A stretch of DNA of 64,000 bases. It comes from Octopus sinensis. Its lineage: Eukaryota. Where the stretch lies: contig NC_043001.1 of assembly GCF_006345805.1 (NCBI RefSeq), positions 72,974,001 through 73,038,000 on the forward strand, in the 5' to 3' direction. The position numbers were made by a program, and so were the translations under genes. Under the pieces are notes generated by a model. That model ran no database searches and was not told where the DNA came from. It saw nothing but the letters and a program-made list of their open reading frames with translations. How positions within the stretch are numbered: position 1 is the first letter of the stretch; each line of letters starts with the position of its first letter. This document shows, piece by piece, positions 1 through 64,000 of the stretch.

Positions 1-169
1 AGATTCCTAATCCCTTAAAGTTATCCCCCAATTTTTTTTCATAGTTGCTTACTGTTACCACTAGGTTTTAGTTTTCTTTCCATAACTAAGAGGAAAATTT
101 AAGTAAGATTTTTTTGCTTATGGCTTTTAGTACATCATTGGCTAGATTTGTACCATTGGGCCATTTTTA

Positions 170-475
170 TTAGCTCATTTTTAATAGACATTTTGTTACC
201 TTATTGGTAACTTGTTGGTTTATGTACACCCACTCATAGACAAGTTATAACCTTAATGATTTATATACATCCACTTATAATCATTTTACAACATTGTTAG
301 TTTATTTGCACTCAGTCATATACATTCAGTAAATTTGTTGGTTTATATACACCCACTCATAAGCATTCTATAAAGCACTCGATCATAGACATTTCTTCAC
401 CACACTGGTTTATACACACCTACTCAAAGACATTTTATAACCTTATTGGTTTATACACATCCAGCCATAGACATT
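170..475. repeat. degenerate ~40-bp minisatellite, 6-7 units
   Basis: Recurrent unit TTGGTTTATAYACACCCACTCATAGACATT at about 216, 256, 297, 339, 405 and 447. Confidence 0.7.
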
Positions 476-589
476 GCAGCTATCTCAGCATTATAGCCTC
501 TACCAGGAACTAATTACTTACACACACACTATCATTATGTTCTTGTATGAAACAGTGTTAGATGGAGGGATAGATGTTATTGACCAATC

Positions 590-810
590 AGAATGGCAGT
601 GAATTAGCAGAATCATTTGAACATCAGATAGAATGCCTGTTTGTGTTTGGTTATGTACCTTTATGAGTTCAGATCCTACTGAAATCAGTTATGCCTTTCA
701 TCCTTTGGTAGTTGACTATATAAAGTATCAGTTAAATACTGGGGGTTAAGTGTAATCCATTGTACCCTCCTCCTGAATATGGTGCCTTATGCCAATTTTT
801 AAAATTGATA
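590..810 (+). mobile_element. decayed tRNA-derived SINE (family B)
   Basis: GAGTTCAGATCC B-box-like motif followed by GCCTTTCATCCTTT...AAGTATCAGTT...CTGGGG, as in the copy at 62046-62255. Confidence 0.6.
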
Positions 811-1146
811 TTGGGCTTTGAGTAGTTGTATCAGAATCTCTGTACTCTAATGTCCTATTTAGCTGGAGTTTAGTCTCATATCCTCTTAACTACACAAGTG
901 TTTTACCCAAGAACACAGCACAAAGCACTTCATTTCATGCTCCTTAAGTCTACTCAGCTGAAAATTAGTAGCAGCAACTGCTGGAGGTTAATCCTGTAAA
1001 GGACTGGTGTCTTGTTAAAGGGTGGGTAATATTGTTCTTTCCATCACTTAAGACACCATGTAAAATGGGACAAGCTCTGACCCTGTGAAGTTGTACATTC
1101 ATGGCAGGCCTAAGACCAGTCTGGATAGAGATTGTCAGTCACTACA

Positions 1147-2560
1147 CATTTTGTTGGTCACCAGCATGAATACAATATTTCAACTAAAGAATAAGTATAA
1201 AATTACATGGATGCACCCTGGTTCTAAGAAATGGCATCTTATAGATTACATGCTCACCAAGAAACGAGACACTAGGGACTTTGCTGTTGTAAGAGTGATG
1301 CATGGTGCAAAGTGCTGGACTGACCACAGGCTGTTGCGTGCCAAGGTGAATTTTGTTGTCAAGCCTAAGGTTAGAGCAAATAATAAGTTACCTAAACGGA
1401 TTAATGTCGATTATCTTAAGATTCCGTCTGTACACAATGAGTTTGTGAGTGAGATAAATAATTTGTCCTGTGATGGCAGTTGGAAGTCATTCAAAGAAAG
1501 AGTATACAAGGTTTGTAGTAACATTCTTGGCTTTGCTGTAAAAAAATACCAGGATTGGTTTGACAATAACAATGAAAAAGTTAGTCTTATCTTAGAGGAG
1601 AAGCAAAAGGCATTTAACATGTTGCAAAATGTTGACATGTCAGCGAACAGGACATTGGCTACCTAATTCAAGGCAGTAAAAGCAACAGTGAGGATGATGC
1701 ATGAAAATTTGGTGGAGTGATAGATGCAATGAAATCCAAGAAGCTTCAAATGCTAACAATTCCAAACTTTTTTACTCTCTCTTGAAAAAAGTTTATGGAC
1801 CAGTTTCATCAAAGGTTGCACCACTTCGGAACAAGGATGGCACAGAATTATTAACAAATCCTAAGGATATTGTTGGGAGATGGAAAGAACATTTTGATGA
1901 GTTGCTCAATAGACCCACTGAAGTTGACCTCTCTTTCCTTGATAATATACCTGAAAGACCAATAAAACATGTTATAGCAGAAATTCCAAACCTGACTGAA
2001 ATAAAAGCAGCGATCAGGAAATTGAACAATGGAAAGGCCCCTGGTATGAATGAACTAGGTGCAGAGATATATAAATATGGTGGCGATCATTTCTGTACAT
2101 GTTGAAGGGTGTGATTCTGAGGGTTTGGCAAAGTGAAGAGGTTCCTCCGGATTGGCATGATGCAACTATGGAGATACTTTATAAATCTAAAGCTGGAAAG
2201 GTTGTCTGTGATAATTATCATGGCATCTGTCTGTTAGCTGTTGCTGGAAAGGCCCTTTGTTGGGTAATGCTGGACAGATTGCTTCTGCACATTGCTGATG
2301 ATGTTCTACCAGAATCTCAATGTGGGTTTAGATGGAGGTCTGAAACGACACATTAAGAGAGTGCATATAGTGGAAACTGTTTCTCCTGCCAGCAAGCAAA
2401 GTTGTGCAGTATGTAATAAAATGTGTAAAAGTTTGGCTGGGCTTAAAAGTCATATAAGGGCATCACATGGCATCAATAATGAATCATTTCAGTAAGTCTT
2501 TTTGGCAATGGCTTTCCTCATGTAACGAGGGTGCAGCTATGATGTATGTATGCATGTATC
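1147..2560 (+). mobile_element. RTE-clade LINE remnant: APE C-terminus, RT N-terminus, internal deletion, C-terminal C2H2 zinc finger, (TATG)n tail
   Basis: ORFs 1085-1666 (TWMHPGSKKWHLIDY...CWTDHRL), 1701-2105 (RWKEHFDELLN, KAPG) and 2099-2356 (LPESQCGFR), then CAVCNKMCKSLAGLKSHIRASH; interrupted by stops and frameshifts. Confidence 0.9.
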
Positions 2561-2572
2561 TATCTATATTTG

Positions 2573-2625
<53 letters not shown>

Positions 2626-2922
2626 TTCAACAGGGGTCTGGCAGTGTTTCTACAGCTGGATGCCCTTCCTAACGCCAATCACTCCGTGAATGTAGTGGGT
2701 GCTTTTTACGTGCCACCTACATATACATACATATACACAAATATGTTTGTATTCCATGCCTTAATTTTTGAATATATATAAATTAAGCAAACTGTCAGCA
2801 GTTTGAAGTGTTATGAAAATACTTGTAGTGAATTAATGTTGAGTATAAAAGTTGTGAAATCTGGACATTTAATATGTTAGCTGTAATAAACACACTTTCA
2901 CTGAAGTTGATGGATGTATATA

Positions 2923-2988
<66 letters not shown>

Positions 2989-3919
2989 TTGATATTATCG
3001 AGAGATTGAAATATTATAAACTTGACATATTCATCTAGAGAATATCTTTTATTGTTACAATTACATTGTGCCAGTCATTGAAGCCACTAAAACCGCTCAT
3101 TCATTGTTATATCCACTTCTATTAATATTATTATTTTATAATAATAATATTTTATTAGGTAGCCACAGGGAAGTATGGTGTCAATAACTGGGTCATAGAT
3201 TTATGATAGAAGTCTTTGATATCGAATATATTATCATCATTGCTATTATTACCCAATAAAGAAATTATTATTATCAAATAAGAGTGATGGTTTAGCAGAG
3301 TTGTTAGTGTTGGGGGAAAAAATGTTCTGTTGCATTTGTTTCAGCTCTTCACATTGTGAGATCAAAACCTGCCAAGGTTAATTTTGCCTTTCATCACTCC
3401 TGGGTTGGCAAAATAAACTATCAGTCAATTTACTTATCACTTGTTTCCAGTTAGAAATTTTTATAATCAAAAAATACTAAACTAAAGTAAATATACCAGT
3501 ATCAGGTGTACATGTTTGTGTATGTATGTATATATATATATATTTCTATGTAGCTGTGTGTATACATGTCTGTTGTAATGATAATAATAGTAAAGTGCTA
3601 ATTGTATACAGAGCTCTGGTGCACTACTGTCAAGAAAAAGGTTAAAAGAAGGGTCAGAAAACAGCAGTAAGTTAAGTAAAGAAAGACAGCTATGAAAGCT
3701 AAAAGTACATGCACAGTACCACAGAATAAAACAGAAACAGGAAAGAGAAAAGTGAAAGTGTCATAAAGAGGAAAGGTGCATAAGCCTTGGTGTTGGGGGA
3801 TTTGGGATGCATGGAATTTTTGGAGGTTGCAGTGTCTTGTTACACTTAACAACTGACATTGGTAGTTTATTCCATGCTTCAAAAATTCTGACCATGAAAA
3901 AATGTTTCCAAAAGACATG

Positions 3920-4386
3920 GGTACTGTTTGGGAAATGTATGGAAAGGGTAGACCCAAAGAGATGTGGGACAAAATGGTGAGAAAAGATCTTCAGATGTTG
4001 GGCCTTCAGAGGGGATGACAAGGGACTGAGGCTTCTGGAGATTTGCTGTGCTTAAGAAGGCATGTCAAGCTAAGTAAACTCATGGCTGTCCTTGCATATA
4101 GGCATGTCCCCTACATCCCTCCACAACTGAGTGATCTTAATCTTGTGAGCTCATGGGTGCTGATACCAGGTAAAAGGCATCCATTCTGGTTCCACATAAA
4201 AGTGTCTAAGCCAGTGCTATGTAAAAGCACTCAATATACTCTGTAAAGTGGTTGGCATTAGGAAGGGTATCCAGTCATAGAAACCATGCCAAAACAGATG
4301 TGGAACCCAAGCAGCTCTTCAGCTGGCTTGCTCCCATCAAACTGTCCAACCCATGCCAGCATAGAAAACAGATGTTAAATGATGAT

Positions 4387-4390
<4 letters not shown>
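3920..4390 (+). mobile_element. 3' fragment of the abundant RTE-type LINE with (GAT)n tail
   Basis: Translates as GKGRPKEMWDKMVRKDLQMLGL; 3' end CCATGCCAGCAT...GTTAAATGATGAT matches 12980-13029. Confidence 0.75.
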
Positions 4391-4430
<40 letters not shown>

Positions 4431-4579
4431 GGTTTAAGTAATTGAGATTCAAGTGAGTTCTAATGAATTCACATGAATATGGTCCTTAACTAGGATGCAC
4501 CGGAAATCTATATGGTGTTAACCATACGACAAGTGGGGTGATTACAAATAGGAAAAAAGCAACAAGAATGGGTTAAATA

Positions 4580-4663
4580 TCGGTACAATTGTTTCGTACG
4601 AGGACATCTTTAATAAGCTACAAAAAATACAGTAAATATAGATGGCTCGTACTCGTCAGCCGA
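4580..4663 (-). ncRNA. type-I hammerhead ribozyme, canonical intact core
   Basis: Minus strand: UCGG-CUGACGA-GUACGAG...CUCGUAC-GAA-ACAAUUGU-A-CCGA. Helix I 4 bp, helix II 7 bp, palindromic helix III, GUA triplet. Confidence 0.88.
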
Positions 4664-5009
4664 AAAAATATCAGAGATTCCCAAACATCAAAAGGGGTAG
4701 ATGCAAATGAGGGTGTGAGTTTAACTGCATTGAAGAAAGTTCGATTCCTGGAGATCTGATGAAAGGTCTTAAACTTACAGAATATGTGCATGTCCATATA
4801 TAGTTCATAGTGAATTTCGCACGATTGTATCCAAAATTTCTTCACATAACTTGATTAACAATTCACTATGAACTATATATGGACATGCACATATTCTGTA
4901 AGTTCAAGACCTTTCATCGGATCTCCAGGAATCGAACTTTCTTCAATGCAGTTAAACTCACACCCTCATTTGTATCTACCCCTTTTGATGTTTGGGAATC
5001 TCTATTTTT

Positions 5010-5093
5010 TCGGCTGACGAGTACGAGCCATCTATATTTACTGCATTTTTTGTAGCTTATTAAAGATGTCCTCGTACAAAACAATTGTACCGA
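5010..5093 (+). ncRNA. hammerhead ribozyme, inverted copy with G12A
   Basis: TCGG CTGACGA GTACGAG...CTCGTAC AAA ACAATTGT A CCGA; G12 is replaced by A at 5078, a CpG-type change. Confidence 0.75.
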
Positions 5094-5895
5094 TATTTTA
5101 ACCCATTCTTGTAGCTTTTTTCCTATATATATATATATATATAAAAATAAAAGCATGACTATGGGTGGTACAGGTTATTGCAAAGATGATGGATATTCTT
5201 ATAGGATTCTAGTGAGTTAGTTGCTAGATGTGAAAACTTTAATGTGTCAATGCCCAGAGGAGCAAAACATTCAAGATATAGTAACTGAGAGAGAGAGTAT
5301 TTTCTGGCTGCATATCTCTGGACAGCTTCTGAAAGATTGATAGTATGGACAAGATGGGGAGGTGGGGTCCAGACTAGAGATACAAACTGTATGATGGGTA
5401 TACTACAAAATGTGTATATGTATGTATGTACTTAGTGCAGTAGATGATGAAGAAATATACAGCATATCATTATGTATTAAGTCTCAGTGTGAAATCAGGT
5501 TCCATGAAAACTGTCAGCAGCTGCTGAAGATGAATGTCAAACTGATTGATTTCATTGTTAGACAGCTAACCATTCCAAACTGCTAAAATGTTTGCCATGA
5601 GGAACAGTTTCACAGCAACACTAAATACATATGGATATGATATGTGTATGCATGCATATGTGTGTTTGTGTATATTTTATCCACACTGTATTGGTTCTTT
5701 TGTAATTAATGCCAAGGGCCAACCCTGTACTGTTATGTACGTGAAGTTGTGTCAGACACAAGATTTGTTTATATTTCATTAAGCAACCTTCAGATACAAT
5801 TATTAACAGTCTAAGGGAAGGTGAGTGAATTGTAACCAGTCCAATTTGATATTGCCCAAAATACACCAACAGGGACTTGATTTGCAGCAAAACTT

Positions 5896-5949
<54 letters not shown>

Positions 5950-6236
5950 CATCCTTTTAACATCCACTTTTCCATGCTCACATGGGTTGGGCAAAATTTT
6001 GTTAAGGCAGATTTTCCTGTCAACTACTTTTCCTGTCACCATCCTTCACTTGTTTCTAACAAAAGTAATATTTTCCCATGGCCAGGAATGTTTTCACAGA
6101 AGATTGGAAATGGAGAACACTGCTTGACAATTACACTCATTTACAACTATTTTGTGTGGTCAACACAAGGAGACACTAAGACATTCACACATATATACAG
6201 GTGCACACATGCACATATTTGTGTGTGTGTGTGTGC

Positions 6237-6292
<56 letters not shown>

Positions 6293-6925
6293 TGGCTGTC
6301 TGCTCATTGCAGTGCTTGACCTCTTTTAGTACCTATAATTGCTTTATTCCTCACATGAGATCTAAAATTACTTTTGAGCCCTGATGAGTTGATTACATAT
6401 ATTGCAGCAATGTCTCATTTTAGCATTTGCTCTATTTTCTGCTTGTTTATCATGAATGTTTCTGCTTCAATCCCTCATGTGACTAAATGCACACACATCT
6501 GTTCTACCAAATCCACTCACAAAACTTTTCTGATCTGCCTGGGACTTTAATAGAAGACATGTGCATAGGTGCAATGCATTGGAAGTCAATCTGAAACCAG
6601 GTGGTTGGGAAGTGTATGTGCTCACACACACACAAAATCATCATCATCATTTAACACCATTGTCCATATTGGCATGAGTTTGACAGTTTGACCAAGGCTA
6701 GCAAGCTGAGGGGCTGCACCAAACTCCAGTCTGATTTGGCATGGTTTCTACAGGTGGATGCCCTCCTAACACCAACCACTCCAAGAGTGTAATGGGTGCT
6801 CTTGCATGCCACCTGCATGAGCCATGACTGTTTTTACTTGGCTCGATGGGTCTTCTACTCAAAGACGGCATATTGTCAAAGGTCTCAGTCTCATGCTTGA
6901 AAGGTGCTTTTATGTGCCACCAGCA

Positions 6926-6993
<68 letters not shown>

Positions 6994-7378
6994 TACACAC
7001 ACACACACACATTGTGCAAATATCTGCTTAGCTTTCCATGTGTCTCTATCTGTGCATTTATCTATGTGTTTATGCCTATCTCTTTATTAATATTTCAATT
7101 CCCATATGTGTTTAATACCATTAAGAAATACTTGAATAGAAAGACAGCTGTGACTAGTTGATAAAATCTGACTCACCAACCTCTATCATTGTTTTTGATC
7201 TTCACATCTCCATTTACCCTTTCTCTTATACACCTCTTCTTACTCTTTCTATATTATCTCACTTCCCAAGTCCTAAACAAAATAATTTTACCACATCTTG
7301 TTCGCCAAAACTGATACTATATTCTAGTACTTCTCACCTCTATTTGTTTTACCAACCAATTTTGGCCTACTGATACTT

Positions 7379-7605
7379 ATCCCTCTTGTTACCATATTTC
7401 TGTTAAAATTCACTGGTTTTGTTTCAAATAATTTAGAAAATTTTGAAGAATTTTGTCAAATTACTTTGTCTTTATTAAACTGGTCTTTGTAAACTGAATT
7501 ACTATGGAATTTTAATGAGAAGATTTTAATTACATCACATTAGAATGGGAATTTTGATCATAGAACCAGGGGTGGTTTCAAGCGGGTTTGTATGAAAAAG
7601 GCTAA
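7379..7605 (+). mobile_element. decayed piggyBac-like MITE
   Basis: Same sequence as 22984-23548 (CCCTCTTGTTACCATATTTCTGTT...CATAGAACCAGG...AAAAGGCTAA). Confidence 0.55.
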
Positions 7606-8523
7606 ACAGATCAGTGATTTCATTAGTGTATTTGGAGTGGAATGGAGACTACAAAAGTAGATGACACTGTACCTTCTAATTTCATTAACATTTCTTTTTA
7701 TTAAAATTAACTCTTTGCAAAGTTCTCAATTTCTATACATGTGACTCCTGGTGTCCACCAGTAGAACTAATCTGCAAGGTTGAGTTTTAGAACTAAAAAC
7801 TGTTAATGTTTAAAGTGTTTATTTTTCTGCATCACTGATTGTTGTATTGCTGATTAGATGCATTATAAGGACATTTGATATACATAATTGGTAGAGCATT
7901 GGTTAAAATGTCTTGTAGCTTTTGCTTACATCCATTTATATTTCTGTGTTCTTCAAAATCTGTCCTTGTTGACTTTGCCTTTCACCCTTTCAAAAATCAA
8001 AATAAATTTTGATGTACAAGTATTCGATTTAATATAATCAATTGTAACTTGAAAGACTGTACCTCAGCATGGCCACAGTCCTGTGACTGAAGCAAGTGAA
8101 AATAAATATATATATGTATATATACAAGATGCAGCATATACATTTACCCATCATTTAAACAATAATTTACCCACTATTCAAACCTAAATGGAAACATTCT
8201 TATTCACAAAATAATTTCAAATGTACACTAACACTAACATTCTTTTGTTTTATTGTTTATCCTTAATTAAATATGGAAGCTCAAACAAAATGGGAACAAG
8301 TTATAACATTAAAAACAGCTGGTTTTGTAAGGTGATAAAATAGCTGAGGGAAGATTAAGGTCTATGGTAAAAGCAAAAGGTGACCACTTTGAATTGTAAA
8401 TATATGTAAAATATTGTCAATAAATATAACAATCAACCTAAAATTTTTGATTTTATAATAAAATGAGTAATGAATAAATATGTTTATCACACATGTGCAT
8501 GTGTGTGTCATATATTTTTAAAA

Positions 8524-8822
8524 TTCTTATACAAGAATGTTATTAACAGTCACTTCAAAATTTTGGCCAATTAAGCCATCATCAGACTGCAATGCATTAG
8601 AATTAGGTTTGCATTTATAAGGTCTCTGTTGAATTAAAATCATCTGACTCTAATGTATCGCAGTCCAATGATGGCTTAACTGGCTGAAACTTTGAAGTCA
8701 CTGTCAACAACATTCTTGTGTAAGAACAATAAATTTCTACTGTACAAAAGTATAGAGTATCCCATCAGATTAATGTAAAATTGGTTTTATTACAACTGAA
8801 CATAAAATCAAACATTAATATT
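8524..8822 (+). mobile_element. short fold-back element with a decayed hammerhead in both arms
   Basis: Inverted arms ~8524-8608 and ~8642-8726; the right arm is followed by AATAAA and a probable unpaired tail (right boundary approximate). Confidence 0.7.
8660..8704 (+). ncRNA. decayed type-I hammerhead ribozyme
   Basis: CAGT-CCAATGA-T-GGCT TAACT GGCT-GAA-ACTTTGAAGT-C-ACTG. The partner arm (8547-8590, minus) keeps CUGAUGA. Helix I CAGT/ACTG, GUC triplet. Confidence 0.65.
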
Positions 8823-9729
8823 ACACACACACATAAAATGTGTGCATATGAAAATGTATGGACTAGAGGTTAGAGTATTCAGCTCACAAAGCTCATAAAA
8901 TCTTTGGTTCAATTAGGAGACATGACATGGCACTCAGTCCAATAATAACCCATTATTAATGTTGTCACAGTTGTAATAGTAACACCAATGTGTAAATTAT
9001 CATAAATTATCAACATTGTGACTGGAGTTAGAGAAACTGTGATAAGACATTATTCCAGTCTACTTAGTTGTAAATGAGCAATAGTTAAGTGTTGGTGCTG
9101 TCCTCTCTTCTGCCAGTGTTACATTCTGCTGTGTCAAGTGTGGAAGGGCTGAGAGGAGTAATGTGTCTGCCCACGACTACTTTGGCACTTAAGACAATCA
9201 GCAAAAGCATGATACAAACTACCACATCATGCTTGCTTGCGAGTTACAGCTAAGCTTTAGAATTATGTCTGTGTGTGTGTGAGTGGGGGGGGGATAGATG
9301 TATGCATAAAGACCAGCATCTCAAATTTTATTGAAACTCATTACTTATGAATTAAATTAGTTTTTTTCTGAATTTGTTTGTAGTCTTTTGTTTTTCTTTT
9401 ATTTATGTTTACTGCAGACTATTTGAAAAGGTTTTAATTCATTCTTTTTTCTTTCTCTTCAATTTTAGGTAAGCCGTGTTATAGAATTTGTCTTGGGGAT
9501 TTTGGTAAGGATCTTTGTTTCCTAGTTTCGTTTATTTTCAGTGTTCAAATTAAAAAGGGCAAAAAGAAAGGAGAAAAAATAGGGGGAGGGGACTTGCTCC
9601 TGTATGAATTTCTATGATTGTTTACTTTCGTTAGTATTTGGAATGTGATTTAATTATTTTCTTTGTCCTATATTGTATTTATTTTTTTCCTTTTTTTATC
9701 TTCTAAACTATTTGAGTAAAACAACATAT

Positions 9730-10075
9730 ATATGTGTGTGTGTAGAGAGAGAAATGAACTTGTGTGTTTTGTGTGTGTTTGTACATTTACGCACACACAT
9801 TTGGACATATACACATACATACTTATAAACATACATATTCATGTATACATTTACAGACATACATTTGCATGCATTTTATGCATATACACATACATACACA
9901 CATATTTACATGCACATATGCACACATACATACATACATACATTCACGCTTATATGTGTGTACATTTGTACACGTTTATGCACTCTCACATACTTATATA
10001 TGTTTACATGTGCATACACACCTATACACACATTTATATAGACAGATGAATGTGTTTATGCTTACACACATGCAA
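9730..10075. repeat. cryptic (CA)/(CATA) low-complexity tract
   Basis: Degenerate ACAT/ACAC repeats that generate spurious H/T/Y/I-rich ORFs. Confidence 0.8.
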
Positions 10076-10244
10076 ATTTTCCTTATATTTATATATACTT
10101 AAGCATGCTTGCATGCGATCATAATATCAAGTTGCATGTGGCCTGACCAATACTGACCACAATCTAAGATTTTCATGTGTGTTAGTGTGTATACGACCAT
10201 GCATCTGTGTGTGTATAATTATATATGTGTATTTGCATGCGTAT

Positions 10245-11230
10245 TCAATATGATCTTCGAATTTTAGGCCTCACAGAGGTGACAACTAATGACAGAGACC
10301 TTTGGCAATATGCTGTGCTTGATAAGACTCATCATGTAAATAGCACCAATGAAATTGTAATCATGGCTGTTGCCAGCAGCATGATCGTCAAAATGATCAT
10401 TGAATATTGGGCCTCACAGAGGCGAGGGACGAGGTGGTAAAGCATGATCCTGGAATGTTGAGCCTCACGGAGGCAATGACAAGTGAGTGAGACCTTGGTG
10501 ATATGTTGTGCTTGAGAAGACTCATCAAACCAAGTGAAACCATAGTCGTGACTGATGCCAGTGTCAAGTAAATGGCACCTATGAAATTGTAGTCTTGGCC
10601 ATTTTTGGTGGCATGTAAAGAAGTGCCAGCTGTAAGAAACCATGCCAAATCAGACTGGAACCTGGTGCAACTCTCCAGCTTACCAATTCCAGTCAAACCA
10701 GCATGGGAAGCAGATGTTAAATGATGATGATGATGACGATTGTGATCATCATCATCCTTTAAGATTCGTTTTCCATGCTGGACAGTTTGACCAGAGCTGG
10801 CAAGCTGGAGAGCGGCTCCAGGTTCCAGTCTGATTTAGCTTGGTTTCTACAGTTTGATGCCCTTCCTGATGCCAACCACTTTACAACATGTGCTAGGTGC
10901 TTCTAACATGGCACCACCACAAGTGCTTTTCATGTGACATCAGTACAGGACTCTTGCAGGCCAATCTTTTTCACTAGATGGTGTGGACTTAATATTTCTG
11001 CTGTGGAGTACAGGTCCTCTTGAGTACAGCAAGGCACCCATCTGAAAAGTTCAGTGTTCTTAGGTTGTCCTTCAGTATCTCATCCCATATTTTCCTAGGT
11101 CTCCTTTTCCATGAGTTCCATCCACTTTGAGCGAACGGCACATCACATGGCCAAATCAGTGTACACTGCATCTAATTCCTCTTATGCCTATCTTCTCTCT
11201 CAATACACTAACACTCTGTTGCACATATGC
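10245..11230. mobile_element. two tail-to-tail 3' fragments of the RTE-type LINE
   Basis: Plus copy 10245-10740 (with an internally duplicated GATCTTCGA...GGCCTCAC...GAGACC segment) ends in (GAT)n; minus copy from about 10746 starts with (CAT)n and encodes RRPRKIWDEILKDNLRTL. Confidence 0.7.
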
Positions 11231-11854
11231 ACACACCCTAATAGTGAAATAAAACTCAGAGTAAATGTACCCTAAGTATTCACAAGTACATTACAAGTAT
11301 CAAATTCACTACAATTTCTACAGTTTTTCCACCTTGTCATCACAGTTTCTCTAACTCATTCATGTTGTTGATTATTCACAAACTGGTGTTAGTTTTACAT
11401 TTGTTACAATGTTAGCAGGAAATCTAAAACAGTTCCATATACTAAAGCATGTGTGTATTAGACCATGATTAGGAGAGTAGTGTAATGGTAATGGAGCATG
11501 GGTGATAATGGAACTGTTATAGGTTCAAATCTTGGATGTGTATACACACACGCACACACATGCACATATACATATATAGGATAACATTATGCCGTAAAAT
11601 GCATTAAGTATTTTTTGTAATTTTCAGACACCTTAAACTCATAAGAGTGAAACCAGTTTGTGAGCCAAAGCATAACTAGACCTTGCAGGCCAGATCAGGA
11701 TGATTTTTTGACCATGCTGGTTTAAAAGGTTTGTCTGGTAAGCTGGAGAGCTGCACCAAACTCCACTATTTTTTGGCTTGGTTTCTATGGCTTGATGCCC
11801 TTCCCAATGTCAACCACTCCATAGAGTTAACTTTATTAACAATAAAAAATGGAA

Positions 11855-13029
11855 ATGCCAGAGGGAGAAACTAGAAGTATTTGATAGCTTCCGCTACCTA
11901 GGTGACCAAGTCTGTAGTGAGGGTAGATGCTCTGAGAGCATTGCCACTTGAATAAGAATAGCCTGGGCAAAGTTCAGAAAGCTCCTACCTCTACTGGTGA
12001 CAAAGGGCCTCTCACTCAGAAGGAAAAGTAGACTGTATGATGCATGTGTGTGAACTGCCATGCTACAAAGCAGTGAAACCTGGGCCATGGCTGTTGAGGA
12101 TATATGTAGGCTTGATAGAAATGAAGCTAGTATGATCCACTGGATGTGTAATGTCAGTGCGCACACACAACAGAGTATAAGCATCCTGAGAGAAATGTTG
12201 GATATAAGAAGCATCAGATGTGGTGTACAAGAGAGACGACTGTGCTGCATATGGATGAGAACTGTTTGAAGAAGTATCATTCCCTAACAGTGCAAGGAAC
12301 CTATGGAAAAGGGAGACCCAGGAAGACATAGGATGAAGTGGTGAAGCACGACCTTCGAACATTGGGCCTCACAGAACGAATGACAAGAGACCGAAACTTC
12401 TGGAGATATGCTGTGATTGAGAAGACCTGGCAAGTAAAATGAGATCACAGCTGTAGCCTGTACCAGTGTCGCATAACCAGCCCATTTAAAAAGTACCTTT
12501 GAATCATTGGGTGACACACCGTGCTTGAGGAGACCTATTGAGTCAAATAAAATCAAAATCACAATCTCAATCAAATCAAATTCAAAATGGAAATTGTAGT
12601 TGTGGCTGATGCTAGTACCACCTGACTGGCTCCTATGCTGGTGGCACGCAGTAAGCACCTTTCATGCACAGGCCGATGCTAGTGCTGCTTGACTGGCTTC
12701 CCGTGCTAGTGGCACTTAAAAAGCACCATCCTAATGTGGTCGATGGTGGCCCCTGCCTACACCCCAACTGGCTCCTGTGCCGCTAGCACATAAAAAGCAC
12801 CATCTAAACATGGCGAATGCTAATGTCACCTGGCTGGCTCCCGTGCCGGTGGAATGTAAAAAGCACCTACTACACTCTCAGAGTGGTTAGCATTAAGAAG
12901 GGAACCTAGCTGTAGAAACCCTGCCAGATCAGATTGGAGCCTGGTGCAGCCTCTTGGCTTGCCAGTCCCCGGTCAAACCGTCCAACCCATGCCAGCATGG
13001 AAAATGGATGTTAAACGATGATGATGATG
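11855..13029 (+). mobile_element. 5'-truncated RTE-type LINE (RT C-terminus, 3' UTR, (GAT)n tail)
   Basis: GEKLEVFDSFRYLGDQ...IRIAWAKFRKLLPLL...RLYDACV*TAMLQSSETWA and GKGRPRKT; tail AAACGATGATGATGATG. Confidence 0.88.
12608..12870 (+). repeat. four ~60-70-bp tandem units in the LINE 3' UTR
   Basis: Unit GACTGGCTCCCGTGCYGGTGGCACGTAAAAAGCACC repeated; the same array occurs at 53050-53345. Confidence 0.8.
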
Positions 13030-13579
13030 TTAGCAAAGTTTGTGTATCGAGATGTGTGCTAAAAATCTCAGCCACATAATCATCATTTTAATGTCCATTT
13101 TTCAATGCTTGCATGGATCAGATGGAGTTCATTGAGACAGATTTTTTACACAACATCCAGCTATAAAATCCTTCCTCAAAGAACATGTACATCCAACCCA
13201 AGCAAGCATGAAAAGATAGATATAAAATAAATGAATACAATTATAATTGAACAAAGTCATTACTCACAAGTATGACTGAGTAGCTTGTACTATGCTTTCA
13301 CTAATTGTTCTAGGTGCAGAAATAGGCATCCTGCTGGCCCTCACATCTATGACCTAGTGGAACATCAATGATGTGATATTTTGAAGGAAGAAAGGACTGC
13401 ACTAGCACTCAGCAAGTATTTGTTTTCAGCTGAGTAGACTACAGCATGAAATGATGTGCCTTATTCAACATGCTGCCTAGTTCAGGTATTGGACCTACAA
13501 GCTTATGAGACTCCAATACCATAACCACTGGGCCACATTTCTTCATATTTCTTTCATTTATCCACCACTCACTTGTGTG

Positions 13580-13649
<70 letters not shown>

Positions 13650-13834
13650 TTTTCTTTTATTCTTTTACTTGTTTCAGTCATTTGACTGCAGTCATGCTGG
13701 AGCACCACCTTTCAATTGAAGAAATCAACCCCAGGACTTATTCTTTGTAAGCCTGGTACTTTATCAGTCTCTTTTCCCAAACTGCTTAGCAGACTCAGAC
13801 ATCCACATAAATACAGACACACACACACACACAT

Positions 13835-14180
13835 ATAAGTATATTTATGATTAAAGAAGAAGAATGGAGAGTTAGTAAAGATACAAAATTTATTTATTAA
13901 CATACTGCCAAAATAAAGCCTACATACATTTCAATTCAGTTCAGTATATAATTTCAAATTCAAAAATTGGAATAAATCCAAAGATTAGAATAAAATAGCA
14001 TTTTGAATAATATTGGGTAGAATCTCATCAGGGCTAGAGTACAATAGAAATAGTTACAAGTTGATGGATTGGATTTTATCAATAGACTTTATTTTGGCAA
14101 TATGTTAATAAATAAATTTTATATCCTTACCAACTCTCCATTCCTCTTTTTTAATCATATTTATATTTATAATAATCCCA
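13835..14180. mobile_element. fold-back element with hammerhead ribozyme
   Basis: Inverted arms ~13835-13922 and 14083-14170, flanked by (CA)/(TA) repeats; the ribozyme spans the left arm end and the spacer. Confidence 0.75.
13917..14035 (-). ncRNA. type-I hammerhead ribozyme with 82-nt loop II
   Basis: Minus: AGCC-CUGAUGA-GAUUC-[82 nt]-GAAUU-GAA-AUGUAUGU-A-GGCU. All core nucleotides are present; helix III reads as CpG-decayed ACGUACGU. Confidence 0.75.
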
Positions 14181-14502
14181 TATATATATATTGAAAAGAT
14201 ATTCCTCAATGGGCTTCTTTTCAGTTTCCATCTGCCAAATCCACTTACAAGGCTTTGCTCAGCCTGAGGCTGTAGTAGAAGACACTTGCTGAAGGTCCCA
14301 TGCAGTGGGACTGAACTACGAACCATGTGATTGGAAAGCAATCTCCTTACCACACAGTCATGCCTGCATTTATATATAGTTAAGAAGTTTGCATCAGTCA
14401 TGTGGTTAGGAATTTGATCACATTGTTGTCACCTAGCATTGTATATTATAGCTACAGGTTGACCTTGTAAGTGAAACTGGTAGACATAAATTGAAGGAGT
14501 CC

Positions 14503-14556
<54 letters not shown>

Positions 14557-14997
14557 TAAGTTTGTGTGTGTGAATTCATATTTCACCTCATCAAGTGTGA
14601 TCACTGACTGCAAACAACAACCTTGCTGTTCATACAGACAGTGTTGTTTGCTTGCAGTCCACTGTAAAAGTATGTCTCCCTTTCTCAACATGTCCTGTTG
14701 TCCTTTCTCTAGTTTAAGTCATGGTCTGTAGTCATGCCAAGCAACTTGTAAACAAAAGGTTTATTATTCATTGGTAATTTGCTACAAGTTTCCTGTGTAA
14801 CTTATGTCTAGGCTGTTTGTTATTCAATAATTACTGGTGGGGGTTAATATTTGGCTTGGCAGCAAGTGAGGGTTGGAGTCAGGGAGTGCATCTAACAGTT
14901 GAAAACTCAACCTCAATGTAGTCTTGTCTGACCTTTGCAAGCATGAAGAAGTGGTTGTGAAATCAATGATGATGATATGTTAATGGTCTTTTATCTG

Positions 14998-15392
14998 TTA
15001 TCTTTTATTTATTTTAGTCATTAGGCTGTGGCTACGCTGGAACACCACCTTGAAGAATTTTTAATTGAATCAAACAACCCCAGCACTTTTTTTTAAAGCC
15101 TGGTATTTATTCTATTGGCTTATTTTGTGAAACCACTATGTTACAAGGGCTAAACAAAGCACCAGTTGTCAATCAGTGGTAGGGGATATCTTCAGACACA
15201 AATGCATGTATGCACACACGCACACTCACACCTACTTATACAATGGGCTTCTTTCAGTTTTCATCTACCAAATCCACTAACAAGGCTTTGGTCAGCCCGA
15301 TGCCACAGTTGAAGACACTTGTTCAAGGTGCCATGCAGTGAAACTGAACCCAAAACCATATGGTTGGGAAGCAAACTTCTTACCACACAGCG
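14998..15392 (-). mobile_element. tRNA-derived SINE (family A)
   Basis: Full match to the 40439-40788 and 51816-52181 copies, including the central CA tract. Confidence 0.8.
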
Positions 15393-17009
15393 ATGTAGTT
15401 CTGTACCCTCCGGCAGTATGAAGCACATGTGACTTCTATTTTCAGTTAAAGCTATCTACTTTTAAGATATTTTCTCCAATAATACTGTGATCTAAGTTTT
15501 TCCATAGAGCACTTTTGAAATTAAGTTTTCTTGGAAAAAAGAAATGGGAAAACAACCTGTTGTTGACTAACAAACACTAATTCGATTTGTTTCTCATATC
15601 TAGCTTTATTCACTCAAGTTTACTGTAGTTTGTTACATCATCTAACTTCTACATTATAACATCTTTGTTATTTACAGTTGATATATTTTAATAACAATAG
15701 TAAAACACTCTTCTACTACCGCTACTACTTATTCTTTCATGTCACTCAGTTTCCAGTTTCCTTCTCACCATCAACATTGTCCTTAAGCTGTAGAAGTCAG
15801 CTTGTGTCTGAGTACGACCATGTTTACAACATCAATGGCACTTCTTAAAGAGCAGTAAAAGAATCCACCATATACTCTCAAAGGCAACAACTCTACAGAA
15901 GTAGCAGTATTTTATAATCACAGTCACAACAACCATTTTTGAAGGCTTTGTTGTTTGTAGTTCTAATAGGTTCCTGTGTACGAAGTTCATTTCAGTGAAT
16001 AAAATGTGTACAGAACTGCATTTACTTTTCAAATACAACTTTTATCCTTTGGTCAATTCAACCAAAACTTGTGTGATCGTCAGTTTTTATATCAGAGTAT
16101 CTTTTCTTCAACTGATCATTCTAGCAAGAAATAAGGTCCCCTCAATTTCAAAGTGGTCTTAAAGTATACGTGTTCATTTCAGCCATTACTATGTCCCCAC
16201 ACTTTATTGCTAGATAGCCATTGACTTTATGCGGGTCCATCCATTCTTTTGACAGATCTTGCTCTTGACAGATCTTGCTTTTGTGCTTTTCTAGCAACCC
16301 TCTTTCCCTGGCTAGCCTGTTGGATTTGCAGTTTAATCATTAACAACCCAGCTATGTAACAGATTGTGCAGGATTATGATGTTACCAGTAACACACTCTT
16401 GGTGTCCTGACATTTTATTACTAACTTGTATTAAATGGTATGTAGCTATTGTACTTGTACTCTATTTGTTAACTCAGACATCAACACAGATACTGTCACT
16501 CCTACAACTACTACAATAGCCTTACTCCTCTGAACAAGTTAACTGCACACCCTCTCTGTACACACCAACTTGTCCTACCTAACTTTCCTCTTGTCAATAT
16601 CACCGTCTCATCTCTCAGACCATGAACCAAACCCTACATACAATCTCTCCTCACTACAGTTTCCTTCCTTCCATATTTTTCTTTCATATACCATCTGGTC
16701 AACATCCTTGTCCTACCTCCACCCAGGGTTACCCTTACAACATGCCCAAAATAACTTAAGATTTTGCTTGTTTAGTTATTTTACAAGGCAAGGCGCCATT
16801 TATGTCCAATTTGGTTAAGCACGTTTATCCCTTTTTTTATCTCTTGTGCTAATTCTTAACATTCCTCTACAGAATCAGTGTTTCCAAACTTCGAAACTAT
16901 ATTCTATCCACACCATTCATATCCACTCACTGTCATTGGAAATACTAAAGTTTGCAGCAATTTCAATTTGGCCTTTTTGTTTATTGATAGATTATATATA
17001 TATATGTAT

Positions 17010-17400
17010 AAACAATTGCAGCATGGAAGGTGTTTATAAGCCATTTAAAAACATACAAAAAAACCATTAGATTCACTTCAACATTTAAATTTAATTTTTT
17101 GTCAAAATATTTTTGTTGCTTTGAAACTGCAACCTGTTCACTGACAAAATTTCATGCTGCATCATGAAGTTTTGTCGTGTTGCAGCACGAAGTTTTGTCA
17201 GAAGTGAATCTAACGGGTTTTTTTTGTGTTTTTAAATGGCTTATAAACACCTTCCATGCTGCAAGTGCTTTTGTTTCGGCACACAATATCAGATCAAGTC
17301 ACTTGCTATGCAAGTACATCTCCATAATATATAATCAAATGAATAACAACATACAATGGATAATTGTCAGCTCATTACAGCTGTTTCTTATGCAACTTTT
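17010..17400. mobile_element. fold-back element in (TA)n with hammerhead
   Basis: Left arm 17016-17161 is inverted relative to right arm 17181-17264, which lacks the 62 nt matching 17080-17141; unpaired tail 17265-17400; TA arrays on both sides. Confidence 0.75.
17097..17149 (-). ncRNA. type-I hammerhead, G3-C8 core variant, G12A decayed
   Basis: Minus: UUUUGUCA-GUGAACA-G-GUUGC AGUUUCAAA GCAAC-AAA-AAUAUU-U-UGACAAAA. Helix I 8 bp, helix II 5 bp, palindromic helix III. Confidence 0.7.
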
Positions 17401-17431
17401 TAATATATGTATGTATGTGTGTGTGTATATA

Positions 17432-17497
<66 letters not shown>

Positions 17498-17512
17498 TAT
17501 GTATGTGTATGG

Positions 17513-17683
17513 CCATTGCCATGATTGACTGCTACCCACTAAAGCTTTTTTTTTATTCTCTGTTTATTTTCTCATGTTCCTTTCTGTTGAAGAGCATAGG
17601 CTCGAAACATAAAAGACTTTCTCACTTTTCCAAGCATTAAACTAACACGCCTGTCTTGTCTTTTGCTTTTTTGTAAATTCCAA
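17513..17683 (+). mobile_element. short Penelope-like terminal remnant between TA arrays
   Basis: Homologous to 53548-53724 in the opposite orientation; contains a hammerhead-like motif. Confidence 0.65.
17576..17617 (+). ncRNA. minimal hammerhead-like motif, A6U variant
   Basis: TTT-CTGTTGA-A-GAGC ATAG GCTC-GAA-ACAT-A-AAA-GAC. Confidence 0.55.
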
Positions 17684-17768
17684 TGATATATATATATATA
17701 TATATGTCTGTGTATTTATATATGTATGTGTATATATATGTGTGCGTATATATATGTATGTATATATG

Positions 17769-17801
<33 letters not shown>

Positions 17802-17812
17802 CTATATGTATA

Positions 17813-17849
<37 letters not shown>

Positions 17850-17889
17850 GTGCATGTGTATTTCTTTTCTAACTGTGGTTTGGAGATAA

Positions 17890-18350
17890 CATCACACTTT
17901 GTTATGGCAGTTCTCATTTTTATCTCTATACTGTCATCAGTGATTTGTAATAATAACTTCCAAGATAACAAACCTCATCATACATTACTGTGACAGTTGG
18001 ATTATCACCTCCTTATAGGATTACCTTTATCATGTGTTCTTGAAATAATCATTGATTCACTTTTATCAAAATTAATGAACAAAACCATATTCTTCCCATT
18101 TTTGTCATTCACTTTTCTCCTCAAATTCCTCAAGTCTTCTAAGTTATTAGCCCTTAGTGTCATCAACATATCTGACATTGCTGACCGTTCTTTAATTGAT
18201 TTTAGTTATATCATCATAACCTTCTTGAGTTTTCCATTTATTACTTTCTGCACATATGATGAACAAAGAAGAAAGGATACATCCTTGATATACCCACTGT
18301 TCAGTTTCAAACCACCCTGTAAAGCCTACATTAGTTTTGACTGTTGCTAT
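17890..18350 (-). mobile_element. old RTE LINE reverse-transcriptase fragment
   Basis: Minus translation VKTNVGFTGWFETEQWVYQGCILSS...NVRYVDDT...[10 protein letters not shown], with QG and YxDD motifs and frameshifts. Confidence 0.7.
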
Positions 18351-18724
18351 TTGATGAAAGATCATCATCATTATTTTAACATCTACTTTTCAATGCTTGA
18401 ATGAGTCGGATGGAATTCCTTGAGGCTTATTTTCTACAGCTGGATGCCCTTCTAGTCACCAACCCTCACTTGTTTCCAAACAAAGTAATATTTCTCCATG
18501 GTTGGACATATTTGGACAGAATATTGGAAATGAAGGACACCACTTGTATGATGGCTATACATGTATAGACTCACATACTCACACACACACGTGTATATAC
18601 ACATCAGGATTTTTTCAGTTTTTGTCTACCAGAGCCACTTAGAAGGCTTTAGTCTGCCAATAGTAGAAAGCTCTTTCCCGTGGTGCTATGCAGCAGGACT
18701 TAATCTGAAACCATGTGGTTGGGG

Positions 18725-18975
18725 TAAATGCGCATGACTTAGTGATTAGGGTGTTGGTCTCATGGTCATAAGATTGTGGTTTCAATTTCTGGAACTGACA
18801 ATGTGTTGTGTTCTTCAGCAAAACACTTTATTTCACATTGCTCCAGTCCTCTATGTTAGCAAAAAAGAGTAATTCTGTGACAGACCAGTGTTTCATCCAG
18901 TGGGGAGTATATACATCAGAGAATCTGGGAAGTTGGCCCTATGGGCCTATATGACTATATGACTCGAGAAGGAGC
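18725..18975 (+). mobile_element. decayed tRNA-derived SINE (family C-like head)
   Basis: GCGCATGACTTAGTGATTAG...GTGTTCTTCAGCAAAACACTTTATTTCACATTGCTCCAG resembles the head of 30253-30570. Confidence 0.6.
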
Positions 18976-19950
18976 TTTATTCTTAATAATGTGGTTTGGA
19001 AGCAAACCTCTTAATCACATGTCTAGGCCTGCACCTATGAGAATAAAATACTTTTGATAATTCTGTAAAATGTTGAAAAAATTTCCTTTCTCCTACTATT
19101 GGCCATAATTGATTTTTTTTTTTTTTTTTTGCTAAACTTCTGCTGTTGTGTCATATCTAGCAGAACTTCTGTTATTCTTTAGTCTTTGACGTTACTGATG
19201 GAATTTGTCTTTCTTAATACAATTCTCACTTTGATCATTTTGATTAACATGTCTTATGTTTATGTATAGGTACCAGAACTATTCATTCCATCTTTCCTTT
19301 TATACATATTTCCCTTCACAAAGCATATTACCATCTTTGCTATTTTTTGGTGAAATGCTCTTGTTGTTAGCTTCACTATTTTGTAAACATCTCTTGTAGT
19401 GTTTGTCATACAAGTTTTGTTTTGTTTTATACTTTCAGCTCAGATTTTGTTGATGTTTTTCTCTTTTTTTTTTCTTCCTTCATCCTTCGTGTCTCAGCTG
19501 TTGATATTCTTTAGATTCAGATGATGTCATACTGCTACTTTTTACAGATCTCCTTCCTTGTTTCAATTTTATCTCATATCTCATCTGTTGTTCACTTCAA
19601 TTGTTTTTTTTTTAATATTTTAATTTTCTTTTGTTATATTTTTTCAGCTACTTCCAGAACTATATTTTTTGGCTTTATTCTCTATACTATTTCTAGGTGA
19701 CTTTCGTCTTCACTGTTCAAAAGTTGTTCAGATTGTTTTTTTTCTATTTCAATATTTCCGTATTTCATATATGAGCCATTAAAAAGTTAACCAGATATAA
19801 AACATACTGAGATGTAAAGAAAATAACTGGTTGCTAGTATTGTTTCCACTTTACCATCAAGCAAGGGAGAAAAGTCTGGGAATGTTTCAGTTTTATTCTG
19901 ACCTTGTCAGCAAATCAAAGCCAGTAAAATTAAAATAATATTAGTCTAGC

Positions 19951-20892
19951 AAATTAAAAAAAATTTGTGAAATGTTAATGTTAGAACATATAATAACGGT
20001 GCCATACCATCCCAGATCTAATGGACAGGCAGAAAACTCTTTGTCGATACCTTCAAAAGAACCCTTGAAAAATCAAATAAGGAAGTCATGGACGAGGTAA
20101 CTCTACAACAATTTTTAAGAATGTACGTGTGACACCAAATCCATATACACCAGCAGGTAGCTCACCAGTGGAGCTGATGTTTGCAAGGAAAGTAAAATCA
20201 GTCCTTAATAAATTGCTACCTTGCAAGAAAAGAAAAAGTACCAGGGAAGACATAGCAAGATTCTTTAAAGTTGGTGAAAAGGTGTATATGTGGGCATACA
20301 AGAATGAAAAGCAGAGTTGGGAAGATGGTGTAATTACCAAATGCATAGGTAAAATGATATATTGGGTAAAAAGTAGAAAAGGCATAGAAAAGAGACACAA
20401 GAACCAACTGGAAAAGAGGTTCGTGAAAAGTGAACCAAAGAAGTTGGAGGAACTGATGGAATGGTTGTATTATATGTTCCAAGTACCAATGCCACTGCAG
20501 GTGATTGAACCCAGGCGTACAAGTAAGAGGAAAAGAAAACATACAGAGTTCCTGAAAATAAATGTCAAGCGCAAAAAAATATTAAATTGTACAAAAAAGG
20601 GAGATGGGGTGAATAAAAAAAAAATTATTACTAAATAAAATCACACTTCCTAAGAAAAACTTAAAAGGGGAGATGTAGGGAATTAGTAATAATGGTACAC
20701 CCCTCCTGTGTGATGAATGGAATAGCTTAGTCACTGTGAGTAAAGAGAGTACTAGTAGGTGGTCAGAGATAGTCGTGTTTTTCCTGGTTATACTAAGTAC
20801 ACTGTATACTGAAGTGGGCATTATAAACAATCCAATATTTTTAAGGATATAGCAAGGTAAATATATCATTTTCAGATATAATTTAATCTACA
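19951..20892 (+). mobile_element. Gypsy-type LTR retrotransposon 3' fragment: integrase end, PPT, 3' LTR
   Basis: EHIITVPYHPRSNGQAE...VDTFKRTL and TPNPYTPAGSSPVELMFAR; PPT AAAAGGGGAGA at 20663-20673; LTR 20674-20892 bounded by TGTAG...CTACA. Confidence 0.85.
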
Positions 20893-21029
20893 TTATTTGG
20901 CAGAATAATTTAGGCACTGGCAATGCTGTTTGGTTAAGAAGTTCACTTCCCCAGGTTCAATTTCACTGCAGTATCAGAGCAAGTTGTCTTCTATTATAGC
21001 TCCAAGCCAACCAAACCTTGTAAATGGAT

Positions 21030-21625
21030 TTCATCATCATCATCATCATCATTTTAATTAAATGTGCATTTTCCATACTGGCATAGATTGGATGGCCTGA
21101 CAAGAATTGGTAAGGCCAGAGGCTGCACCAAGTTCCATAGTCTGTTTTAGCCTGGTTTCTACAACTGTGTACCCTTTTTAATGCCAGTGACTTTACAGAG
21201 TGTACTGGGTACTTTTGACATGGCACCATCACCAATGCTTTTTGAGTGGCACCAGCACTGGTGCATTTCACACAGCACCAGCTTTCACACCGATGCTTTT
21301 TGCATGGTACCTTGGTTTTTAGGATCTCAATTCTGCTGTGGTGGATGAGTCTTCTTGAGTACAGCAATGCACCACATTTCTGTCCTGTGTCATCTCCCTT
21401 GCACAGTTCAGTGTTTTGAGATCAACCCTCAATACTTTGTCCCATGTCTTCCTGGGCCTCCCTCTTCCACAATTTCCCTCCACTTTAAGTGATTGGCACA
21501 TTTTTATTGCAACTGTCCTCATCCAGCTGCATCATATGACAAACAAGTGCAGTCTCTTTTTTATGTAACTGTCCTCATCCAGCCACATTACACGACAAAC
21601 CAGTGCAGTCTCCTCTCTTGCACAA
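21030..21625 (-). mobile_element. 3' fragment of the RTE-type LINE
   Basis: ORF 21319-21522 (-) encodes LKVEGNCGRGRPRKTWDKVLRVDL; (CAT)n tail at 21032-21052. Confidence 0.8.
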
Positions 21626-22983
21626 TTGATAGAAAAAAAGCCCATCATGTGTATGTGTGTGTGGTGCAAATGTATATGTATACAATACACATATGTGTCT
21701 GTTTCTTTACACCTGCAGCTCCCTTATTCAAAAGTTATGACATTTGATCAGTGTTGTTGGCATATCTCCTGTCAATATAGTGTCCAATTATTTTGTGCTT
21801 TCAAAGCCTTATAGAATAAATGATCCCTTACCTGAAAAGCAGGCAAGGATTAACAGCAAGATGAGTATCTAGCTGTAAGACAAACTGTAAAATCTGTTAT
21901 TTCAAATAATGGTTCTAAAAGAAATGTTGATTGTTGTACTTTAGTTACAAACTGTTGCTTTACCAACTTTTTTTTTTGTGCTTTTTAGTCAGGAGGGACA
22001 GCAGTACCTGTGAGCTTTTATTGGGCCTCCAAGATAGGTGGGCAGGAAGAAGGATAGTATCCTCAGACTAAACACCTAGCCTGATTGTCTGCAGCAGAGT
22101 GGACTCTGCAAAAAGTACTCAAGGTACTGAATGGTGGTATTAAGACAGGTGAGGAATTAAGATCATGACAGGGTTTGAACTTGGAAAGCAAAGAACTATA
22201 ACAAACTCCGCTAGGAGCCGAATCTAACATTCTTACAGTTCCATAAATTCACTGCCCTAGATTTTCTATTTTCTTTCATTGATCCTGAAAGGATGTAAAG
22301 TCACTTTTGATAGGATATGAACCCCAAGTGCCCAGTGTCAGAAGAAACACCTCAACAAATTCTATCCAACTTAGCATCTGGTCTCTTCCATGTAGCCTCA
22401 GAATGCTGTTCTTTCTAGTGAGTGAAGTTTCAGTCTTGAATACTAGTTCATTTTTTTGGGGCCCTTTAATTTGTAAATTGTGAGTAAGTTCTGCTACTGC
22501 TGTATAATTTGTGTAGTTGATTCCAAAAGTAAATACACCATTTGTCTGTCTGGTGCCTCTTTATCTCAGCAAGCTTTTTCTTAAGGGATGTTGACTTCAG
22601 TTAACTGTGGAGAGTATTGTCATCCATGAACTATACTTGACACATGATGTTTCTATTATATGTAACGAGCCTGGAGGGTGAGCAGGTTGGCTTGGAGTTG
22701 GCTTCCATTACTTCTGGATGTCCATTCTGTAGATTTGCATGACTCTTCAACTTCTCTGTCTGTCTGTCTGTCTGGCCCCCCTCTCTCTGACAGACACACA
22801 CACATCAACAGAGATAAAAAAATGCAGAGAAAAACAACTAATACTGAAGACTTCTACTTTGTTTACTTTGACACAGATCTTGTTTCACTGATAAAGAAAT
22901 GTCATCTGGTTTGACACTCCATGATGACTGCTTCCAAGATTTATGGGACTGTTTCATAAATAATATGGAGCTGAACCTCCCCA

Positions 22984-23548
22984 TTAACCCTTTTGTTGCC
23001 ATATTTCCATTGTAATGCATTTCCTTTGTTTCAATGAATTTTGAAAATTATGATGAATTTAGTGAAATATTTGTTTCAGTTAACTCTTAAAATAATGAAA
23101 AATTTTGTGAAATTCTTAAATCGCTAAAAAAAATATATAACCCTTTTGTTATATTCCTGTTAAATACACTGTGTTTATTTCAATTAATTTTGAAAATGGA
23201 AAATTTAATGAAATAACTTTACTTTTTAATCTTTTCTTACCATATTCCCGTTGAAATACAATGATTTTGTTTTAGTCAGTTTTGAAAAATAATCAAGAAT
23301 TTTGTAAAATAACTTTGTCATTGTTAACCCTTATTTTAACATATTTCTGTTGAAATATGCTGTCTTTGTTTCAATTAATTCCTAAAATAATGTAGAATTT
23401 TCTAAAATATCTTTTTCATATTAAACTTGTGTTTAGAACACAAATTAGCATAAATTTTGATAGAAGGTTTTTAATTTAGTTCACTAAAGTTGGTACCATA
23501 GAACTACGGGATAGTCTCAGTCAGATAGGTTGACATCAGAAGGGTTAA
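22984..23548 (+). mobile_element. piggyBac-like MITE with tandemly repeated left end
   Basis: TTAA-CCCTTTT...AAGGG-TTAA termini; the ~85-110-bp left-end unit recurs near 23138, 23226 and 23324. Confidence 0.65.
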
Positions 23549-24699
23549 AGAAGTTTTATTATTACAAGAGATGGTATTTTCTGTCTGAAAAATGGCACCT
23601 TTAGCAAGAACTCCTTGCAATTTTCAGACTCAAGAAATGGAGGCTGAGACAAAATGTTGTAGATTGCTTTGTGACATGTCATTAAAACAAATAGCAAATT
23701 AATGATTAATTTAAGATCCTTGCCAAATTATTCCATGAGACAACTTTGAGTCAGTGTTATTATTGATCACTTAATTATGCTTGATTATTGGTGATTTTTC
23801 TGCAAATGTACTTGCAACACTCACAAAAATAGATCTATTGATTTCCACAGAGTAGTAGTAGTAGTAGTAGTAGTCTCTTGAAAGACACACTATAGTCTTT
23901 GTGTAAATAATCAAATTAACGAAATATAGGTAGCTTTTCTCTATACTATCATTTCTACTACTACTACACCACTACTGCTACAATTTTTGCAAAAGAATTT
24001 TAATTATTGCATTGACTCTATTAGTGATATATTTTCACTTTTCTTGTTTTTCTTCCTATGAGATCTTATTTCACAATATTGATTGACAAAAAGAAAAACA
24101 TTTCTTGCAAGTATTTGGTAATGTAGGGAAGAAGATCGTTATCTTTGTTAAACTATTAGTTTGTACTTAACTGCATCGTTATGCAATCAGAGAATCTATT
24201 TTGTCAGCTTGAGCCTACAGTTGGATTTACAGCACAGAAAAGAAATAATAAAACATTATAAAAGTATTCTTCTCACATAAAACTGAATTGTTAATAAACA
24301 TTCAGTTGTTGTTCTACTTCTGCTTCTCCAACTTGACCGTTTTATATATTTACCAGGTCAAAAAAAAAAAAAAATTAAGTACCAGTTAAGTTCTGGGGTC
24401 AACAGTATTGATTAATCTCCTCCCTTTAAATATGCTGGTCTTGTGTGTAAATCAAAAAGCATTATTATTTTGAGTTTTATTTCTTTTAATTTTGTTTCCA
24501 TTTTTTGCTGTCTTCCCAACTCTTAGGGCAAAGAAACTCATTGTATACATTGATAGGTCATTAAGCTAAACACACACAAAATGAAATGAAGTTATGTGAA
24601 AATGATAAAATTTAAAATACATAGGTAGTAGTGTTTCTCACATTGACAATGCTCTTCTCAATATGTGTGAAATACCAGTTAAAACCGGTAATTGATATA

Positions 24700-25780
24700 C
24701 TACTTTTGCACTTATTGTTGTTTGATTTCACTCAGGCTTGTTTTTACTCCTAGTAGACTTTATGTGAATAGTGGGTTACTACCTGTAACCTTAGATATTC
24801 ACAAGCTTTCAGTAATCTTTCAGGTGTTCAAAACTCTTTTCATAATATTTCCAGTCCCTAAGAGACAAATTTTCTGTAGAAGTTGTACAGAACATTCTAT
24901 TCCAATCTCCTTCAACTATTTGTATATATCATTACTCACAGCTTCTAATGTACCAGTTATTACAGGCACAAACTTTACATTTTTATACTCCAAATTCTTG
25001 CAATTTCAGTTTTAAGGGATTGTATTTTTTTTAATTTTTCATCTTTCTTTACAATCCTGGAATCAAATGAACATAGTGAGTCGATAGCAAGCAACTTTGC
25101 TTTTCCCTAACTATTATTTTTATATATGGTTTATAATTTTCTAGTTTCTTATCCATATGAATATGAAAATTCCATAAAATCTTGCATCTCTCCAATTCAA
25201 GCAGTTTCAATCTGATAATCATACCAGTACTTCCAGCTTCAAATCAACATTTTGTATATTGTCCCTGAGACAACTTTGGATATTCTTCAACAATGTGTGC
25301 CATTGTTTCATTCCAAATTTCACACATTCTATATTTTGCTGATACCTGTTATTATTGTTATTATTTCCATTTTACTTCTTAGAGCCTTTGACTGTACTTG
25401 CTCTGGTTAATTCTGTAAGAGCAGACAGCAACCTGTTGTCAAAGGTCTCACAGGGTCTCTTTCCACATTACTTGAGGCCTGTAGATATGCCACTGCTTCA
25501 AGTAATAGTTTTGATATTGGAACTTCATGTAATCCTTTACAGGTCACTATATCAGCACCAAAAGGATTGACATCAAGTATCATGTCTCTAAGGACATCAA
25601 TAGTATATTCAAGATAGATTGGCTGCAGACAGGATTAAAATTTGATCATGGATTTGACTTCTCAGGAACTTCTCCCTACTTTGTAGTGTATTTCTATTTT
25701 ATAAATGGTACTCCAAATAGTGCATCATCTACTGTCACAATTCTCACACGACTTCTTTGTATTGATTTGTAGGAGCTGGG
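24700..25780 (-). mobile_element. decayed R4/Dong-like RLE non-LTR retrotransposon fragment
   Basis: Minus translation fragments YRMCEIWNETMAHIV, KILWNFHIHMDKKL, LKTEIARIWSIKNVKFVPVITGTL and LLQKICLLGTGNIMKRVL; the part beyond 25330 is less certain. Confidence 0.7.
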
Positions 25781-26470
25781 ACTTAACTACTTTTAGCTAT
25801 TTTATCAACTCTGGTTTTACTGTAGTTATTAAGTATTGTTTTAATAGGCTACATTTGTAATCAACTTTGAACTGTTGATGTGATAGTTAACACAGATCTC
25901 TTGGAATAATTATTATGTTTTTCAAGAATGACCACAAATCAGTAGTAAATTGGAAATAATTAGCGATAATAACAACTATTGTCTTTTCTTTCTCATTTTC
26001 ATTGTCTGGAGAAAACCTATTTACTAATAAGATTGTCTTCTTATAGATAAAATGTAGAATAAATGGTATTACCTGATCGTCAAAGATTGTGTATGTATGT
26101 GTAAGCCTTTAATCACATCAAAATGCAATGAAAATTTCAGATTAATGATAATATAAAATTTAATTCTTATGTGTGTATGCTTGAGTTTGCATGTATGTAT
26201 GTGTGTATAAGCAATAGTAGGATGCTGTGTGCACTAGAAATGTGGAAATCGGAGACATGCAAACTATTGACAGAAAAAAGCAATAAACATGGAACACTTC
26301 TCATCACCCATGGAAGCCAGAGTCAGTGTAGTTTCAATGTGTTTAAAGTTGGACTTTAATTAAATTGAAGTTTCACCTTTTCTGAACTACATGGGTGGTA
26401 ATGAGAGGTATCCCATGTTTATTGCCTTTTCTATGAGTTGTTTGCATGTCTCACTTGGATTTTCATCATA

Positions 26471-26501
<31 letters not shown>

Positions 26502-28525
26502 ATGAAGAATAAAAACATGCACTCACTCACATTAAAAAGAAATGTATTTCCTCACACATAATTTTATTCGTCTTCTGGAACAAGATTTTTATCTCATTTA
26601 TTCATTTATTTGAATTCCTTCATTAAACTAGTTTGTTTACTTGTGAAATATCTTTATAATAAATTATTGGAAAGAAAGAAAAATGAAATAAAGAAAATTA
26701 AGAAAGAAAGAACCTAATTTTTTTTAATATATTTTCAAATTGGTATCATTCAGTTAGTCTTTTTACTTAATTGTCTCACTATGTGAGGAGAATTGGTCAA
26801 AATTTAATAAATGCATTTTAATGAAACTTTTTTCTTTTTTCTGTTTTTTTTTTAAACAGCATTTTTTGCTGATAAGCAATTCTCCAATCAGTTGATATTG
26901 TATGAATTTTAGCTGTTACAGCAAGAACATAGCATGATAAGGCAGGGTGGTTTATAAATTTGCTTCACAAATGTATGCTTGGGTACAATCCAACTGAGTA
27001 CACCTTGGGCAAGTATTGTCATAGCCTGGAGTAGACCAATACCTTGTGAATGGAATTTGGTAGACAAAAACTGCTTATATATATATATATGTTTGTGTGT
27101 GCCTGTGTATATTGGTCTAAGTCCCTTGATTACTGTAGATAAGGAAGGGCAAGTAATGAGATGATGGTGCCTGTAGATGCAGAAATACATACCTCAAAAG
27201 AGGCCAAAAATGTAAAAATGTTTTGCCTCATACTTTTGTCAGTTTTACTGTGAGTACAAGTATTGCTAAACATTTCACTAACTTATTATATAAATGTTGT
27301 CCTCAACAATCATAAATTGTGTAAAATATCAGTATACTAAGAATAATGCTAAAATTTAATTTCAGTTGTTCTCACTTTCAGTATGGAAATAATCAATCGT
27401 AAAAAGTTGTTAACAACTAGGTAGTTTATTGTATGAAAGTATTTATAGCTAATGTTTCAGTTTATAAAGGTTAATGGGGAGTTGCTTTAAGTTAAGTTAT
27501 AATCAACATATATATACCTTCAGAAACTATGAAAGATTTTTTTGACAATTTATTGAGATCATGTATATTATTTTAAAAAAACTAACCATATACTATTGAA
27601 TCATTTGGAAGATATGAAATCATGCCATATTTTATAAAAAAAGAGTAACACTAGTTGTGATCTTTATATTTCAGCGACAAAAAAAATTAGCCTGTTGTTT
27701 GAAAGAAACTCTTTAGAACTTTTGTCATCCTAGATCAAAATTCGTGTTAAAATATTTTAAAATCACTAGCAAAGGAATGCATGACAGCCTAGGCTCTTAC
27801 TGTTATACATTCCAAACAGATAAAAAATGTCTTAACATGTACCTAATGACCAAAGGATTTTTTTTAATGTTTCATATATAAAATATAAGATTGGTTGATT
27901 CAATTCTTTTATTACACCCAAATCAGAAAAAGCATGGAGCTGAGTGCCATAGTTTGTGAAGTTTCAGTTGAAAATAATTTTGTGTGTGTAGATGTATGAA
28001 ATATTTTTGATTTTTATTACTACTTTTAACCCAGCTAAGCTATTGTTCTCATTTTGACTTTGTACTAACCATCATCTAACAAACATTCTCAACTCCCACT
28101 TTGTTTTTTCTTATTGCCCATTCTTCATTTCTGCCCTAAGCCTTCTCTTTAACCAACTTTTCTACTTAATCTGCACTTTGACCTTTAATTACTTTATTGA
28201 CCTGTAACCAGTTTACTTGATTTATTGTCTTGAACAAAATGAAAACACTATTTTTATTGAAATTCATAGATAATAAAATCCATCTAACTTCCCACTTTTC
28301 TTTTGATTAGACTTTCTTTCCTACACACACACACACACACACATACACAAACTATAGGCAAATTCTCTTTCACTGGTTGAACAAGCCAATAGGCAAAACT
28401 TGAGGCCCAAGACAACTTGATCTTCACAGTGACATTTGACTCTAGAATTACAGCAATAGTAAATGCTCAACTGTTATTCTGAAAAGTACTTTAAATGATA
28501 GCATTATTTTAACATTATGCACCTA

Positions 28526-28526
28526 C

Positions 28527-28594
<68 letters not shown>

Positions 28595-28618
28595 ATGTAT
28601 ATATATATATATATATAT
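28526..28618. repeat. (CTAT)n followed by (TA)n microsatellite
   Basis: Direct reading of the sequence. Confidence 0.95.
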
Positions 28619-28882
28619 TGTCTACTGAACGTAAAACCAGATGGAAGACAAACACAGACAGTGCCTAATTCTTCATCAGTTATCAACCAATTGCTAATAC
28701 ACAGTTTCACACCTTTAATGATAAGACTGAGAGCTTCACTATTGGCAGCTCCTGCAACAAAAAAAAATCTGTTTGTGGAGAGTTCAGGGCTGAGAGTAAA
28801 CAAAACAAAACAAAGTGACACGGAGTGTGATTTAGGACAGTGGACAAGGACAAACAGTTGAGCAAAATATAGCATTAGAACC
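28619..28882 (-). mobile_element. unique insert between TA arrays carrying a permuted hammerhead-like motif
   Basis: Bounded by (TA)n; minus strand reads GAAACUGUGUA, a hairpin, then CUGAUGA (28673-28708). Confidence 0.45.
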
Positions 28883-29942
28883 ATATATATATGTATGTAT
28901 GTATTTATGTTTGTGTGTGTATATATATGTATTCCTGTATAGTTATGTATAGATATGTGTATGTGTGTGTATATATATGTATGTATATATATATGTAGAG
29001 AGAGAGGTGTGTGTATGTATGCATGTGTATGTGTTATAGATGTTTATATATGTTTGTTTGTGTGTGTGTATTTACATAATTTTCCTTTTATAATGTACTT
29101 TTCCATGCCTGCATGGGTCAGGCGAAATTTGTTGAGACAGATTTCTGTCAACCAGAGGTTCTTCCTGTTGCCAATCTACACTAGTTTCTAAGCAAGGTAA
29201 TATTTTTCACTTAGTCCTTTGAACAAGAACAACACAATGTTCAAATATGTTTTTGTGGAATATTGTAAATAACTACACCACTTATATGAAAGTGACATTT
29301 GTTTACAATATTAGCCTGTCATGTCAAGGTAACATGAACATACGTGCATATGTGTGTACGTGTGTGTGTAACTAATGCCAGCATGGAAAATGGACATTAA
29401 ATGACGATGATATATGATAAGCTTCTTTTAGTTTCTGTCTACTAAATTCACTCACATGTCTTAGGTTGACCTTAGGCTAGGTGCTGTGCCATGGATCTGA
29501 ATCCAAGATCCTGTGATCATGAAGCAAATTTCTTAACCACACAGCTATGCCTGTGCCTACAATATGTTCAAACACTTAAATTTGTAACAAATTTCCTACC
29601 AATTACATAGACTTATACAAAATATATGTATGGAAGATGCTGTAGTCACCATTTGTCTTCAGTTAAGCATACCTATAATCAAAGGTATCTCAGTTGTGAC
29701 CACCCTGTCTTTTTGTGTACCAACAGTTAACAGTACCCAACGTGTCCTCTTTTTAACCTTTAGCACACCTAGGCACATCATGACAGCATACAAGTTTTCT
29801 CCCTTGTAGCTGCAGTTGCACTGTGTCGCATTGAGAGGGGAGAGAACTTGTATGGTGACGTGATGCATCTACAGCATGCTAAAACTTAAGATAGAATTTG
29901 ACTTGATGAAGATTTGACTGCTAGTCAAACAACTATGCAGAA

Positions 29943-30183
29943 TAGTGGTTCTCAACCATTTTTCGCCTATGGACCCTTTTGATCCTTATTTTATTCTAAC
30001 CATTCAATGTATTTTTAAAAAATCCCATTGTAATTCTATTATTAAATATTATTAGGAATTGTATAAAAAAAATTTAATAGTTTGTGTATTGTAGAAGTAT
30101 AAGCAATTTATTGCACATAAATTTTAACAACAAATCTTATATGGACCCCTGGGTGCCATATGGACCTCAGTTGAGAACAGCTT
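29943..30183. mobile_element. hAT (Charlie-like) MITE
   Basis: TIRs TAGTGGTTCTCAAC / GTTGAGAACAGCT with subterminal TATGGACC repeats. Confidence 0.65.
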
Positions 30184-30252
30184 ATGTAAAGGCTCCTTCA
30201 TTGGCTTGTATGGAGTATGACTGTGATATTGTTCTGGCATCCACCAGTGTAT

Positions 30253-30570
30253 GTGGGAGACCCCCTTCGGTCATGACTGACCATAGGATTGCACCTAGAA
30301 AGTTACCCTCCTAGGTACAAGTCCGGGCAAGGTTGTTTATGGAAGACCAGCAGTCGCCCATGCATACCAGCCTCCCCTCTCCACACTACTGATGTTATCC
30401 AAGGGAAAGGCAAAGGCTGATACAGCTCATTTCTACAGCTGAGTTAACTGGAGCAACATGAAATAAAGTGTCTTGCTCAAGAACAAAACACGCAGCCCAG
30501 TCCGGGAATCGAACTCACAACCTCACGATCGTAAGCTCAACGCTCTAACCACTGAGCCATGCACCTTCAC
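30253..30570 (-). mobile_element. tRNA-derived SINE (family C) with target-site duplication
   Basis: Head GTGAAGGTGCATGGCTCAGTGGTTAGAGCG...GAGTTCGATTCCCGG with A and B boxes; TSD CAGTGTAT at 30245-30252 and 30571-30578. Confidence 0.85.
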
Positions 30571-31192
30571 CAGTGTATAGTAAATATATTATTATAACCA
30601 GTATAATAGGTAATATAATAAACATGTTTATTCTTTATTGATAAACTCTTAAATATACAATGACTATCAATGTTGTAGAACAGTGCTTCTGAAACCTTTC
30701 TAACTATTGCTCTTTCTTTTTTAACATCACCTTTTCACCACTCCTTTGCTACAATTCAATACACGTTTTTTTTACTTAAATGTACATGTATGCAGTATTA
30801 GTCCAGTGTAATTTAGTTGTGGATACGAGTTTGATGCTGGTGACTGCTTACCACACCACCACCCAACAGTCAGCAAATATTTGATGCATCACTGCTTGAC
30901 CTTAATTATTGATCTAACCCGTTAGCACATGGTTCCAGCCAGAGTCAGCTGTGTATTCTTTGGGCTTCAGATATGCCTCCATAGCTACCACTTGAAATTT
31001 ATCTTTATATATTGATTTATAGTTGTATTTTCTGTGTTCACAAGTACACACACACATGCACGCACACACAAACATGCAAATATTGATTTCTTTGACCACA
31101 TGCAAGTTAACATATCTGTTTATACACGTGGCTAGATTATAAGATTAACAGATGACACTTGTAACTAAAATCAACAACATTAAAGCATATGC

Positions 31193-31229
<37 letters not shown>

Positions 31230-31517
31230 CATACAAGTCAGGTTGTTACTTAACATTGCCAAGTGCAGTTGGCCATCTTTATCACATTTATGGAAATACC
31301 CACAAATTTTAACAATGTCCTTTGCATTATACTTTTTTTGTGATTTATATGCATTGGTTGCATATATTTGGTTTTGTTTATTTACTTATTGACATTTTAA
31401 CGTCTACTATTATCTATGTTGTTGCTGTTATATATAACACAGGTTTTCATAAGTTCACATTTAAAAACTTTAAGTTAAATAGGAGACAAAAACTGGAAAA
31501 AGAAAGAAAAATATACT

Positions 31518-31655
31518 GATGCAGGCATGGCTATGAAGTAAGAAGTTTGCTTCCAAACTACATGGTTCTTTCTGGGTCCAGTCCCATTATGTGGTACCTG
31601 TTATAGCCCCAGGCTGACCAAAGTGGATTTGGTAGAATAAACTGAAAGTAGCCTG

Positions 31656-31692
<37 letters not shown>

Positions 31693-31937
31693 CACACACA
31701 CACATACATGTGTACACCTTTGTGTATGCGCTTGTCCCCCACCACTGCTCAATAACCAGTGTTGGTGTGTTTACATCCCCATAATTTAGCATTTCGGCAA
31801 AAGAGACTGATAGAATAAGTACCAGGCTTTACAAAAAGATAATAAGCACTGGGTTTGATTCATTTGACTAAAATTCTTCAAGGTGGTGTCCCAGCATGGT
31901 CACAGTCTAATGACTGAAACAAGAAAAAGATAAAAAG
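31518..31937 (+). mobile_element. tRNA-derived SINE (family A)
   Basis: GCAGGCATGGCT...AAGAAGTTTGCTTCC head; ends TGACTGAAACAAGAAAAGATAAAAGA. Confidence 0.8.
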
Positions 31938-33032
31938 ATGCAAGGTATTGTCCTAAATACAGACTTTATTCCTTGTAATTCAATAGAATTTTCCTCTGTC
32001 CTTCCGAGGTTGGTACTATCCACTTTGAGATTTACCTTTCTACATTTAACATTGTCTATCATTCAGTTTTCATATTTCTGGGAAATTCCAAGATTTACTG
32101 AAACTTGTAAGCTTTATTGTTGTTTTTGTTTTGTTCTTTATTCAGTTTAAAAGTTGATATAATAATACCCCAGACGCTAATTTTCATTCATGGTTTACTC
32201 AACTAAAATTGTTAGAAACTTTTGGAAAAAATAAATTCTTAAACTTTTTTTTTCTCAGTATGTATGTAATTTAAGAGACCAAGAAAATATGACTGTTTAT
32301 TAAAAGCATTTGAAGAACCAACTCAGAGGACAACATTTTTTTATGTTTTTACTTTTTTAGAATCCTGACAGTAAAATAGAAGTAATTTAAAAAAGAAAAA
32401 CAAATTTTTAAAATTGCCAATCAGAAATACAGTTATAGCTTCTGTCTGCTGTAAAATGTATTGAAAATTCTTTGTGGCTCTGAAAAAAATGAAGAAAAGT
32501 TATTAATGACCAATCCCATGTGGTGCCTACCAATGATAAAAATAGAAAAACAAATAGAAATGAAAAAAGAAATGAAATTTTCTAGCATATCTTCCATGAA
32601 TGTAGAAGGAATTGAAAAAGTATCTGGTAAAGAAGAATTATTTAATTTATTTAATTTAAACGTTTTGTGTTATTTTGTTTATTACTTTGAATAAAAAGTA
32701 AGTTAATATTGAATTCGCAAGCACAGCTCTCCTCATTGAAGTTTTTGAATAGGATGTGTAAATTGATGCCTCTTTGAAAGGTTAAATTGTTTGATATGTA
32801 ATATATAACATTCTTTTCATGATTTCATTTCTTCAACTGAGTTAGATTCTCATTAGAGCTATTGTAATGACATTTATTCAAGTTGAAACGAAGTGAATTC
32901 TTTACACACGGCTCTCAATTTAACATGTCTAAATATCTATGTGTCTATCTATTTAACCATCTGTCTATATGCCTGTCTATCTAATTATCTATATATCTAT
33001 GTGCCTATCCAATTATCTGTCTGTCTAATCTA

Positions 33033-33083
<51 letters not shown>

Positions 33084-33389
33084 CCTCCCTCCCTCCCTCT
33101 CTCTCTCTATCATAGATAGATAGAAAGGTAGTTAGATAGATAGACTGATTGATAGATAGATAGATCGAGACAATCAATCTTCTGGATTCTTAATTGAAAA
33201 TTATCATTTATCTAGCTAGCTTGATAGATATAAAGATAAATGATAACAGAAGGTTGTTTCTTAGAAACCAATTCTCTGGATAATTTTCCTCCTTTTACTT
33301 TATTATCTGTCCAACTTTGATACTATCATTACTCCAAAATTGTAGCTAAATCTCTCTCAAACCATACCTGGAGTCTCAAAACAAAAATC

Positions 33390-34160
33390 TGACGATGTTT
33401 GACATGCGGAAAAGAAGTAGGTTTAAATATATGTTGCATCCAGTGTAAGCTAAGGATACATAAGGGGTGTAATGGAATCACAGGCAGACTAACAGAGAAC
33501 ATAAACTTAGCATATGACAGATGCAGTGAAGCAGTTCATACTAGGAGCATACAGGAAGTAGCTTCTCTTAAATGTTCAGATGGCTCATTAGAAGTAGTTG
33601 ATAGCTTTTGTTACCTAGATATAATTAGCAAGGGAGGTGATTGCTCTGAAATTATAGTAGCTAGAGCAAGATGTGTTGGAGAAAGTTCAGAGAACTACTA
33701 CTCCTGTTGGAATCAGAGGTCTTTTCTCATGGGCAGATTGTATGACACTTGTGTTAGAACTGCAATGCTATATTGTAATGAGACATGTGTCTTGGCTCCA
33801 GAGAATTTGAGAACTCTAGAAAGAAATGAAGCAAGCCTGCTCTGATGGATGTGCACTGTAAGTGTGCATGAAAGACATAGCACAAATATGCTGAGAGAAA
33901 AGAACCAGGGATATGAAGAATAAGATGTAATGTACAAGAAAGAACACTGTGCTGGATGTGCGATGTATATAGATGAGGACAGTTGTGCAAAGAGGTGTTG
34001 GTCACTTAATGTTAATGAAGCTTGTAGAAGGGAGAGACCCCAGGAAGACTTGGGATGAAGTGGTGAAGGCTGATCTGAGGACCTTGAATTTCACATTGAT
34101 GACAAAGGACTGAGATGACTGTCAATAAGCAATTCTCTAGAAAACCCATCCGTCTTGGCA
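33390..34160 (+). mobile_element. RTE-type LINE fragment with a PHD-like Cys/His finger upstream of the RT C-terminal region
   Basis: CLTCGKEVGLNICCIQCKLRIHKGC...YDRC, then LEVVDSFCYL, GRLYDTCVRTAML and RKTWDEVV. Confidence 0.8.
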
Positions 34161-37100
34161 AAACTGAGTTCTGGTAGTGCTGTGTTTGTGTTTATATGTA
34201 CAACTAGAGCTTGGCTCAATTTCTTTCTTCCTCGAGACACTCTCATTCCTTCCCATTGCCTCCTTGATGCCACTTACTTTTCTCACTACTCAGAACCATT
34301 CTTCATCCAACAATATTGTTTTCTCCATTGACACCCTTATTGATTCCCACAACCACCATCTCTGAGCCATCAAATTATCTCTCCTTCCCTTCCTCCTTAC
34401 AGCTCCCCCTCCTCATGCATTGTGCCTGCTCCTCTCTTACCCATCCACTTCAACTTATCCAACATCATGTCTTTTCTCAGCCTTCTCCTGTCAACTGCAT
34501 CATTATTACTATTCTGCTGCTCTGCAGTTCAGTTGTCTCCTACTCCTCCTTCCTTACTAACTCTAGCATAGTTGATAGTAGCCTGTCTCCTTTGCCCTCA
34601 CCCCCCATACTGTCTTGCAACTTCCACCCACTCATTTCTACCTACCTCCACATACCTAATAGGGTCTACCCAGATACTTCATCATCTCTGTTTGTTATCA
34701 GTTTCCAGCTACCCCCCAATCACTTCCACCCTCTCTTCTATAATGTAGCTCCTCCACAGCAAGAAACCAGTTCTACTCTAGCCCCTTCTCTCATACTTTT
34801 AGCTCTCATCTTCTAACATAAGGCTGCCCACCTCAGTGTTTGTAGTCTCGCAAGTAGTATAGTAACTACACTAGTGTTAGTGGCACAGAAAAAGCACGCA
34901 GTGCATGCTGTAAAGTGGTTGGTATTAGAAAGGGCATTCAGCCATAAAATCCATGGAGAGCCTTGAGAGTATCTGTGTCTGCTTGTGACTACATCCGCAC
35001 CTAAAACAATTAACAGGTTAGAGAAAGCATGATACAAGGGACCTGGTCACACTCAATTGCAAATGACAGTTAAGCAACTCTGATATTAAGTAGAGCTATA
35101 GTAAGAGCTATTGCTGTCTTTTTATACATCTAGGAACTACATAAACCAATGTTCTTTCCTTTTTTTTTTAATATTGTAGAGTGTGGTATGAGAGAACTTG
35201 ACTGCTATTTCCTCTGGAAGCATCCTCATAGCTACTGGTAACATGCAATAAATGAGTAGTGTGGAATGTCTGTTAGTGACTAGTATCTATTAACTTACTG
35301 ACCTACTCAGAGGTCAAGTGTGTTATCAGTAAGGCTTTGCTGATAGCTTAACATGTAAGAACACCCCTCTCCCACCCAACCGACCACTTTTCTATAAGCC
35401 AGTGATTAAGGTTTAAACAGCAGATTGATACTGTTGTTGGTGGTGGTGGTGGAGGAGGAGGGGAAAAGGAGGAGGTATGGTGAAAGGAAGACATGTAATA
35501 TTGTTATAATCTCAGACATTTTTTTCTGGAGGAAGGCAATGGGTTTTCTGTTATTCACACCTCATAAACATGTGTCATATATGAGAGTTGCTATTCGATC
35601 ACTTGACCTACTTGAAATAGTAACCAAAAATTGTACACATTCAACCATGTAATCTTAGGTGCACTTGTGGCTAAACTAACACCTCTGATCAGGGCTGATC
35701 GCTTGGCTAAACAGTAACAGCAACAACAATACACATTATATAAACAAAGGGTGAATGTGAGACTAGTTTACATTAGGGGAAGATGAGAGTGATCTGCTTA
35801 TTTTCCTATTTGGCAAACCTTGTTTCCTCAAAACAACTAGACAAAACTTTGCCATTCCTTTTCTTAGTCGTATTAGGATTGTCAGTGTAATAAGCTTAGT
35901 ATGGCTGATTGGTGAAGAAGTTTGCTTTGCACCCACAAAAACAAAGGTTCAAGCCTTCTGCATGACATCTCTGACAAGTACCATTTTCTAGCCTTGTGTC
36001 TGGCCATACCTTGTGAATGAAATTGAAGTAGATGGAAACTGTACAGAAGCCCATCAGATGGATTGCACCTATAATTTGCAAAAGTAGTTTTGTCACACAC
36101 ACAAACTGTGTCATACTGATTCAACTTGAGGATTATGTTAAGAGTACATGTGTTTGTAGAATATTCAGTGACTTGCACCTTAATTCTGGTGCAGATAATG
36201 CAGATGATCTGAATTCTCATCAACAAGTGTCAGAGATCCACTACAACCACCATATTGCCCCAATTAATTTTTCTCTCTTTCCTCTCCTCTCCCACTATAC
36301 TCAACAGTTTTTAATTATACTTCTTTGTTTTAATTTCTCTACATTTTCTATCTTTATTAAATAATATTTCCATTTCAATTATTTTTCCTCCTTCTGTATC
36401 TTTGTGTTGGTTCTGCTCATTGTTTTTCAAAAATATTCTCAAATGAAATAATGCCAATTATAGAATGTTCACTGAATGTCTTTAGTAACTCCCTAAGGCC
36501 CCATATTTATTAACAGAGAGTCAGGAATGGTTTTGTGTCTGTTCTGTAAGGCAGCACTCTGGGAGCTTTCAACAAAAAGAAATTTCTTTGTCACTGCTGA
36601 TACATTCAAGCTGTTTGCACACACACACACATCAAAAAAGAAAAAATTACTGGCAAACACTGTGTGAGTCTTTTCTCTTGTTTACTTCCTTTGTTGTACA
36701 GTTATTGACAGTGTGTATAAGGCATTGTTGCTTAGTTCCTTGTAATTTTCAGTAAACTGTTTGTCAGTATTTGGAAAAGAAGTGAGAAAATGTGAGGTTT
36801 AAGCATTTACGAGGATACTGGGAATTGGAAGAGGACATGAAAATATATAAATTTTTGGAAGTTATTTTTGTCAGATAACATGAATGCCAGAGTAATAATG
36901 TATTTGCAACCTTTCATAACGTAATGCTAATAAACATTACAAGACTTCAAAAACTTTCCATACCACAGTACCATGCTACTAATTCCTCCAGTCTTTGACA
37001 CAATGGTTTGATTTATTTTCTACTGTGGAGGAGACTATAGTATGTCTCTTATACTGGGAATTCTGTTTTGTATGGTTTATCAGCTAGCTACCTAGTTTTT

Positions 37101-38204
37101 ATGTAATGTCTTCTCTTTATTCAAAGTATTTACACCCACATGCATACACACACATATACATACATACATACATACATACACACACACACATACATACATA
37201 CACACACACATACATACATACATGCATACATACACACAATGCATACATGCATACATACATACATCATCACTTAATGTCTGTCTTTCATGCTGGCATAGAT
37301 TACATGGTCTGACATGTCAGAGGACTACATCATATCCCAGTGCCAAATTTGGTATGGTTCTATGGCTGGATGTCCTGCCTAACACCAACCACTTTACAGA
37401 GTGTACTGGGTACTTTTTTCTCCCTCTTTGACACCAGTGAGGTCATAAGTAACTTGCAAGACAAGATTCTTCAAATGGGTGCGGGGTAGGGTATTAAGGG
37501 AGGTGACTTTATATTAGGTGTTAAAGTATGAAAGAGAGACAAGAGCAGATGTCTTGCTAGGGAGAAGAAACATGGCTACCCCAACTGGTAATAAAGCAGA
37601 GATGATAATGAGGTGTCAAGAAATAACCTTAAGGTACTAGGTGAATATGAGAGAATAGGGATAGGATATCAGAAAGTTTGCAAGAGTGTGAAAGGAGAGA
37701 GATGGATGAATGGCTAGAGATGGTGATAGAGGTGAATGGTGAACATGAGGTGGTGCTGGTGTAGTTCATGTGGAAAGGTAAAGGAAATAGGAGTGGGTCA
37801 GGGAGAAGGTGGCAGTACAAAAAAGTTGAAGAGAAGATCAACAGTGTATTAAAACTAGTAGATGGGAACTAGTGAGATGATGTGAAGTGTGAGGAGGTGA
37901 GAAAAGAATGCACTGTGACAGAGTGGAAATAGTGAAAAAAGAACAGAGGTGGAAAGGTGGGCCATCAATGGCTGCTCAGGTGAAAGTGCCTTCTATGGAA
38001 AATAAAGTGGTAAGCAATGATGTTGAGAATATGGGTTGGGATGAAAGGAAATGGTTCCAAGGAAAGGGATAAAAAGCATTGGTCAGCCTGATGCTGAAGT
38101 AGAAGGTAGTTGCCCTTGATGCTATACAGTATAAGCACATAGTTGCAAAACAAACTTTTTAATCAGATAGTCATGCCCTCATCAATATATACACACACAC
38201 ACAC

Positions 38205-38270
<66 letters not shown>

Positions 38271-40438
38271 ACACACACACTTGCCATCCTGGGGCAGTTA
38301 TGTAATAAATATATATAAATACACATGCACATATTTGTACTTGTTTGCAGCACCCTTCACTTCACATTTTTCTCAATTATGGTAATTGATGTCCCTTTCT
38401 TCACGCAATCTGATGATTGGGGACTGTTAAAGTTCTGAAACAACAAACATGTTATTATCCAATCCAATTAGCTCAATGGTTTTAATCCTATCTTGTTTTC
38501 ATCTACATTTGTTGATAGTTATGTAACTTATTTGTTTTTCATTTTCCTCTTTACAAAATAACCACAGGTTATAATAAAAAGTGAAGGCAAGTTGGTTCTG
38601 TGTATTTTTTTTTTTACTTTTTTTTTCTGATGCATCTCTTTGAAAATACAATGATATTGTTAGTGAAGTATGCATTATTCAGGCCTTACGTTATTGTTCT
38701 TATTTTTGTTTCTTTTATTTCATGAGAAGCCGAGAACTTCTTATTAAACCAACTTTTAAAAGGATGTTTTAATTTTAATGAATTAGAATAGATTAAATTT
38801 TAAGATACTTTTCGTTTCAGTTATTTACTCTTGGATTTGTTACTCTCTTGTGGATTTAAGTAGGAAAAAATGGCTGAAACATACCAAAATAGAAATATGA
38901 AGAATATATAATGACCAAGCTCAAACCAAATTTATTCTGAAATGAAGCTTAGTATTTACATAAGAGAACCTTCCCCAACCCTTTGGATCATAATATAAAA
39001 TGTATAAACCCCACCTCCTCCTTTGATTATGCTCTCAGTGTCAACTTGTTAGTTTTTATGATGCTTATTTATTTTGAACTTTGGGAAAACAAGGTGCTTA
39101 AAGACGGAGAGTCTCAGAGCAAAATGCTGGCCTTGTCATCCTTGATACTTCATTTTAACTGTTTGCTTAACTTCAGAGAAACCAATTTAAAAAATAAACA
39201 AGACACTCACGTGCGCGCACACACACACACAAACCAGAGACAGAGGGAAAAAATTAAAATTCCAGATTTACTTTTTAACCATTTTTCTAAATAGTTTAAA
39301 GAATGTCCTCCTTAAAAGAGAAACACACAAAAGAAAAAAAAAAAAATGAAACTAGCTTCTTTTCTTGTTGGTAACTAAATCCTTTTTACATTTGACAAAA
39401 TTCTTTGTATATTTTCATAATATCCCAGCTTTTCGTTTCTACCAAAGGTATTTGGTTGTGGTTTCTTTCTTTCTTTTTTGTTCTTTTTGTTGCCAAAATA
39501 TTTCTTTTAAAGAAATTTGTCCTTCGTCCCTATTCCTATTGTTTGTGGCTGTGAGACATTGATTTATTTTCTTCTTTGACATTTTTTACTACTCAAATAT
39601 GTTTTGTGAACCTAATATTTGTGGCCCCTTTGAAATAAAGCAAGGAAAGGGCTAAACTAGTACCAAACATCTCCTGACCTCAAATGTAATGTAGCACAAC
39701 CTGTTTCAATATGTATTTAATCAGTTCAATCCTTTTGTTACCATTGTTTCTGCTGAAATATACTGCATTTCTTTTCAACTAGTTTTGAAAAGAAAGAGAA
39801 TTTAGTTGAACTACTTTACCATTATTAAACTGTTTTTATAGAATGTAAATTAACATGAAATTTTCATGTTAATCGTTTTAAAGATTACTTTCAAAAATGA
39901 AGTTTGTATCATAGAACCAAGAGCAGTCTAGGGCAGGTTTGCTATCATAAGGGATAAACAGTTACACTGTTCATCCCTTAGTGTGTCTGTGTAAAAAATA
40001 TGTAAAGGTGACAAATTGGCAGAATCATAAGAGTGTTAGATAGAATGCTCCTCAGCAGGTATTCCAATTCTCTGCACACTGAGTTCAAAACCCACTGAGG
40101 TAATTTTTGCCTTTCATCTTTTCAGAGCCAATTAAAAGGTTTAAATTTAGGCACTAGTTTGGTGGAACTGTTAGAGAGCCCAATAAGATACCTTGTGGTG
40201 TCTTCCATATCTTTGCTTTATGGCTGTAGTGCCCAAGGTAACACTTGATACCAAACTTTATTGGCTCAAGTCAGTGTCCTTTCTCTTGAATGAATAACAT
40301 TGGTGTGGAAAAGGAAAACTTGCATGCTTAGGCAACTGCCAAACTTTTTCATAAAGTCTTGCCCAGGCTTTCACATGTGCAGAGCCATGATTAACATTGC
40401 TCAGTTAAGGCCCTATTTAATTATGAATTCTGTACTAT

Positions 40439-40788
40439 AGGCACAGGCAGTTGTGTGGTAAGAATTTGCTTTCCAACCACATGGTCCCGGGTTCAGTCAC
40501 ACTGTGTGCCACCTTGGGCAAGTACCTTCTACTGTAGCCTTGGGCCAACCAAAGCCTTGTGAATAGATTTGTTAAACAGAAACTGAAAGAAACCAATCGT
40601 GTGTGTGCCTGCATTTGCCCACCACCACTACTTGACAACCAGTGTTGGTGTGTTTACATTTCTGTAACTTACCAGTTCAGCAAAAGAAACAAACAGAATA
40701 AGTATCAGGTTTTACAAAAAAAAAAAAAGTTCTAGAGTTGATTCATTTGACTAAAATCCCTCAAGGCAGTGCCCCAACATGGCCACAG
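40439..40788 (+). mobile_element. tRNA-derived SINE (family A)
   Basis: GGCACAGGCAGTTGTGTGGTAAG...GGTTCAGTC (A/B boxes), CCTTGGGCAAG core, 3' GATTCATTTGACTAAA. Confidence 0.85.
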
Positions 40789-42669
40789 ATTATACTTTTA
40801 GGCTTTGCTTTCATAATTTATGTATCTTAAAGTAAGACAATTTGATTGATTACATTTCTCACTGAACCTTATTCACTGGAGAATTTCAAAGCAGAGCTGC
40901 AGATAAACACTATGCTAGAAATAACAGCCACACTTTCAGAAATAACACTAAACTTTGCGAAAAAAAAAAAAAGAATATTTTTAAATGGAAGGATTCATTG
41001 GATAGTGTAGTTTCAGGTATTGTGTGTCTGAAAACAAGGTGGAATAGTCATCATTTGAATCTCTTTCACTATACACCTGCTCAATCACATTTGAGCTGGA
41101 ACATCAACGCTTGTCAGTTATTAATTATTACTTGCAATTACCATTATTTACAACTAGGACTGAGTCAGTGGTTCTTTATCTAGCCTCCTTTAAGGGGGTA
41201 TTGTATGCTCGCAAGGAGACCAGTAAACATTAATGGGACAAAGGATGTTTAGCAGGTGGGGGTTGATTTTTCTTAGACTTAAAAATTTTAAGCCTGATTC
41301 ATTATATTTTGAAGCTAAGGTGAAACACCATTTTGTTATATAAAGTCCTTGCTTTCCTTTGTATTTCCATAAAACCTCTAACGTAAGAGGCACTTAATTC
41401 AGTGGTATCCACTTTGCTGTTAGCATTTGAACCAGTTCTGCAGTGTGATGATATTCTTGGAGGCCCTGTAAAGAGTCGTAGGCACTGTTGTATCTCTTCA
41501 CTAAGTAATGAAAGGAAAAGAACATGCAAATATCAGTGGAATTCTGGTTTAAGCACCCCATATAACCCCTCATAACTTATTATTTTTTTGCGAATTTGTG
41601 TTCTACACACAGGAATTCATGTAATTATGAAAAAAAAATTTTTTTGTGTGTGTGTGATTTGAGGACAATTTAGTTGTCATTTTTAGCACATCTCGTGACC
41701 ACCTGATACCTTCCTCATTTCATTTTTTGTCACTCTGACATGTATTGATTTTCTTTCAATATTTTTCTTCCCATAGTCACATTTGATGAAATGATAATGT
41801 ACCCAAGGGTGGTCCAATGCTGAGATTTAAGCAAAAAATTTGGATTGTCCATATTAAAAAACAAATTTGGATTGTCCATATTGAAAAAACTCTGATTAAA
41901 AAAACAAAATTCGATAAGGAGGGAAAATTTTAGGATTTATGGGGAGGGGGAGGGGTTTAAAAAATTAGAAACCTTTTTTTTTTTAATAATTGTATGAATT
42001 CTTGTGTGTAGAACACAAATTTACAAAAATTTTCTGAAACTTCCAAAAAATTTTTAAAAAGCAGCACATACAGAATAGGAAAATGAATTAGCTTCTTTTG
42101 ATCAAGATATATATTTTTTTAGCAAAACATGAGCAGTTGAATGGGGGTCATTTGTAAAACCCCATTCTATGTAAAGGACATACTGTGCTACAAAAGGTTG
42201 AGGCTTATCTGAGTAGATGATGATGGTCAGAGATAAAATTTAAGTCATCATCAATGTGTGGCCCCTTGATGCCATATCTACTCCGTTGATTAACTATACC
42301 ATTATATCAATTATTATTACTACTACTGTAAATGTTTTTATTTCATAAAGTTATTAATAAATCAGAAAATACCAGTTAAAAATAATACTATTGATGTCAC
42401 TTTTTTTTTTTTTTTGTTTTCTGTTTCAGTTAATTATCTTGGCTTTTCATCATAAAACATTTGAAATAATATATCATGTTCAAATATGAAATACAAAAGT
42501 TAGATTTCAAAGAGAGAAAAACAAAAATAATAAAAAAAGTTAACTAATATTGTTTTTGTTCTTTTTATTTTTTTAGTTCCTACTGGCATTGATATATTTC
42601 CTCTATGTTGTTATACCTGTACACTGAACAAGGCAACAACTTTGGTAGTGTAGTTAACTATGAAGTACA

Positions 42670-42945
42670 GCATACCACCACCACAGTCTTCATCACAACC
42701 TGACCATCAGCACCACCTCCACTGACACCACCACAAAAAACAGCACCTCCATCACTCACAACAACTTCCACCACCACTATCTCTACCACCTCCACGACAA
42801 TCACCATCAACCCAACTTCAACCTCCACCATTACAATCAATCCACTACAACCTCCACCACTACAACTACCACCGACATCGCAACAACTACCACTACCACA
42901 GCAATCAACACCTCCAGCAATACCTTAACTGCCACCACTTCACTC
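42670..42945. repeat. degenerate (ACC/ACT/ACA)n trinucleotide tract
   Basis: C/A-rich triplet repeats. Confidence 0.75.
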
Positions 42946-43004
42946 TCCTCTTGTCATCTCTTCTATGTCTCACCTCACTTTACCCAAACATTTCTTAGAA
43001 TATT

Positions 43005-43222
43005 AGCTTCAAATGTTGGCACTAGGCTAGCAAGTTCGGGATTACATCAGTCACTCAATTACATCAACCCTAGTGCTCAACTGGTACTTATTTTATTGGC
43101 CCCAGAAGGATAAAAGGCAAAGTTGATCCTCGTGGAATTTGAACTTAAAACATAATTTGGATGAAATGCTGCTAAGCATTCTGCCCAACATGCTAACAAT
43201 TCTATCAGCTCACTGCCTTGCC
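43005..43222 (-). mobile_element. tRNA-derived SINE (family B)
   Basis: CTGGTACTTATTTTAT...AAAGGCAAAGTTGA...GGAATTTGAACT...CAGCTCACTGCC. Confidence 0.75.
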
Positions 43223-43691
43223 TCTCTTAGAATATTTCATACAAACATTTGACTCGCTGAAGTTTAAACTGAGCATCAGTGACATCAATGTCACCAGTCC
43301 TGGTGGTTCTACAAAGCTCAGGAGCACCCCTCCTTTTCCCCCTCAACTAATTAGTGTGTTTTGAGGATGCAATTTCTAGAAAAATCAGTTTGGTTTTGTT
43401 AAGACATACCAGTTTATGGAATTGTTGTCATTAAGTTGTCTAGTGAATGAAGGCTGTCTTGCAGAAATGTTATCAATTCAAAAATCTGGAGAAATTTGAA
43501 TGTGTGTGTTTTCTTTATGGCTGATGTGCCTAGGTTTGTCCTGACTAGAACTGGCCATTCTGTAGTCCCAGATTGTACCTGTGGTCAAACAGTCTTGCTT
43601 ACAGGCTACAGTTTATTTCATGATATGATCTGTGAATGGGTTTTGTTGGAATATCAGCTGCTTTTGTTGATATCTACACTACCTCGTGTTA

Positions 43692-44072
43692 TCTTTTATT
43701 TGTTTCAGTCATTTGACTATGGCCATGGTGGGGTACTACCTTGAAGAAATTTTCATTGAATGAATTGACCTCAGAACTTTTTGGGTTTTTTTTTTTTTGT
43801 TAAGCCTGGTACTTATTCTATAGGTCTCTTTTGCCAAACTGATAAGTTATGAGTATGTAAGCACACCAACACCAGTCAAGCAGTGGTGGAGGACAAACAC
43901 AAAGACACACATACATGACTAGCTTCTTTCAGTTTCCATTTACCAAATCCACTTGTAAGGCTTTGGTTGGCCCAAGGCTGTGATAAAAGACACTTTCCCA
44001 AGGTGGCACACAGTGGAACTGAACCTGGAACCAAGTGGTTGGGAAGCAAACTTCTTACTACACAATCACACT
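43692..44072 (-). mobile_element. tRNA-derived SINE (family A)
   Basis: Collinear with 51816-52181. Confidence 0.8.
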
Positions 44073-45079
44073 GTTGTTTTTTTTTTCTTTTTCACAACAT
44101 GGTTGTTGTTACAACTGAGTGAATAGTAACCCCCCCCCCTACCCCATAACAGTGTTTAATTGTAAGTTTAAGTAAAATGGTTGAGAGGATTAGTCAAATG
44201 GATATGTGAATGGAATTCACTGTGTCTGCGTAATGTTTTTGTAATTAGTTTTTCTTTGTTACTTCAATGGTTTTTTTGGGTTGTTTTTTTTTTGCTGATA
44301 GCTTCTCCATGTTTGTTTTAGAATCTGTATGATGTAGTATTTTCACATGATGATGATGCTTGTCCTTACCTGATGGATTTTAACTCTGGGTTTCAAGGGG
44401 TTTTCTAAGACAGATATATTTTCCAGGCTATCTGTGCTGATATGTTATATGTATCATATCATTTATATTATATGCTCCTTGCAGAGCTAGTCTGTTAACT
44501 TTTATGTTATTATTTTTTCTTGAGCTATAAAGAAGGAGCTAATATAGCTAAGTAATCACTTGTAGAAGATATTATATTTACTTATAAACCTTCCAATTAA
44601 AACATTATTTTGTGCTACAAATCTATTGCAATTACTGGTTAAATATGATTATGTAGTTTTAGTTTAAACTAACCATTGTCATTGACTGGAATTTCTAAGA
44701 ACCCCAGAAGGTCAAGGAGTGAAATACTAACACCATTTTCTTTGACTTTCAAAGAACTCTGTCACCTCAAGTTCTAGTCAGAGACTTGTTGACACCGTTT
44801 TAGTATTATAATCAGTCTCTCTTAATAAAGTAGATATATTAAACCATAGTTTCACTCACTCAACTCATTAACATTATTGGTTTGGCTGTACAGTCATATC
44901 CTTCATTAAAACCATGTGGTATCTCAGCTTGGAGTTTCTTTGTGCTCTGTATTTTAAGATAATGGAGCTTTAATATACATAATTTTCATCTGATATAGAT
45001 CTATTCACATTACTTAAGATTTATTTATTAATTATAGTGCTATATCTGTTAAACAATCTGAGCTGATGCTCCCAAATCA

Positions 45080-45695
45080 AACAAGTAACAGGGCACATCC
45101 CAGTTTCTGAGTAGAGTCATTCATTGGATTAAAAATCCAACCAATGGTGACCCTGCCATCCTACTAAGCATCTAGGTATCAAAGAAGTTCAGATGACTCC
45201 TAAGGGCCCCAGACAGTCTCCAAGTCTTACAATGATAGAACAAGACAGGGAATATCAAAGACCTAAAGACTCAAACCTTTGTCCTCCTGCACTGATATCA
45301 GCAGCACCAGACACCCTTGTCCAGCAAGTTCACAACTGCACCAGGTCATCCCAGTCTTTTTAGGACTTCAGACTCACAGCTAATGATGCTATGAGTCTCA
45401 CTACTAAGATAAGTGAAACAGTCAACAAAGTCAACATTCTCACCCACAATGGAGACACGAGGTGAAGTCCTCCAAGAAGCCAACAAAAGACTGGATCTTA
45501 ACCTAAGAGACTCTAAGGCCAAGTGATTCTACTTCATCAGTGAAAGTAGGGCTTTCCTTAAGACTTCCAAAGACTCAGCAACAGTGTGATCAGCAAAATC
45601 TAGATCGGTAATCCTAGTTTCACCAATGAATGCACCATAACTTGATTGAGTCACAGTTCGGCCAATTATCCAATTTATGCAGGCTTTAACACAGA
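45080..45695 (-). mobile_element. old RTE LINE RT fragment
   Basis: Minus translation ACINWIIGRTV...RITDLDFADH...ENVDFVDCFTYLSS...ESEVLKRLG. Confidence 0.7.
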
Positions 45696-46169
45696 CAGTT
45701 TGGCCAGGTTGCTTGATTTTCTGAATTAGACCCTGCTTATTGTGTTGTCTTCACTGAGGATCCAGCTGGGTTGACAGCTTGTGTTGGTTGACCACATGCC
45801 TTGTGTTCACAGCAGAGGAGGAGGTATCTCGTGGAGATGTAGACTGACTGGGACTCTGTTCATCACCAGGAGGACCCAGGAATATAGCAACTAATAGTGG
45901 ATGCAGCAACATGCTACAATCACGCATGCCCCCCACACCTACCATATATCTGTCAACCTATGATCAACTTTTTCTTTGCTCCTTAAAAGTGTTCTTGTCC
46001 TTTATTTCTGTACTCTCCTCTGAATCACACTGGTAAGAGAAAACATAGCAGCCTGCCAGGAACTTAGAAAAATATATATTTAGCCTTGTACTTTGGAAGT
46101 ATGTATATGTGTGAAACCTAGAAATATGTGATACTTGCAGATATGTTGATTGCTGAATTAGGAGGGTTT

Positions 46170-46430
46170 ACAGGAGAGTGAGGAGGGGAATTGAAAAGTA
46201 GACCCAACAAAAGGACCAACCTTTGAATCTGCCAGTGTAATTAAGGACATGCAGGCAGGAAATATAACTGGTCCATCAAAGATAGTTCCTAAGATAATGA
46301 AAGTATCTGGCAAAGTAGGGCTCATACTAGTTTGCAGCATCACTAAAATCAGAATTATGTTAGATGAGATGCAGTTCAAGTTCGTTCTAGGAAAAGGTAC
46401 TCCTAATGCCCACTTTGTTGTAAGATAACT
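46170..46430 (+). mobile_element. old RTE LINE RT N-terminal fragment
   Basis: IKDMQAGNITGPSKIVPKIMKVSG and LDEMQFKFVLGKGTPNAHFVVR, resembling the QFGF...GTTDAIF block. Confidence 0.55.
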
Positions 46431-46627
46431 GTCTCTATGGTACTAGTTGATGAGGGATTACATCCTTGTTTGGCTTCGTGAAGGATTTCCTGGTAATTGG
46501 TGGTTAGGGTGGGGATGGATGTAGTAGCACAAAGCAGATGCACACAGTTTTCCTGTTAACAATAAATGAATGCAGAATATACATGTGTGTGTATGTGTGA
46601 GTGCACACACACACACACACACACACA

Positions 46628-46865
46628 TCTTGTTTCAGTCATTAGACTGCAGTCATGATGAAGCACCACTTTAAAGAATTTTGGTCAAACAAATTGACCC
46701 CAGTACTTACTTTCTTTTTTTCTGAAAGCCTGGTACTTATTTTATTAGTCCCTTTTGCCAAACTGCTATATTACAAGAACATAAAAATACCAACACCAAT
46801 TGTCAAGTGATGATAGGACACACACACAATCTCTCTCTCTCTCTCTCTCATATACATACACACAC

Positions 46866-46911
<46 letters not shown>

Positions 46912-47045
46912 TGACGAAGTTCTTTCAGTTTCCAACCATCAAATTCACTCACATGGCCTTGGTCAGCCCGAGGCTAAAATAAAAGTCACTTTCCCAGGAT
47001 GTTACACAGAGTGGTACTGAACCAAGAACTATGTGGTTGGGATGC
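46628..47045 (-). mobile_element. tRNA-derived SINE (family A)
   Basis: Collinear with other family A copies; central CT/TA/CA microsatellite. Confidence 0.75.
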
Positions 47046-47869
47046 AGGTAAGAAGAGGCACAGACGTATCTTTATGAATATAGGGTTTGCTTTATGACCA
47101 CTTGGTCCTGAGTTGTTCTTCACTGCTCAGCACACTGAGCAAGTGCATTCTACTTTGGTCTCAGGTTGATCAATGCCTTGAGTGAAACTGATCATTGGAA
47201 AGTGTGTGTGTATGTGCGTGTGTGTGTGCATGCGCATGTTTATAAATGTATTTATGTGCATGTCTGGGTGTGAATGCTTACATTCCCTTGTAAACAATGT
47301 CTTGCAGCTCAGCACTTTTCAACTTGTAATGATTGATGAAGTAAAATTTTTTAAAAATTCAATGAAAAACTGGTGGGAGTTGGTGACAGGAAAAGCATCC
47401 TGCCATAGAATACTGCTTCAGTAAGTCTCTGTCCATCTTCAATACAGCCATAGAAAAGTCAATGTAAAGTGAAGGAAGGCATTTGTCTATATGTATGTAT
47501 TTATGTAAATATGTATGCATATGCATTAGCATGTGAATGAATACATTGGTATGGAGAAGATTAATGTGTCAATGAAAATATATAACTTAGTGTTGTTGTT
47601 GCAGTGCTGGTCCAGAGGGAAGTGCTGTTTTATGAGCAATGGTTTCATCTGCAGTGAAATTGCTTGTGTATAATGTGTATGACAAATGTCAGAAGATTAA
47701 GAACTGTTGGTATCATTGGTAGGTAGATAGCTAGGTGGATAGGTGGCTGTGTATGTAGGTAGCTGCAGTAGTTATCTTAAACAGATTTCACTTCTCTCAA
47801 GTGGCTTTTCCTTCATTCTTTTATCTTCAAACTTTATCTATTTATCTATCTCTCCCCACTCACAAATAA

Positions 47870-47931
47870 TAATAATAGTAGCAGTGATGGTGGTAGTAGT
47901 AGTACTAGGTGTAGTAGTAGTAGTACTAGGT

Positions 47932-47964
<33 letters not shown>

Positions 47965-47965
47965 A
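47870..47965. repeat. (GTA)n microsatellite
   Basis: Direct reading of the sequence. Confidence 0.9.
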
Positions 47966-49416
47966 CAGTTTAAAATTTTGGTGTGAGGCCAACAGATTGA
48001 GGAAAGGGGGCAAATTGATTACATTGATCCCACTCTTCAACTGAATGGATGAAAGGTAAAGTCAATATTGGCAGGATTTGAACTCAGAATGTAGAGTTGG
48101 AAGAAATACTGCTAAGTATTTTATCTGATGCACTATTCTGCCAGCTCACCATTTTAATAATAGTAATAATAATAGTGATGATGATGATGATGACGACAAT
48201 GATATCAATGTTTAAATTTCCTTACATTCTACATATTAGATAGAATTACGTTTCTCTCTTGGTTTTGATATGTAATGTTGTCTTAGGACACAGGTTCTCA
48301 ACATGAGGTGCCTGTAACCCCCTGGAGGTGTCATGGCGTTTCATGGGGTGCTACAAAGAGAGAAAGTATGTATCTTAAAATCGTTTTTCAGAATAAAAGT
48401 ATTAACTATTAAAAATAACATTATTCTGTCAAGCATAACAAGAACTTTTACTTTTAATAAAAGTATATATTATTTTGAATTCAATTTGATCACCCACAGA
48501 GCTGCATGTGGTTCAATGCAAAAAGGAAAGTAAATTAGTTAATAAGAAAATCGACTTTTTCATGTTCAAATGTGATGTTACTTTTTGTAGATGGTGGATG
48601 TAAAAATTGATTAAATATTACCTAAGGATGCAAGGCAGACAAAAATTTTGGACATGGTGTCTTACAAGCTACTCTAAAGTAGCTGTAAGTAAACCTGCCG
48701 GATGGTGCAGTCTCTCTACCTGGAGACATTACTCTTGGAATGTGTTACTATTCAGTGTTCCTCTGTTGTCATTTTATAACACTATAACACTAATTAGTTA
48801 GATGCATTAGTAATTAAATAATTGTTAACACAGTACACTTATGTGTGGATGTATATATCATCATCATTTTAACTATCACTTTTCCCTGCTTCCATGAGTC
48901 AGATGGAATTTGTTGTGGCAGATTCTCTATTATTGGATGCAAGTGAATTTTCTATAGTCAGATGCCCTTCCTGTCACCAACACTTACCTGTTTTTAAGTA
49001 AAGTAATATTTTCCCATGACCTGACATATCTCAGAAGACTGGAAATGAAGGGCACCATCCAACTATTACACGATGACAAAACAAGGAGACGGCAATGCAC
49101 ACGCAAACACACTTGTGTGTGTGTGTATATACACACGTACGCACTCAATAGGCTTTTTTCAGTTTTTGTATATCAAATTCACAAGGCTTTAGTTGGCTTG
49201 GTGCCATGAAATGGGACTGAACTCAAATCCATGTTGTTGGGAAGCAAGCTTCTTACCACATAGTCATACCTGCACCTGTAATGTGTGTGTGCATGTGTGA
49301 TATGTCAAAGGCACCTGGTACACTCTGTGGAGTGGTTGGTGTTAGGAAGGGCATCCAGCTATAGAGAGAAAGCCAAAACAGATTGCAGCCTGTGTATATA
49401 TATATATATATATATA

Positions 49417-50880
49417 TTTCATTTTTGGATTTGGTTTGCAAGATTCTTTATGTGAGTTCATGTGTTGAAGCATATTCTGTTGTGTCTGGAGAGAGTCACT
49501 TTCTTTTTATTCCTTATAATTTAACACACTCACCGGTAAAATTTCCACTTATTTCTTATTTTTATTTTCCTAAAATTTTCGTTGCGTCTTGCAATCTTTT
49601 CAATAGTCTTGACTCTGTCCATTATTTACACTGCGTTCCTTTTTGTTTGTTTGTGTGTGTGTGTGTTTTGCAACTATGTACTGTGTTTGTATATATGGAT
49701 GTGCATCTCCATATGTATGGACATGTGTCTCCATATGTGTCCTTGTGTGAAGTAAAGTGTGTGTGTGTGTGTGTGTGTATATGGTCATGTTTTTCAGTCT
49801 CCATTTACGTATGTGTTCTTGTCTGTTCATATAACCTATGTACCTATCCGTCTGTATATTGATTTGTTTATTTTCATATCCATATGCTTACATACATGTG
49901 CATATAAACATATACGTATACCCACCTATACACACACATACACACATACATCTATCTACATAACAGCCCACTAACTATTCTACTCTACCTGTGTAAACTG
50001 TGGGTATGAAGACCCCGGGAGTACGTCCTTATAAATGAAACTTTCCCAATACTAAATATACATAGTAGATATCATATCTCCATACCCACAGTTTACACAG
50101 GTAGAGTAGAATAGTTAGTGGGCTGTTATGTAGATAGACGTATGTGTGTGGGTGGGTGTATTTATATATGTGTATATGCACATGTATGTAAGCATATGGA
50201 TATGAAATTAAACAGATCAACATACAGACGGATAGGTACATAGGTTATATAAACAGATGTGCACACATATGCAAATGGAGACTGAAACACATGACCATAT
50301 ATACATGTGCACTTTACTTTACGCAAAGACACATATGGAGACACATATACACACATGGAGATGCACAACCATACATACAAACACAGTACGTAGTTGCAAA
50401 ACACACACACACTCAGATATGCACACACAAGGAGACAGAGATGCATATATATACAAACACATGCACACACACACATACATAAAAAATACACAAACACGGA
50501 CATGCAAGCACATGAATATGCAGAATACATACATACAGGTGCACACAAATACATACATATATACATATGCATACACACACATATACATGCACACACACAC
50601 ACATACATACATACATACATACATACATACATACATACATACATACATACATGCATGCATGCATGCATGCATGCATGCATGCATGCATAGGCACACACAC
50701 ACACACACTCGCTGACCCACACACATGCACACAAACAAACAAAAAGGAACGTAGTGTAAATAATGGACAGACGCAATGAAAGTTTTAGGAAAATAAAAAT
50801 AAGAAATAAGAGGAAATTTTACTGGTGAGTGTGTTAAATTATAAGGCACAGAAACAAAATGACTCTCCCCTGACACAACA

Positions 50881-50881
<1 letters not shown>
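49417..50881 (-). mobile_element. large fold-back element in (TA)n, Penelope-like inverted pLTR architecture
   Basis: Arms 49477-50012 and 50077-50881 are inverted with a 64-bp spacer; unpaired extension 49417-49476; TA arrays on both sides; the right arm has about 300 bp of extra (CATA)/(CATG) sequence. Confidence 0.8.
49570..49606 (-). ncRNA. minimal type-I hammerhead, U3-A8 core variant
   Basis: Minus: CUA-UUGAAAA-G-AUUGC AAGAC GCAAC-GAA-AAUU-U-UAG. Confidence 0.6.
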
Positions 50882-50928
<47 letters not shown>

Positions 50929-51815
50929 CTAGGTCTACCCTTGATTATTCCCACTCTCTTTTCTGAAATGTGAGTAGCAATGTAACTCCTCAACAGCAAG
51001 AAATCTCTTCTGCTTTGGCTTCTTCTCTCATACTTTAACCCTTCATCTCCCAGCATAAAGCTGTCCCTCTTTCAGCATTCATAGTCTTGCAAGCAGTATG
51101 GCAAACCTGAAAGAAGCCTGTCATATGTGCATGCAGGCTAGTTTGTAAAGAAAGGATATGGTCATACAGATAATGTTCATTTGCAATCATTCATTAAAAC
51201 ATGTCTGGCCATTGTGCTGTTTGTGTTCAAAGGACTAGAAGAAATGTTGCTTCATTTGGAAATAGGCATGGGTTGGTGACAAGAAAAGCAGCCATCCTCA
51301 ACATAAAAATGTAGAAATTGAAGCAATGATAATGATGATATAGTTGTTATTAACACTTTAAATTAATCTATAATTTTTCTCAAAAGTCTTGTTAAAAGCC
51401 TATTTATATTTATTATCATTGTTATTATTGTAAAACATTAGTTTAGGATAGGCATGTTAATTGTATAATTACATTAAATTTGCCAAAGAAAATAACTAAA
51501 TTGGACCAATTGCATAAATGTAGTTAATCCAGGTGTCGGCATAATGTATAATGTACTTTATCTCCATTTGTTAAAATATTTTTGAGGCATTTGTTATCAC
51601 CACCATCCTAGATTGTATAAATTTGTGACATTAACCAGTTTGAGTGATTTCCCTTAGCTTACTTATTGTAATTATGCAAATTATACTGGAGAAAAAAGAC
51701 TTTGTAAGTTTGTTTTTTCTCTAGTTTTAAACCCTTGTCTACTGATTGTAGCAAGTTTCAGTAAACTGCTTTGCTGATAAACTCAAAAAGGATTGAAACA
51801 TGTCCATATCTTTGA

Positions 51816-52181
51816 CTCTCTCTTTTACTTGTTTCAGTCATTTGACTGCGGCCATGCTGGAGCACCGCCTTTTAGTCGAACAAATCGACCCCGGGACTTA
51901 TTCTTTGTAAGCCCAGTACTTATTCTATCGGTCACTTTTGCCGAACTGCTAAGTGACGGGGGCGTAAACACACCAGCATCGGTTGTCAAGCAATGCTAGG
52001 GGGACAAAGAGAGACACACACACACATATATATATATACATATATACGACAGGCTTCTTTCAGTTTCCGTCTACCAAATCCACTCACAAGGCATTGGTCG
52101 GCCCGGGGCTATAGCAGAAGACTGAACCCGGAACCATGTGGTTGGTTAGCAAGCTACTTACCATACAGCCACTCCTGCACC
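51816..52181 (-). mobile_element. tRNA-derived SINE (family A), young CpG-rich copy
   Basis: Retains many CpGs; head GGTGCAGGAGTGGCTGTATGGTAAGTAGCTTGCT...GGTTCCGGGTTCAG. Confidence 0.88.
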
Positions 52182-52502
52182 TTTTTTTTTGCTACCAAAG
52201 ATCAAGTACTCTACCAAAACATCAAAATCCTGTTAGCCAACTCATAGATTCTTCAAGTTATCTCCTTTTTTTGTTTTCTTGAGAGTTACTAACAATTGAC
52301 ACTCTTTCTGCTAAATAAGAAATTCCAAGTCAGTCAGTGGGTTCTTTCAGTTTCCATCTGTCAAAATTCACTTACAAGGTTTTGGTTAGCTCAGGGCTAT
52401 ATAGCAAAAGAGATATAGTGGAAGTGAATTCAAAAATCACATGATTCAGAAGCAAACTTCTTTACCATACAGCCATGCCTGCATCTAGTAGTAGTAGTAG
52501 TA

Positions 52503-52715
52503 ATTTCAAATTTTGGCACAATGCCGGCAATTTTGGGAGAGTGAGGTCAAATCGATTAAATTAACCCTAGTACTCAATTGGTACTTATTTCATCGACCCT
52601 GAAAGGGTGAAAGGCAAAGTTGACTTAGGAGGAATTTGAACTCAAAACATAAGGATAGACAGAATGCTGCTAAGGAATTTGTCCAGTGTGTTAATAATCT
52701 TACCAGCTCACCATC
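52503..52715 (-). mobile_element. tRNA-derived SINE (family B)
   Basis: GGTACTTATTTCATCGACCCTGAAAGGGTGAAAGGCAAAGTTGAC...GGAATTTGAACTC. Confidence 0.8.
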
Positions 52716-52962
52716 TTCTTGATGATGATGATGATATATAAATATCACTTACCTTTTACTTGTTTTAGTCATTAAACTGCAACTATTCTGGAGCACTGCC
52801 TTCAGGAAATTTAGTCAAACTAAACAACTCCACTACTTATTTTCTTTTTAAGCCTGGTACATATTCTATTGGTCGCTTTTGTCAATCTGCTAAGTTGAGG
52901 GGACATAAACACACCATCACTGGTTGTCAAGCGGTGATGGGCAACAAACACAAAGACATACA

Positions 52963-53027
<65 letters not shown>

Positions 53028-53029
53028 TA

Positions 53030-53502
53030 AATCAAAATTGCTGATTTGACTGATGACAGTACTGCCTGATTGGCACTCGTGCCAGTGGAATGTTAGAAGC
53101 ACATCCAAACTTGATCGTTGCCAGAACCACGGATTGGCTCCCGTGCCAGTAACATGTAAAAATCACCATTCAAGCGTGATCATTGCCTTACTGGCACATG
53201 TAAAACAACATTTGAGAGTGGTGGTTGTTGCCAGTGCTGCCGGACTGGCTCCCGTGCAGGTAGCATGTAAAAAACACATTTCGAGCATGGTCGTTGCTAG
53301 AACCACTTGACTGGTCCTCGTGCCAGTGGCATATAAAAGCACCCACTACACACTCAGAGTAGTTGGCATTAGGAAAGGCATCCAGCTGTAGAAACTTTGC
53401 CAGATCAGATTGAGCCTGGTACAGCCTTCTGGCTCACCAGTCCTTTAGTCAAACCATCCAATCCATGCCAGCATGGAAAGCGGACATTAAACGACGATGA
53501 TG

Positions 53503-53503
<1 letters not shown>
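53030..53503 (+). mobile_element. 3' UTR fragment of the RTE-type LINE with tandem units and (GAT)n tail
   Basis: Matches 12570-13029. Confidence 0.8.
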
Positions 53504-53547
<44 letters not shown>

Positions 53548-53550
<3 letters not shown>

Positions 53551-53722
53551 AGAGTTTACGAAAAAAACAAAAGACGAAGACAGGTGGTGTACAAAACAAA
53601 CAGATGTATTAGTATAACTCTCAGGAATAGAAAAAGTCTTTTACGTTTCGAGCCTGTGCTCTTCTACAGAAAGGGACGCAGAAAAAACGAGGAGAGAAAA
53701 AAATGTGTGTAGTGGCTAACGA

Positions 53723-53724
<2 letters not shown>
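53548..53724 (-). mobile_element. short Penelope-like terminal remnant between TA arrays
   Basis: Bounded by (TA)n on both sides; homologous to 17513-17683. Confidence 0.7.
53636..53677 (-). ncRNA. minimal hammerhead-like motif, A6U variant
   Basis: Minus: GUC-CC-UUU-CUGUAGA-A-GAGC ACAG GCUC-GAA-ACGU-A-AAA-GAC. Palindromic ACGU helix III, bulged helix I. Confidence 0.6.
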
Positions 53725-53772
<48 letters not shown>

Positions 53773-55914
53773 TGATAGTCTTCTTTCAGTTTCTGTCTAC
53801 CAAATCCACTGTCAAGGCTTTTGTAGAAGACACTTGCCCAAGGTGCCACACAATGGGTCTGAACTCAGAACCATGTGGTTGGGAAGCAAACTTCTTACCG
53901 CACAACCATGCCACCACCTACATGATAATATATAAAATAACAGCAACCCCTAGAGTCATTGCTGGGTCTTAACAGTTAGCACCTAAATATATCTTAACAG
54001 AATATTGGAAAGAGGAGAAATGCAATCTACCATCACAACATCCATCTTTCATGAACCAACATGGAAGGTTTTATGGGAGTCACTCAACTGCCTAGAATCA
54101 GTTGCAAAATTTCTATCAACTCATACTTTTGTCTGAAAAAAAAATGAAATAAAGTGAAGAGCGTATTGGATAATTAAGTCATAGGTATGTGATATCTGTA
54201 GGGAAAAGGGTAGAATTGTCATGACTGCAAAGCCATCAATCATCATAGTTCTGGTGTTACATGACAATAACATCTTCCATGGTACAAGAATCATATTTTT
54301 GAAGAATCACTTTGGAAAAAACTTTCAGCTTTTTCCATAACCTCTTGATTCTGTTCCTTTAAGGTTTTTGCCTACATCTAGGAAAGCCTTTAGATTACAT
54401 CTAAAAAATGCATTATCTGCACCTTTCTTGCCTCTAATCCACCTGAATCTTGTAACCATGACACAAAAAAACTTTTGGTTTATTAAGGATCATTAATATG
54501 TTAGATCAGACATATTAGATAGATTGGATTTTATTTCCTTTCTTTGTAGTCTTTGTAAGGAAATCCAAGAAAATTTAGATAAGATATGAAATGGTACCAG
54601 ACGTGCATGTATTTTTTAACATAATGGCTACATTACTAGTAGCCAGTATATCTTAAATGAAATATAATTCACATCTTTGCTTTTGATTGTAAATTTTCAA
54701 ATGTAAAAGGATATTTTCTTTTTATGTATTCAGCTGTAGAGAAAATCTGTCAGTTTTCTCCATTACAAATTATTCTTTCTTAACTGTTCAAGAGATATAA
54801 TATAAACAGGAAGTAACTTTACCATTAACATCTATTTTCCAATTAACTTAGGTTGAGACAAGTCTGCAGGCTAGCTTGTCTCCATTTGTTTCAATAATGT
54901 ATCATCTCATTTCTGAAAAGTCACTGATCTCAGGTCTGCCCTTCTCACTTCTTTCTAAATTATCCTAGACCTACCTTTACCAAATGTACCCTCCACTAAA
55001 AAACTACATCATATTTACAACCAGCATATACTGTCTATATTGACACAGTTACCTCTTTTGCTACGTATATTATTTTATGTTCACTGCAGTATTTGTCACT
55101 AATGTTATAAAATTCATTAGCCTAACTTCTAATTTTCACTCTGCCAGCTTAATTATTGACTTAATTATTCATAACTACTCTCTCATTTAAATCTACTTTA
55201 GTTCAATTATTACATCTCTAAGGCTATTGTTTTTTCAACCAATCAGATTTACATATTGCTTTTCCTTATTTTTTGCTGTCTCATGTTTCTTTCACTGTTA
55301 GACTTGTTTAAAAGCTTTTAGTCAAACCACTTTTTTTGATGTTTGAGAAATATCTTATTTGAACTTTCATCAGTTAAATGAAGTCATCTTTTTCTGCCCC
55401 AATCTAATTTTCAGTATTTTTTAAAAAAACTGTTCCAGTTCCAAATTTCCAGTTTGGATGGTTGAGTCCTGTTTTACTTAATTCTCTAATATCAAGTATT
55501 TATTTCTGGATAAATAAATGGTGGAGTCAACATGTGGGAGGAGTTGAACCTAGAAAGTATAGCCATCAAATATCTGCAACCCAACACAATGTGCAATATC
55601 AAACAACACTTCTACCTATCAGATATTGCAAACTATTATCATACTTCAACCAGATCACTCTTGTTGTTTCAGTTAAGTGATGACAATTCTATTATAGCCT
55701 GTTGTTGTTGTTGAACCCCAGATTGTCCCTGACTGAGCAGGCTTGTGACCAAAGGCATAACTTAGCATTTTTAAGTTTGTAGGGTGTAATAGGAGGAAGT
55801 TTTGGCTGCTACTTCTAGCATATCATGTGACTACACAGACACTCCCTCAATGACTATAGCTTGTTGTTGACAGTTATATAATTTTACACATCTTTATATA
55901 TACTTGTTTCTTAT

Positions 55915-56296
55915 CTTTAGTTTGTTTCAGTTATTAGACTGTGGCAATGCAGGGGCACCACCTTGAAGGGTTTAGTCGAACATATTGAGTCCAGTACTTA
56001 TGTTTTTAAGCCTAGTACTTATTTTATTATTCTATTTTGCTGAACTGCTAAGTTATGAGGGTGTAAACAAACCATCACCAGTTGTCAAGTGGTAGTCAGG
56101 AACGGACACGTACACAAAGACACACACATGGATACATACATATATATATATATATCCACATACACACAACAGGCTTCTTTCAGTTTCTGTCCACCAAATC
56201 TACTCAAGGCTTTGCCTTAAGTGCTACACAGTGGGATTGAATCTGGAACCATATAGCTGGGAAGCAAACTTCTTACCATTCAGCCATGCCTGCATC
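55915..56296 (-). mobile_element. tRNA-derived SINE (family A)
   Basis: Collinear with other family A copies. Confidence 0.75.
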
Positions 56297-56585
56297 TACA
56301 TCATATATATCTTCATATTTTTATGTCATATATCTTTGTATTTATATCTTTATTTCATATATCTATATATCTTATATTTTTATGTCGTATATCTTTATAT
56401 TTTATATCCATTTACATCTTTGTACTATATATTTTTAAAGCATACATTTGTATGACATATTTTTATATCATGTATCTATGTAAGTTGTATCTTTATATAA
56501 AAAATATCTTTGTCATATATTCTTTATATCATATATCAGTATGCCATATATCTTTGTATAGTATATATTTGTATGTTATATCTTC
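56297..56585. repeat. degenerate ATATCTTT-rich low-complexity array
   Basis: Repeated CATATATCTTT(G/A)TA units. Confidence 0.7.
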
Positions 56586-57307
56586 TGAATAAATTTTCTG
56601 AAAAATATGGTGTGGTCTTTCAGAAGATTTATTCAGAAGAAAACCATTGTGGTAAGCAAAAGTAAAACAGTGTTGACTCCTTTGTCAACTCCTACATATC
56701 TTAAGGTGTCAGCCATCTTGGTAAAATATTTCTCAAATCACATTCTACTTTAGGGGAAAAAAAGGGAGTGTTAATCACAATAACATCACCATTTATTCTA
56801 TAACTCTCTAGACAATAACATATTTCACTTAACTGACCACCATGTTTAACATTAATACCAGGTTCCCTGTGGGAGATGGAAGTGGTGTTCCCTTATCAGA
56901 GCATTATATGGACATTTATAGTTAAATATGGATACATTAAACTGTTATTTTTCTATCAGATAACTTATCAATATTGAACTGATAGACGATGTTGTTCATC
57001 TAAAATTTAACCTTGATCAACAACATTTATGATTAAAGGCCTTCCACCCATGACTACCTTATTCTAAGATTTGGCTGCTATTTTCAGCAGATTTATTAAC
57101 CACCTAAAGGCTCTCTTGTTTTAAGGTTGGGTTGTAATTCAATATTGATTCAACTAAAGATGAGCTGTTTAAGTTTGTGAAGCTGCTATAATAAAAGCAG
57201 TTGGGAATTAATTTTGTTGATTGTTCAGATTCAAGTTTGATTAATTTCTACAATTCTGTTTAAACATCAGAGATGCTGTGCCTTAAGCAGAAACTGCAGG
57301 AGCTGTC

Positions 57308-57533
57308 TAACCCTTTTGATGTCAACCCATCTGAGATTACTTCTAGTTCTAAGACACACACTTTTTATTTTAAAGTGATATAAACTAACATCTTCCATCA
57401 AAATTTTTTGTCAATTTATGTCCCAAACACCAGCATAATAATGACAGTTATTTTGCCAAATTCTTCATTATTTTCAAAATTAAATTAAGCAAAGCCTATA
57501 TATTTTAATAGAAATATGATAGCAAAAGGATAA
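57308..57533 (-). mobile_element. decayed piggyBac-like MITE
   Basis: TAACCCTTTTGATGTCAACC is the reverse complement of the 23529-23548 end; other end AAAAGGATAA. Confidence 0.6.
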
Positions 57534-60140
57534 GACATTGTTAATACTTCTCTTGATGGTAAATAGAGCTGTCACAATGTTGAAAACGTTTTGTATCTAC
57601 AGCAGTTATCTCAAGGTCACAAATGTTTCGCTCCTTAGCACAGAAGTGTCGCCTGAGTGGAGCAAAACAAGCAAAACTGAATTAGCCTTTGCATACAAAA
57701 AACTTCCATCTATAGTAACTTCTTACCCACAGCCACTGTGAGCTGGTATCATCTGCCATAGCAATGTCTCTTGTGGTCTTGTTCAGTTGTCCAGGTTCCA
57801 ACCAACCTTTTGCAAAAAAAAATAGTGCACTGATTTTGCTAGGAAACCATGTGACTCAACTTCAGTTGGGGTGTAAGGTTATATGCCATCCTTTGTCTAG
57901 AGTCTCATCAATGAAGTTCTGATATTTAGCTTCCTTCACTTTGTGAGAAATATGAAGTCTGTCCTCCCAGGTTCACTGTGAATTCAGCTACAATGATGAT
58001 TTTTTTGTATTCCTGGATAGAAGAACCGTGTTTAGTTGGAGTGATGTTACTGGTGTTTGGTATTAGAAAAGGGTAAGATGAGTTTTCTTTATAAAAAAAA
58101 AAAAATCATCAAAATCCTATTTGAAATATCTCTTTAATACAGAGATAAGGAGTTAATCCCTATGTCTTTACTATTATTTAGAAGGAAGTGGGTTAGAAAA
58201 GTGGTAGGGATTAATGTGGTAAATGTTCAGTTTAAAGTATTAGAGGTAAAAGTTGCTGTTTGGGGGGTAAAGAAGTAACATTCTTACACTGGAATGATCA
58301 AATTCATTTTACTCCACACTTTTAATGTAGGAAATAAATATTTTCTGTGAATGCAAGCAAAAAGAAATGGAAGAGACATGATAAGTGGTTAAAATGTTTG
58401 ACTTTTTTCTATTTCAAACTTTATATTGTGTTGAGAAGTTGCAGTAGCAGCAGTAGTACATTTGTAAGTAAAATACTTTGTTAATTATGTGTAATAGTTG
58501 AAAGTATTAGCAAAGTTAGGCACTCAACCATAAACTGTCTGCTGAAATACACCTGTGATTAATATGCTGGATTCACTGAACCATCAAACCCACATTAACA
58601 TAGGAAAAAGGGATGTGTATACATGTGTGCATGATGGTTTTTACTTTTCAAAATTACTAATTATCTATATTTGACCTTATTTTTATGCTTTTTGTATATT
58701 TTCAGTGAGATTTTAATGAGTAATAACTAAATTCCTTTTTTTATTAAAAAAAAGTTATGAAATTATTAAATGTTTCAAGTTTAAATTTCTATTTAGTTCT
58801 ATTTAAATGTCAGTCGAATGTTTTATCATACAAGACAAACAATATTTTGGCATTAAAGAGAGCTATCGTTTATTTATTTTTTTTACTTGTTACCTTTTTT
58901 TAATTTTAAATTTTGTCCTATAAATATTTAAATGAAATTGTCTGTTTCCAGTTAGAAATTTATGGAAGTAATCAGGTAATGCTAGTGTTCTTTCACCATT
59001 TGATAATTGGATATATTTTATTAATGTTTCTTTCTACAGTCTTCTGTGGGAAATGAATTATTCACTCCTTACTTCTACAATGTATTCTATAATCAGCCAT
59101 TATTCAATTTCCTATAAGAATGTGAAATATTGTTACATTTTTTAGTTAGGTTTTCTGTGAGGCTGGCAAGGAAAATATTTGAAATCATATAAAGTAGTAA
59201 TGGCAAACAGTAAGAGGTGTTGTTGGGGAAATAAAGATTCTTTTTAGGATATTACACGTACTAAGACAAAAACTGCTAAATGGCTATGGTACTGTGCCTA
59301 GTACAGAATGCTATATGTCAGAGCTGATAAGGCAGCAATTGGCATAGTTGGTAGAACATGGGACAGAATGCCTTATGGTGTTTTGTTCCAACACTTTGTT
59401 CTCTGAATTCAAATCCTGCTAAGATCAACTTCGACTTTCATCCTTTTGAAGTTAATAAATGAATACCAATCTAGGGTGGCGAATGGGTGGAACTGTGACA
59501 GGGTCAGGTAAGATGTGTCATGGTATCTCTTTTGGCTCTTTGTGTTTCAACAGTAGCACCTGCAACAACACTGGTGCTAAACTGTACTGGTATAAGTTGG
59601 TAACCTTTCTCTTGGATAATAGTGGAAAGGGGAGACTTATATGCATAGGCCAGTCTTACTCAAAAAGTCTTATCTTGGCTTGTTCATGCATGTACAGACG
59701 CATGGTCAAACTTCTATGTTTAATTGGTAAGGTAAAGTGTTATATGTTATTAAATTTACTGTTGGTGTGGTAACATCTGGTAGTGTACTGTATAGTACTG
59801 TCTGTAGTAATGTACTGTCGCCAACATAGTTACTATAAGTCTCAGCAGTCCAGTTCACTGAACCGTAAATAAATCTCATAGGGAGGTACATTTCTATTGT
59901 TGCAAGCAGAGTTAGGTTTATAATGCAATATTGACAAGACACTGTTTAAGATAGTGGTGGTGCTGGTGGTTGATGAAGTTAAGGTGTGAAGAGAAGGTTG
60001 TCTATGAGACTAGCGTAATGCTGATGTGATTAGTCATATTGTAGTTCTGTAGAAGCTGTTCTGCATGATACAAATTAGCTTTGTTTTTGCAACTAATCAA
60101 TCCTCATTATAATAATAATTATTATTATTATTAGTATTAG

Positions 60141-60360
60141 TAAGACAGCAAGCTAGCAAAATCATTACTGCACTAGACTAAATGCTTAGCAGCATTTCTT
60201 CTGGCTTTATGTTCTGAGTTCAAATGCTGCTGCAATTGACTTTGCCTTTCATCCTTTTGAGGATTGATAAAATAAGTACCAGTTGAGCCCTGGGGTTGAT
60301 GTAATCAACTAACCTTCTCCTCCCAAACTTCAGGCCTTGTGCCTACTGAAGAAAGGATTA
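60141..60360 (+). mobile_element. tRNA-derived SINE (family B)
   Basis: GTTCTGAGTTCAAAT...GACTTTGCCTTTCATCC...AAGTACCAGTTGAG. Confidence 0.8.
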
Positions 60361-60374
60361 TTATTGTTGTTGCT

Positions 60375-61140
60375 GTTATTCAGTAGTTTTATTTTTTTAG
60401 TGTGCTTTCACTCCACTACCGAGTGTAGCTCTGTGTGCCATGGGTATGTACTGTGGTTTGCTGTGATGCTCTTATGGTTACTATATTGAAAGTGTTTTGA
60501 AAAGTATGTGTGCAGTGTCCAGTAGTGCAATTTTCTGTTTGTTGTATATATTTGTAAGTCCTGGTGTTTTTGTTCTGTATTTGTTTGAATATTTTTTTAT
60601 CATACCTAATGCTCCTACTATGATAGGAATTGTTTCTGTTTTTAGATTCCACATTCTAGTTACCTCTATTTCCAGGTCTTTATATTTTGAAAGTTTCTCC
60701 ATTACTTTTAGAGAAACATAATCTTCTGGTATTGATACATCAATTAGAAAGCATTTTTTTTTCTTCATGATCTCTGACAACTATATCTTGGCCTTAATTT
60801 CTCTATCTGTGTGTATTGGCATGTCCCATAGTATGGTTGCTTTCTCGTTTTCTGTGATCTTTTCTGGCATGTGCTTATACCATCTTTTTTCCATAGTGTT
60901 GGCATAGCTTCCAGTGTATGTCAGTCCCAACTTTGTCATGTCTGTGAATATATTCCTTCTTAGCCAGGACTGGGCAGCCAGAGATAATATGATTTATTGT
61001 TTCTTGTCCATTTCCACATATTCTGCAGTTACTTGTTATGTTTCTTTTCATTATATGTTTTTGGTAATTTCTGGTCTTGTGCTGCAATTAAAAATCCTTC
61101 AGTCTCTGCTTTGAGTCCTGAGCTTTTCAACCACAGTGCT
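60375..61140 (-). mobile_element. R4/Dong-like non-LTR retrotransposon 3' part (CCHC finger and restriction-like endonuclease)
   Basis: CRICGNGQETINHIISGCPVLAKKEYIHRHDKV and CFLIDVSIP...EKLSKYKDLEIEVTRMW...IIVGALG; flanked by (TAA)n. Confidence 0.9.
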
Positions 61141-61155
61141 TCTACAATCACTGAT

Positions 61156-61176
61156 ATTATTTTATTATTATTATTA

Positions 61177-61226
<50 letters not shown>

Positions 61227-61227
61227 G
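61156..61227. repeat. (TTA)n microsatellite
   Basis: Direct reading of the sequence. Confidence 0.95.
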
Positions 61228-61736
61228 ATGATGATGTTTGGCTTTTGCTTTGTATTTGTACAAGTTGATTCCCAGTCTCATCCAGAGACCTCAAGAGACA
61301 AGTTAGAAGTTCAAGTTGGTGTTACAACTAGAGTGCCATATTTTTTTGATTTGCATTGAGAGTGTTTGTTCTAGAGAATGTCTGTCAAAACATAAGAAAA
61401 TTAGAAGTTTGTTTTAAAAGTAATTTGATTTTAAGATGATAGCGTGATGTTAAGATGATAATAAAAGGTGTTTGGTATTATGTTCATTTAAAAGTACTTT
61501 TGACAAGGTCTACAAATTAAAATGATTTGGAGATTACGAAGACAATGTTTTTCATAGGATATGATCAGTTCCCATCAGCACTATTTTTGAATTTCTTCCA
61601 ATTTTGGATTTTCTGGTATAGGTAGCAATCAGCCCCTTTTGCTATCATTCCTCAGGCACCAATGACTACAGGTATTGTTTTAGTCTTGCATTTCGCCAGT
61701 TTCTATTTCAAGATCTTTATACTTGCTCAGTTTTCG
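61228..61736 (-). mobile_element. second R4/Dong-like 3' end with a different 3' UTR
   Basis: Minus translation KLSKYKDLEIETG...KTIPVVIGA*GMIAKG...LEEIQK..LMGTDHIL*KTLS, then about 300 bp of UTR running into (TAA)n. Confidence 0.8.
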
Positions 61737-62045
61737 CTAGGTCTTGACAGTAGTGAAAAGAGAAGGCTTTAAGTTTTACATGCAACAAATAATCAACACC
61801 TTTAATGTCAAACTGTGTGTGAGAGCACATGTGCATTCTCTTTATAGTAGAACTGTTGACATTCATTCATCCTTCTATCTATCTTTTAATTATTTAGTTG
61901 TGTCTATATCTATCTGTGTCTACATGCCTATTTACTTGTCTGTCTGTCTGTCAACTTGTCTACCTTACTCTCTATTTATCTTATACCTCTGCCTGTCTGT
62001 CTGCATGTCAACCTATTAATCTACCGGCCTCTCTACCTATATACC

Positions 62046-62255
62046 CTTTTCTACTCTAGGCTCAAGGTCCAAAATTTTTGTGGAGGGGTCCAGTCGATTA
62101 GATCGACCCCAGCATGCAACTGGTACTTAATTTATCAACCCTGAAAGGATGAAAGGCAAAGTCGACCTTGGTGGAATTTGAACTCAGAACGTAAAAACAG
62201 ACGAAATACCACTATGCATTTTGCCCGGCATGCTAACGTTCCTGCCAGCTTGCCC
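62046..62255 (-). mobile_element. tRNA-derived SINE (family B), well preserved
   Basis: Head GGCAAGCTGGCAGGAACGTTAGCATGCCGGGC...TGAGTTCAAATTCC; probable TSD TCTCTACCT(A/G)TATA at 62030-62043 and 62260-62273. Confidence 0.88.
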
Positions 62256-62869
62256 CTTTTCTCTACCTGTATATCTACCTATCTATCTGTTTTCTATCTA
62301 TCTATCTAACTTCTGTTTATCTGTCTAGCTATCTACTTGTCTAGCTACATGCATACCTATCAGCTCTGCTCACTATGACAGAATATGTCATTTCAAAAGT
62401 CACAAGTCCATATGGTGAAAAGTTCATTTTGATTTAAAATGTGCATATTTTGAATTTTAAGAAAAAAGAGAGATTTTGTTAGTTAAATTTAATTGTGAGA
62501 TATGTTGTAATTATGAGAAAACTAAGAATGAAGAATCTTCTCTTGCAGGAATAAGATAGATGTAAATGACTGGACCAAAACAAGTCAAGAACACAAAAAC
62601 AAACAAAAATCACTGTGTTTACCATATGGTGTATCTGTTAATTAATAGAAATAATAAAAACTGGGATTTTGGCTTGTAATAACAATAATTTAACACTGTA
62701 TGTTGGCGGTTTAGAGGTACTAATAGTCTTTGACTAGTGTGGGAGTGGATACAAGTATGTAGCAAATATGCTAATAATGAAATATTTTTAATGGAATTAT
62801 AATGAAGTAAATTTATAAATGTATTTTGGGGTTGGCCATTTGTGCATCTACCATATTATTATTATTATA

Positions 62870-63525
62870 TCTGCTGAGGTCGACTTACATCCTTTAAAGA
62901 TCGATAAAGTAACAGTTGAAAACTGGGGTCAATGTAATTGACTCATCTCCTGCAAAATTACTGCCGTTGTGGCAAAATTTGAAACCATTATTATTATTAT
63001 TATTCAGATCACAGGTTGGCAGAATTGGTAGCACACTGGTCTAAATGCTTAGCAGCATTTCTTCTGTCTCTTTATGCTCTGAGTTCAAACCCTGCTGAGA
63101 TCAATTTTGCCTTTTGGGGTCAATAAAATGAAGTAGCAGTCAAATACTAGGGTCAATAAAATCAACTTACCACTCTCTTCAAAATTGTTTGCCTTGTGCA
63201 AAACTTACAAAGAATTCTTATTAATGTAATTATTTGTTTCTCCTGCAATCAACTAGTCTGCTCCCACCAAATTTCAGGCCTTATACCTATAGAAGAAAGG
63301 ATTATTATTACCATTATTATTAGGGTGGTGAAGCGGCAGAGAGGCAAAATGCTTAACAGTATTTTGTCCGTCTGTACATACTGATTCCAAATTTTGCCCA
63401 GATCAACTTTGCTTTTCATCCTTTCAGGGTCGATTAAATAAGTACCAGTTAAGCACTTGAGTTGATGTAATTGATTTCCCCCTCCAAAATTGCTGACCTT
63501 GTACCAAAATTTGAAATTATCATTA
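62870..63525 (+). mobile_element. cluster of tandem family B SINE copies separated by (ATT)n tails
   Basis: Three to four same-orientation copies or fragments, each ending in ATT repeats. Confidence 0.75.
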
Positions 63526-64000
63526 TTATTATTATTATTATCCTATTAGATGCTTTAGAATGCTAATATTATTATAAATTTGTTTACTTAGTCTAGACAA
63601 TGGAAGATCAGTGACCTTCAAGTAAATAAAATCCACCCCCTCCTTCTGATTCATCTCACTATTCAAGGCAAATATTCTGTACTGCTATTTCCTGTTTATA
63701 TCAATAAAATAGTTTGTAGTTATTTTGTTTTTTACATCCTCTCTTTATTTAATACAATTTCAACACATGTACACATATGTAGACAGAGGCACATATGTAC
63801 TTACATCTATGTATGTAAATATGTAGAAGGCCTGAACATTTGCATATATTTGTGTTTGTATGTGTGCATACAGACACACACACTGTCTTTATAATACAGG
63901 GTAACCATGTATCTCCTCTACAGCAAGATATCTGTGCTGGTTCCTTTATTGCACTTTAGCTTCTCAACACCTGTCATAAAGCTACCTCCTTCTCTACTGC

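Follow-up and report, generated by a model that had tools for sequence, protein, structure and literature searches.

A palindromic, dimer-type hammerhead in the pLTR of a Hydra-motif Penelope-like element from Octopus sinensis, carried by a 5'-truncated inverted double insertion

The hammerhead motif examined here is, we are highly confident, the pLTR hammerhead of a Penelope-like element (PLE) with Hydra-clade protein motifs, and the segment that carries it (4430-5126) is a 5'-truncated double insertion, likely produced by two reverse transcriptase (RT) starts on uncleaved RNA. All positions refer to the window, the 64,000-nucleotide stretch of Octopus sinensis contig NC_043001.1 that was analysed. 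What is new is the family of Hydra-type PLE to which the insertion belongs; the pLTR hammerhead and the inverted form of insertion are already known.

The motif lies on the minus strand (Table 1), and its core, helices and GUA triplet read as the initial annotation had described them; the predicted cleavage site, immediately after A17, also agrees in placement. It has the features of a type I hammerhead, namely a CUGANGA core, GAAA, UH, three helices and an open helix I, and a type I descriptor matched once in the window and in none of 60 first-order Markov resamplings. The description of the ribozyme as fully canonical holds for its catalytic nucleotides but not for its architecture. The monomer has a helix III of 2 bp, a helix I of 4 bp and a helix II of 7 + 5 bp that spans 57 nt; the canonical 6-bp helix I, 4-bp helix II and monomer-stable helix III were not found, nor was the canonical loop-loop tertiary contact in the 57-nt helix II region. 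A comparison with Rfam, which the annotation had suggested as a check, gave no match for the motif region at the gathering threshold, and the 31 matches at E<=10 were hairpin-driven miRNA matches, none of them to a hammerhead family. The 57-nt helix II insert is the likely cause of this miss. At position 4629 the left arm carries a private C-to-T change (1 of 75 copies), which weakens the inner hairpin of loop II, so the left arm also departs from the family-typical sequence.

Table 1. Coordinates of the inverted insertion, its target and the two hammerhead copies in the window.
Feature	Position	Strand	Remark
(TA)n microsatellite, left half of insertion target	4390-4429		read from the sequence
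118-nt tail between short and long 3' termini	4430-4547	-	left arm only
Downstream helix B, 5' strand	4481-4491	-	predicted, with compensatory change; partner past the long end, outside the window
Left arm, 5'-truncated pLTR fragment	4548-4816	-	element sense is minus; runs on through the tail as far as the long 3' end (4430)
Downstream helix A, 5' strand	4560-4571	-	predicted partner in full-length RNA is the stretch with the ORF start codon
Type I hammerhead motif	4580-4663	-	intact core, palindromic dimer-type helix III; predicted cut 4584/4583
Helix I	UCGG 4663-4660 / CCGA 4583-4580	-	4 bp
Core CUGACGA	4659-4653	-	
Helix II	4652-4646 / 4602-4596	-	7 bp, G10.1-C11.1 present
Helix II extension	4644-4640 / 4609-4605	-	5-bp stem plus inner hairpin
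GAA	4595-4593	-	
Palindromic octamer, helix III	4592-4585	-	
GUA triplet	A17 at 4584	-	predicted cut 4584/4583
Inversion junction	4813-4816		about 4 nt common to both arms; family matches end at query 387 and start at 384 on the other strand
"Spacer" (43 nt)	4817-4859	+	ordinary element sequence of the right arm
Right arm, inverted pLTR fragment	4860-5126	+	short 3' terminus at 5123-5126, where the final 3 nt could equally belong to the TA run
Mirror hammerhead	5010-5093	+	G12 to A at 5078, a CpG-type transition
(TA)n microsatellite, right half of target	5124-5143		read from the sequence; target-site duplication indistinguishable

The inverted repeat noted around the motif is present, and its two arms differ by 6 substitutions and 2 indels over 270 columns. 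This divergence, at about 2.3% of sites, bears out the earlier suggestion that the insertion is young; the CpG observed/expected ratio is 0.82 in the element versus 0.18 in the window. The two arms do not end alike: the left one has the long 3' end and the right one the short end, and the right arm extends about 47 nt further upstream than the left. Among the pieces listed for four sequencing runs that were compared with the right arm, none spanned the junction. The whole is a 5'-truncated, head-to-head double PLE insertion in (TA)n, in a form already published for PLEs. No neighbouring host gene was recognised, and the flanks consist of other repeats. One of these, an abundant dispersed repeat of a different kind at 3930-4370, ends just left of the (TA)n target; it gave 8713 first-look candidates, the best matches being 76-80% identical. 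Elsewhere in the window, broken frames at 1064-2105 (+) resemble LINE endonuclease and linker pieces, and a 185-codon frame at 20081-20638 (+) resembles the integrase end of an LTR-retrotransposon remnant.

The motif belongs to a large family. An exact 20-mer over the 3' half of the intact ribozyme has 867 matches in the genome, against 0 for the reversed control, and the stretch that holds the motif yielded 1982 first-look candidates in the 2.7-Gb genome, the best of the 40 that were scored being 93-97% identical. Walking upstream from the longer copies leads to reverse-transcriptase sequence. In a full-length copy (locus L032), a hammerhead-bearing pLTR (3826-4307 of that locus) is followed by an ORF from 4355, a long 3' UTR and a second pLTR that ends in (TA)n. 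The ORF runs for 1124 codons from stop to stop; in this copy the catalytic motif is damaged and the C-terminus shifted, and other copies have YRDD and a full C-terminus. A single ORF encoding RT together with a GIY-YIG-like nuclease at the C-terminus stands between direct pLTRs at three loci (L032, L035 and L041), in a unit of about 4.7 kb with a long 3' UTR and Asn-rich inserts. Within the 3' UTR, upstream of the hammerhead, there is an internal direct duplication of about 210 nt (about 86% identical; L017 1161-1580, L032 8250-8600), and L032 has an extra 43-nt duplication. A sister subfamily that is older (L137-L144; about 79% identity) has helix I pairs of its own, and its helix III octamer contains G.U. 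The apparent start of many RT matches at one position (query position 112, L021-type copies) reflects the point of 5' truncation in the query; upstream sequence is present in other copies.

The natural ORFs contain RWR, DKT, YRDD, a CxCX5C linker and CxxC..E..N..CxH, with YRDDA in 17 of the 21 loci scanned, and the GIY-YIG core has only one Cys inside it. The C-terminal domain matched Pfam GIY-YIG weakly (E 3.6e-4; 21.2 bits, just under the cut-off of 22.6). Pfam gave nothing for the full ORF, RVT_1 was matched at E 0.061 on a fragment, and a PDB sequence search with the ORF returned zero matches. Of 22 homologous proteins, 21 are 35-42% identical to the ORF, the best being labelled Argonauta hians, and alignment with nine homologues sets off two Asn-rich inserts in the octopus ORF. 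The 22nd (P0018, labelled Octopus sinensis) is a 67%-identical partial piece of the ORF inside an annotated ankyrin-repeat protein, possibly a gene-model fusion.

Hydra-clade elements, as characterised in the portion of Craig et al. 2021 (PMC8557442) on which we draw, are marked by RW[K/R], DKT, a CxCX5C linker, CxxC and CxH around E and N, the lack of CCHH, (TA)n targets and hammerheads. The octopus ORF has the RWR variant of RWK together with DKT, CxCX5C, and CxxC and CxH around E and N, and in a set of loci collected without regard to their ends (described below) 72 of 74 classed ends adjoin (TA)n. We therefore assign the element, by motifs read from its sequence, to the Penelope-like retroelements with Hydra-clade protein motifs. 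Placement in the Naiad or Nematis clade, first suspected from motifs, was ruled out by the domain order and the Hydra hallmarks. As in the C-terminal EN+ PLEs of the Hydra clade, the protein motifs are accompanied by (TA)n targeting and by a hammerhead that lies near the 3' end and has a short, palindromic helix III, and copies are 5'-truncated and inverted with a tail at one end only (PMC8557442, in the same portion). That source gives Hydra elements as generally <3 kb, a tendency that is descriptive rather than diagnostic and that the present unit of about 4.7 kb exceeds; the unit also differs from the Hydra entries in its two Asn-rich inserts and its tail of about 118 nt. Compared by eye, helix II is about twice as long as in the longest Hydra entry there, and the hammerhead and N-terminal protein differ from those of Hydra-1_Obim (2507 bp), for which the entry as consulted displays no pLTR. 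A search of largely open-access literature found no paper on this PLE family or its end-pairing rule.

The short, non-coding, inverted structure in the window could also suggest a non-autonomous element, either a tandem retrozyme or a MITE-like foldback, in place of a truncated PLE, the more so as animal retrozymes bear similar type I hammerheads according to the available part of bioRxiv 10.64898/2026.07.22.740005. We give this reading almost no credence. The junction points differ in every copy, the sequence is continuous into the RT-nuclease ORF at L032, the ends are asymmetric and adjoin (TA)n, and hammerhead-bearing short tandem monomers without an ORF were looked for in the family and none were seen. 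L032 and the variable junctions largely refute it.

Comparison of copies, covariation included, shows that the hammerhead has been under selection in the source lineage of the PLE. Of 116 distinct copies, 101 have an intact core. When 13 old copies are set against 44 young ones, fixed differences fall in none of the 23 columns of the core and helices I and III, versus 29 of 131 columns elsewhere (p 0.008). The helix III octamer occurs as two perfect palindromes a double change apart, in 64 and 40 of the 116 copies, with 12 others; in the most diverged subfamily it is mostly imperfect and contains G.U. Across subfamilies two of the five helix I pairs are altered on both sides, and over 14 pLTR-ORF junctions 95.7% of cells pair, versus 34-39% in slid controls. 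Doubly changed pairs number 6, which is no excess over shuffles (185 of 500 reach 6) in a sample that comprises about three subfamilies and few independent events.

Folding predictions bear on the form in which the hammerhead would act. For two copies, the unconstrained cofold optimum is a double-hammerhead dimer at -42.8 kcal/mol, versus 2 x -18.1; for one copy the optimum is -18.1 and the active monomer -15.8 kcal/mol, and the active fold makes up about 1% of the predicted ensemble. On these models the hammerhead is a dimer-type PLE form rather than a monomer-active canonical one. It also has the known features of the minimal, dimeric PLE hammerheads of Cervera and De la Pena 2014 (PMC4209133, as partly available): helix II of 7-8 bp, helix I of 4-5 bp, G10.1-C11.1, a palindromic helix III or 15-16 region, location in a pLTR and predicted activity as a dimer. 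The same part of that paper reports PLE hammerhead pairs 100-700 bp apart on opposite strands, with activity that is low and dimer-dependent. The window motif differs from those hammerheads in its much longer, structured loop II, its 8-nt palindrome and the absence of the extra nucleotide between A9 and G10.1, a trait of the minimal PLE form; several published Hydra hammerheads, among those displayed in PMC8557442, likewise do without that nucleotide. The hammerhead is no stand-alone ribozyme, a point that the initial annotation missed: it sits in the pLTR of a multi-copy Penelope-like element and has dimer-type architecture. RNA read ends at 4583/4584, proposed as evidence of cleavage, would lack locus specificity.

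On this evidence it is very improbable that the window copy works as a monomer-active ribozyme on a host or read-through transcript, which it would cleave, and that the mirror arm serves as its built-in inactive twin or regulator. The left-arm core is intact with its CpGs kept, and helix II has a predicted probability of 0.95-1.0 in the left arm alone; yet most copies of the family keep an intact core and this insertion is young, and in the same prediction helix I reaches only 0.01 and intramolecular helix III 0.002. A transcript read through both arms is predicted to bury the motif, all 84 of its 84 bases pairing with the other arm, and the flanking repeats offer no recognised host gene. Because they lie on opposite strands, the two window copies cannot dimerise in one RNA.

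The mirror copy does carry the substitution that had been reported at the catalytic G12, where CG has become CA. G12 is the G of a CpG. Core CpG sites are mutated in 5 of 138 cases (0.036), other CpG sites in 28 of 893 (0.031), and the 20-mer pattern with G12A has 21 exact matches in the genome. G12A is thus ordinary CpG decay, since the core CpGs mutate at the rate of other CpGs and the change recurs, and this too speaks against a special role for the mirror arm. The proposal that the mirror serves as a natural inactive control survives in part: G12A should inactivate that hammerhead, but it is a recurrent transition with nothing special about it.

How the inverted pair arose is best approached through the 3' ends of the family. 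Two discrete ends adjoin (TA)n: the short one lies about 35 nt, and the long one about 153 nt, downstream of the cut site. In full-length copies the tail that separates them runs on into the 5' UTR, about 55 nt before the ATG. The end-unbiased set consists of 40 loci chosen by ribozyme pattern (from the first 100 matches listed, 20 pairs of neighbours and 20 singles), and its 76 ends comprise 37 short, 37 long, 1 truncated and 1 running into the ORF. Among those first 100 matches, neighbours <6 kb apart are diverging in 17 cases, converging in 0 and on the same strand in 6. Diverging pairs combine one long with one short end in 29 of 30 cases, or 25 of 26 once four local duplicates are collapsed (for 25 of 25 classed, two-sided binomial p 6e-8). 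A set chosen for having a long end shows the combination in all 15 of its 15 pairs, and a set chosen by the ORF in 8 of 9. The exceptions are L036, a complex locus with two short ends, and L087, with a short and a truncated end. Two further regularities were considered and dropped: the short-end arm does not always reach further upstream, both directions being seen, and 5' truncation at the ribozyme cut is unsupported, three long arms starting 2-7 nt upstream of the cut site and most far upstream.

The RNA around these ends appears to be structured. From the ribozyme to the start codon, the full-length RNA folds strongly (z -7.1). In the predicted fold, the sequence preceding the short site is paired with the start codon in a 12-bp helix (A), and the long site is enclosed by an 11-bp helix (B). 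Helix B and an inner hairpin show one compensatory change each, that in helix B being from G-C to U-A between subfamilies.

The origin of PLE inverted structures is called open in the passage of PMC8557442 that deals with them. One proposal, made for Adineta vaga Penelope (Arkhipova et al. 2013, PMC3846280, in the part available), is self-priming, in which the inverted arm comes from one cDNA folding back and not from two RNA primings. Those rotifer elements resemble the present family in having inverted pLTRs head to head, one of which may bear a tail, and Asn-rich ORF inserts; their tail is 31 bp, and end pairing is not counted in the part of the paper that offers the explanation. Self-priming would fit with the short palindromes or microhomologies at several junctions, and also with the 97-100% identity of the arms of a pair, which belong to one subfamily. 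In only 12 of 19 pairs, however, are the two arms at least as similar to each other as to the best unrelated arm; arm identity therefore indicates a shared subfamily and is no proof of a single template. In the window the left arm alone has the 118-nt tail and the right arm alone a 43-47 nt upstream stretch, and with private sequence on each side, neither arm can have been copied from the other by fold-back. The arms show no overlap whatever at L097, L099 and L108, and across pairs the short arm reaches further upstream about as often as the long arm. We regard self-priming as unlikely, although a variant in which the template was antisense or longer and a nuclease then trimmed the product could have given such arms.

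The inverted pair is likely the product of two separate copying starts in one insertion event, and the one-long-one-short rule favours twin priming, with two start sites that exclude each other. The template RNA would have been uncleaved at the cut site, because both window arms run through it. A biochemical precedent is PAc (Poseidon from Anolis; Frangieh et al. 2024, PMC11167929, as far as that source was available): in vitro the protein cuts AT-rich DNA on both strands, and two internal RT start sites downstream of the hammerhead define the tail on a template of uncleaved RNA. The octopus family resembles PAc in its AT-rich target and, on our reading, in the extension of both strands, the two start sites and the uncleaved RNA. 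In PAc the start sites are in the ORF, 30-40 nt apart, no strand preference was seen, and the two sites were not linked to the two strands of the target; in the octopus family they are in the 5' UTR, about 118 nt apart and almost mutually exclusive within one inverted insertion.

The course of events that we propose would begin with the element's GIY-YIG-like nuclease cutting (TA)n on both strands. The two DNA ends would then prime at RNA sites that lie downstream of the hammerhead cut site by about 35 nt and about 153 nt, one end at each; both cDNAs would copy back through the ribozyme, halt early (at about 314 and 387 nt in the window) and be joined at the 4-nt microhomology. In the active element, the hammerhead is predicted to work as a dimer through its palindromic helix III, the partners being two pLTRs of a tandem transcript or two RNAs. 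The window hammerhead would be a passenger in a dead insertion, likely buried in a duplex of about 270 bp if read through, and the copy would decay neutrally, G12A being one CpG change. More tentatively, and at somewhat less than even confidence, we suggest that each inverted insertion is a single twin-priming event on one folded RNA, whose covarying domain presents sites 118 nt apart so that each cut (TA)n end takes one. Two RNAs held asymmetrically would yield the same end pattern.

There is nothing unusual about the motif as a ribozyme: publications already cover hammerheads in PLEs, pairs on opposite strands, tails, targeting of (TA)n and a Hydra family from octopus. The residual novelty lies in the tail of about 118 nt, in the covarying RNA domain over both 3' termini and the start codon, and in the near-strict long/short rule. 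The natural helix I and helix III covariants of the family can be used for testing dimeric hammerhead cleavage. The larger value is in the insertion statistics, where the long/short rule, arms that are not copies of each other and a conserved RNA fold lead to a concrete, testable model. If each inverted insertion is indeed one twin-priming event on one folded RNA, the "optional tail" of Penelope elements would be an asymmetry that a dimeric enzyme imposes every time, and this family, with its widely spaced start sites, would be the easiest test system.
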